Of a stretch of 64,000 nt of DNA, positions 1 through 64,000 are shown piece by piece; within the stretch, counting starts at the first letter, position 1, and each line of letters begins with the position of its first letter. The stretch is from Octopus vulgaris (lineage: Eukaryota), in contig OX597815.1 in the NCBI GenBank assembly GCA_951406725.2, positions 140,430,001 through 140,494,000 on the forward strand. Direction: 5' to 3'. Below the pieces are notes generated by a model, which saw nothing but the letters and a program-made list of their open reading frames with translations, had not been told where the DNA came from and ran no database searches. The position numbers and the translations under genes are program-made.

Positions 1-83
1 GTATCTTTGTTGGAAACCAGCTCCTTCCTCAGTGGAGGATTTATATTAATTACAAAATAGAAGAAACACACACAAAGACACAG

Positions 84-129
<46 letters not shown>

Positions 130-1181
130 CATACATTAAACAACGAAGGTGGCGAGACGCAATATAAAACCGAAAAGGAAACATTTAATTGTCCCTAGTA
201 GTGACTGAGTGTACAGGGAGGTACCTATTTTGCTAGAAGCAAAGAATCAAAGATCATTATAGTCACAAAAAGAGCATGCCTAAGTACTGACTGGGGAGAT
301 AACCGCCCCACCGCTGCGAACGAGGTCACTACAGAAGAGCATTAATGATACACAGATCCTGCACACTTCGGAATTACAACCGTGTTTCGTGGTCTGCTAC
401 AACAATAGCTCCTTTATAGAATCCAGTTAGCTCAAGATATCATCAGGAGGAACCACGTCCGGTTTCGGCCCCTACTCCTCTACCGTTTTGATGTGGCGCA
501 CCCCCTCCCCATCTTTCGGAGGTATCTTCAGCTCTGGTGTTGGGTGCATGTCTTCTTTCTTCTTTCTTCTGTTCCCTGGCCTCTTCGATGTAGCGTCAAC
601 GAGTGTCAGCGGGCGACTGACTGACTTGTCAAACTATTCCCTTTTAAATACCTGCCGTTAGGCTTTTGCAGGCATCCCCTTCAAGTTGTCACGTAACACT
701 GTCTTAACTTTAACTGACCAATGAAGGTGCGTAGTCTTAGCCCACACATTCTCTAAACGACCATCACCTGTCAGTTAGCGAAGCTTATTCAGTGTCAGCT
801 TGTCTCACCTAGTGATGTTATTTCCCACCGGCATGTTATGACTTTCAAGCCATTTTTGGTCTTTCCGCTTCAGCCATATATAGAAGCTGGCTTTTTCGAC
901 CGCCTCCTGTACTCTCTCTTATTAGTTTTCGCGGCTCCGAGCTAGAAAAAAACAAATCTTCTTTGTGCTGGATGGGGGAGCTGGACTCCCTTTTCGAAAA
1001 TATAAGGACACAGACATTGTGTCGTATAGCCGTCTGGAAACGATGTTTCCTGGGGCTAAACAACAGTAACAGTAGTCCCATCCAGGGCAGCCACATTATG
1101 TTGGCAAATTGTCTTTACTTCAAAGAACTGTTACTGAATATCTCTTGTTGATCTCTCGTTGAGAGATTTAGAAATAACGTT

Positions 1182-1275
<94 letters not shown>

Positions 1276-1280
1276 ATATG

Positions 1281-1450
1281 AAATAATATGTTACATTACT
1301 CAATAGTCAAGATAAAACTCTGAGTTTCATCTGAAACTCAGAGTTTTATCTTGACTATTGAGTAATGTAACATATTATTTTATAGATAAATTTCCTCTAT
1401 TTACATAATATTGAGGTCTCTTTCTTTCTTTTGTTATCTTACCGTTTTTA

Positions 1451-1453
<3 letters not shown>
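1281..1453 (+). mobile_element. Fold-back insert: perfect 48-bp inverted repeat plus about 73-nt tail
   Basis: Arms 1281-1328 / 1333-1380, (TA)n flanks, homologous to 63297-63534. Confidence 0.8.
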
Positions 1454-1504
<51 letters not shown>

Positions 1505-2380
1505 TACATACATATACATATATATATATATATATATATAAACGAAGCTGAAAATGTACTGGGAGTCTTTTACATTTTTGAATTTTTATATAAATCAAAG
1601 GTGGTGTGTTAAAATTACCTTGCGTAGCGTAATTTTCGCAGAGTGATATGGGAATTGCGTTGGCAGAGGGTTATGCCACAGCAAAATGAGCCACTCAGTA
1701 TTAATTAGTCTTGATTATTCTTGATTATTCCATCTTTTATTTATACTGTTGATTCCAGAAAAAGCAACTAAATACATAAATTAAATAGAAATGTCATTAT
1801 AAGATTTCTTAGTATAGCACTGGCTTTAGAAAATGCTTTGAACTCTCACCGGCATTTAATTATGTAGTCCTGTATCTTCGTGAAGTAATATCCATACCTC
1901 TCCTCAAGTAACGTTAACGAGTAATATTTCATTTTTTGCTGTGGAATAGACGTGGTGGACACATCTCCGTTCTATTAATAGTTGTGTATACCATTTAACC
2001 AACTTCTTCACACTTCTGTTGAAGCACAATTGACAAATAACAACTATAGGAAATGCTGCCAAGTCTGTTGTAATTTGTTGAACTCTTGGTCGCGAATTTT
2101 CAGCAGTTGATTTAACTCGTTTTCATTTACGACAGATTTTGGCTTCCCTCGTGATTCTCTGTGAAAGCTCTCGTCTCCTCAGTAAAATTTCTGAAACCAC
2201 CGTTGCAACGTTTCCAATTTTAAATTCGAGTTCTTATAAATTAAATAATTTAGGCTTGTTTAACAGTCACTGTATTATCGAGGAGAAAATAAAAACAATG
2301 CTTTCGAGACAAGCATCACTTGCAAATTGAAGCGAAATTAATATAAAGGCTTCCAAATAATGCAACTATATCGAAATATA

Positions 2381-2589
2381 TACGAAGATGTGCTGAAAAG
2401 TTCCTGGCTTTAAAGGTATCACGAAAGGCCTGGTTGGAGGCCCAACCTTCTGAGTTCTTCTACAAGGCTTAGAAAAACTGAAGGACCGTTGCGATAAGTG
2501 TGAATCTGAGTGGTGAATATGTTGAATAAACTCATAATTAACTGATCCTCCTGTATTTTCATTTACCCATCTTTCAGTACCCGTTTGTA
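2381..2589 (+). mobile_element. Mariner-derived MITE (internally deleted)
   Basis: Ends tacgaagatgtgctgaaaag / ctttcagtacccgtttgta are imperfect TIRs with TA. The interior resembles the mariner C-terminus (KLKDRCDKC...GEYVE*). Confidence 0.65.
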
Positions 2590-5280
2590 GTTATTACTTA
2601 AAAATGGTTCATACCCACCCCCATCCAAAAATCTCATAAAATATTTTCATGTGGTACACTCCTACAGACGTAGGAATTGAGTTGATAATAATGTGTTAGT
2701 TATGGATATAATGGAAGATCCCCCCAAAAAAACTGTGTCTGAAAGTTTATCTAATTCTGAAACGCGACTTTTGAATTTTATTTTTTGATTTCCGCGGCCT
2801 GATGTGACGGAATGAATTCTAAACTGAAGACTGATTATATTGCCAGTTCTCTGTTTCGTCAAGCCTTTTCAACTTTATACCGTTTCCCCGTTGATAGACA
2901 CTTGAAATCCATAGTTTTGTATTCGAGCCAACGTTGTCATGACAACATTTATAGTTCTTCTGGTCAACAATGTATTATGTTCTGTATATTTTCTCGTCAC
3001 GCAACCAACAGTTATCTTCCTAAATCAAAGTCGTTTCAGGCAAAATGGCTTGCATCGAATACTTAATGATCAGATGCCTACAGACTAACGCTATTAAATC
3101 TGAGATGTTCAAATGTTATATTGGATTAAATATATCTATTGTTTTGTGCCTTGTGCTATCAATTATACTTACATATTGTCATGATTCCACTAACGCTTAT
3201 GAGTTTGTAGGTTTATAAAAGACTTTGTAACTTTTAAAGAAGATATTACCTGGCTACATCGAGCGTAACAAAAGCAAACCAAACAAATCTTCTAAAACTG
3301 AAAATAATTTTCATTTAGTTTTGACTGTTTATTCAATCTGTAATACCAAATCACTTTAAACATAGCACCTTATTCATTCATACATGCACGCGCGCACGCA
3401 CACACACGTGTCTATATGTCTCTTTGTATGTATGTACATATATATGTATAATTATGTTTCTCTTTTACGAAATCAGTTTATCGGCTTAGATTATGAATAA
3501 AGGGAAGCTACAGAAATGTTTTAAAGTATTTTGTTGTTGTTGTTGTTGTTAATGCTGTTGCTGCTGTTGCTGCTGTTGTTGCGGATGTTAATATCGCTGT
3601 TATCGTCAACATCATTATCCTTGAAGTTGGTTTCTTCTTATTCTTGATGCATTTGCTGCTGCTGCTGCTACTGCTGCTGTTGCTGTTTTCCTCGTAGCCA
3701 TAATCAACAACGAATTTCTGTGATAACTGGTTTCCTTTGCTCTCTCTCTATCTGTACACGTAAATAACACCTGTTATTTACAGATATTTTACCGCCGCCT
3801 CAACTCTGGCTTTCTTCGTGTAATTCTTACTATACAACAGTTATATAATTCAACTCAGACTAAGAAACCTATGTATATTGTACATATGTATGTATACTTT
3901 TCCCCAAGTCAACAATATATATATATATATATGTTTAAAAGGTACTAATGATCAATGAGTTAATAATTAGCTATAAAGCAATGACTTGTTTACCTTGAGG
4001 CAGAATCGTTACTGAAATATTAAATGATCTGAAATGAATTGGTAAACATGGAATATGTTGCTGCTCTTTGGAAATTCTTTGCTGTTTAAGTTAAATACAC
4101 ACACCTACACGCTGAAATTTGGACGTGTCAGTTCAAAGTATTCGTGTCTCTATGAAACTAGAAAAGCAGGTATGTGTCTAGGGAGGTCAATGGTCGATAG
4201 AAACTTAACAGACATGAGAAAGATAGAGCAGAGAAAGGAAAAGGTATGTGTTTGATAAAAGGGAAAATTCAACGAGAATAGCATATTTGGAGAGTTGTAA
4301 GGTTGGAGGTTGGTGTTCCAGTGGCATGGAGATAACACCTGTAGTTCTAAAATTTAAGGAGAACTAGAAGGTGATTACATATATAGAAAGAAGTGAGTGT
4401 TGTAATATGTAACAAGAGGAATTGCAACTGTACAGAGAAACGCATGTGTCTGTAAGACGACACAACAAAGATGATATTATGCAGATAGAGCTGTCAGTTT
4501 GGAATTTTTCCGGTAAAAAAAATGTTGAAAGAGAAAGGAGAACTATGGGTGAGAATGTTAGGTAAGAAGTTCTCGTCTGTGATACTTTTGAAGGTTTTCT
4601 AAATGTAAAATATTTCAACATTGCTGTCATGCAATTTCTCATGATCCACTGACATTAATACACGAAGCAAGAAAGTATATACAGATCGGATTCTACAGAA
4701 ACTATATTATCAGTCATTGAAAAGAGGGTTATCAGTTAGTGAGGAGGGAGAGACACAGGAGGTTGATAATAAAGTGAACGTTAAAATAATAGATCGATAG
4801 AATACTGTCACAGCGACTGCCTTTTTTATTGGGACTGGACATATAACGTTACGTGTAACAAGACTGTAGAAAGATTGATGCGTTTGGCTAAAATAGCAGC
4901 TCGCCCTGAGTAGGAAGTGTGTGAGAGTAACGAAAGGAACACTACCAGCAACAGTGATCCTGTTGGGTTGAAGGGAACAGGGTAATTGTTGGTGTTGCTT
5001 AGCCCCTTGATATCTCTGTGGCAGCAAGCTATTGTTCAAAGGCATCCATGCCATTGACAACATGTCAAAGTAATTGCAGAGTAATATGAAATGAAGTGAT
5101 TTTCTCATGAACACGACACATCGCTCAGTTCGGAATTGAAACCACAATCTTGCGAGCAACCTCATAACTACAAGGTCATGTATCTTCACATATATATCGC
5201 ATGTCATCAATGCCTCTTAGCCAAGACTGCATTCACTGAAGGTGAATGGAAACGAAGCACGTTCTTTTAGATGTTATTAT

Positions 5281-5512
<232 letters not shown>

Positions 5513-7544
5513 ATGCATGAACATATATGTAAGTGTGTGTATGTTAATTTCATTCATGCAATGGGCGACGTTATGTAGGCGTATATGAATTAGTCGTAAT
5601 GAAGATGTGACAGATTATCTTAAAGAACATGTTCGGTCAGCTTTAATTAAATTACAAACTATTTCTGAACTTATGTGATGATGCTATAGTAATTATTAGA
5701 GAATTAGAGTAGCATAGAATGATATTTCTATAATAGCTCTTGTTTAACGGCATCGAGAATGTATCTCGAACTTGTTATTAGTATCCTCTCATGAAAAAAA
5801 CCCCCAAAAAACATCCGTACTTACACTCATAAAAAATAAAGTAAAACGTATACACATGCGCACACCCTCGACCAACGTATATGGATATACACAAAGAGAT
5901 TTAGAAGTCTCGCATTTCATAATTGCCTCAAGACATCAGTCTTCTGTTGGTCATAGAGGCTAGAAGTTCAGTGTGATGACGTTCTCATATTTTATGTTAT
6001 TAACAGAAAATAACATTATCCCCACTATAGGAACTTAATACGCTTATTCTGGCCTGAAATTCTATTACACGTTAACAGAATTGTTATTGCTTAGATTTTT
6101 TTTCAAAATGAAGAAATATAAGTAGAATTAAAGTATGTTAATAAAAATGTTACAAAAAAAAACAAAAACAAAAAACAAATAACAAAAGAACAACGATTCG
6201 TGTCTTTGATGCAGAATCCTGCAGAATTTCAGGTAGAACTTTTCTCTAGAGATAGATAAGTTATATTATCCGAGCCTAACTAGGCACTTGGAAATATATA
6301 TATATATATATATATATACACGCACATATATATACATATACACACATATACTTAAAACGCCATACAGACACACACGCTCACACACACAAACACACATAAA
6401 TATGTTTATATATTTACACACACACACACACGCACATACATACACGTATATGGTGCTCAATTCAATTTCTCCTAAATCATGATTAAAGTGGGTGAATCAC
6501 TTGTAAGTTTCTCTTTTGCTTAGAAATGCGGGCTGAGATTTCAAATGATTTGAAAGTTCAAAGCACATTGTTGTGTAGAAATGGCTATAATCACGTGATA
6601 TCTAAGAATCTCAGCTGGTGTTTCGTTTTTTTTTTTTTTTTTTGTATATAACATCTACTTCGACTGGAAAAGAAAAAAAAAAAAGCTAAATTCTTTTCCT
6701 CCTCCCCTTAGTGAACCATAAAAAGTAATCATAATGTAAGCAAAGTAAAAAGATATGCTCTCACATTATCTACAAATCTCAATTATTTCTTGTAAATTGT
6801 AAGAAGTGCTAAGGAAAATACACATATGTATTTTACCGTTTCTGGAGACATAGGCATCAAATATATTTGCCAAGGATTAACTTCAACCGAACTATAAGAC
6901 AAATAAAAAATGTAAAGAAAATACTTACTTTATCTCTCAAAATGGCTGAAGTGTCGGTTAATAAAACTTGTTTTATTGCCATCTACTGTATGTCAGCTAA
7001 GCCTCACATTATACGTGACCTGAAACCGCTGTTGCTTCAGCTGTTGTCTATACTGATGATGATGGTGACGTTGATATAAACAATTTCCTGAAATAGAGAT
7101 ATATGAAATATTGAGATATAACAGTCTGAATGTATTGATGTGGGTTCTTTTTTTCTTTTGACGTATAGATGTGTTGTAGTTTAATATGGTGCAATGTAGT
7201 GTAATAAAGAAAAGTCTAGAACGAGGATGGGATTAGTGGTTAGTAGCGTCGGTAAAATCAGTTCAATAAAGTTGTCAAACTGTAATAAATATATGTGCCA
7301 GCAGGAGAGAATTGTAATTTCATTGAATGACCGATATATTAGATAGAGTCTCTTATCTGAATGTAAACCGATTTTCTTTTCATGTGTACATTGCTGTTAT
7401 TGTTGTTGATGTTATTGTTTAACACCAAATCAGACTTGGCTAAGGAAGCGAATTCTTTATTTTTTATTACCTTACATGATTCAGTCTTTCGAGTGCGGCC
7501 ATGCTGGGACAATGCCTTGAGTTTGGAAATCGTTCTAATGCTCT

Positions 7545-7962
7545 ATTTCTTAATTCTTTATTGCTCACAAGGGGCTAAACATAGAGGAGACAAACAAGGA
7601 CAGACAAAGGTATTAAGTCGATTACATCGACCCAGTGCGTAACTGGTACTTATTTAATTCGACACCGAAACGATGAAAGGCAAAGTTGACCTCGGCGGAA
7701 TTTGAACTCAGAACGTAACGGCAGACAAAATACCTATTTCTTTACTACCCACGAGGGACTAAACACAGAGAGGACAAACAAGGACAGACAAACAGATACA
7801 ATCGATGACATCGACCCCAGTGCGTAACTGGTACTTAATTAATCGACCCCGAAAGGATGAAAGGCAAAGTCGACCTCGGCGGAATTTGAACTCAGAACGT
7901 AACGGCAGACAAAATACCACTAAGTATTTCGCTCGGCGTGCTAACGTTTCTGTCAGCTCGCT
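7545..7962 (-). mobile_element. SINE family A with two tandem bodies
   Basis: Reverse complement of the 52 kb element. Confidence 0.85.
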
Positions 7963-8849
7963 GTCATACCAGTAACTTACAAACCAACACTAGTTGTCTA
8001 GAGGTGTGGGAAAATACAAACACAAAGTTGTACACATGCACACACATCTACACCCATGTGCGCGCACACATACACACACACATATGGATGAATGTGTACA
8101 TACACACAGCCATACACACAGAAGTATATACCTTCATCTACCGAATCTAATAAAAAATGTTTGGTTGGCCAGGGGTTTATAGTAGAAGACATATGCTCTA
8201 CGTAGGTGTCGTACAATGAGACTGAATTGAGAACCACATACCTGTGAAGTGAATTACTTCAACACCGTGCAAAACAGGGGCCAGATCACACGCTATTAAC
8301 CTACTAACTGACAGCCCTCGGCTATCCCTGCTTGCAGCCCCCTACCACCACACGCAGCACCCCTCACCATCCTCAAGATTATTCCCATTGATTCTAAGAG
8401 TTTAGTCAAAAGAAGGAGGACAATGTATACGACCCTTTTCAAGGCCTTTATGATAAGCGGACTCCACTCATGGCATCCAAAAGTCAAGCAAGTCTCGTTA
8501 CTATGAATAAAAAAACATAGCCTCCACGGGTTCCCACACAGTGCCCGTCAGCTGAATTTCACTGTAAAATATTGATGAAACCGAGGGAGGAGCTAATTTT
8601 CCCAAGTGCCAAGCATTGGGATCGATCGCTGAACCATGTATTTCTGACGTGAACATAAAAATATATAATGATATCTTGTATAAAACAATACACAGCACTG
8701 CTTCAGCCCAAGCTGTATATGTAATGAAGAAGTTTGCTGCAGCAGTCTACGCATGTATATACACACATATATACGTGTACGCATAGAATCATTATATATT
8801 TATATATTATATACAGATATGAATACACATATACACACTCACACATTTA

Positions 8850-9896
8850 TACAAGAGGAATTAAAAAATTATCTGTACTTTCAGTAATATTTCTTTTGGT
8901 TGACCGCACTACCTTATGTACACGTATACTAAACGTGTTATAATTATGGTTACGTAATCAAGGTTTAACTTAGATCGCTGTTCCGCTGGCAGTGTTCATC
9001 AAGGAGGAACAGAGATCAATGATCCGATTTATCTGGTCTAAATGTGTGTTAGGGCTGAAATTCATTGCAGGCTTTCAGAACAATACCGAGGTAACACTCA
9101 GCCACACAAGTGAGTATGAGTGGATCCGTGAATTCTGTGTGAGATGAGTGCCAAAAGGGATTACCGAAGCGCATAAGCATAATCATGAGAAGATTTCTCA
9201 ACGATCACTTGACCGCTTTAACGATGAAGGCGAAGCCCTTTTAAAGAAATTAAACCTACACGTCCACCATTTACCACCAAAATCCAAAAGGAAGAATATG
9301 GAGTGGAGACAGTCGGAATCACCAGTGAAAAAGAAATTCAAGACTCAGCCTGCCCCAGAAAAAGTTATGTTAACTGTTTTTTCAGACGGAAAGTGGCCTA
9401 TGCTGGAACATTGTCTGGTAAAGGGCTCTACAGTTACTAATGTAGGCTACAGTGAAATACTTACAAACAAACTGAATCCAATAATTCGCACCAAACGCCG
9501 AAGTCTATTGTCGAATCATGTTGTTGCACGGCAATGCACGTCTACATACACACGACCGCCAGTATTGTTGAAATCATTGCAAAAATTGGTTTTCGAATTG
9601 CTGGGACACCTAGCGTAGAGTCCAGATCTCGTCCCTTTCGACTATCACCTCTTTGGACAGCTCAAACTACCATTACAAGGTCGTCGATCTGCTACGAACG
9701 AAGGGCTGGAGGCGGTGCATGAGCAGCCAAGACTTTCTTTTCCGATGGAATAATCAAGAATGGGGTGCGCTGGAAAAAGTTCACTGAAAAGCAAAGTGAT
9801 TATGTCGAAGAACGATGAAATTGTTCCATCTCTGTTTTTGTTTTAATAAATTATAGAAACAAGAGAGCGTACAATACTTTTGGACTTACTTTTGTA
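8850..9896 (+). mobile_element. Decayed mariner (Tc1/mariner) DNA transposon
   Basis: Remnants EQRSMIRF, MEWR..SP.KKKFK, KVMLTVF and (Y/*)SPDLVPFDYHLF; degenerate TIRs bounded by TA. Confidence 0.85.
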
Positions 9897-9958
9897 TATG
9901 TGTGCATGTATATACATACACACATGTGTATAATGATATATATATATATATATATATT

Positions 9959-9990
<32 letters not shown>

Positions 9991-10509
9991 CAACAAGCAT
10001 ATATATATATAGTTTAATATATATATATCATATATATATTCACATATAGATATATTGTTAAATTTATGTGCAACTGTTTGTGTGTGTGTGTGTGTATGTG
10101 TGTATGTGTGTATGTGTGTGTGTGTGCGTGTGTGTGTTGCAATATCTGACATGATAACTCAAACCTCATCCCTAAGCACAGTGAGATAAAATTAATCATT
10201 AAACTTTAAGCTTTTCCTCGCCCGTATTTATCAATGAATGTCTTACATTCTCTTCGTTAGATATGAGGGTTTATGTACGTGGGCGTGTATGTAGACACAT
10301 ACACAAACACAAACACACACATTCACATATATACTTACGCGCGCACACATGCACACACACACAAACACACACACACAGATACACACAAACACATACATGT
10401 GTTTATTGCTTTATGCGAATATATAAATATGTGTGTGTGTGTGTGTGTGTTCATATGTATGTTACTACTATGTGTACTTTTAGATAATGCACCTGCTAAA
10501 TGCTGAATG

Positions 10510-11200
10510 CGTAAATTTTCAACTGTTTTCCTCCACTACCTATCGTTACGATCTGCTATACCGCTGCTATGTCCATTTTCTGAACCAATTTTCAAAATGG
10601 CAATTTCTTAAACCTAGTTAATTCCTTAAATCTTCCTCGTACGAACTTTTTATATTCATTCCATTTTTTGACCGCTCTATCACCGCCATTGTGTTTCTCT
10701 GTCTATATATGTGGTCTATTCATCATGTATATATTTCTATTCGTTCTTTGCTTCTTCAGCATTCTCATTTATCTTCTACTTCATTCATCTGGTCTTTACT
10801 GATTTAAGTGATTAATATTTTACTATTGTTTTGGACTCTGTCCTCCGCAATCTGTGTTCTCATACATTGTGTAACCTTCTCACCTCTCATACTACCCATC
10901 ACCTCATACGTAGGCGATTTTCTTTCCATCACGGCATCGTTTCTTTCGCATCCTTCCTCTACTCTATTCATTTTTGTCATCCGATATTTTGTGTCCTGGC
11001 GGAAATAAAACCCCTCTGTAATTTTTGATTCCCCCCGAAGAAGAAGCCAAGTCTCCAAAATGATTGATTTCTTTTCTTCTCTGTAGCAAATACCATATTC
11101 CACAGGTTGAACAACACGTGTTGTTTACGTTGATTACTTCCCTAACAAAATAACCTCCAGTTGCATTTTGCTTGACCTGTAGAAGAGGTTTAAAGTGACC
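10510..11200 (-). mobile_element. Possible highly decayed R4/Dong-like LINE fragment
   Basis: The minus ORF contains ETWLLLRGESKITEGFYFRQD, resembling the WL..G.LK.ETEG...QD motif of the 17 kb element. Boundaries are uncertain. Confidence 0.35.
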
Positions 11201-14200
11201 AAAGTTCAGTGCTACTTCCTGCTGCACTTCTATGCGTGTGGTTGAGTTAATGGGATTGATATAAAAGGAAAAGAAGCATGAGAAAAGGTAGTGAGGTGGT
11301 AGAGACTTATTGCAAATGAAAGAGATAATACGCTCAGTGGAGAACATATAAAACTTGGAAGGATACAAGACAAAGGATCTCTCGCCAGAATAATAAAAGG
11401 TGAAATATTGTGACCAAAGAAATTTGTTATATAGAAGAGGACGAACATGCAATTAAAGCTTTACGGTTAGCAAGGTAATACACATGAGCTGTAAGAGAGG
11501 CAACTGAACAAATGAAGCAATATTTTCCTAAAATTGTATGACACATTAATCAATCACACCCTCCCTACTGTCTTGCAGACAAAACCAAAGACATAGACAG
11601 ACTAACCATTGCAGCGTACACCAGGATCCTCACAGACAACATTAAGACAGCATATAAAAATATCGCCTTTTATCTGACAATACTATAAGCACTGATACCT
11701 AAGAACTAGTTACTCAGCTAAAATCAAGTCCTGGAACGCAGAAAACTAAACTTCATTTCTCTGCACACATTTATGTGCGCGCGTGTGTGTGTGTGTGTGT
11801 GTATGTATACATACGTACACACACACATATACTCAAAGACACACATTGTAGAAAACTACCCTGTAGATGTAGTAAGAATGTAAATGCATTCATTGACTAC
11901 TACTCATGTTTAGAAAAAGTGTGCGAAGGAAAACACTCGATAAGGTGTGACTGTCTCCTTTCAGTAATAAGTACCATAAGTCAGTCAATCTCTTGATTCA
12001 TTGAAATTATCGCTGATTCCAAAATAGATAGAAAAGTCGCTTGGTAGCAATTGGGAACAATTCTAAATGAGAAAACAAAGTAATCACAAGAATCAAAAAT
12101 TCTCCCAAACTGTCATGCCGTTAAGGAACATATTGTCTAATTATCATGAAACAAGGGGATAGCTGTTTTAAATGTCTTTGTTACAATAGGCGTCATCATC
12201 ACAGCAGTTTACTAACCTAATCTCAAGCAGAGACACTTAGGTATATACAAAAAAAAAAGATTTATAAATCTTAAGCAATTTGCATAAAAGAAACAGAAAA
12301 AATAAGCTAAGGGAAATGGGTCAGAGTGGCCTGTGAACGAAAGAGTGCATTGGGACAACAAAGATATATAAAGTTATATAAAGTTCCATGCAAGATAAAT
12401 TCATGAATTATTGAGATAACCTCCGCATCCTGAAAATACAGAAAAGTAGTTTTCTGTTGGGGCAGTTGGGTCACAGTTAAAATGAAAAAAGAAAACTCTT
12501 CACCTTTTTCATTCCCTACACTCACACACACACACCGAAATGATGTTTGTGTATGTGTGTGTATCGATAGATATATTTGCATGTGTAGTAAGATCAACTA
12601 CACTTGCTGTGGAGAAGTCTTTATATCTGGTTTATAAGAGTACTATTGAGTTTACTGCTCAATAGTGTAGAGTTTGCTAAAACGCAGTAGTGCGGTTGTT
12701 GGCTTCTACTGATTTTTGCTGTTGCTTGAAGGGATTCTCCTTGATGTATGTTCTCTCAAATATTTTTTTGTTTTCTATTTAAAATATTTCCATATTCCTA
12801 GATCAAGCAAACTGACAATTTATTCCACATTTCGGATTCCACTTTTTCTATTGATTTCTGTTCTTATATATGCTTATGAAACTACTATTTAAACCTATAT
12901 CATATATCTTCAAAGATCAATGATCTGGTCTTATCCATGAATTAACCAATTGGATTTTTCTTGAGACCCCAAAATCTGATTAAATTGTTTGTTTACATCT
13001 GTTGTAGAAATAAAATAAATAAATAAATAAACGAATAAATGAAAGATTCGCTATTTTTCGGATCAATAATATGGTTGTTTTGAAGTTTGAAATTCTAAAT
13101 TTTCTAAAGTCATAATACCTCGATTGTTATAATTTTGTGTGTGTATGCATGAGGAGATGTCAATCTTTAGTTGGTTCAGCTTCTTCAGATGTTTTTGATA
13201 TTTTAAAAGATGCTTTCAATAGATTTACGTATATGCACTGACTATTGTGTAACTGTTTAATGGTTGAAAATACTTTTGCTGACTCCATCGATAACAATTC
13301 AGCTTTCTATGGTTTGCCGGAAGGTATATAGACGTTGTCTGAGGGGAACCTTTTTATCATTACAGTTGATAATACATATATTTTAATACAATTTATGTAT
13401 TTCTCATTTGCTTTGTATTTCACTTGGTTCACAATAGCATCGCTGGTTGCACGCTTTAAAAGGACAAATTACTAGTTCACCAGATTTCTTTGAAAGCAAA
13501 ATGTTGTAACTCGGTACAAAACCAATATCACGCATTACCTTATTCACACGAAGCTATTATAGCATGATATAAAATACTTTCACAATATGTCGTTCTATAG
13601 GGTCAAACTTGCAACTACATAATTTTGAAGAAAACTCATTAATGGCAGTGCCATAGCCAAAACCAAAGTTAGTAACTGCAATAAAATATGAAAATTGCAT
13701 TTCTAACTTTATCACAGGAATTCAAATTTTTGTAGATAATCATCTTTAATATATAGATCATTGTAGTTTACTGGTATTTGTATTATGATTTGAATGAGAA
13801 TAAAATGGAAAATTGCTCTGGATTGGTTTTGAAATCAGAAAGAAAAGGTATGTCACGAATTCATCGGCTCTGGTTTCTCACTGAGAGGGAAAATGGTCAC
13901 GACTCCAATGTTTTTGATTATAATTCTGCTTGATGGGTCGTCTCAAAGGACTAGACAGAAGCATTCTTAACAGCAGCAGCGGTAGCAACAGCAGCAGCGG
14001 CAACAACAACAGCAGCTCCAGCAGAATGTCTAACATTTTCACTTAAAACTTTGCGAACTCAGCTTGTATCTGAGCAAATTTAAAATGGTCGTTTAACATT
14101 TCACCATACATTCTACCCTACCCGCGCTTCTAAACTTTAATAATGGAAAATTCTGAAATTCTGACTTTGGATATAGTTTAAAAATCAGACACTATGTAAA

Positions 14201-16899
14201 TCGTATGGTTGCTTCGAACAAAATGATATACAAAAATTTGTTCTTCCTCTTTACGTTCTGTGTTCAAATCCATCCAAGACCACTTAGCTTTTTATCCACC
14301 TGGTGTTGATAAAATAATGAACTTGTCGGTAGCAGCTGACCAGCGGAATTGTTAGGGGTTCAACAAAATGCTTTGCGGTATTTGTTTTTGATCTTTACAT
14401 TCTGAAGGTCGGGTGAGTTGTAGTAAAGTTTTTCAGTACTCACAGACATAATGGTGCCCTGTGAAAATACTGAGAAAAAAGGGCAACGTTAAACTATCGC
14501 TATATTCTCGATAGTGCTATGACAGCGGCGTTAGGCTTGTGGAGGAAAACACTATACGTTAAGCGTTGGCCTGATGTTGGAGGAAGTAAAGAGTATAAAT
14601 TGCATTAACCAGTCTATTCCTCCGCTGTTTTTTTAGTACGGTAAAGTGCACCAAGAGAAAGATCTAACAGTTATTTTTAGCAGATCGAGAGGTAACGAAG
14701 GGGCTATCACGTTGATGTGAGTTCAAGTAGTATCAAATGAAAAACATTGTTAAATATCATGGACAAATTTCTTTTGTAAATACCTTTAGTATCAAATATA
14801 TAATCACTAGATTTTATGAATAATATTTTATATGAAAGCATTTCTGTTCTGACTGAAGTAGATTTATGTTGACCATTTTGAAGTTAAACTGCAATAATTT
14901 CACTATTGGTTAATGTTCAGTGACGAGCCATTTTTACATTCATTAGCTGATTTTCACCATAAAATTCTTGATTAAATTGCTTTGTATATCCGTAAATTTT
15001 CACACTAACGTTAATGAGTTGTCAGCGTAGTAATTAGTGCTTATTTCATAATTGTAAACACATAGTTTGTTCTCCAAAAGTTGCTTTATATTAAATATAC
15101 TGAATTATGATCAGAAAATACACCAGTTGTACCACTTCTTAGTTTGCTCGTTTGTGACCACTCCTCTCGAAAATACCACTTTATTCCAATTCTACCTGTA
15201 TCTTTCGCACATGACACTTCATCTTTTCTATTTTGATGACTATGCCAATCGCAGTCTATTCGCTTTGATTTTATAATCTTTTCTTTCTTGCCCTCGCTCT
15301 TTTCTCAGTTGATTTTCTTACTATGGCTTCCACACCTGTCTCTCTCCACTAATAATAGACTTTTGTAGCTCTTTATCCGCATTTTCTTATGTTCTCACCT
15401 TTCTTCGATATGGTTCACTTACAACTGAAAAAATGTTTTACAAGATTTGTGAAAGTTCATTTTCAGTGAGACTTCTATACGACCCAAGGCAACGCCACAA
15501 TAGGGTGTCAGGTTTCGAGATTTGCTTCAATCTTTGTTAAATGTTTTCACATCTCTTCTACACTGAAAGTGACAGTTGTTATTTTGTTGATGCTATTTTT
15601 TCACTTAACTAGGCTTTCTAGTCTGCGATTGCCACAGGAATTCTTTTCGAGAAATAGATAATAGCAGTAACAGTCTCCTCTAGAACTATCATGAATGTTA
15701 TTTCTTTCACTGATCTCTAATGCTCTTGCTCGAGTATTTGTCCTGCAACTGTCATCAAATTGCTGTCAGCGAATGTTCCATAACAGATCTAACTCATAAC
15801 AAACTATTGCTAGTAAACATGTCAACAAGTTGCTCATCTTACAATATTACCATTCAAGTATATTTTCTGTGTTGTTTCCTTCCAATATTTATTCATTTTC
15901 AATTTTTTTCTTACAAGGTTTCAATAAGATGTCATCAGACCATAACTATAGCTACTCTAGAGCTTTCAGAAAAAGAAGGGAAAACAACCTAATCGCTTTA
16001 TACGTCCCAACTATTATACGTTGTTCTCTCTCTCTCACACACACATTCACACACGCACACACACACATACCCGCACCATTTTCTCCTTACTTCCTTCCTT
16101 TAAAAAGACGGGTTTAATGCAGAATATATTTTTAATGCATTCCACTGACATCCTGTGATATGATTCTTTAACCCAAAATTTGTTTTTCTAAATTTCTCCG
16201 TGAGTCAATAACTTCGCCATATGGATTATATATTTTTAACCTCATTTTATCCGTTTGTCGCCTGTTTATCTTGTTAATCATTTATTTATCCTTGAACCAC
16301 CCTGCTACAGGAACTGAGGCATCATACAATTTCCAGAATATTTATTCATGTGTTGGTTTATTTTTATTTGATATTATGGTTGCCAAACTCGTCCGTTACA
16401 GAACATTGTTAGTTGCAGTGGTTGCGCGTTAAGTAAGGGACACCAATACCTATTTGTCTAACACTTGTACAATAAAGGCGACTGTCCTCATAATGTGTGT
16501 CAGTGACAATAACCGTTTTAAGAACTTTAATAAAATGTTTATAATGTGTCAAGACTATTATCGGATCGAGTGTAAAACGTAACAATTTGCAGATGCATAA
16601 AAAGTCATATTATTGCCAAGGTCGACAATTACGGAGTGCGGTAGCAAGTACGTTTATTTAACTCCGTAATTTTCGACATTTAGATCTGTTGTATCATGTT
16701 AAGATTTTCGTAAATAATACATGTTTTAAAAATACTATTATTTTTTCACATATGTTAATAAGATGGTCCCGTAGTTTGCAACATACACACAACATTTCAC
16801 ATGAGATATGGGGAAATGATTTCTTTTGGAAATATCAGAAGGTATACTCAGTCATACACAAAGAAGGTCAAAATGTAATGGTTACCCCCATACAGTTAA

Positions 16900-17944
16900 A
16901 GTGATATCATTTTATCTTTTAACTCAGTTGACACTGATATAATGGAAATATAGGAAGTATTTAGCATTTGAAATATGACATAAATATCTGAACTGAGAAC
17001 AAAGCGTATTAGATACCGACACTAACATCAAGGAGGCTGACCCACAAGAAAGTTATAAATGCCTGGGGATAAACGAAAGAGATGGTGTTCAACATGCTAC
17101 TATGAAGGAAAAATAAAAAAGGAGTATTACAGGAGAGTAAGACTCATACTAAAAACTGAACTCAAATAAAAAAAAAATCGCATTGAAGCTATTAACACCC
17201 TAGAATTTTCAGTAGTCCAATATAGTTGTAACATCATTAACTGGAATCTTACAGAGCTCCAACGCCTGGACAGGAAGACAAGAAGACAGCTAACGTCTAA
17301 GAACATGCACCACCCAGAAGCAGACGTTTATCGTTGTACTTACATAGAAGTAATGAGAGAATGGGAATGATGCAGATAGAACTGTGCTATAAGACATCCA
17401 TAATAGCAATGAACAAGTACTTATCTAGTACAGAGGACTGGATGCTGTGGATTGTATGCAACATTCTATTGTCAAGGAAGATTGTAAATTCGCAAGGGAA
17501 CTCGCATCAACCCTGAATTAAAACCTGAAACCACTGAAATTAGAACCTGAAACCACTGTCACCAAACAAGCAATTCAAATCAAACAGACTGTAAAAAAGA
17601 ACGGGCAGAAACAAATTGAGGAGCAATGGAGCCAGAAGCCTCTGCATGGTCAGTATATACTTCGAAGCCGAAGTGCTGATATAGACCAAGCAACAACACA
17701 TCAGTGGATGAGAAGTTCAGGACTGAAAGCAGAAACTTAAGGTTTCATATTAGCGGTACAAAATCAAAGCTGGCTTACCAAAAAACTACCAGGTTAACGT
17801 TCTTCAATACGATAATTAACAACTACGTATCAAAACTTAGAATGTGCAGAAAGAGTCTATGTGAGACATCTGACAGCAGGCTTCTGTCCGCTCTCACAGT
17901 ATCTACAAGAACAAATAAGACCAAATGTTCTGAGAAGTAAAACA

Positions 17945-17945
<1 letters not shown>
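16900..17945 (+). mobile_element. Decayed R4/Dong-clade non-LTR retrotransposon fragment ending at (TAA)n
   Basis: Broken frames translate to YKCLGINE, KEYYRRVRLILKTEL, AINTL, LQRLDRKTRRQL, LYLHRSNE, WSQKPLHGQY and WMRSSGLKAET.GFI..QNQ. (TAA)n follows at about 17945-17982. Confidence 0.75.
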
Positions 17946-17987
<42 letters not shown>

Positions 17988-18214
17988 TATAAAGATCTGC
18001 TAATCGAAATCGAAAAGAGGGTTCAAGCACTTGAAAGACAGCTGAAAACTTGTGGATACGTAAGGTTACAGGTAGTAACCCGCTACCGACATAAATCCTA
18101 CCAGGAATAGGACAGAACCGGAGCCAAACTAAAATAATAATAATGACGATGATATTGATAATGATGATAACAATATCGGTTGTAAATTTTGGCACAAGGC
18201 CAGCAATTATTTAT

Positions 18215-18548
18215 ACATATTAAGTAGCACTCTGTCGGTTACGACGACGAGGGTCCTAGCTGATACGATCAACGGAACAGCTTGCTCGTGAAATTAACGT
18301 GCAAGTGGCTGAGCATTCCACAGATACGTGTACCCTTAATGTAGTTCGCAGGGATGTTTAGCGTGACACAAAGTGTGACAAGGCCGGCCCTTTCAAATAC
18401 AAGTACTACTCTTTTTTGCCAGTTGAGTGGACTGGAGTAACGTGAAATAAAGTGTCTTGCTCAAGGACACAATGCGTCGCCGGGAATTGAACACACGACT
18501 TTGCGATCTTGAGCCGAATGCCCAAACTACTAAGCCACATGCCTTCAC
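18215..18548 (-). mobile_element. tRNA-derived SINE family C
   Basis: gaaggcatgtggcttagt...gttcaattcc...tgtgtccttgagcaagacactttatttcacgttactccagtccactca. Confidence 0.8.
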
Positions 18549-18995
18549 ATTTATACATATACATGTATACATACACTTAGTGTATTCCCGAATTACAACA
18601 TTAATCTGTTTTTGCTATCAAAATAAGCGTGTGCAAACACATTATCTTAAACGAATTAAAAGTTATCTGTTTATTTAAATCAAAGCTCAAGATATTGTTA
18701 CTTAAATTCTGAAGAAATCGTTCCACTGCAAGAACTGTAATCACTGAGAAGTAAATGTATTCTGGTGGATCTCTTCTAAGGTGCTGATGGCACAATCGTG
18801 TTTTGGTACACCTGTCCGTATGAAAGATGTATATTCTTACACTGTATTCAGCCTTGCGGATGTTGCCATACCTGTTCAAAGAACATAATTCACACTCCTG
18901 TGCATGTGCATGTGTATATATGTGTGTATAGGTTTTGTATGTATGTTTGTATATATGTTTGTATATATGTGTATATATATATGTGTGTGTGTGTT

Positions 18996-19040
<45 letters not shown>

Positions 19041-19049
19041 TGAATTATT

Positions 19050-19535
19050 GATCTAGTTTCGGCTCACCAGTTGTGGCCATGCTGGGGCACTGCTTTTTGT
19101 TGTTGCTACATAATTGTTACTTCGATAATTCTTTTTAGAACTTGACATTTGATGCACGAGGGAGTTTGACGCCGCTGCTCTAATTTTCCTGTGAAGCTGG
19201 TTCCTCTGGGATTCTTAAAAGATCTAGCGATCTAGTTTTGTTTTGAAGGCATCTATATCCACCCCATGTAGGAATCTTCGGGAGGATATTCAATAGCTGT
19301 GGACCTTTAAAGCCCAGGTTATTGCAATAGCTTGCCCTATATTTTGATGGCAAAGTTGGAGTCTTTGGCACTATGCAGTGGTACTCTGTTCTAGCGTTAG
19401 TATAACTCTCAATGCCAAATGTGGGTCAAGTCCCCTCAGGATCTCCTAGATGTATAATGCAGCATTTCTTCCCCGCATACGCTCCAGGGAATAGAGTCTC
19501 AATCTCTTGAGTCTTTCCCAGTAGCTTATATGATG
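19050..19535 (-). mobile_element. Older copy of the same CR1/L2-type LINE 3' end
   Basis: NNLGFKGPQLLNILPK and IPEEPASQE match the 57 kb copy; the tail is ccagcatggccacaactggtgagccgaaactag. Confidence 0.75.
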
Positions 19536-20599
19536 GGCCCTCCTCTCCAGAACACATTTGTAGCATATGACGAGTATTACAGGCGTGAATTGTTTAAGTT
19601 TTATGTCGATGTCCGGTGAGAAGAGACATTTAGGCTAGTCTTACTTGAGGATCTCGTTCTTAGTTTGTTTCCAGTTTGCCTTATAGAAGTTCAAACTGGA
19701 AAGATATTGAGAGTTTCTTGTAGATTCCTTCCTTTTGGTGGGTACTTTCATGTTGGTGAGGCAGGGTTTTCGGTGTGGAAATCGACAGTTTGCACCTCCC
19801 TCTCCATGTCAGTAGATACCTTTCAAGTAGAACTTACATATTCGTGTGTACTGTCTCTTTTTATCCTTTTTCTTGTAATGCTCAGTCAGATTTACTTCTT
19901 TCTTAGTTTGTTTCATCTTTTGCATCTTTTTTGTTTATTTTGTTGTCTTTTCTTAGCTCTTTCAACTCTACGGTTTTTCACTTTGATGGTGGTAGAGGCA
20001 CTTGCACTTGGGTTTTCTTCCCTGGTAGGTTTCTCGCTTATACCTTCTTTTTTCCTTGAGTTTCTACCAAGTGGCGGAACAGCTTTTGTCTACATCCGTG
20101 CGTCCAAGGTTTAAAATTTACCAAGGTTTAGAATTTTATTGATGTGTTCATCATTTATAGATTGCATGATAACAAAATAACATATATTCCACCATCTTCA
20201 GTTAAAATTTTAAAAGAGAAATCTAAATTTGATCATGAATTCAAACCAATATATCGAACTTACAAACTTTTTATAATCTCAACACTATATACATATATAT
20301 ATATATATATATATGCATGTATGTATATGTGTGTATGTATGTATATATATATGCATGTATACTAATCTCTTTCTTTTTCTCTTTCTCTCTACATGTATAT
20401 ATACATATGTGTGTGTGTGTGTGTGTGTGTGTATGTATATATTCGTACATGCTATACAACATATACATACTTTCATTTATATATATGACTATTAAAGCAG
20501 CGCTTCTGTTCTTTTAATCATTTCAGAGCAATTCATGTGTGACAGAAAAAAAAAATAATATATAAAAAAAAAATATATATATTGCAAAATCAGCACTTT

Positions 20600-21470
20600 C
20601 CATTCCGAATAAATGATAAGATTGTACGTTGTAGTGAAGTTGAGTCAATATTGAAAACTGATTCAGCAATATTTGTGAAATAAATGCTTAAGTTTCTGAA
20701 CTGCTGGTATATCAATAACTGAAGGAGTATTGAAAAAAGCATTTGTAAACAAAATTTCACATCAACGGATGGATGATTTAACAAGTGAGAGATGTAAACG
20801 AATAACGCGCACAAATGCGTTATTGTTGTGGCAAAAAATGTTGAAGATTTTGAAAACTTTATTAGATGACGTGTGGATTAAGACAGAATGGCTACAGTTG
20901 AATATTCTTCTAATACAAATGAAGCATGGTTTATTTTTATGTAATGCCTGAAAATGCTTATTTGTCTAAAAATGAATATATCAGAGAATTTAAATCTTTA
21001 AAAGTGCATGTGACAAGGTTTTTTTGTACTGTCATGAAGGGAGAAAAATCAGAACCTCTAGTAATCGTGAGTAGTAAAAATCCTCGGTGTTTGAAGCATG
21101 CTCTAAGTTTATCGCTTGATTAGTGTTCTAATGAAAATGCGTGAATATACAGCTTGTTTAAAGAACTGATTGTCTAAGTAACATTTGAAATAAAAGCCAA
21201 AAAGAATTTTCTTATTTTACGACTGTATGAACACAAATAATTTCCCATTAAATAACATATTAATATTCTTCCCTTTGAATTAATGCTTCGTAAATGTAAT
21301 CATGTGACCAAGTCTTCATTTGAGGTTTGAAAGTTTATTCTTGAGGAGAAATTTGTTCTAGCATTTAAAATTCGATGATATTCAACGCCAAGTGAGAAAC
21401 GGAAATCCTTTATTGAAGCATTTCATATGTTTGCAATATCATGGAAACAAGTTTCAGAATAGAAAAATTT
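20600..21470 (+). pseudogene. Decayed Tigger/pogo (DDE_1) transposase remnant
   Basis: KVHVTRFFCTVMKGEKSEPLVIVSSKNPRCLK matches the pogo/Tigger motif RVT...C...GEK..PLVIG.SK.PR.F; many stops. Confidence 0.65.
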
Positions 21471-22301
21471 AAATTACTTCAAAATAAACAGTGATAACAT
21501 TCTTGATATAGGATGACGGATGTTTGAAAATTGGTTGACTGTCGATGATATAGTTGCGGTGAGACTATAATGACAGTGTCGAAAACGCGTTTTGTGTGTG
21601 TGTGTTTCTTTGTGTGTGTACTACCTCGCGGTATACGCACACACACTACATACGCACACCCATATAGAGACACATATGCAGTTATAAAGAACTATTAACC
21701 ACATCCACGCAACAGAAAAACGATGAAAGAAAAATACTTTGACATTATATCCCAAAGACACACACATGCACACGCACACACAACAAAACCAATGGCATAT
21801 GATTCCACCCTAATTCTTCGAATATCCATCCTTAAAAAAGAATTAATCACTAAACCATTTTCTCTCAATAGAAAAAGATAAAAGGAAAAATGTTTTTGAC
21901 TATATACTCCAACCACACACACACACACAGACACACACACACGCACGCACGCACACACACACACACAGAGGCACACATACACACAGCTGGCCAAATCATT
22001 GAATTCAAAAGATTTGTTTTCAGTAGAATTCCTTAAACTTGAACTCTTGAACCTCAGCTCAAACCTACATAGACAAAACATATATATGAGAATGACTCTG
22101 AAGCAAAATTTCACTAAGATTTAAAATATAGGTACAAATGCCAAATTTTTTCTTCTCCTTGACTGCCCCCCAAATTATTTCTAATATTATACAATGGATA
22201 CCTCGAAACCAGTTAAATTTTAAATCACTTTCTGTAAGTCAAATATTAAACATTCTCTAGAATATATTTCCGTGTCTTTTCCATATATATATATATGTAT
22301 A

Positions 22302-22376
<75 letters not shown>

Positions 22377-22608
22377 TATATTTTTAGTTCAACATACGTG
22401 AAAAGTATGTTGAACTAATGATATAGACTTGTGTTTACCGTATTTTGTCCACCATTCGCTCTGTATATCATACATAATAATATCATTACCTAAATTACCT
22501 GCGTAATCTGTATACATCATTCAGTCTGCTGGACGGTGATAATCAACCAAAAGCTCAAACCTTAACAGTAGCTGGTATATAACTATTTGTCCACGCAATC
22601 TATCTTTT

Positions 22609-22692
<84 letters not shown>

Positions 22693-22702
22693 TTGTCCGT
22701 CC

Positions 22703-22805
<103 letters not shown>

Positions 22806-23244
22806 CACACACACATTTACATATACATGAATATGTGGCGGTAATGGTCCTCGTGGTATCGTATGTGCTTCTGTTTCAAATGGAGGTTCAGAATACTGAC
22901 GTGTTAAGTCGGCTCTTGCGCTGGGGCTATTCGTATATAAAAATCTATATACGTTATATATAAACAAGAAGTGTTATCAAACGGTTATAATTATCGATAG
23001 GAATTGTTCATAACCCTATTTAGTAGATCCAGAAGTTTGGCTGCTATTGGTAAGTATCACCTTTCTTTGAAGGTTCACTTGAGGAAATCAAAATAGATAT
23101 TGTCTAAAATGATAGACTGGTGTAGGTGGATATTAGACGCAATGAGAGTAGAACGGTTTGCGGACCAGTTGGACAGCCGATTGGTCAATAATTGCTTCTC
23201 TTGTACCTCTTTCACTATTTATATATAAACGATATATGTGACAA

Positions 23245-23560
23245 GTGGATGCGCATGGCTCAGTGGCTAGAGCATCGTGTTTATAATCATGAGTGTTGTA
23301 TTCTTGAGCAAAGCACTTTATTTCACCTCGTTCCGGTTCACTCAGCTGTAGAAAGGAGTTGCAACGTCACTGGTGCCAAGCTGCATCGGCCTTTGCCTTT
23401 CCCTCGGATAATATTGGTGGCATGGAGAAGCGGGAAGAGCTGGTATGCAGGGGCGACTGCTGGTCTTCCATAAACGACTTTGCCTGAACTTGTGCTTTGA
23501 ATGGGAACTTTCTAGGCGCAATCTCATGGTCATTCATGAATGAAGGGGGTCGTTACCCCC
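23245..23560 (+). mobile_element. SINE family C-related copy
   Basis: gcgcatggctcagtgg...ttcttgagcaaagcactttatttcac...cactcagctgta. Confidence 0.7.
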
Positions 23561-24659
23561 TTTATTTCTATTCATGCGAAGAAGCTAACTCAAAATTTGA
23601 AAGTTTCATGAGCTTGAATGACCATATTGGATTCAGCATGGAATGATCCGATGACATTAGATCTATCTGTCTAGCTGAAGTTCAGGAATCTGACATCAAA
23701 ACAAGACAGCTACTTTACATTACTTTACATTACTGCTAAAGCCAGAAACATGAATAACGAACATGCCTACATCCTGGTATGCAGCACTGATGTTTTCAAA
23801 CAGATTATATGTTCCAAATGGAACGAATTTTCCATTGCTAGCAAGTTTCAGCTACTACATATCCGAATAAGAAATCGCTTCAACTCAAAAGCTTGAAAAA
23901 TCGAATAACATGAACGAGAATACCACAGGCAGTTGCCTTTGAATCTATAAATCGTTATAACGTAAATCGCAGATAAAAGAACGTATTCTGAATAAATAAA
24001 AACCATAAAACTTAAACAAAAATACAGTAACAGCTAACAACTCACATCAATTGAATGAATGCCTACGCATAACATAAAAACAACTCATAATACTCTAACC
24101 AAGTAATTTTAACCTAATACTTAGATCGTTGAGCCTAATTTCGGGTTCGAAACCCATTATTTAGGGATTAATTCTAATAGCAAATAAAAAGATTCAACAC
24201 GCCAAGAGTATGTCCAGTGTCTCGAGTGTGTCTTGGAGTCTAGAGAACTTTTGGAGTTTAAAATTTGTTATTGTTGACCTCAGGCGGCCATCTGGAGAAC
24301 ATCTCATCGCTTGGATGCACCTAAATAGAATAAGGTTGCTGTCTTCATCAGCAAAGAGCCGCATTCTAAAAGAATTATCACACTGAAGTACAAAGGAAGC
24401 ACTAACAAAACTACAAATGTTGCATTACAGCATAAAAGTTTCAAAGGAATAAAAAGTATTTTCAGTCTCAGTTAACCCTATATTTAACACCTGTAGTACA
24501 ATGCATTCATTACAGGTTCGGATAGCTAGAAATGCTGTGGGGAACGCCGGGTATTCTGATATATATATATATATATAATTTCAACAATTGAGGGTAAAAT
24601 TAATTAATTATTAATCAATTTCACCAAGTATTCAGTATGTATACTGAATACTGAATTCG

Positions 24660-24704
<45 letters not shown>

Positions 24705-24919
24705 CAATAATAATTCTCTAAATGAGATATAGACAGTAACTGCTCCATAACATAAGGGACTAAAGCCATCTGAATATGGCTAGGGACAGGGCAGGGTGGT
24801 GGGGGTGTTACTGTTGCATTTAGCCCCAGGCGAACATCAACGTCGCCAGATAGGCTTGACACCATCACGGCGTCCTTTATCCTGCAAAGGGAGATAATTC
24901 CCCGATGAAGCGGAAACCA

Positions 24920-24965
24920 CACACGGACCTAGGTTTCAAGGTGTATTGCCTATCATCAACGTGTG
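24920..24965 (-). ncRNA. Type I hammerhead motif, tandem copy 1
   Basis: Reverse complement of 25511-25556 with one loop II substitution. Confidence 0.8.
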
Positions 24966-25280
24966 GTAGGCTCCCGCTTCCTCGACGAACAACTCACTCT
25001 GCAGGATACTTATATATAGATTTTCAAGCAAAATACATTTGCTGATTTCGAAAATCTGTTCGACAGCAATAATAATTCTCTAAATGAGATATAGACAGTA
25101 ACTGCTCCATAACATAAGGGACTAAAGCCATCTGAATATGGCTAGGGACAGGGCAGGGTGGTGGGGGTGTTACTGTTGCATTTAGCCCCAGGCGAACATC
25201 AACGTCGCCAGATAGGCTTGACACCATCACGGCGTCCTTTATCCTGCAAAGGAGATAATTCCCCGATGAAGCGGAAACCA

Positions 25281-25326
25281 CACACGGACCTAGGTTTCAA
25301 GGTGTATTGCCTATCATCAACGTGTG
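25281..25326 (-). ncRNA. Type I hammerhead motif, tandem copy 2
   Basis: Same sequence as 24920-24965. Confidence 0.8.
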
Positions 25327-25510
25327 GTAGGCCCCCGCTTCCCTCGACGAACAACTCACTCTGCAGGATATCCTGCAGAGTCTATATCTCATTTAGAGAA
25401 TTATTATAGCTGTCGAACAGATTTTCGAAATCAGCAAATGTATTTTGCTTGAAAATCTATATATAAATATCCTGCAGAGTGAGTTGTTCGTCGAGGAAGC
25501 GGGGGCCTAC

Positions 25511-25556
25511 CACACGTTGATGATAGGCAATAAACCTTGAAACCTAGGTCCGTGTG
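25511..25556 (+). ncRNA. Type I hammerhead ribozyme motif (U3 variant)
   Basis: CACACG-TTGATGA-TAGGcaataaaCCTT-GAAAC-CTAG-GTC-CGTGTG. Helix I is 6 bp and extends via gaagcgg/ccgcttc; helix III is the palindrome ACCTAGGT; the cleavage triplet is GUC. Confidence 0.8.
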
Positions 25557-25725
25557 TGGTTTCCGCTTCATCGGGGAATTATCTCCCTTTGCAGGATAAA
25601 GGACGCCGTGATGGTGTCAAGCCTATCTGGCGACGTTGATGTTCGCCTGGGGCTAAATGCAACAGTAACACCCCCACCACCCTGCCCTGTCCATAGCCAT
25701 ATTCAGATGGCTTTAGTCCCTTATG

Positions 25726-25763
<38 letters not shown>

Positions 25764-25789
25764 GGGAGAGAGAGAGAGAGAGAGAGAGA

Positions 25790-25992
25790 CCGCGTGTGTA
25801 CCGTTGGCGATTTTTTCCCCTCTGTCTTCCCTTCTCTGGATCTTTCCTCCTCCTATGTTTCCGACGAAGAGCTCCGCTCGAAACGTTAAGCCCTCCTTCT
25901 TTCCTTCTTTCCTGAGTGTCCAATAATACTATATTTGTTCCACGTCCTCGTATTGTTGTGTTTTTTTGTGCTTTCTTGTTTGGATTAACTTT
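25790..25992 (+). mobile_element. Short microsatellite-flanked PLE-end-like insert with a minimal HHR-like motif (25857-25891)
   Basis: GTTT-CCGACGA-A-GAGC-TCC-GCTC-GAAAC-GTT-AAGC, followed by a pyrimidine/T-rich tail and TA repeat. Confidence 0.6.
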
Positions 25993-26009
25993 ATATATAT
26001 ATACATTTT

Positions 26010-26333
26010 TACATGTTTCAGTCATTTGACTGCGGGCATGCTGGAGCACCGCCTTTAGTCGAGCAAATCGACCCCGGGATGTATTTTTTGGAAGCCCAGT
26101 ATTATTCTATCGGTCACTTTTGCCGAACCGCTATTTGACGGGGACATAAACACACCAGCATCGGTTGTCAAGCAATACTAGGCGGACAAACACACACACA
26201 CATAAATAAACATATATACGACGGGCTTCTTTGAGTTTCTGTCTACCAAATCCACTAACAAGGCTTTGGTTGGCCCGAGGCTATAGTAGAAGACTCTTGC
26301 CCAAGGTGCCACGCAGTAGGACTGAACCCGGAA

Positions 26334-26335
<2 letters not shown>
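26010..26335 (-). mobile_element. SINE family B copy
   Basis: Same body and tail as 38770-39182. Confidence 0.8.
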
Positions 26336-26375
<40 letters not shown>

Positions 26376-27006
26376 GTATCTATCTATATCTATATCTATC
26401 CATCTATCTATCTATCTATATTATTATTTCTTTTGTCTTTTATCTATTACTTGTCTCTGTCATTTGACGGCGGGTATACTCGGGGACCGCCTTTAAGAGT
26501 TTTAATCGAACAGATCATCCACCTCAGGATTTTGTTTTTAAACCTGGTACTTATTCTATCATTCATTTTTGCTGAACCGCTAAGTTACAGGGATGCAAAC
26601 AAACCAGCGCCGGTTTTCAAGCGGTGCTGGAGGGACAAATGCAGACACAAGGAAGACACACACACATCTACATACACATACATACACTTACATACACACA
26701 CACACACACACGCCTGTGTGAATACGTTTCTGTGCGTGTGCATTATTACCGAAGTCTACTCTTAGCTTGCTAAAGCTATTACCTCAGTTCATAATATTTG
26801 AAGACACAGGACATAACGTTTATGTAGAGTCATTCCTTGGGAAATATGCACTTTTTAAGCGGACACTAGCTGTTACGCAAATTTCTGACTCCCATAGGAA
26901 TGCATCTCAGGACTTTAGTTAACATCATTGATGCTGTGAAAGCAATAGTCGTCATGATTACAGTACAAGAAAAATATACACTCTTTTAAATATGTCTATA
27001 TTCTCG

Positions 27007-27085
<79 letters not shown>

Positions 27086-27149
27086 CCTATCTGTCTGTCT
27101 ATGTATGTATGCATGTATGTATGTATGTATGTATGTATGTATCTATCTG

Positions 27150-27202
<53 letters not shown>

Positions 27203-27263
27203 ATGTATATATGTATATATGTATGCATACATACCTATATATACTTTTATATATATATACACC

Positions 27264-27295
<32 letters not shown>

Positions 27296-27737
27296 GATAC
27301 CTATATATATATATACATACATACCTACATATATATATGTGTATGTGCGTGCGTGTGTATGTGTATGTATAAGGAAAAAAATCTGAAAATGCAGGATTCT
27401 TTTTATGTATTAACTTCACTGGTTTCATATATTTCAAAAGATTTTCAAATGTAAAACATGAGGCTTTGTGTATCCTCTGTGGTGAGTCGAAAAATAGTTT
27501 ACATAAAAACATTCTGATCAGGTAAAAAAAACTAATTTCACAACAATAAGAAGGTGAAAATTAGTTTACATAAATATATCTGAATCAAGTAATAGCGTTT
27601 TTGACAAGAAAATAAAACCTGTCTGGTTTGTCAATCAGTGGGTGGTAAGGTTTTATTCTCACTTTGAACAGAAACCATAATTGTTTGCAACATCTTAAAT
27701 TGAAAAAGCGGTGAGTATATATATAATTATATACATA

Positions 27738-27826
<89 letters not shown>

Positions 27827-28102
27827 GTGTACTTACATATAAGAGAGAGGGTACGTACGCTGCTATATATATATGTAAAAAAATACAAAATGGAACAACA
27901 ACGCAAAACATCGTCTTCTAAATGTTTTGCATTCTTGTCCCAGTTTGTATTTTTTTACATATATATATATGTTACTGTCTTGCATGGGCTGGAGTATTTC
28001 TATTTTGGATGTATTTGGGGGTACTTAATTGTGCTCATGACTTAGTATTTTGCTCCTTCCATGGGTATGATTAAGTATCTCATTTATTTCTTTTGCCACA
28101 TT

Positions 28103-28155
28103 TATCACTGACGAAGGGAGGGTTCTTACGAACCTACCCTGAAATCGGTCCGATA
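28103..28155 (+). ncRNA. Type I hammerhead motif within a (TA)n-flanked insert (about 27971-28310)
   Basis: TATCA-CTGACGA-AGGGAGGGTTC-TTAC-GAACCTACCCT-GAAAT-CG-GTC-CGATA. Long helix II, GUC triplet, one mismatch at the base of helix I. Confidence 0.75.
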
Positions 28156-29586
28156 TGGTAATAATGGAATGTTTTAGAAATTTCTGTCGGCTTTTTTTTC
28201 TCGAGTAGCGTGCGTATTGTGAAAAATTATATGGTAATGGACAATATGTCCAATTTTTCGGCATATTTGGCATTAGAAATTTTTTCGTTTGCCCTTATTT
28301 ATAATTTGCATATATATATATATATATATGTGTATATATATATATATACATAAACACACACATCATGTGTGTATATGTAAGTGTGCGTGTGTATACGCGT
28401 GGCTATGTGTGTATAGACACACATACACATGCTGAAATGATAGGAAAAATACAATCGACTGAAGAAAATGAAGTTTTAAGACTGGTCATGAAGATAACAT
28501 GAGTTTATGATATTAGATATGAGATGTGTACAAATGTTATCACCATATTTAAATGTCCAATTCCTGTCAAAATCCATTTGAATTTTACAATCTTCAAATT
28601 TAGCCCTTGTAACCGCCTGAATCAGATAGAAGTGTTTTACATGAGAATTTATTTACGCGATAGGATGTCTTTATACTAAGTAACAAGGAGAGTTAAAAGT
28701 GTAAAATTCATGGTTTTCGAAAACTGCGTTAGAAATATAATGAAGTGGACTAAATACAACATAGTCAGTCATTACTTAGGAAACATATAAGACTTGCTTT
28801 CCCGTGCTTTCTCTAGTTGTTTCAAATGTCCGTGTAGTCACGCGCAGTATATGAATAGCTTCTCAGATCTCTTAGCTTTGAACTGCAATCTGGAGGGAAA
28901 GAGGCAGTTGCTCTAGAATCTAGCCGATATTCTATAGAAGTAAATAGACTTGAATAACGTAAAATGAAGTGCCTTGCTCATGGATTCAATGCATCACTGG
29001 AGCGAAATCGAAAGCAGATCATTTTCAAAGGGCAAAAACCAAGAGCTTAATTGCTACTTCACGAACTTCATTACGAATACATGTAATATATTTATTTTGT
29101 TTGAGCTTATCGACAAACCTGAAGTTGTAAGAGGAGCACGTGATATATTTCGTTCACGCTTTTATTATGATCAATAGTGGGCGTATGGAATACATTGAAA
29201 AAAAAAATCGAAACTACTTTACAGATGAGCTCAACTTATCCTCCACTTAATAATTGTTTCCACATTGTCATTAAATTATTGGTTGTATTTATCAGAAGAG
29301 AAGCGATCAAAGGTGTCTCCGAATAACGATGTAATATCCCTGACAACATACAATATGGCGATATAATCATTGATTACATTTCAGTGTTTTATGAAAATTG
29401 AAAAGTTTTCAAGTGCGATGATTCATTGAAGCTATATCGATTCCTGTTTACCGGTAATACCCGTTATTTACACTACTAATTTATTTGTATGTATGTATGT
29501 ATTTATGTACGTATGTACATATGTATGTATGTACTATGTACATACATGCATACATACATACATACATACATACATACATACATACA

Positions 29587-29688
<102 letters not shown>

Positions 29689-30110
29689 TATATTATTTTA
29701 ACTTATGTCCATTATCCGGAAATCTTTCGTGGCACATTTGTGACCTCTTCAGCTTCACTTTCGTTTCCGTGTGTGTTCGTGCTTCGCTTACTCCATTCTG
29801 TTCTTCTGAGATGTGTATTCTTATGTGCACATGCCTTTGTGTCCTTATTTTGTGTTTGTGTGTGTGCGTGCGTGTGCGTGTGTTGGTGTGCTTGAGTGTG
29901 TGTCAAAGTTTTGAGCAGCAATGGGGCATTCAGCCCCGTCCTTTCACTCCATTGTGCTACTGCTGTCATAAGACTCGAGACAAAAAAAATAAAAAAATAA
30001 AATGAAAAAACGATACAGTTCTTGTATTTTTTTGTATATGTGTGTTCGCTCGACGCTCTAAACATTGAGCCATGCGCCTTCACTAAATATATATATATAT
30101 ATATATATAT

Positions 30111-30261
30111 ACGGAGAATTCACGAAAAAACAAAAGACGAAGGCAGGTGGTATAGAAAACAAACATATATTAGTATAACGCTCAGGAATTGAAAAAGTAT
30201 TTTACTTTTTGAGCCTACCGTCTTCTACAGAAAGGAACACAGAAAGAAACAAGGAGAGAAG
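30111..30261 (-). mobile_element. Diverged copy of the 50101-50309 family
   Basis: The reverse complement aligns by eye over about 150 nt (cctttctgtagaag...gagcgttatactaata...ttcgtcttttgttttttcgt). Confidence 0.75.
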
Positions 30262-30558
30262 TGATATGATATAATATGATATGTAATATAATATGTACAT
30301 ATAATATAATATGTATAATATGTATAATATCTAACTTGATGTTCATTAAAGTAATGTCTACCCCGTATGAAAATGTACTACAACTGAACCACCTAAATAC
30401 ACATAAATACCTAATCAAAGAAAATTAGGACACTTATGCAGCAGAAACACGTGTCGGATTGGAATCTAACGTGAATTTAATACGCATAAACGCATAAACC
30501 ACTAATATACAAGTTCTGGAGTTGAGTAATTCTCCATTCTTCTTTAACATATACATAC

Positions 30559-30618
<60 letters not shown>

Positions 30619-31893
30619 GCATACACACACACACACACACACACACATACATATAATCGTTGTATATCCTAGGAAAATGAAAAACGATGTTTCATATCTG
30701 AATTTATGCAAACAGTGGAGAACAATATTATAGCAACTGTTTCACTAAGACTATTTTATATCATATGTAATGCCAACTAACGATGTTCGTGGGTAAACCA
30801 CTTAACCAAAATTTCGAAGCCACTCTCAGCTATTTCTTTGTAAAAGTCACTAAACATGCTCTCCACAAAATAGCATTCAGTAATCCTTCGGTTTAATTTT
30901 TAATAGGAATGTATATTCATACAAAAACGTAAGCATGCATACACACACAATCACACAAGCGCGCGGACACTCTCACACATACACATGCGTGCACACACAC
31001 ACACACAAGAACGCGCACGTGCACACACACACGCACGCGTATACACATGCGCACACATATATATTCTATTGCGTGATCGTAGAATGTCACCATTGTAAAA
31101 ATTCATTGTGCTAGGATTTACTAATTTCACACCCCATATAACCATTATTCTTCAAACACTCTTGTTTGGATATTCTTGTTTACATATACTATTGTATATG
31201 ATAAATTTCCTTCTCCTTTTTACCAAAACCAATCTTCAATTTCTATTTTCCTTCTCGCTTTTATTACTTGCCAATTTTTCTGTTTACGTCGTATTCTTTA
31301 TCTCCCACTAAGAAAATGCAATTCTCTCTTAGTACAACACGTTTCCTTTGGTTTACTTAACCCACGAATTCTTCTTTTGATAGTCAGACAGCTACGCTGA
31401 AGAAAGTAGTTAGGGTAAAGGGCGGTCTGACAAATATTTAGATCGATATTATTCTAGAGTTTTGTATGTAGGAAGATTTCTTATATAAACATAGCTACTT
31501 ATAAAGGAGTGAAACATTGTGTTTACGTCTATCACAAACGGATTAATATGACATTTGAACTAATATAGTTCTCGCTGAGAAGAGATATCAGGTCGCGATC
31601 TCTATTAAAACAGAGTTTACTTCCATTTGGTAGTACATAGCTTTTAGCCAGTTTATATTTCCATTTTACTTTGAAGAACATGTTTTCCTCTATGTAAAAA
31701 TATAGAATGGACATCATCTGTCTCCTCATAATCATATAAGGCTTCACGTCAAGATATGTATATATATATATATATGTGTGTGTGTGTGCGTGTATATATA
31801 TAGACATTTATATATGTATATATGCATATATTATGTATGTATATATATATATGTATATATATATTTATATACATCTGTATATATATATATATA

Positions 31894-32100
31894 CTTTATT
31901 TAAAGCAGCAGAAAATTCAACAAAATCTGTTACTCTGAGTTTCTCGTTGCCGTTCATCAGTCTGATGAACGGCAACGAGAAACTCAGAGTAACAGATTTT
32001 GTTGAATTTTCTGCTGCTTTAAATAAAGCATATTACTCTACCACTGGTATTTGAGTACTCTTTTTTCCACCTTGTTTCACATTTATGTGTTTACTTCGGT
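31894..32100 (+). mobile_element. Fold-back insert: perfect 67-bp inverted repeat with 1-nt spacer, HHR-like core and 72-nt tail
   Basis: Arms 31894-31960 / 31962-32028. The right arm begins CTGATGA-ACGGCAACGA-GAAAC-TCAGA-GTA. (TA)n on both sides. Confidence 0.8.
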
Positions 32101-32139
32101 ATATATATATATATATAGGTATAAAAATTATATATAAAA

Positions 32140-32258
32140 GTATAAAAGGGGACAAGAACGTGAAAAACACTAAGAGATGACACAAAAAACGGACGGGTCA
32201 TTCGAAGCCTTTAATCTTCAGTCAGGAACCGGATCGTCATAGCAAATTTCGGCTGATT
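32140..32258 (-). mobile_element. Short TA-flanked repeat; family shared with 35630-35750 (+) and the 27864-27970 hairpin
   Basis: gactgaaga...cgaatgacccgt is shared with 35630-35750; the ...ttcttgtccc terminal segment is shared by all three loci. Confidence 0.6.
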
Positions 32259-32905
32259 ATATATATATACACATACTGGCACACTAGCGACAGATTGCAG
32301 TAGAATACTGAGGTAAATGTACATGTTACACACACACACACACATTTAAACAATCTTCACATACTGCTTATTATAAATCTATGAATTTTTATCTGTATGA
32401 TTGCAGCTGTTGAATATTAATTCAAACACCAGTATATATGTGTATGTGTTGTGTGTGCGTGTGTGTGTGTGTGTGCGTGCGTGTGTGTGTGTTTCTATGT
32501 GAGTAAGTATGTACTGTCACGTATTAACTCCTGCTGCGTGATAAAGTAGAGAGAAAGACAGAAAGAAGAACACAATGACAGAAAAAGAGAGAAAGTGTGA
32601 AAAAGCGAGAGGCAAGCGTTAGCGGAATGAGTGAATGAGAACAAGAAAAGGTACATGAACAAATTCGAAAATGTATTAAATATCTCCAGCAGTAAACAGT
32701 ACAATGCAATTTATAGATGATTTGAAAATATTGAGAATTGTAGCTGAAATAGATAAGGAGGTACGATAATTGAAATATATTACATATCAGTTTAATCTTA
32801 AATGGAAGGAAGCGTTTTCAAGTTAATTAAATTTCTTACAACCTTTTTCTATATAATTCGTACGTACGTACTTACATACATGCGCATATATTCATACATG
32901 AATGC

Positions 32906-32946
<41 letters not shown>

Positions 32947-34785
32947 TGCATGAATCTGTGTGCGTATGAATTTATATATATATATGATTTATATAGGTGA
33001 TTTAGAACACATGCACACATACATATATATTTGAAGCCATAACAGTGCGGTTAAGAAGATTGTATAGCACTCACACAGATTCAAGTTCAAGCCCATTTTG
33101 TCGCACCTTGGACATATAAGTTTTAATATATATGTGTATATATATATACATATACATAGACACGCATATGCGAATATTATTGATGATTAATATGTTTACC
33201 CATAACTTTCTTGTATTCAATGTAATATATCAGTATTCGTTTAGATATTGTAAGAATTTCTAAAGATCTATTCATGTGGATGGATATTATTCTATAATAT
33301 CAATCTGGGTGAATAAACACTTGAATTTATCTGCGCTGTTTTAAACCACTTCAATATATTGGTCTAACGTAACCACTACCGACCTCAACGTAGGATGATA
33401 ATGAATGTATGAAAGTCTTTATCATCTTATAGCAATGTCTACTGACAATGAAATAAAATATGTGTACTAAATTTTTGAAAGTGCTATGGCTACTTATATC
33501 ACAGTTGCAGATACAGGCCAACATGTATGATACAGTTCAACATATATGATACAGTCGAACATATATGATACAGTCCAACAGTATTTATAATACAGTCCAA
33601 CAGTATTTATCAATTTTAATGGATTGAAGCCTGATATCTCTTAACCTACTTACTAAAACCTTCTTACAACAATACTGTCACTACAACACCCTTAAAACAA
33701 TAACCTAGACTGGTGGTTCTCAAGCGGAGTCCATATAACCCTTAGGAGTTTGCATAAGATATTGTTGTTAAAATTTATATGCAATAAACTGGTTGTAATT
33801 TTACAATGTCCAAAATATTTTAACAATTTTTGAATATAATTTTGAATATAATTTTGAATATAAATGGCAGCACCCCAGCATGGCCACAGCTCGTGAGCTG
33901 AAACTAGATAAAATAAAAATAAAAATAAAATAATAATTCCTAATAATGTTTAATTATAAAAAATATAATTTGATGAATCTTTTCTGCTTAGCTGCCAATT
34001 TTCAGTCTTTCAATTCCTGCTCGAATTGATTTCATATTCGGTGTAATGGTATGTTTTCATATGCTAATTACTGCTTTGAAATTCATTTTCGCGATAAATC
34101 AATAAATAAAATGTTATTAGCTTTTTAATTTTTTATTTTAGCCAACCGTAAACCACATAGACAATCATGCTTGTTTCCATAATAACAAGTCTAACATAAG
34201 AACTCTTTTATCTGCGAGATAGCACGTGTTGATAGATATATTCTACGCGAAAGCATGTGCATCGATGCTTTATTCTGCTGTTTGCGCTCATCTGCTGGTC
34301 GAGAGATGTGCTAAAAATAACAGCCAAATAGGCCTTAAATCATGCACCCTCCAATTTCATTTTGCTTTTGCTTTTGCATAATCCTAAGAATTCTCGAGTG
34401 CAGAATACAAATTCGCAAACATTTTCTGAAAATCATGAAGTTATGAGGAGTTATACATCGTGCGTAAAGCAGAATGTGAATTATTTAGCTTCATATTAAA
34501 ACACGTCACCCACAAAATGACAGCTTCAAAATCCTGTTTCCTGACTGGGTTAAAAAGATCAAACATTAAACATCTATAACTTAACAAAAAAAAAAAAAAA
34601 AGAAAAATTTTAGAAAAAGGGAAATATCTCCTGAAATTCAGCTTGGGAATCTACATAAATGTAGTAAATTTTTAAACTTTCAGTAAGCTTTGAATTTTCG
34701 GAAATTGGTAGCCAAGCTAAAAATATCCAAATTGATTTTTTTAATGGCTATGAGGATACAGTAGAGTAAAATAGGAACCAAAGGA

Positions 34786-34873
<88 letters not shown>

Positions 34874-34878
34874 GTCTG

Positions 34879-34936
<58 letters not shown>

Positions 34937-35861
34937 AGTCTGTCTGTCTGTCTGTCTTTCTCTGATTGTTCGTCTGTGTGTTCGTCCGCTTATTTGTTTG
35001 TTTGTCTATGTATATGGCGGCGCATGTACACTTTGGTCTCTTATATGTAAGCACGTATTTCTAAAATTTGTACGACTCTATTATTCTTTTATTCTTTCCT
35101 TCTTTCTATCAGCCCCTTCACACTTACTTCGTTCTTTCTACTCTTCTTGTTTCGTACCCCCTCTCACACATTTCCTGGCTTCCTCTTCACTCTCACCTTC
35201 CCTCCTCTTTCACTTCACTCAGTCCGTTGTCTTTTTTCTCGTCCCTCTCTAATTCTTGTATCCCTCTGCCTCTACTTCTCTTCCTCCTCTCTCCACGTGA
35301 TCAGTATTCGGCCAAGCCTAGCCTTTCTTTCTTGGTTCGACTATCATCTGTGCAACATCTATATTCCTCCCTATGTCTGTCATTTCTTATGTCCCTGCCA
35401 TAAGGCTACACTTCCACACACACCAGCTTATTTTAATTCGTACTTAATTGAAAGACACCTGTTGTTAATGTCCTTATTTGTATTTGTATTTGTGTAGTAT
35501 TTTCCAGATTTTTTCCCGTCCTTGTTTACGTATACATTCACTGATTTCTTCCAAGGAGTATAGTACTCTTAGCTTAGTTTTTCCTTCGAGCTGGCCAGAT
35601 TGGAGTAATCTTGAGTATAACAAACCAAAATTGAAAAGATAATCTGGAACTCGACTGAAGAAATAAAACTCCGAATGACCCGTTCTTGTTTTTTTATCGC
35701 CTGTCTGGATGTTTTGCGATCTTGTCCCATTTTTGATATTCTTTTACATATATGTGTGTGTGTGGGTGTGTGTATATATATATATATACATACATATATA
35801 AATATATATATTTATCTATATCTATATCTATCTCTCTATCTATCTATCTCTCTCTCACTCA

Positions 35862-35917
<56 letters not shown>

Positions 35918-36576
35918 GCCTCTCTGTGTCTCTGTCTATCATTATTTCCTTAGGTGTCTATAAACACATACTCCCTCTGTTTATGTACTCGTATATTGGG
36001 ATGGTGTATGTTTATAGATGTTTACACTTAAATATTCGGAAATAAGACTTCATTGCTATGGGCATGCAATGCTTCAGACAGTTTTATACACCAGTGTTGT
36101 CTCGTTATTATATTTTGTATTAGTTCGTTACAGTTTTTTAAAAATATTGTTTATATCTAATTTCCTTTCGTTTCTATGATTTCTCTATATTCTTTTCTCT
36201 CCTGTTATTCAACATTTGTATCGCTTGGTCTTAGATATTTTCACATCAGCGAATTAACGTCGACCGCAGCATAGATTTTTTTGTAGACCATCGCAGCAAG
36301 TTGCTCGCGGTAAATTGAAAAGCTGTTTGTCTTGTTCGTACTTAACATTTTTCACAGTCAGTTTCAATTTTCCCCATTCTAACGCCATTTGTTTGGTAGT
36401 TAAATAACTGTGAGACTTCCAAATAATTTTCATGCCAGAGACTGTCCACACATTTGTATGAGATCACAGGAATTTGGAAAATTGATTATATTGATTTTTG
36501 TCTGTGTATACAGATTGGCACATGATTCGTCAGACATATTACATACACATATATACACACATGTACATGTATACAT

Positions 36577-36623
<47 letters not shown>

Positions 36624-38050
36624 ATATATATATATATACACAATATATATATACACAATATATATATACACACAATATATATATATATACACATACAAAT
36701 GCATACACACATATACACATATACATATATACGCGCATGTGTGTGCATATACATGTACACATATGCCTATTATGTGTATATTTATATATATAATCTAATG
36801 TTATTATTTATAAATTTAAGATATTTCTTTTTTGAGAAGATTGTTTCAGAAATAAACTATCGCATACAGGCATACGTACATGCACAAGTGCTCAATGTGA
36901 ACAATCGCACAAGTGTCATAGCTGTGAATTTGCGATTGATATTATCTTTCATATTAATATCAGAATATAAATATTATTAAATAACTGCTTATTATTTTAA
37001 TGATATCCCTTAAAGAAACCCTTTTAGTATGGTTAGATTAAAATATGTATCAAATTTGAATTTATCCTACGGAAATTGATGATAAACAAATAAACCAGGA
37101 CATATCATCAACGTCACCGGGGAAGAAAAACCAGCAACAACAAATGTGAACCGATAGAAGAAGCCAAAACTCTTAGGTATATTTGTGTTGGGGTTATAAA
37201 TCCAGTAATTATTTTGCTACAAAATACTCCTGTTGGCGGTATGAATAGAATGAAAACAGGCTAAGATTAATAGAAACCACGGCAAAACAATTAAAACAAC
37301 AAGCAACCTTTGGCAGCAAAAACAGAGTGGTGATTATAATTTGATTTTTAAAATCGAGAATAGTGATCTTATCTCTCAAAGTGTAAATAACACGCAAAAG
37401 AATTAACACAACGTGGACTCTCTTCTGAGCAATTAGATATTGTGTTAATTTATTTCTTATGGACGATGAAACCATTTAGAACAGAACAGAAACTTAGAGC
37501 CAAGTGACTCATGGTAAGGTCAATCACAGATACCAATTTGTCAATGATAGGAGTTGCTGCTGTAAAACTAAGTGCCTTTGTGGGGTGTCAGTCAGCTAAT
37601 GATGACCATATATATGCACCTATGTTCCCAGGCTTACGCGGGATAGTTTTTCTTTGAAACATTTCCCAATAATACGTTTAAGTTATTCATGATATGCACT
37701 TTCCCAGCTCATTTACCATCGTAATGGTTGTTACTATCACCAACAACTGTTTGTTTGTAAAACCATGCTTAAATGTCATTGTGATAGACGAATTCTGGTC
37801 TTTTATGATAAGAGTTACAGGCAAGTGTGTTCCAGGAGCATGTTCATGTAATTGCAATACGCACAGTTCTCTCCCCCTTTGGGAATAAAATTACAATAAT
37901 CATTTCTCCCCTTGGATCAACAAATGTTGCTTCTTGATGTAATTGTTTCATCATGATATAATTTAGCTCTGGGAGAAGTTGTAATTAAGATATATGCATG
38001 TATATGTGTTCTTGGGAATTTACGAATGTATGCATGTACATTTATATGTA

Positions 38051-38146
<96 letters not shown>

Positions 38147-38769
38147 TATATACATATATATACATATATATATATATATACACATATATATACATATATA
38201 TACATATATATATATACGTAGTATACACAAATACACAAAATTGAGTGAGAGAGAGTTAGAGAAAGAGGGAGAGAGATAGATAGATTGAGAGAGAGATATA
38301 ATATATATATATCCAATCTCCTGTTGGTGACACAGGCACAGTTTCGATGGGAATATAGGAAAAGCAGATCTATTTATGAAGTAATTGTTTTTGGTGAGTT
38401 TGAGACTTGTTATTAATTTTCCTAATGTGTAACTAAAGGTTATCGAATGGAAATGATTATACAATACAAAATGCGTAAATGCGTAGAGAATCCATACGTC
38501 AGCATTATTTAATGAGAATGAGAATATCATTCTGTCTATAACAATGTGCGAAGACGTTTTGTTTCGGTAATTAAAGCATTTAAGTCTTAAGATCAGTGTG
38601 AAACTAATTGGGTAATATCCTCTAAATGTATTGAGCACTCTTCTTTACTTTATATGAACATCAGCTACATAAACCAATTTACACATGTATGTATGTATGT
38701 ATGCATGTATGTATGTATGTATGTATGTATGTATGTATGTATGTATGTATGTATGTATGTATATATATA

Positions 38770-39182
38770 CTCTCTTACTCTTTTACTTGTTTCAGTCATT
38801 TGACTGCGGCCATGCTGGAGCACCGCCTTTAGTCGAGCAAATCGACCGCGGGACTTATTCTTTTGTAAGCCCAGTACTTATTCTATCGGTCTCTTTTGCC
38901 GAACCGCTAAGTGACGGGGACGTAAACACACCAGCATCGGTTGTCAAGCAATGCTAGAGGGACAAACACAGGCACACAAACATATACATACACATACATA
39001 CATATATATACATATATACGACAGGCTTCTTTCAGTTTCCGTCTACCAAATCCACTCACAAGGCTTTGGTCGGCCCGAGGCTATAGCAGAAGACACTTGT
39101 CCAAGATGCCACACAGTGGGACTGAACCCGGAAACATGTGGTTGGTTAGCAAGCTACTTACCACACAGCCACTCCTGCGCCT
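38770..39182 (-). mobile_element. tRNA-derived SINE family B (near full length)
   Basis: Head ggcgcaggagtggctgtgtggtaag...ggttcagtccc; body ccgaccaaagccttgtgagtggatttggtagacgg; tail gctccagcatggccgcagtcaaatgactgaaac. Confidence 0.85.
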
Positions 39183-39589
39183 ATATATATTTAAACTTCA
39201 TAAATAATAATAGGGTAATAAGAATTATAGAAATTTTTATTACCAGTGGCCTAGCACAAAAAATTAGTCAATAAACTATATATTATTCATATAAAATTAT
39301 CGTGTACATTAGAACACATTAAGATGCTTCCAAATAGGAAAGCCTTGTGCTAGAAAGAGCAGTAGAAACCTCAAACCAATAATTATGAATAAATTCTCGA
39401 AAGGATTGAAAATTAAAAACGTTTACCATCTAATTTAGTTCCTAGACCATGGTTTCTAACTCATTCCAGTAAAAAAAATATTCACTGAGGCTATTTTCGT
39501 CAGTAGGAAGCCTTTAGATTTCAAATATAAACACAACTAGATTCGCATGTAAACCAGTTACCTTTATATCATAATTTTTCAAAACAACC

Positions 39590-40070
39590 AGTTCGATGCA
39601 GTTGATGACTGCGTAACACCTTGGGCAAGTGTCTTCTTCTGTAGTCGCGGGCCGACCCAAAACTTGTGAGTGGGTCTGGTAGACGGAAACTGAAAGATTC
39701 CCGTCGTATAGATATATATGTATAGGCTTGTGTGTCTGTGTTTGTCATCCCCCAACCCCACCATCGCTCGACTACCGATGTTGATGTTTTTACGTGCCCG
39801 TAACTTAGCGGTTCGGCTAAGCGGCCTTATTACAAAGCGTAACATAGCGGACTTATTACAAAGAATAAGTCGTGGGATCGTTTTGTTCGACTAAAGGCGA
39901 TGCTCCAGCATGGCCGCTGTCAAATGACTGAAACAAGGAGTTTGACATAAAAAACCGATAGAATAAGTGCTAGGTTTACCAAGAATATGTCCTGGGATCG
40001 ATATGTTCGACTAAAGGCTGCATTCTAAAGGCATGGCCGCAGTCAAATGGCTGAAACAAATTAAAAGAAA
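39590..40070 (+). mobile_element. SINE family B copy with duplicated tail
   Basis: The body matches; the tail gcatggccgc..tcaaatg.ctgaaacaa occurs twice. Confidence 0.75.
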
Positions 40071-41429
40071 ACAACGAAAATAAAATATACACACGCACTC
40101 ATACACAGACATAGACACACATGCACACATATATGAATATACTCAAAGACTGTTTTATAAGTGCAGTGCGAGAAGCTTTCAACCCGTGGGTTATTTATGG
40201 AATGTTACATCCGAAACGATGAATAAGCCTTCGTGTTTGTGTGTGTGCGTGTGTGTACTTGTGTGTGCGTGTTTGCGTGCGTGTGTGCGTGCGTGAGTAT
40301 TGTGTTTGTGTATGTGTTTGCACGCACATGTATACGCCTTATATGTACATAGAACAGTAGAGTCTAAGGAGACGTAATTATAGTCTATGTGATAAATTAA
40401 AGAGTTTAAATGTCGAAGTAATTTCTTTGAGACGTTAGTTATGGTTCTTTCGCATGGAAAACCAATTTATCATGCCTCTATCTGAATTGTTTCGCTTACT
40501 CTTTTAGTTGATAAGCAGTACCATAATCAAAGGACCATTAAAACAGCCAAACGTCTCCCCAACACTGAAGTACGACTGTCAGATGCATATTTACATTCAA
40601 ATACTTCACCCACATCCTCTTTTCCTAGCACCAAGGTTTTGTGCTTTCTTTACACAGCCTCTATGCTATGCTATCAACCTTCCTGCACTGAAAGCTGTTT
40701 GTGATGAAAAGTAACTAGAAGCTTCTTCTGTTGATATAACAACATGATATTCAAATATTTCTCCATAGAGAAAAAGCTGACTGAAGATTAATAAATATGG
40801 AAGACTTTTGTTTAATATATATATATAGAGGAAAAACCCCCACCACCACCACCACCACCACCATCACCACAACCTCCACTACCACTAACACTAATAACAG
40901 CAAAAACAACAACAACAACACCAACAACAATAACAAGAAAGCTTGTAAGGTAGTGTTTATTTAGCTTGCTGGAATTTCCTGAAGATGAGATGACAAATAC
41001 ATTATGAGAATGTCAAAATGTCAAATATGAAGTGAATGGTCGAAGCTTGTGTGTTTTATCTAAGACTTGGCAGATTCAATTCTGGACAGAATATAATATC
41101 ATAATAGTTGAATATATAAATGGAAGTTATGTATCATGGAAGTTCGGGTCACATCACTCTGTAAACATGACAGTGTAATTTTCATCAAGGTGCCTAATTC
41201 TACTTGCTAGAATGATCGATGAACATCTCTCGAATAACAGATTGTGCAGTATTTCTATAGAATATCTGGAACTATCTCAGAATGTTTATTGCTGCAATAT
41301 ATACATTTATGAATATTATTTGCCAATATTTATTTCGCTGCTATTACTTTATCTATAATTTGTTACGAGGACAATATCGACTACATGAGAAAATGGAAGT
41401 ACAATGATTAGGATTAAATATTTCTGCAG

Positions 41430-41748
41430 TGACGATGATGAAAATGATGATGATGATGATTATGATGATGATGAGGATGATGATGAAAAAATATTAATAA
41501 TGATAGTGCGAGCAAAGATAATCAAGATGACGACAGCTACAAGAACGAAAAGTTGATAATGATGACAACAGTGACGTTGATGATGAGGATGAGGATGCGG
41601 ATGAGATGACGATGATGATGATGACGATGAGAAAATAATAATAATGGTAGTTAGTGCTAGCAATGATAAACAAGATGACGACAGCTACAACAACGTAGGA
41701 ATGATAATGATGACAACAACGACGTTGTTATTGTTGTTGTTGTTGATA

Positions 41749-41790
<42 letters not shown>

Positions 41791-42025
41791 AAAACATGAG
41801 AGTGAAGTGGGAGCAGGATAGTAATAATAAAAATAACAAAATTAATGATGATAATGATAGAGTTATGATGATGTTAACAATGGAATTAATGATGGAGTTA
41901 GTGGTGCGCATATGTTGATCTTGTTGGTGCTGAAGTTGACGACGGCGGCGCTGACCGCGACGAAGACAACGATGATGTGAGGCTGATGACGACGCTAGCA
42001 ACGATGGGATTATTGGCAATAATGA
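41430..42025. repeat. Degenerate (GAT)n low-complexity region with an internal ~130-bp duplication
   Basis: caagatgacgacagctacaa occurs at about 41523 and 41671. Confidence 0.8.
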
Positions 42026-42199
42026 TTGTGATGTTACTACAGCTCTATCCAGGAACCCTTCCGTTTAACTAGAACTATATTTAACAACACACTCCTAATC
42101 CATCTCCCAACTTGATAGAAATAGAAACCAAATCACGCCGCTAGGAATGAAGTTGCGCCAGACATGGTCGTTTTAGATATACTATAACTGAATATATGG

Positions 42200-42650
42200 A
42201 GGAAGGCGCGTGGCTTAGCAGTTAGGGTGTTGAACTGATGATCGTAAGGTTGTGGTATTGATTCTTGGACCGGGCTATGCGTTGTGTTCTTGAGCAAAAC
42301 ACTTCATTTCACGTCCAGGCAGGGAATCTTTACACCACTGAAGCCGGGAGACCGGCCCTTATGAGCCTGGTATGGCTCGAGAAGGAAAATATGTGGAGGC
42401 GTGTGGCTTAGTGGTTAGTGTGTCTGCTTCCTGATCGTAAGATTGTGGTTTCGATTCCTGGAGCGGGCGACGCGTTGTGTTCTTGAGCAAAACACTTCGT
42501 TTCACGTTACTCTAGTCCACTCAGCTGGCAAAACTTAGTAACGCTGCGATGGACTGACGTCCCATCCAGCTGGGGAACACATACGCCATTGAAACCGGGA
42601 AACCAGGCCCATGAGCATGGCTAGGCTTTAAAAGGGCGCATTTATTTATT
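42200..42650 (+). mobile_element. Two adjacent SINE family C copies (about 42200-42390 and 42393-42650)
   Basis: ggcgcgtggcttag...gttgtgttcttgagcaaaacactt occurs twice. Confidence 0.8.
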
Positions 42651-44712
42651 CATTATAAATGAATATAAGAGGAGATAATCAAGCCTAGATAATCTTTGAT
42701 CACAGTTTATTTTACTCAGAACTGATTAAGTTGCAGCAGCAGCTCCACTACGTGTGTCCACTGCCACTACTACTCATATCATCACGTTACGACCACTTAG
42801 TATATATAAACATGTCAATAGTTATCTTTTGCTCTTGGAGGGATCAAACATTCCTTTGAGCATTGTAAATTAACTTTGGTAGAGTAAGGGGTGAGTCATA
42901 TGGTCACATAGAGAATCGATCCTCATCTGTGTTTGTAAGAACCAGAACATCAATAACCAATGCAAACCCATATGAATACTGGACAGATGTGGTTCACTAC
43001 ATGAATGCTGAAGGTGTCGTTTGCAGATGGACAGATAAATATCGTAGTCAGTAGATAAGAATAAAAAAAGAACAGAAAAACACTACACGGAAGTTTCTCA
43101 ACAACGTATGGAGACAACAGTTTCAGTTCCTTCCCTTTAATTTTCTAGTTATATCTATGTCTAGAAGATTAAAAGGAAGAAACCGCAACAAGTTACTTGA
43201 TGGATTAACTCGCTGGCGTTATTTTGAAGCCCAACAGCGTGCTAACTCGTGTGTAAAACAGAGAGGCACGGAAGTCTCTATGATCGCTAATGCCCGTAGG
43301 CAAGGCTTGACACATTAGCAATTAATTTTTTCAAGTCCCCCTTTTATAAGTTAGTCTCTCAGCTAAATTATCGTTTTGTTTTCCCTAATGGAAAGAAAGG
43401 TAAATATTAGTTAATAATTTCTTAAGAACGTCATTTAGCACATGGCAGTTTTTCACTTACGTCTCTGAAACACTGGTGGTGTTAACTTTTTAGCGAGTTG
43501 ATTGTTGTATAAAATGCGGTTTAAAGGCTGATAATTTAAAATATTTTGATTAAAATAAGTCAGGATAAATATAAATAAGAACATACAAAGTCTAGTTAAA
43601 ATTTGCTGCACTGCAACATTTATTTCCGTCACTAAAAGGAATACATCAACTGGCACTATATACAGAACTCTGTTAAAAACTTTCCATGATTTCACAATGT
43701 TTCTCAAAGATAAAGTTAAATATTAGGAGAAACACAAAACATAGCGTCAAAGGTTCTGGTTACAAATTTCACCTTGCCGAAAACTGCAAATTGGTAAAAA
43801 AACTGATCTCATATCGAAGATCAAAGCTAGCTCGTAACAAACTCACCTTCCTGAGGAATTAACGGGAAAATCGTTCCTTAAATAGAGACGGTAGACTTGT
43901 CTATCACGTTAAGGGGCGGATAGTCTGTGGAAACCTAAATAAATTTGACCATCACGTGATGAACCAAAAATAAGTAGCTAAAAGTAAGGAGCCACAATAT
44001 GGGTAGCTAAAGGTAAAGAGCGATCATGCTTCTTCTGCAACTTCTTTCGGCAGCATAGTGGAACGACTAAATTGTAATTCCTGATTAAGCAAGCATATGA
44101 TCTTCAAAGGTGCTTCATCAATGACCAACACATTTTGTTTTCTAGGTACAATATATTCAGGTGTACTTTATCCAGTATGTCTGCTTGTAAGATAGGAAAG
44201 CGTGATTTGAGGGGGATTGTGTACTATTTCCAGTATTTCGAGTTTTTATATTAAGGCGCTGTGTGTCGATTGAATTGCAGCCAACAGCAATCATGCTGTG
44301 TCCTGGGTTCAAATTAATTCTATAATTTATATTTGTGGACTGAACTTAAGCAACGGCAGCAAAAGCGGCTGAAACATTTACACCAGGTGAAACAAAATAT
44401 ATGAAAGACGATGCATATACAAATTTTATGTGTTACCGTATTCGTATTGCAAACAGACCCAACCCTGTCAGACTATTGCACACACACGAATACATAAATA
44501 AGAAAACTCATGTTTCTACACACGCACACACACACATGCACACACAAGCACATGAACACACGACATACGCAAACACACATATACATACTTACAAAAACAC
44601 ACACATATATATGTATATATTTCAGTGTGTGTGCATATATATGTGTGTGCGTGTGTGTGTGTGTGTGTTGCACATACACATAAAGACTTAGTCTATGAAT
44701 TGACATATAAAT

Positions 44713-44772
<60 letters not shown>

Positions 44773-44972
44773 ATATATATATATATGTGTATGTATCTAT
44801 GTGTGTGTGTGTGCATGTGTGCATGTGTGTGTGTGTCTGTGTGTACATGTGTTGTATTGTGTTGGATGTTGCCAATTCTAATTAGTAAATATGGAGAAAC
44901 ATACCACACATATATAAACATACAAACAGACATACACACACGCTCGCACACACACACACACACACACGCACG

Positions 44973-45015
<43 letters not shown>

Positions 45016-45464
45016 ACACATGCACACGCACACACACACACACACTCACACACACACACACACAAGAATAATCAACACATGTGACATTCCCTCGTGTATT
45101 GCTTAATTAAAGTTTTTTAAGTTTCTTACTAATAATAGACGACACACATTCATACTACACACACATAACATTCGCACGCTCATACATTTAAACGTTTGCA
45201 ATGAATACACTCGAAGCACACAACTACAGATTTAAACTTAAATACATATACACACACACACTTTCATGAACATATGCATACGCTGTCCCACTTAAACAGG
45301 CATACGTATGGACATGTATTTCAATCATAATACTGCGGCCTGCGGTCATTGACATAACTATCTATCTACCTACCTATCTATCTATCTATCTATCTATCGA
45401 TGGTCTACCCTATCAAAGGCTTTCGATTGATCCAGTTGATCAGGGCCCCCCCCCCGGCATGGGT

Positions 45465-47560
45465 GGGGCCCTGATCAACTTGGATCAATCGAAAGCCTTT
45501 GATAGGGTAGACCATCGATACTTGGGGCGGTCCTGAGAGCGGCTGGTTTCGGTCCCGTTTTCCGCGGCTGGATAGCTGCCTTGTACAGAGGCATCCGTTC
45601 GGTAATTCGCGTAAATGGACATCTATCGAGACCTTTCGACATTGCACGTTCGGTCCGTCAGGGATGCCCCTCTCGGCGCTTCTATACGTATTGACTCTTG
45701 AGCCACTACTGCGGAAGCTGGCGACTCTAAGGGGCATCCCGCGAGAATTGGGATGCGGGACGAGCGTGTCTGCATACGCGGACGACGTCACCGTCATAGT
45801 GTCAAGCCACGAGCACATCGAGCTGGTCGGTGAGACACTGAAAAACTACGAAGCGGTGACAGGAGCGAAAATCAACCGGGAAAAGTCAGTGGGCTTGCGA
45901 CTAGGCACCTGGAGAAGCAAGCCCATGCCGTCCACCAGCGCCTCCGTCGTGGGACGCTGGACCGACGGCCCGGTTGAGTTGCTCGGGGTCTGGTTTGGTC
46001 CGGACCTCCAAGTGGAGAAGAACTGGAACGAGATAACGAGTAGGGTGGTCACTCTCGCCCGGCAATGGGCCGAGAGGAAACTGTCCCTAAAAGGTCGAGC
46101 GGAGGTGGCGAACACGTACATCGCGTCCGTCATCTACTACCGCCTGACCGTCGTACCTTGTCCCGACCCTACCATCACCAAACTACAACGCATCCTCTTT
46201 CGCTTCTTGTGGAAAGGATGCGTCCCGATGGTCAGGCGATCCATTTGCTGTCAACACCCGTTAAAAGGAGGGCTGGGCATGCCGTGGTTGATGATGCGCA
46301 AACACGCGCTGAGACTGCGACATCTCTGGCTCTATGTAGACGACGGTGAACAGGTGTGGTCGCCGTTTGTGAGGCACGCTTTCCCGCAGCTCGTCTCCAT
46401 GACCGAACTGCAGTCGTGGATCAAAAAGAGGCCGAGGAAGGGCGAATGGCACCGCGAGTGTCGCGTTGCTCTCAAGCAACTCTGCCGTCCTGGGTCGACC
46501 TTAAGTGACTTCAACACAACCAAAGCATTCTATAGGGGTTTAGTGGAGGGGAGGTACGACGACGAGCTCGGGGCGAACCTGGACGTCGACGAGGAGTACC
46601 TGACCCGCCTGTTCAGGACGACTTTCGGGCCAGGGCCCATGGACAACTTCCAGAGATCCCTGGCCTGGCAGTGCTACCGAGAAGCGCTACCCGTTCGGGA
46701 TAAGCTCTACAGACACGGCTCGAGAAACACGGGGCCGACCTGCCCGAGATGCGGTCAGAGCGACGAAACCGTTCTGCACGCACTCGTTCAGTGTCCAACA
46801 ATTTCCGACCTGTGGGCTTATGTCGAACAACTGCTGTCACGTGTGGGACGAGTCGGTTTATCAGCTGAGTCTATCGTCAATATTGTCACGCCTCCTTCCT
46901 TCAAACGGGAAGGAAGAGCTATTTTCATCATCCTTGTGGCTATGGCGAAAGAATGTATCTGGTGGACGCGTCTGAAAGGATTGGAGACAAACACTTTCCT
47001 CTCTGGTCAATCTCTCATCAACTTCTTCAAGTACCACTTGAAAAGGAAAGTGAGAGTAGAGAGGCAAGTTTTGTCTAGCGAATGTTTTAAAAAAAGATGG
47101 GTGAATGTAGCAAGAATGGCACGTATGAATGACGAAGCCACCTTGAGCATAGTCCTATGAACCCAGAAATCGAAAACAGAGAGTTGCTTATTTGCAAAAA
47201 AAAAAAAAAAAAAAAAAAAGAAATATAAAATGTGACTTCATTGACCGAGGTTACCGTGGTCTTTTCCGTAGGCTTTTCTTTCCACGGGTAAACCTCACCT
47301 GTCCTCCCCTTTACACTTCATATTGACATTTCTGTGATAACGATCCCTATTGATCAATTTTTTTTTTTTTTTTTTTTTTTTTCCTCTCCCCCTTTTTTTA
47401 ACCCCCTTTTTTTGTCCTCCTCCTCTCCTTTTACGATCCCTTTTGATCGAAACTCCCCCTTACTTTTTTTTTTTTTTTTTTTTTTAAACATTCAAAAGAA
47501 AAGCTCTACCTTGTAATTTGTTCTATCTGTGTGCAGCCCTGTGTGGCTAATAAAGAAACA
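45465..47560 (+). mobile_element. 5'-truncated non-LTR retrotransposon, L1/Tx1 clade, inserted in a (TATC)n microsatellite
   Basis: GC-rich block. RT motifs LDQSKAFDRVDH and VRQGCPLS (frameshifted) lead into the 498-aa ORF. The 3' UTR ends ...ctaataaagaaaca and both flanks are (TATC)n. Confidence 0.9.
45664..47160 (+). pseudogene. ORF2 C-terminal part: reverse transcriptase (YADD) plus zf-RVT/CCHC region of the Tx1/L1-like element
   Basis: PLSALLYVLTLEPLL, SAYADDVTV, INREKS, LGVWFG, LSLKGRA, KGGLGMP, CPRCGQSDETVLHALVQC. The N-terminus is missing and frameshifts lie near 45520 and 45668. Confidence 0.9.
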
Positions 47561-47583
47561 TATCTATCTATCTATCTATCTAC

Positions 47584-47647
47584 AAAGCTCTACCTTGTAT
47601 CTATTTGTTCTATCTGTGTGCAGCCCGGTGTGGCTAATAAAGAAACA
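47584..47647 (+). mobile_element. Second, 64-bp 3'-terminal copy of the same Tx1-like element
   Basis: aaagctctaccttgta...gtgtggctaataaagaaaca repeats 47500-47560 with small differences; the two copies are separated by (TATC)n. Confidence 0.85.
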
Positions 47648-47698
<51 letters not shown>

Positions 47699-47943
47699 GT
47701 ATCTATGTATTTGTCTATGTATCTATGTATCTATGTATCTATGTACCTATCTAACTAGCTATCTATCTGTCTATCTGTCTGTGTGTGTCTGTCTCTCTAT
47801 CTGTATGTCTGTCTGTCCGTCTGTCCGTCTGTCTGTCTGTCTGTCTGTCCGTTTGTTTGTGTGTCTATCTATCTATCAATCTATTTATCGATATAGACAT
47901 ACGTATATATATTTGCCATATAAGATGTAAATTATAATTACGT

Positions 47944-47976
<33 letters not shown>

Positions 47977-48539
47977 CACATACATATATACGTGAATATA
48001 TATATATTTATATCTATATGAGTTTGTGCATGTGCGACTGGGTTTGTGTATATGTGATTGTGTGTATGTGTGAGTGTATCCATGTGTGCTATACAGGATT
48101 TATGCATGCGTGCGTTATTGCACCTCATATTATGCTAAACATTACCTTTGATCTCGGCCAGGTCACAAGGACAAAGAATGCACCAGGTGCATTTATTACA
48201 GCGAACGCATTGCTTATAATCAAGCTTCCTAAGTGAGGGAGTATTTGGCTAATATCAAAGAATGGAAGCTTTAAAACCAATATTTTATATGCCATTTGAT
48301 ATGTTTTGTTGTGAGTTCTTGTACTAACATTAGAAGTAGCAATAATATTAAACTTAGTTCTATGTTTGGAGTATGTCTGACTCCATATTGTGTGTTTAAT
48401 GTTTGGCAAGGCAATTTTGTAATACGTAGTTAGTTGATGCAGGGCAAATAGGTTTGTATACGTTTATCTGTCATCTTGTGTTTCATATCTATACTGTGAA
48501 TATGTATATATGGAGATTTAAATATATTAATGAGTAATA

Positions 48540-48750
48540 AGGCGACGAGTTGGCAGAATCGTTAGCACGTCGGGCGAAATACTAAGCGGTATTTCGTCTG
48601 TCTTTTACGCTCTGAGTTTAAATTCCGCCGAGTTCGACTTTGCCTTTCATCCTTTCGGGGTGGATCAATTAAGTACCAGTTTCATATTGGGTCGATCTAA
48701 TCGACTGCCCCCTACCCCCAAATTTCGGACCCTGTGCCTAGAGTAGAAAA
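48540..48750 (+). mobile_element. SINE family A variant (same head and core, different tail)
   Basis: ggcgacgagttggcagaatcgttagc...gcctttcatcctttcgggg...aagtaccagtt. Confidence 0.8.
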
Positions 48751-50033
48751 GCTTTATGAGTAATATGTAAATATATTATGAGCACTAATATATCGTTTTC
48801 TGTCTTTTCTCGAGACCTACGTGGCAAGAGCTTCTTCGCATTTTCAAAGTATTTGAAGTCCCTGAACCTAGTTCAGATCCCTAGCAGGTTGACACCTCCA
48901 GATGCTGCTGGAATTTATTTTACTCGAACAACAAGAAGCACAGTTCCTTACTCAAGGTGAAAAGCGACGCCTTGGTCTGATAATCGAACCCACTGGCTAA
49001 TGGTTGTGAGCCAAACACACTAATCACTATAATGCATGTGCTCACGGTTGATTATTTTACATAATGCAGTGGAGATTTTCATCAAGTAGTTTGATGGGTC
49101 GAACTCATCAAACTATCCAACATAATGTCAGCCATAACAATTGCATTATATATCCAAGTGACGCAGTCATGGTATCAAATATTACACATATTTCACATGT
49201 AAAATAATTTGCAAGATCTCTTACATCTTAGAGAAGGTAAGACAAATTAACATTCTATAATATCATTTATTGCAGTGGAATTGTGTCAGCTTGATAATTC
49301 TTAATACAATGTATTAATAAGAAGCGAAAGAGAAGTGAATATTGCTATCTCTGTGTGTTGGTGAATAGCTAATGCTGCTCTCCCACGATATAATTGTTTC
49401 AGTATGAACACACGATCTCGGGTCAAGTTACAATTCCAAAATTAATTAAATAATTAATTAATTAAGTGTTAATGAGAGAGGGTTAACGGGGTTAGCATTA
49501 ATGAGATTAGTATTAATGTGGTTAGTATTATTAATGTAGTTAATCAACAAAATGAAATGGTTTACACTATTTTGCTTAGTGGCCAACGCTTATTGATTAA
49601 ATACATATCTGTAGACACACAACCATGCATTTCATTGTGTTCATTGTATCCAACTGATAAAATAGGATTTTTAGTCAACAATATTAAATACTCACTCACA
49701 CATAGTCACACACGCATGAATATGTGTGTGTTTATATATATTACACTATATTATATAATTTTTAAAATTCCTGGATGATGCTGTTTTATGAAGTTTTCCT
49801 ATATTGTTGTTGAAAGCTCGAAATAGGGAGTAATCAACAGTCGAAAAATGAGGAGGGCTAAACTTCTTGTGGTATTTTGTCTCCTTCTTATCTCTCATTA
49901 TGTGTTTACGTATTTTTCAGTCGTTGGTGATGTCTTGTTCACATTGTATATTTTTTGGCAGTTTGTCCTGTTCTTATCGCTCGTGTATCTACACATTTTT
50001 CACTCGTTGGTTTAGTCCTATACTTGATGTATT

Positions 50034-50100
<67 letters not shown>

Positions 50101-50103
<3 letters not shown>

Positions 50104-50309
50104 TCAGACTCCATGATAGATCGTTAGCCACTACACATATTTTTTTCTCTCCTTGTTTCTCTCCTTGTTTTTTTCTGTGTCCCTTTCTGTAGAAGAGCGT
50201 AGGCTCGAAATGTAAAAGACTTTCTCTATTCTTGAGCGTTATACTAATACATCTGTTTGTTTTGTACACCACCTGTCTTCGTCTTTTGTTTTTTTCGTAA
50301 ACTCTCCCT
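50101..50309 (+). mobile_element. Short (TA)n-flanked insert with a minimal HHR-like motif (50183-50218)
   Basis: CTTT-CTGTAGA-A-GAGC-GTAG-GCTC-GAAAT-GTA-AAAG; homologous to 30111-30261 on the opposite strand. Confidence 0.65.
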
Positions 50310-50319
50310 ATATATATAT

Positions 50320-50759
50320 ATTAATCAAAATAAAAACATGATGCCAAGGATTCAGCGGTACATATGTTTCGGGCCTTTATTAGACGGATTTATAACAATG
50401 CACAATTACTACCCCAAGGACATGTATTACATCATTGAGAGAAGGACGGGATGGACGCTTCATTTTTGTGCTGGTGCCGCATTATGTCGTACGCGAATGA
50501 GAGGATTTGCATCCCCAACGTAGAATTTTTGATGTAATACATGTCCTTGGGGTAGTAATTGTGCGCGGCTGAAGAAGGGCATAGACACACATTATGCATT
50601 GTTATAAATCCGTCTAATAAAGGCCCGAAACATATGTACCGCTGAATCCTTGGGATCATGTTTTTATTTTGATTAATTAACTCCACCACCTACACCACCA
50701 AACGGTATATACAGGTGCTTACAATTATCAAGTACTCACCCTGAATTTCTGTACCCAAC

Positions 50760-50763
<4 letters not shown>
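50320..50763 (+). mobile_element. HHR-bearing fold-back insert (PLE pLTR-like) between (TA)n tracts
   Basis: Inverted arms 50320-50434 / 50530-50677, a 95-nt spacer and an unpaired tail 50678-50763. Confidence 0.8.
50565..50642 (+). ncRNA. Canonical type I hammerhead ribozyme motif
   Basis: GCGG-CTGAAGA-A-GGGC...GCCC-GAAAC-ATAT-GTA-CCGC. All core bases are present; helix III is the palindrome ACATATGT; predicted cleavage is after 50638. Confidence 0.85.
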
Positions 50764-50804
<41 letters not shown>

Positions 50805-52038
50805 GGGAATATATATATATATGTATATTAGTTACAAAGATTTAATTGACTAATGAAAATATTACATCATTTGAAAGAAACCATTCTCGTCAGATGACCG
50901 CATAGACTTCAAACATAAAAAACATAACCCTTTCCTTAACATATTCACATCAATAATGGAATTCAAAATATTTGCATTGTTTCATTTGTCTTATCTCTTG
51001 CAGAATGAGTTTAGAAAATAATGCATACCATGTTAAATCTACAATAATTTGGAGAGTAGCAGAGGAAATAGTGGGATTTAGGATAAAACGAGTAATTACC
51101 TAGTTACTTACATTTATAAGACTTTATGTAGGATGTAGTCTTCAATCATTTAGGATGAAATCCATTAGGATTTGTCAACTGTATTCCAGTTAATGGTGAT
51201 CAATCAATTAATGTTAGCCAATCTACTAGACTCTCAATGTATTGGAACCATATATCTAGCTTTATCTACACAAAATTGTGGGACGTAGGGTTAATCGAAA
51301 GGGAATGCCAGATGGGGAAGGGGTTGTAACTGGATGAAAGGTGCCTCAATTTAAGAACCTTATTCAACTGAATCTTAATTACATACATACATACATACAT
51401 ATATATATACATACATACATACATACTCGTGTATGATATGTCTATTATTATGTCCGAAGTAAAAGACATTCGAAGTTTATATGTGCGTATAGATACCTCA
51501 AAACTGGGCTACATGAAGCGTACTACTAGATATCAAAATTATTTCCCATGGAAATACAATCGTCCTAAGAGAAATGTAATACCTTAAATACTTCCAAGAA
51601 AATAAAAAAAGCAGTTTTAATAGATAATTTAGTAGATAATAGAACATTTTTAATTACAATAGGAAAATTTTAGGTGTAGTTGCTGAGAAACGAGGTTGCA
51701 TTTAGTTTACCACCATGGAACAAATTGTTCGGTATATTCTTTCTTATTGCCATATACTTATGGAAAATACAATAAAAAGTCCTCTTAATAAAATATGAAC
51801 GTAATGTTGGAAATAGTGATATGAGTAATGGTTAACTGTGCAGAGGTGATACCATTGCTAAAAAAAATGTGAATTATAGCATTAATAGAGCCGCTGGAAA
51901 TTCCTTGATAAGGAGATAACCTTTACGGTATCAGTGATGAGCGTTTTCAGGTAATTTTACGTGCATCAAATGCAAACATTTCTCTTGGGGAGGTCTAATA
52001 AGTAAAACATACTGATAAGGTCTAATAAGTAAAACTAA

Positions 52039-52640
52039 GGCGGCGAGCTGGCAGAAGCGTTAGCACGTCGGGCGAAATGCTTAGCAGTATCTAGTCTGCC
52101 GTTACGTTCTGGGTTCAAATTCCGCCGAGGTCGACTTTGCCTTTCATCCTTTCGGGATTGATTAAATAAGTACCAGTTACTCACTGGGGTCGATATAATC
52201 TACTTAATCCGTTTGTCTGTCCTTGTTTGTCCTCTGTGTGTTTAGCACCTTGTGGGCAATAAAGATATAGGTATTTCGTCTGCCGTTACGTTCTGAGTTC
52301 AAATTCCGCCGAGGTCGACTTTGCCTTTCATCCTTTCGGGATTGATTAAATAAGTGTCAGTTACTCACTGGGGTCGATATAATCTACTTAATCCGTTTGT
52401 CTGTCCTTGTTTGTCCTCTGTGTGTTTAGCACCTTGTGGGCAATAAAGATATAGGTATTTCGTCTGCCGTTACGTTCTGAGTTCAAATTCCGCCGAGGTC
52501 GACTTCGCCTTTCATCCTTTCGGGGTCGATTAAATAAGTACAGTTACTCACTGGGGTCGATATAATCGACTTAATCCGTTTGTCTGTCCTTGTTTGTCCT
52601 CTGTGTGTTTAGCCCCTTGTGGGCAATAAAGAAAAAGGTA
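52039..52640 (+). mobile_element. tRNA-derived SINE family A: one head and three tandem 184-bp bodies
   Basis: Head ggcggcgagctggcagaa...gttcaaattcc; core gcctttcatcctttcggggtcgat; units at 52096, 52280 and 52464; candidate TSD aataagtaaaac (52024-52035 / 52656-52667). Confidence 0.85.
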
Positions 52641-53536
52641 TTTTCGAGAAAGAAAAATAAGTAAAACATTCTTACTCGGCCAAAGAATAATATTAGCCTG
52701 CCGTTGATCACTGCATTTAACCTTTCCCTGTTGGTTATTTATTATGTTAATAACAATGAAAATAGTGGAAGCTATTACGTATTACTTTCAGTTTGAGATG
52801 TCAAAGGTTTCCTTTAGATATAATCTATAAGAAAATTACTTTTTGGCCTATGCATTTGCGAAAGGGCGTGCGCAATATTTAATAATTACAAACACGAAAT
52901 CCTAGAAGTATAATTATTTCAAAGTTAGAAATAATTGACTGGTAACTATAGGGCAACTGAGTGTATTAGAGCCTATGTTATTAAGTCTCCACTTAGAGGT
53001 TATTTTAAAATGTATGAGTATAGTTATCAGTTTCTTAGTGCATCGGACTTATTAAATATCATCTATTTTCATCACACACACACAGAAAGTATACATTATA
53101 TCTTTGGTAATTTCAGATATATTCAGAAGCCATTCAGCTATGTTCCGAAAATTGTCAATTGTCCAAGTGTTGGCCATGTCTAACAGTTTTTAACCACGTT
53201 GATGTAGCAGTAGGAATTAGTTTCAGATCAATGCTCATTTACATTGCCAAGGGTATGGACTGAAATAGAGCGTAACGATGGAAATAGCAAGAAAGAAATA
53301 ATGTTGCAGAAAATACTGAATACTAACACCAATTGTTCGATCAATAAATCAATGATTCAGGAGAAAATGTAATAAAACAAAATAAAAGATAAGCAAGTAA
53401 AAAACAAAAAAAATCAAAAACAAAAACAAAAGAAAACAACCTAACAAATTTCTAACAATATTTTGAATCTCTAACAACGCATTAAATGAAACGTTATAAA
53501 CAAAAAGAAAACAAAAACCACCCTCATGTGTGTGTG

Positions 53537-53577
<41 letters not shown>

Positions 53578-53750
53578 TTATCTATAAAATTTATGTACGA
53601 TTTACTCTGCTCATACATACGTACATGCAAACATTTGAACATACATAGATGTACCCTCGCATACACACACACACATATATATATAAGTACGAATTATGTG
53701 TGTCTATCTATATATATATAAATATATAAGTACGCGTGTGGGTGTTTGAG

Positions 53751-53799
<49 letters not shown>

Positions 53800-54038
53800 A
53801 TATATATATACATATACATATACATACATATATATATAAATTTATATATTTATATCAATATCTCTATGTTTCTATGTGCGTGTGTATGTGTGTATTTGTG
53901 CATATGGGTGTGTACAGAGATACTGTGTAAGTATTGATGAAAGTTTCCACAACAAAATTTGCGTATTTGTGTGTGTATTGATGATATCAATCAGCATATA
54001 TATATATAATATTCGTAGCCACTTTAGAAAGATTTTAG

Positions 54039-54071
<33 letters not shown>

Positions 54072-54080
<9 letters not shown>

Positions 54081-56340
54081 AACAATATACGATATAAAAT
54101 AAAAGAAGTAAAATTCACACAGTTTATGTAGTTTTAATAAAATTCTAAATATAAGTGGATTCATAAACGAAAGAGTATCGTTTGTCGACCGGTTTCACTT
54201 TCGCAAATGATGACATTGAAATTATTGCAATCTCGGTATTTTCTTAAGAAGATTTTATTTCATGTTGTGTATGGAGGTTTGTTAATGAAATGAATCAACA
54301 TGTAGAAAAAAAAACTCAGGGGAGGGGGTAATTGGTGATCGTTACTATTCGGAACAGGGGAGGTAACTGCTCAGTTTTGGAGGTGCGGTAATAAATATAG
54401 AAAAACTCAAATGTTAAAGTACTGAGATGAAATATGTACACTGATGTGTATGTGAACACGAATTAATATATATTCTGAGGTCAAAGTTGGTTATGCGTTC
54501 AATATTTTTCGATAAATAAAGCTTCTTTATTTAAACGTATAGAAATTGTTTCATTATACTTGTACGTGGGGATAACTGATGTTTGGTTGGATATTACCTG
54601 CACATCTCTCTATTTGTTCACTCACAGGAATCTTCACAGTTTGGACGCTCACATTTTTAACCATTAGTTTCATGGTTGTTGTGTAAAGCTTCACATTTGT
54701 CAGAAATCTTTTCAGCTATTTGTGTTGCTTTTGGCATTTGATGAATTTATGTGTTTTCAGAATGTTGCTCATTTTTAGTTCTCAAGTGAGCATAGGTAGA
54801 TTTTGTACAACAGTGTTGTATGCCTCATTGTTTCTAGGGTTGTGCTTTTATATATGTGGTAGTGTTTTGAGATGTGGTGTGGTGCTACGTTATGTTTCCC
54901 TTAGTGCTTTAATGCCTAATTTCTTGACTCGCTTAATTTCATCGACTATATGTGAAGGTGGATATTGTCTTTCAGTTAGTGTTGTTCTGAGGTCTTGAAG
55001 ATAGGGGCCCCGGGTATTTCCATCAGACACTATTGTGCGCATCATTTTTGCTAAATTGAGCTAAACAGAAGATATTTTTTCGAGTCCGTTGGTTTATGAT
55101 AAATATCAGTTACAATTTGGTTGTTGACATTTTTATCATAATAGCCAAGAAAGGGTGCTGTTCTTTGCTATATTTCATTGTAAATTGAAAGTTAGGATTT
55201 ATATAATTTAATATTGATTTTAATTCCAAAAGTTTATCAATGGTTTTCATTCCAAATGATAAAGTATTTATCCAGACATCTTTTCCAGTTTTCTCTTATA
55301 TAATGGTGAAATGTTCATGTTTTTGCAGTGACACTTCATATATGGAGAATTCAAAATATCCCATTATTAGGTTTGTAAGAATAGGTGATGCTTTCGTTCC
55401 CGTCGTAATTCCGTCGTATCGTAAATAATTGTTCTGAAGTATAAATTTTAAAGTTTCAATAATAAAAAACTGATTTATGCGTTCCGGAAGTTCTTCGGGA
55501 TATTTTTCCTGCCAGAATTTTAGTGCTTCAGTTTCATAGTCATGTGGGATGCTGGTGTAAAGATTAACATCGAAGGAAGCCAATAAGGCCTCTTCATTAG
55601 TTGTTTTTGGTAGGATCTCAAGCATATCTAAATCGTCTCTAATGAAACTTTTGACGTATTTCTGCAGAGGTTTCAGTATAATATCTAGAAAATTGCTTAG
55701 GCGTTGGGTTTCACAGGCTTGGCCAGCTATAATGAGTCTTAACTTGAAATCTACTGACAGTAAAATATTCATGTATTTGCCTGACGTTTGTTTGCAGGCT
55801 TCATTAACCATCTTGCTCTTGTGTATTTTAGGTAGGCTGCAAAAAAGACTAGGTTTCCATTTAAAGTTCGTGATATAATCTATTTCTTTTTCTGTCAAGC
55901 CTTTTTCATGTAGATGAATTAAAGGTGCAAGATTTTTCATTGTGTATATGTTGTTTATCGTTTACAACTTTTTGTAGAACGTATAGTTTTCTAGCATGGA
56001 TAATACTAGTCTTTTTTTGTAGTATTTTGTGTCCACCAGAACTACAACACTTCCTTTGTCTTCAATTGTCTGTTCTTTGTCGTTTTGTAGTTCAATTAGA
56101 TTTTTCATTCTAAATTGTTGAAGTTTGAATTAATTTTTCGTTTATGGAAAGTATTTGTGAAATTTTGGATAAGGTCGCAGAAGTAATCAAGTGCTTTATT
56201 CCTACTCTTAGTTGGGAGATAATTGCTTCTGTTTTTAATCAGTGATTCCTCCTCATTGTTGTAATCAGTTACTGCTCCTGTGAGTCATTGGTTCTTGCAG
56301 AATTCTGAAACATCGTCATTAATTTCAACCAACTGCTTCC
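54072..56340 (-). mobile_element. Decayed Penelope-like retroelement (RT remnant plus 3' non-coding region)
   Basis: The minus ORF 55296-55940 has PLE RT motifs LPKIHK, LRLII, LDIILKPL, SFIRD, LASFDVNLYTSIPH, GITTGTKASPILTNL. (TA)n flanks it and an HHR 3' half (GAAACCGGTC) lies near the 3' end. Ends are approximate. Confidence 0.8.
55296..55940 (-). pseudogene. Penelope-type reverse transcriptase fragment
   Basis: PLE RT motifs as above; the frame is disrupted on both sides. Confidence 0.8.
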
Positions 56341-56647
56341 AGCCAGTTTACCCGTATTTTTATATACACCTATACATACACACATAACATATATATATAT
56401 ATATAGTAACAAACTGAAGAAAATAAATTCTTCAAAAGGCTGTGTTAAACATCCAATTCACTAGTACTTCAGTTGGATACCATACAGATATTGGTATATT
56501 TCAATAATAACGATAAATGACAGTCCAATAATCTATTAATATTAGGTATTAGATTAATATTACATTAATATTAGGTATTACATTAAATACTACGAATATA
56601 ATATATAGTATAACATAATATTATATAAATAATTATAAAAACCGCAA

Positions 56648-56739
56648 GAGGCCAACAAATTGTTTCGACTTATATATGTATATTTTTTTCTGATATACAT
56701 AATCACAGTTACCTTATATATAAGTCACTTCAGGACCCT
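56648..56739 (-). ncRNA. Degenerate hammerhead motif with long helix II in a (TA)n-flanked insert (about 56407-56950)
   Basis: GGGTC-CTGAAG(T)-GACTTATATA...TATATAAGTC-GAAAC-AATTT-GTT-GGCCT; A9 is missing or changed. Confidence 0.5.
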
Positions 56740-57021
56740 TGGTTCAGAAAGACGAAATCCCGTCTGGATTGTAAAGATTAATTCAAATGTCTGCGTTATG
56801 AGCGTTGGCGTTCACTGTTCAATCTTGCATAAATTACAATTGAAAAAACCACAAAAACACTTTAACGAACGATACAATCAAGTAAGAGCAATCCACAGCC
56901 ATCGAAATTCACTTCATTATATTTCAAACACATACCAATTACTTTATCTTTATATATATATAGATATATAATTATATTTATATGTATGTATATATTGTAT
57001 ACGTATATATATATATATGTA

Positions 57022-57111
<90 letters not shown>

Positions 57112-57139
57112 CATATACATACATATATATATATATATT

Positions 57140-57690
57140 TTTTCTAGTTTCAGCTCAGAGCTGCGGCCATGCTGATGCACCGCCGTTTTGTGCTACACTG
57201 TTATTACGACGAACCTCGTCTAATATGTGGCACTTGGTGAAGAATGGAGTTTGATACAGCTACTCTCATTTGCACCTCTTGCCGTGAGGTAGGTTCATCT
57301 GGGACTCTTGACAGGCAGATGTCCAGCTTTGATTTAAAAACCGCTACATCTACTTTGTGCAAGTTCCTCAGACTTTTTGGGAGAATATTAAAAAGCTGTG
57401 GGCCCTTGAAACCCAGGCTGTTGCAGAAGCTGGTCCTGAAGCGTGATGACATTGCTGGGATCTTTGGCACTATGCAGTGTCGTCCCGTTCTAGCATTGGT
57501 GTAGCTTACAATGCCAAAATTTGGCACAATTCCTTCCAGGATCTTTCAGACATATATTACTGCATACCTCTCCCGTCTTCTCTCCAGGGAGTAGAGTCTT
57601 AGCTGTTTCAACCTTTCCCAGTAGCTGAGCTGTTGCAAAGAGACGATCTTCTTTGTGAATCTTCTCTGGATTGCTTCAAGGTTCGCTGTT
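57140..57690 (-). mobile_element. 3' end of a CR1/L2-type (Jockey-group) LINE
   Basis: LSYWERLKQLRLYSLERRRERYAVIYV, RTGRHC, SLGFKGPQLFNILPKSLR, FKSKLD..L.RVPDEP. The tail is cagcatggccgcagctctgagctgaaactag. Confidence 0.75.
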
Positions 57691-57718
57691 ATATATATAT
57701 ATATATATATATAAATGT

Positions 57719-58114
57719 AAAATATTAGAAAAAAATACCTTTTATCAATTCAAAATGAATAATTAAGGTACACCATCTAAAAAATTACTTATAATAGAAA
57801 AGTTAAAATGAAAATAACAATAACAAGTAAAGATTAAGTAAATTACAAAAATAATAAAAATGTATATATTAAAAATGTATTTATTATTTTTGTAATTTAC
57901 TTAATCTTTACTTTTTATTGTTATTTTAATTTTAACTTTTCTATTATATGTAATTTTGTAGATGGTGTAATTTAATTATTCATTTTGAATTGATAAAAGG
58001 TGGGTTTTTTCTAATATTTTTGTATATTTATTATATTGTGTGGAATTTGATTTAGTATTCCTAAATTGAATCCTTTTTCCTTGTAAGTTTGGATTTTATT
58101 CCCTCAAATAATAA

Positions 58115-58119
<5 letters not shown>
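57719..58119 (+). repeat. AT-rich imperfect inverted repeat (about 140-bp arms) plus tail between (TA)n tracts
   Basis: Arms about 57719-57857 / 57881-58021, unpaired tail to about 58119. Confidence 0.7.
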
Positions 58120-58157
<38 letters not shown>

Positions 58158-58393
58158 GTTTTTAACGCCCACTCTCATAGATGTAATATTTGTGTGCTTA
58201 TTGCTTTTGTGAATTCTGCATCACAAAATCACTGAAATTCTGCGTAGGTCGTTTGTGGTTAAAGTATATAAAGTTTAGTGTATGTTTCTTAGGCTTTTAG
58301 ACAGGATTACATATCCCACTCAATGATCCGTGCGACAAGAACAACAACAGCACATTATATATATATATATAGAAATCAAATTTTTATATATAA

Positions 58394-58755
58394 AAGATGG
58401 TACCGGAAATAGTACAGAAGTATGTCTAAAACATTTCAGTTTAAGAGAGAATTTAACAAAAATGATTTCAAAAATTATATAAAGAAAATATTACCGGTTT
58501 CGATGTATTTCCTCTTATCAAATATCAGTAAAATTTATAAGTAATTGAAGTAAAAAACATACATATTCTGGATCCCCAAACAGAAGATAAACTGTTTTTA
58601 CTTCGAAATCTTACAAATTTTTATCGATATTTGATAAGACGAGATACATCGAAACCGGTAATATTTTCTTTATATAATTATAAAAATTATTTCTATCAAA
58701 TTTCCTCTTAAATTGAAATGTCTTAGATTTACTTCTGAGCTGTTTCCACCTCCAT

Positions 58756-58758
<3 letters not shown>
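58394..58758. mobile_element. Diverged fold-back insert with an HHR motif in each arm
   Basis: Arms about 58394-58558 / 58594-58758. ATAT-TTGATAA-GA...TC-GAAAC-CG-GTA-ATAT at 58627-58664 (+) and 58488-58525 (-). Confidence 0.75.
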
Positions 58759-58823
<65 letters not shown>

Positions 58824-58967
58824 TATATATATAACCCACAAGTGTGAACAAGAGAGACAGAGCAAGGCAGAAACAAGGAAAATGCCACTTATATTTGAAC
58901 ACTATACAAATATTCCTTTAAAAAAACATTTCTTTTAATTTTTCTAAATTTAATTATTTAATCGTTA

Positions 58968-59005
58968 CAGTTGAAAAGGTTTCAAAATGACTGAAACCGG
59001 TACTG
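58968..59005 (+). ncRNA. Minimal hammerhead motif, U3-A8 variant
   Basis: CAG-TTGAAAA-GGTTtcaaaatGACT-GAAAC-CG-GTA-CTG. Confidence 0.6.
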
Positions 59006-59057
59006 AAATGTTCTTTATAAAATTATTTTAGCATTTTCTAATTTGACTTATTTTTTC

Positions 59058-59106
<49 letters not shown>

Positions 59107-59362
59107 TATATAGCATATGGCCGACTCCCTAGCAGTAAGCCCTGCCAATATACACATATATTAGAATTTTCTCTGACTCCTCAGATTTTTGTATGCTGGA
59201 CTACTGGTTTTAAATTGATATTAAAATTAATATTAATTTATCTCCCTCATTATTTAAATATACACACACTTATATATAAATATTACTGATTATTATCATT
59301 ATTATTATTTTTATTATTATCATCATCATCACCATCAATAACAACAACAACAACAACAGCAG

Positions 59363-59363
59363 C

Positions 59364-59433
<70 letters not shown>
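59363..59433. repeat. (TAA)n microsatellite
   Basis: Direct reading. Confidence 0.95.
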
Positions 59434-59437
<4 letters not shown>

Positions 59438-59565
59438 TCAATAATAATGATATAAGTGGCCAGCAAGCACCTGAGTAAATAAAAGGGCAAATTCAAATAT
59501 TTGATAATCAATAATTATAATTGAGACTACACGAGGAACCACCGTGATATAACTAAGAGTTGAAG

Positions 59566-59787
59566 AATACTCTAAGACACAAGTTCACTGAAAGCACAAC
59601 AGGTCGACGGTAACGAGGGACGAGCATAGAAATTAACTTACCATCTCGGTTGAAATCATATGATACAGGAATATCTGTAACCGCACTTGCGACTACCAGC
59701 CGCGATGGTAAGTTCATTTCTTCGCCCGTTCCTCGATTTTCCTCGACCTGGTGTGTTTTCAGTGAAATGGTGGATTATTAGAGTATT
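59566..59787. repeat. Old imperfect inverted repeat (about 90-bp arms), MITE or fold-back
   Basis: ttcactgaaagcacaacaggtcga...aacttaccatc pairs with gatggtaagtt...tcgacctggtgtgttttcagtgaa. Confidence 0.6.
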
Positions 59788-59836
59788 TTTTAAGCAGCAG
59801 TCGTATTAGAGAAAGGTGGGGAAAGGAAGAAGGAAA

Positions 59837-59974
59837 GAAGAAGAAGAAGAAGAAGAAGAAGAAGAAGAAGAAGAAGAAGAAGAAGAAGAAGAAGAAGCAG
59901 AAGAAGAAGAAGAAGAAGAAGAAGAAGAAGAAGAAGAAGAAGAAGAAGAAGAAGAAGAAGAAGAAGAAGAAGAA
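59837..59974. repeat. (AAG)n microsatellite
   Basis: Direct reading; it explains the poly-Leu ORF. Confidence 0.95.
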
Positions 59975-61159
59975 TATAAAGAATAATAAAAATGCGGAAG
60001 TGGTATGACAGATCAGGATGTAGGTGGTATCCTCTTAAATGATCAAGTGACCTAAAAGTGACCCGTTGTGGTTGGAATAGTAGTGATTGGAATTGTTCTG
60101 AATAAATTAGTAGTGTCATTTGTGGTGAATGCATTCAAAAGGCGTTTATATTTTGTGATAAATGACTGTATTAATGCGCTGACTACTGGTTGTATCGTCC
60201 CTGAATTGATATGTGTGTGTGCGACTGTATACACAAATATATATGTATATATGTGCATGCATGTGTGTGTATGTGTGCGTATGTACGTATCTATATACTG
60301 TAACACGATTGGTGACTGTGTATGATTGCTTATATACATGATTGCTTATATACGGCGGACGGTGCGAGGCACTAGGCCTTACTAGACGCGGATGTCCTTG
60401 CAGACCTTTCACCAAAGGAAGTTGGTGGGGTTTGAAAATTATATTCGCTAGTAGTAACCGCTTACCGAAGAAACGTAATGGCGTTTTCTATCCACAGAAA
60501 GTCTCAGAGCCCCCGGCACTACTGGGTAAATCTTGAGTGTAATAACGACAAGATTGTCCAGTTATCAGCTTCTACCCATCGTGTTAATTAACGATCATAT
60601 TTCTGTCGCTCAATGGCTCTTTTTTATTGCGTTTGTACTTCTTGTGTATTTCTGTGGTACTTTCAATAGGATTAGATAAGTCATATAAAGTGTGATTTGC
60701 CAAAAATAATAATTAATGTTTTCGTTTAAGCGTCAATCCGATATCGTTGATCACTGTCAAAATTACCTCGGTTGGTTTTAATTACTGCCAGGTAAACATG
60801 GTTTGTTTTATAACGGTAATTTTAGAAACTCAATAATGTTCATTTGAGACACTTCAACCATCGTATGGAATAATGAACGGCGAATATCCGAAAACAGATA
60901 CAAAATATTGTATGCCATTTTATCCGCTAGTGGGTAGCCCCTTGCCTACACCTGGAACCTCTTAACAGGGCTCCAGGGACAGGCAGGGCTAGAGAAATAT
61001 TTTTAACACTTTCAACGGGCCTGATATTTGCTACTCCATGTATCGACCACACACCTTAGCAATTTTGGACAGTTCGGATTACAAACGTTCTACATGTGCA
61101 ATTTGTAATGACGAATGTTAGACATGTGATAGTTTGCTACACCTTTCCAAATTGTGAAA

Positions 61160-61540
61160 CTGTGGTAAGAAGCTTGCTTCCAAACCTCATGGTTGCGGGT
61201 TCAGTCACACTGCGTGGTACCTTGGGCAGGTGTCTTCTATTATAGTTTTGGTCCGACCAAAGCCTTGTGAGTGGATTTAGTAGACGGAAACTGAAAGAAG
61301 CCCGTCGTATATATATATATATGTATGTATATATTTATAAATTTATATGTGTATCTGTGTTTGTTCCCCCGCCATCAATTGACAACCAACGTTGGTGTGT
61401 TTACGTCCCCGTAACTTAGGGGTTCAGTAAAAGGAACCGATAGAATAAGTTCTAGGCTTCGATTTCTTCGACTAAAACCCTTTATGGCAGTGCTCCAGCA
61501 TGGCTGCAGTCAAGTGACTGGAACAATTACAAGAATAAAA
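61160..61540 (+). mobile_element. SINE family B copy
   Basis: Head, body and tail match family B. Confidence 0.8.
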
Positions 61541-62851
61541 TAATAAAAGAAAAGACTAACTGTATGCTTACAATACGCTGACTTTACATACGTGACAATA
61601 TCACATGGTTTTGTTCTGTGCGAGTTCCCAATGAATGATATCAGGAAGTTGTGTTTGGCTATGTGACCTGACGCTCTATATTGTCGTATACATGTGCGAT
61701 TCTTTGTGTACACGCGTATGTGTACTTCTACACGGCTTGATGGAGCCGCGAGTGTGGGTGTACTTGTATTCGGGTCGATGAACACGTCTACATGGACTTA
61801 AATATGTGTGCGTGTATAGCGATGAACAACTGCCAGTTTGCATTTTTTGGGGTTTTAAAGATGTTTTTGAACCGAATAACCCTGGCTGCGCGCGCGCGCA
61901 CCCATACACACACACATATGAGTACTGTGTTATTTCATATAGGAGAAGTGGTAGGAGGTTCAGCAATCTTGGTTACGGACTTTGTCACCATTTACTGACG
62001 AATGCACTTCATGACTCTAATGTTTAAAAGCGATACTTGGTACAGAAGAATACGGTTATTAATGAAATATTAGAAAGAAAAAATACACCATACAGAACCG
62101 TTCATAATATGAATATTAATGAAATATCAAATCACGTTAGACGTGACTGAAATCTATCTAAAATTTCTATATACATTGGTAGTAAACGATGAGTAGCTGT
62201 GGAATGTTTAGAGTGACCAGCTCGTAGACATCACACTAATCATCTGACACTTTATACAACATAAAACTATCAGAAAATGAAACAGAAATGAATATATCAG
62301 TATATTTCTGTGTTCATTATATGTCTACCGTAATTATTCCAGGAAGTAATTATTTTAGTACAAATTCTCAAATGGTATCACGTGCAAAATGAGCAGAACT
62401 CCTTAATTCGATAATATAATATTCTACAAGCACCAAAATATGTTATCGCAAAGAAATATATGTATTATTAAGGTTTTCAGAAATACAACAGACAAGTGAA
62501 ATATTTATAGAGCAGTGATGAGGTGCTACATCGCTAACAATCGCAAATATTACATTATTACATATTATTAACCTAGTTTTCTTCAATCATTATCGGGGAC
62601 ACAGGATGTAGACTAACAACGTAAAAGCAATAATACGGTAATTAGATTTTATTTACAGACTTCAAAATGAACAGATTAGTTGGAACAGTAAAGATAACAT
62701 CAATTATGAGTGTGAACAGCAAAAGTACTGTAGAGGAGGGAGAGAATACATTTTGTCAAACATATGCTGCTAGACTTGAATAGATGGCAGCAATTCAATA
62801 GAGAAACTATGCATTGTGGTTAGGAATAGAATAGACATATATGTGTGTAGA

Positions 62852-62913
<62 letters not shown>

Positions 62914-63068
62914 GTGAAATAGAAAGATGAATAATCTTGTAGTAGATTAATCAAAAGTTTAACCGATACCTTAGTAGCAAAAATCACAGCAGTAAAACAG
63001 CACGGTTGGAGGTACAACCATATGGTGTTGCAACCGTGCGTTGGTGCGGATAATTGAAATTAGAACAT

Positions 63069-63227
63069 TATTGGTGAATTGAAGAAATGGAGCTGAACGC
63101 AGATTGAACAGAAATCGTTTTATTTCATTCTACACGGATTTTGGTAATTTGTGCCTTTCGAAACACGTGTAGAATGAAATAAAACGATTTCTGTTCAATC
63201 TGCGTTCAGCTCCATTTCTTCAATTCA

Positions 63228-63233
<6 letters not shown>
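63069..63233 (+). repeat. Perfect 68-bp inverted repeat containing an HHR 3' half
   Basis: Arms 63069-63136 / 63166-63233; GAAAC-ACGT-GTA at 63160-63171; (TA)n on the right. Confidence 0.75.
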
Positions 63234-63288
<55 letters not shown>

Positions 63289-63296
63289 ATATATAT

Positions 63297-63525
63297 TGGT
63301 AAAAACTGTAAGATAAAAGAAAGAATGAGACCTCAATATTATGTAAATAGAGGAAATTTATCTGTAAAATAATATGTGACAATTATTCAATAGCCAAGAT
63401 AGAACTCTGAGTTTCGGATGCCGAGATGGAAATCCACAGCAAACCGAAAAGATGGTGTTGTGGATTTCCACCTCTGCATCTGAAACTCAGAGTTTTATCT
63501 TGGCTATTGAATAATTGTCACATAT

Positions 63526-63534
<9 letters not shown>
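63297..63534 (-). mobile_element. Second copy of the 1281-1453 family with a longer hairpin
   Basis: The tail 63297-63362 is approximately the reverse complement of 1381-1453. Arms are about 63363-63445 / 63454-63534. Confidence 0.8.
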
Positions 63535-63600
<66 letters not shown>

Positions 63601-63602
<2 letters not shown>

Positions 63603-63755
63603 TGTGTAGGAGTGGGTGTGTGGTAAGTAGTTTGCTTACCAACCACATAGTCCCCGGGTTCAGTCTTACTACGTGGGACTTTGAGTAAGTGTCTTCTACT
63701 GTAGCCTCGGGTCGACCAAAGCCTTGTGAGTGGATTTGGTGGAGGGAATCTGAAA
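63601..63755 (+). mobile_element. SINE family B, 5' part
   Basis: ggtgtgtaggagtgggtgtgtggtaag...ccaaagccttgtgagtggatttgg. Confidence 0.75.
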
Positions 63756-64000
63756 GTTTGTGGAAAATTAAACAGTAGACGATCAACTTGTGCACAATAC
63801 GAATCCCAATCTCCTAATACATTACATTCTAGATGCTCTTAATGCCACCATTAGAAACTAATCAACAAATGGCCAGCTTGCTAATGTCCTGAATGTTGTC
63901 ATGAAGAACCTTGCGAAGTTACTTGTTAATTCGCCCAATCCATTGCTGCCATCGCTGCATCCTGAGATGATGATCAGAAAGAGAGTAATGGCAACAAATA

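What the first reader, a model, noticed from the sequence alone, without database searches (positions are those of the whole stretch)
50320..50763. Intact canonical hammerhead whose inverted twin has lost the catalytic 5' half
Seen: the right arm holds a complete HHR (50565-50642) with an extended helix II (GGGC/GCCC plus TAGAC/GTCTA). The otherwise near-identical inverted left arm lacks about 33 nt spanning gcggCTGAAGAagggc...atta, joined at a 'tgc' microhomology. Inference: this is the best candidate for an active ribozyme. The deletion is either a polymerase skip across structure during fold-back synthesis or a later loss that leaves only one strand self-cleaving.
Basis: partly seen in the sequence, partly recalled or inferred. 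Interest (0 to 1): 0.75.

Follow-up and report, generated by a model that had tools for sequence, protein, structure and literature searches.

The report
Penelope transposon end, damaged mirror hammerhead
This is a short leftover end of a common Penelope-type jumping gene, inserted back-to-back with its mirror copy as is usual for such elements; it carries the family's predicted self-cutting RNA motif, and the 33-base gap in the mirror copy is found only here and is likely an ordinary copying or repair slip, not a device.

Summary
The anatomy is real. 50565-50642 holds a complete type I hammerhead core. The inverted arm 50320-50434 matches 50530-50677 at 114 of 115 bases but lacks 33 nt, joined at TGC inside an ATTGTGC/ATTATGC repeat.

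The insert is a 5'-truncated pseudo-LTR of a Penelope-like retrotransposon with Hydra-clade motifs. It has 1,547 exact hits of a 28-mer, and related copies flank intact 842-codon RT + GIY-YIG frames. Inverted arms, one tailed end and (TA)n targets are routine (53 of 53 pairs).

The junction occurs once in the genome. 5 copies have 9-39-nt losses in this interval, all different, against 1,417 of normal length, so mirror arms normally keep the core. 'Canonical' overstates: GGGC is a near-private substitution (2 copies; family GGCC), helix I has 4 bp and helix III is a palindromic dimer type. In a read-through transcript the remaining arm is predicted to sequester the cleavage site (63 kcal/mol).

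Timing is open: within pairs, deletions lean to the tail-less arm (11 vs 3-6, not significant). Verdict: new member of a known kind, low interest.

The parts
50309..50319 (.). (TA)n remnant of the target microsatellite, left side
   Evidence: sequence; family ends abut (TA)n
50320..50434 (-). inverted, 5'-truncated pLTR arm, tail-less 'short' 3' end (equivalent to 50677-80)
   Evidence: 114 of 115 identical to 50530-50677 apart from the gap
50399..50403 (-). 33-nt deletion junction in the inverted arm; removes helix I 5' strand, CUGAAGA and the 5' side of helix II; 3-nt microhomology
   Evidence: junction 24-mer occurs once in the genome
50433..50434 (.). head-to-head inversion junction, 2-nt overlap CA
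   Evidence: sequence; left arm ends 50434, forward copy starts 50433
50433..50763 (+). forward 5'-truncated pLTR copy of a Penelope-like element
   Evidence: up to 97.6% identical to dispersed copies, 89-92% to pLTRs flanking RT-EN ORFs
50565..50642 (+). type I hammerhead motif of the PLE type; predicted cleavage after 50638
50579..50579 (+). near-private C>G that turns family GGCC into GGGC and shifts the helix II register
   Evidence: 49 of 49 close copies have C; 2 GGGC copies genome-wide; registers
50678..50763 (+). one-sided 'tail' (family mode 50753, about 73 nt beyond the short end); stops 67 nt before the ORF start position
   Evidence: end histogram; ATG at window-equivalent 50830
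50764..50800 (.). (TA)n target microsatellite, right side
   Evidence: sequence

Best explanation
The insert is a truncated head-to-head double end of a Penelope-like retrotransposon (likely Hydra clade), and the 33-nt gap in its mirror arm is a one-off deletion between two short imperfect repeats that likely has no function. Shown: the forward copy is the pLTR that in other copies flanks an 842-codon RT + GIY-YIG frame; both ends sit in (TA)n; one arm ends at about 50680 and the other carries a tail. Inferred from PMC11167929: the element's protein nicks the TA run and primes reverse transcription at two internal sites of uncleaved RNA; two aborted cDNAs joined head-to-head would give the short arm and the tailed arm. 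Inferred: the gap arose by slippage or end-joining between ATTGTGC and ATTATGC, during synthesis of the short arm (about 55%) or later (about 45%). Predicted: the surviving hammerhead cuts weakly and only as a dimer through ACAUAUGU or with protein help, and is folded off in any transcript that includes the left arm.
For: Family: 1,547 exact hits of the 3'-half 28-mer, 355 of a 5'-half 24-mer. ORF link: the downstream continuation of the repeat runs into an RT frame; L058, L061, L062 hold open 842-codon frames and L057 has 1,499-nt direct repeats 4,684 nt apart; L122, 96% identical to this copy, carries the endonuclease end at 85% amino-acid identity. Motifs DKT, CNCRCASEC (CxCX5C), YRDD, VIY..YIG, CQLC, CIH fit the Hydra description (PMC8557442 section 11). 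Geometry: 53 of 53 inverted pairs have one short and one longer end; 76 of 77 in the larger set. Deletion: junction unique; 5 shortened copies, each different, against 1,417 of normal length; L116 and L124 show the same pattern, one arm hit in the hammerhead at a 2-3-nt microhomology with the partner intact. Folding: helices I-III at probability 0.0 in a read-through transcript, 63-72 kcal/mol to force them; dimer -34.2 against 2 x -12.0.
Against: Pfam gives no RT or GIY-YIG hit for the ORF (only an unrelated E 0.022 match) and the PDB sequence search found nothing, so clade rests on motifs and comparison by eye, without a tree. RWK is RWA here and the unit is 4.7 kb, not under 3 kb. No intact full-length element of this copy's own subfamily was found; the nearest ORF-flanking pLTRs are 89-92% identical. 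The C>G change does create a G10.1-C11.1 register (probability 0.95 against 0.02 in a family-type copy), so this copy could cut better than its relatives. Covariation is uninformative (1 of 19 pairs, 91 of 500 shuffles reach it).
Confidence: 0.85

Rival explanations
1. The deletion was retained because it leaves one strand self-cleaving, giving a strand-specific ribozyme switch at this locus.
For: The gap removes the catalytic 5' box and the minus strand has no CUGANGA. The surviving copy gained a G10.1-C11.1 register.
Against: The event is unique and such losses are 5 against 1,417. The remaining arm still masks GAAA, helix III and the cut site. GGGC also arose in an unrelated copy, L110. Catalytic mutants did not affect insertion in vitro for the Anolis element (PMC11167929).
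Confidence: 0.04
2. The gap and the right arm's private bases are sequencing or assembly errors inside a hairpin-forming repeat.
For: Fold-back DNA is very stable (-137 kcal/mol). Three right-arm bases differ from nearly all close copies (50579, 50654, 50679).
Against: The gap is clean and sits at a 6-of-7 repeat. Other arms of equal or greater length are assembled without gaps. About 1% arm divergence is normal for the family (150 mismatches in 14,101 bp).
Confidence: 0.06
3. It is an independent non-coding retrozyme or mini-element rather than a broken end of a coding element.
For: No ORF in the window matches the family protein. Several close copies extend upstream only into AT-rich non-coding sequence.
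Against: No tandem array. 5' ends vary continuously. The upstream sequence aligns with the 3' UTR side of ORF-bearing copies, and L122 reaches the endonuclease frame.
Confidence: 0.05

Closest known systems
Hydra clade of Penelope-like elements, incl. Hydra-1_Obim (Craig et al. 2021, PMC8557442; passages, section 11, supplement part 2 and search hits seen)
   Same: DKT, CxCX5C linker, C-terminal GIY-YIG with CxxC and CxH, (TA)n targets, hammerhead in the pLTR with an extra base on both sides of helix II and palindromic helix III; Penelope-13_HM is listed with an inverted 5' copy and a hammerhead on each strand.
   Different: A separate family: none of six short motifs matched a Hydra entry (five had no hit, one hit an unrelated coding stretch). 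Unit 4.7 kb with about 1.5 kb of 3' UTR, RWA for RWK, helix II about 50 nt, tail about 73 nt instead of 30-40.
PLE hammerheads (Cervera and De la Pena 2014, PMC4209133; parts 1-2 of 4 read)
   Same: Short helix I (4-5 bp), long helix II, base between 9 and 10.1, palindromic helix III, dual motifs 100-700 bp apart on opposite strands; dimer-dependent, low activity in vitro.
   Different: In this family the most stable helix II register leaves A opposite C next to the core; only this copy and one other have GGGC.
Poseidon of Anolis, PAc (Frangieh et al. 2024, PMC11167929; parts 1-2 of 4 read)
   Same: Two discrete 3' ends downstream of the hammerhead, AT-rich targets, insertions that span the uncut cleavage site.
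   Different: There the start sites lie inside the ORF; here both ends lie 77-150 nt upstream of the ATG.
Adineta vaga Penelope insertions (Arkhipova et al. 2013, PMC3846280; passages)
   Same: [quoted passage not shown]
   Different: Other clade; target-site duplications are visible there and hidden by (TA)n here.

Membership tests
Type I hammerhead ribozyme | Core CUGANGA, GAAA, U-H cleavage site in type I order | tested here: met
Type I hammerhead ribozyme | Three helices around the core | tested here: inconclusive
   Isolated 78 nt: helices I and II at about 0.95, helix III about 0.1; with 20-nt flanks helix I falls to 0.02. Covariation 1 of 19 pairs. No Rfam hit.
Type I hammerhead ribozyme | Site-specific self-cleavage | not testable with these tools
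   needs an in vitro assay or cyclic-phosphate sequencing
Canonical metazoan hammerhead as defined in PMC4209133 | 6-bp helix I and 4-bp helix II with interacting loops | tested here: not met
   helix I 4 bp, helix II a three-stem arm of 50 nt
EN+ Penelope-like element | Single ORF with RT and C-terminal GIY-YIG endonuclease | tested here: met
   In family copies, by motifs; absent from this truncated copy; Pfam did not detect it
EN+ Penelope-like element | pLTR direct repeats from partial tandems, holding the hammerhead | tested here: met
   L057: 1,499-nt repeats, 99.7% identical, around the ORF
EN+ Penelope-like element | Inverted 5'-truncated copy and one-sided tail | tested here: met
   53 of 53 pairs
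Hydra clade | DKT in place of DKG; CxCX5C linker; CxxC and CxH in the endonuclease | tested here: met
Hydra clade | Insertion into (TA)n | tested here: met
Hydra clade | RWK motif; generally under 3 kb | tested here: inconclusive
   RRIRWAAYH has RW but not K; unit 4,684 nt, coding part 2.5 kb; the paper says 'generally'
Hydra clade | Phylogenetic placement with Hydra RTs | not tested
   reference proteins were only viewed in the supplement; similarity judged by eye
Non-LTR retrozyme | Head-to-tail tandem units, each with a hammerhead, no coding partner sequence | tested here: not met
   dispersed, truncated or inverted copies continuous with an ORF; definition from bioRxiv 10.64898/2026.07.22.740005, part 1 of 5

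The most novel reading that the evidence does not exclude
The gap is a footprint of how inverted Penelope arms are built: the tail-less arm is made by a second, slip-prone priming or repair step, so internal deletions pile up in that arm while point mutations do not. Within inverted pairs, index copy excluded, deletions of 8 nt or more were 11 in tail-less arms against 3 clear (6 with ambiguous cases) in tailed arms; substitutions were 83 against 68. With about 1,500 copies this family would let the mechanism be tested from one genome.
Probability: 0.3. Interest if true: 0.45.

Novelty: new member of a known kind. Interest (0 to 1): 0.17.

Why it matters
As a single locus it matters little: it is one of about 1,500 hammerhead-bearing ends and one of a handful with a chance gap. 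The family is a useful object: young, with open full-length frames, two sharp 3' ends about 73 nt apart and many inverted pairs, so it can test the two-start-site model of Penelope insertion in a second clade. The GGCC and GGGC copies are a natural pair for asking whether the A-C juxtaposition next to the core tunes down PLE hammerheads.

Tried and rejected
Rfam: no hammerhead model hit, whole window at E<=1 (150 of 195 rows shown) or local at E<=10. Pfam and PDB sequence searches gave nothing useful for the ORF. Public runs: no RNA holder listed. Contigs of 4 runs laid twice: none of the 32 pieces shown (105 not shown) bridges the deletion or inversion junction, and the private bases were not clearly seen; contigs break in repeats, so no verdict on polymorphism, orthologues or timing. 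Skip across a hairpin: only a weak 19-nt hairpin matching one breakpoint. Tail hairpin as a start signal (lead from earlier notes): z -0.84 and -0.90, not supported here. Arm asymmetry over all 250 unique copies: 8 events in short-end against 6 in long-end copies, p 0.43; within pairs p 0.057 to 0.33, post hoc. Pair L085 was dropped from the gap count as a misalignment; two low-complexity events in L145 and one unpolarised event in L095 were left out of the arm tally. Two deletion-pattern searches gave 1 and 0 hits. Lunse et al. 2017 on dimeric PLE hammerheads was not held and is not used; one look-up returned an unrelated paper. Host gene context was not determined.

Full report
Observation. 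The forward strand holds GCGG-CUGAAGA-A-GGGC...GCCC-GAAA-CAUAUG-UA-CCGC at 50565-50642, with the predicted cut after A50638. The descriptor finds one other complete core in the window, at 28102-28161; block shuffles give 0.02 sites per window. The left arm 50320-50434 is the reverse complement of 50530-50677 with one mismatch and a 33-nt gap. The gap is joined at TGC, within ATTGTGC 50558-64 and ATTATGC 50591-97.

What it belongs to. A search of the own genome (2.8 Gb; likely an octopus, from recalled repeat resemblance and an earlier scan note) gave many 97-98% copies. Exact counts are 355 for a 5'-half 24-mer and 1,547 for a 3'-half 28-mer. Following the downstream continuation of one copy led into a reverse transcriptase frame. 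Three of twelve longer fetches hold an open 842-codon frame, and L057 has 1,499-nt direct repeats 4,684 nt apart around the frame. The protein has PADKT, YRDD, a CNCRCASEC linker, VIY...YIG, CQLC and CIH, the marks listed for the Hydra clade (PMC8557442 section 11). It resembles the Hydra proteins in that supplement by eye but is not Hydra-1_Obim. Pfam and PDB searches did not recognise it and no tree was built. The pLTRs beside full frames are 89-92% identical to this copy; L122, 96% identical, reaches the endonuclease end.

Geometry is routine. Copies end at two sharp positions, 50680 (43 copies) and 50753 (42 copies) of 144, nearly always into (TA)n. All 53 inverted pairs in the first set join one short end to one longer end; 76 of 77 do in the larger set. 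Inverted 5'-truncated copies with a one-sided tail are described for Penelope-like elements (PMC8557442 passages; PMC3846280 passages), and hammerhead pairs on opposite strands were noted in PMC4209133. For the Anolis element, the tail is the stretch between two reverse transcription start sites, uncut RNA is the main template, and ribozyme mutants insert normally (PMC11167929). I infer the same here: both ends lie 42 and 115 nt downstream of the cut site, so the template spanned it.

The ribozyme. 128 of 137 sampled copies that reach the motif keep both core boxes (sampled with intact motifs, so an upper figure). The family has GGCC, pairing with GGCC and leaving A opposite C beside the core, the layout seen in many Hydra entries of supplement S2. 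GGGC occurs in 2 copies genome-wide and in 0 of 49 close copies. It shifts helix II to a G10.1-C11.1 register (0.95 against 0.02), a point in favour of this copy cutting somewhat better. Against strong activity: helix III pairs at about 0.1, helix I drops to 0.02 with 20-nt flanks, and the stable form is a dimer through ACAUAUGU (-34.2 against 2 x -12.0). Similar motifs cut weakly and only as dimers in vitro (PMC4209133). In a transcript entering from the left, the arm pairs with 50598-50642 and the hammerhead costs 63 kcal/mol to form; the deletion does not free it. Covariation is uninformative in so young a family (34 of 47 distinct sequences aligned).

The deletion. The junction occurs once. 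Between two anchors spanning the 5' half, 1,417 copies have normal length and 5 are shorter by 9-39 nt, each with different ends. L116 lost 22 nt including C3 at a 3-nt microhomology, and L124 lost 31 nt of helix II, each in one arm with the partner intact; L064 and L069 lost 9 and 16 nt. A second interval outside the ribozyme also gave 5 shortened copies, so the core is not singled out. Microhomology deletions in Penelope copies are described. The lost segment has no hairpin that matches both breakpoints.

Timing. Arms in the family differ by about 1% and this right arm has three near-private bases, so there was time for later loss. For loss at insertion: within pairs, leaving out this locus, I count 11 deletions of 8 nt or more in tail-less arms (L063, L064, L078, L089, L116, L122, L124, L125, L127 twice, L129) against 3 clear ones in tailed arms (L069, L125, L136) and 3 ambiguous ones in AT-rich repeats; p 0.057 or 0.33. 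Substitutions are symmetric, 83 against 68 in 72 pairs, p 0.25. Over all 250 copies the excess vanishes (p 0.43). This is a post hoc hint only.

Literature. Three paper searches on Penelope, hammerhead, inverted or tail terms and one with octopus listed no description of this family or of arm-biased deletions; only listings and the five papers named were seen, and Repbase-type libraries were not searchable. bioRxiv supplements were closed and not seen.

Verdict. Real motif, real gap, ordinary cause. New family member of a known kind; interest 0.17.

Noticed in passing
window 28102-28161 (+): Second complete type I hammerhead core of another family (CUGACGA, long helix II, palindromic helix III); misfolds as a monomer, dimer -45.3 kcal/mol.
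   Followed up: partly
window 50105-50310: Left flank is a very high-copy repeat with a decayed hammerhead-like stretch (GAAGAGCGTAGGCTCGAAA); another copy at 30099-30260. Likely another Penelope end, making the site a nest in one TA run.
   Followed up: no
window 49770-49850: A third degenerate hammerhead-like stretch ending GAAAGCTCGAAA, read by eye.
   Followed up: no
family-wide, window-equivalent 50680 and 50753: Tail of about 73 nt, twice the 30-40 nt usually reported; both ends lie upstream of the ORF start.
   Followed up: partly
L058 1561-4089, L061, L062: Open 842-codon frames, 98-99% alike, suggest recent activity of the family.
   Followed up: partly
L029 about 843-925: Another hammerhead-like motif with a long helix II upstream of a family copy, read by eye.
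   Followed up: no
window 45511-47160 (+) and 55296-55961 (-): 549-codon LINE-type RT frame and a 221-codon frame resembling another Penelope clade (labels recalled, not tested).
   Followed up: no
window 31915-32007 and 52087-52637: Near-perfect 93-nt hairpin; three tandem 184-nt SINE-like units.
   Followed up: no
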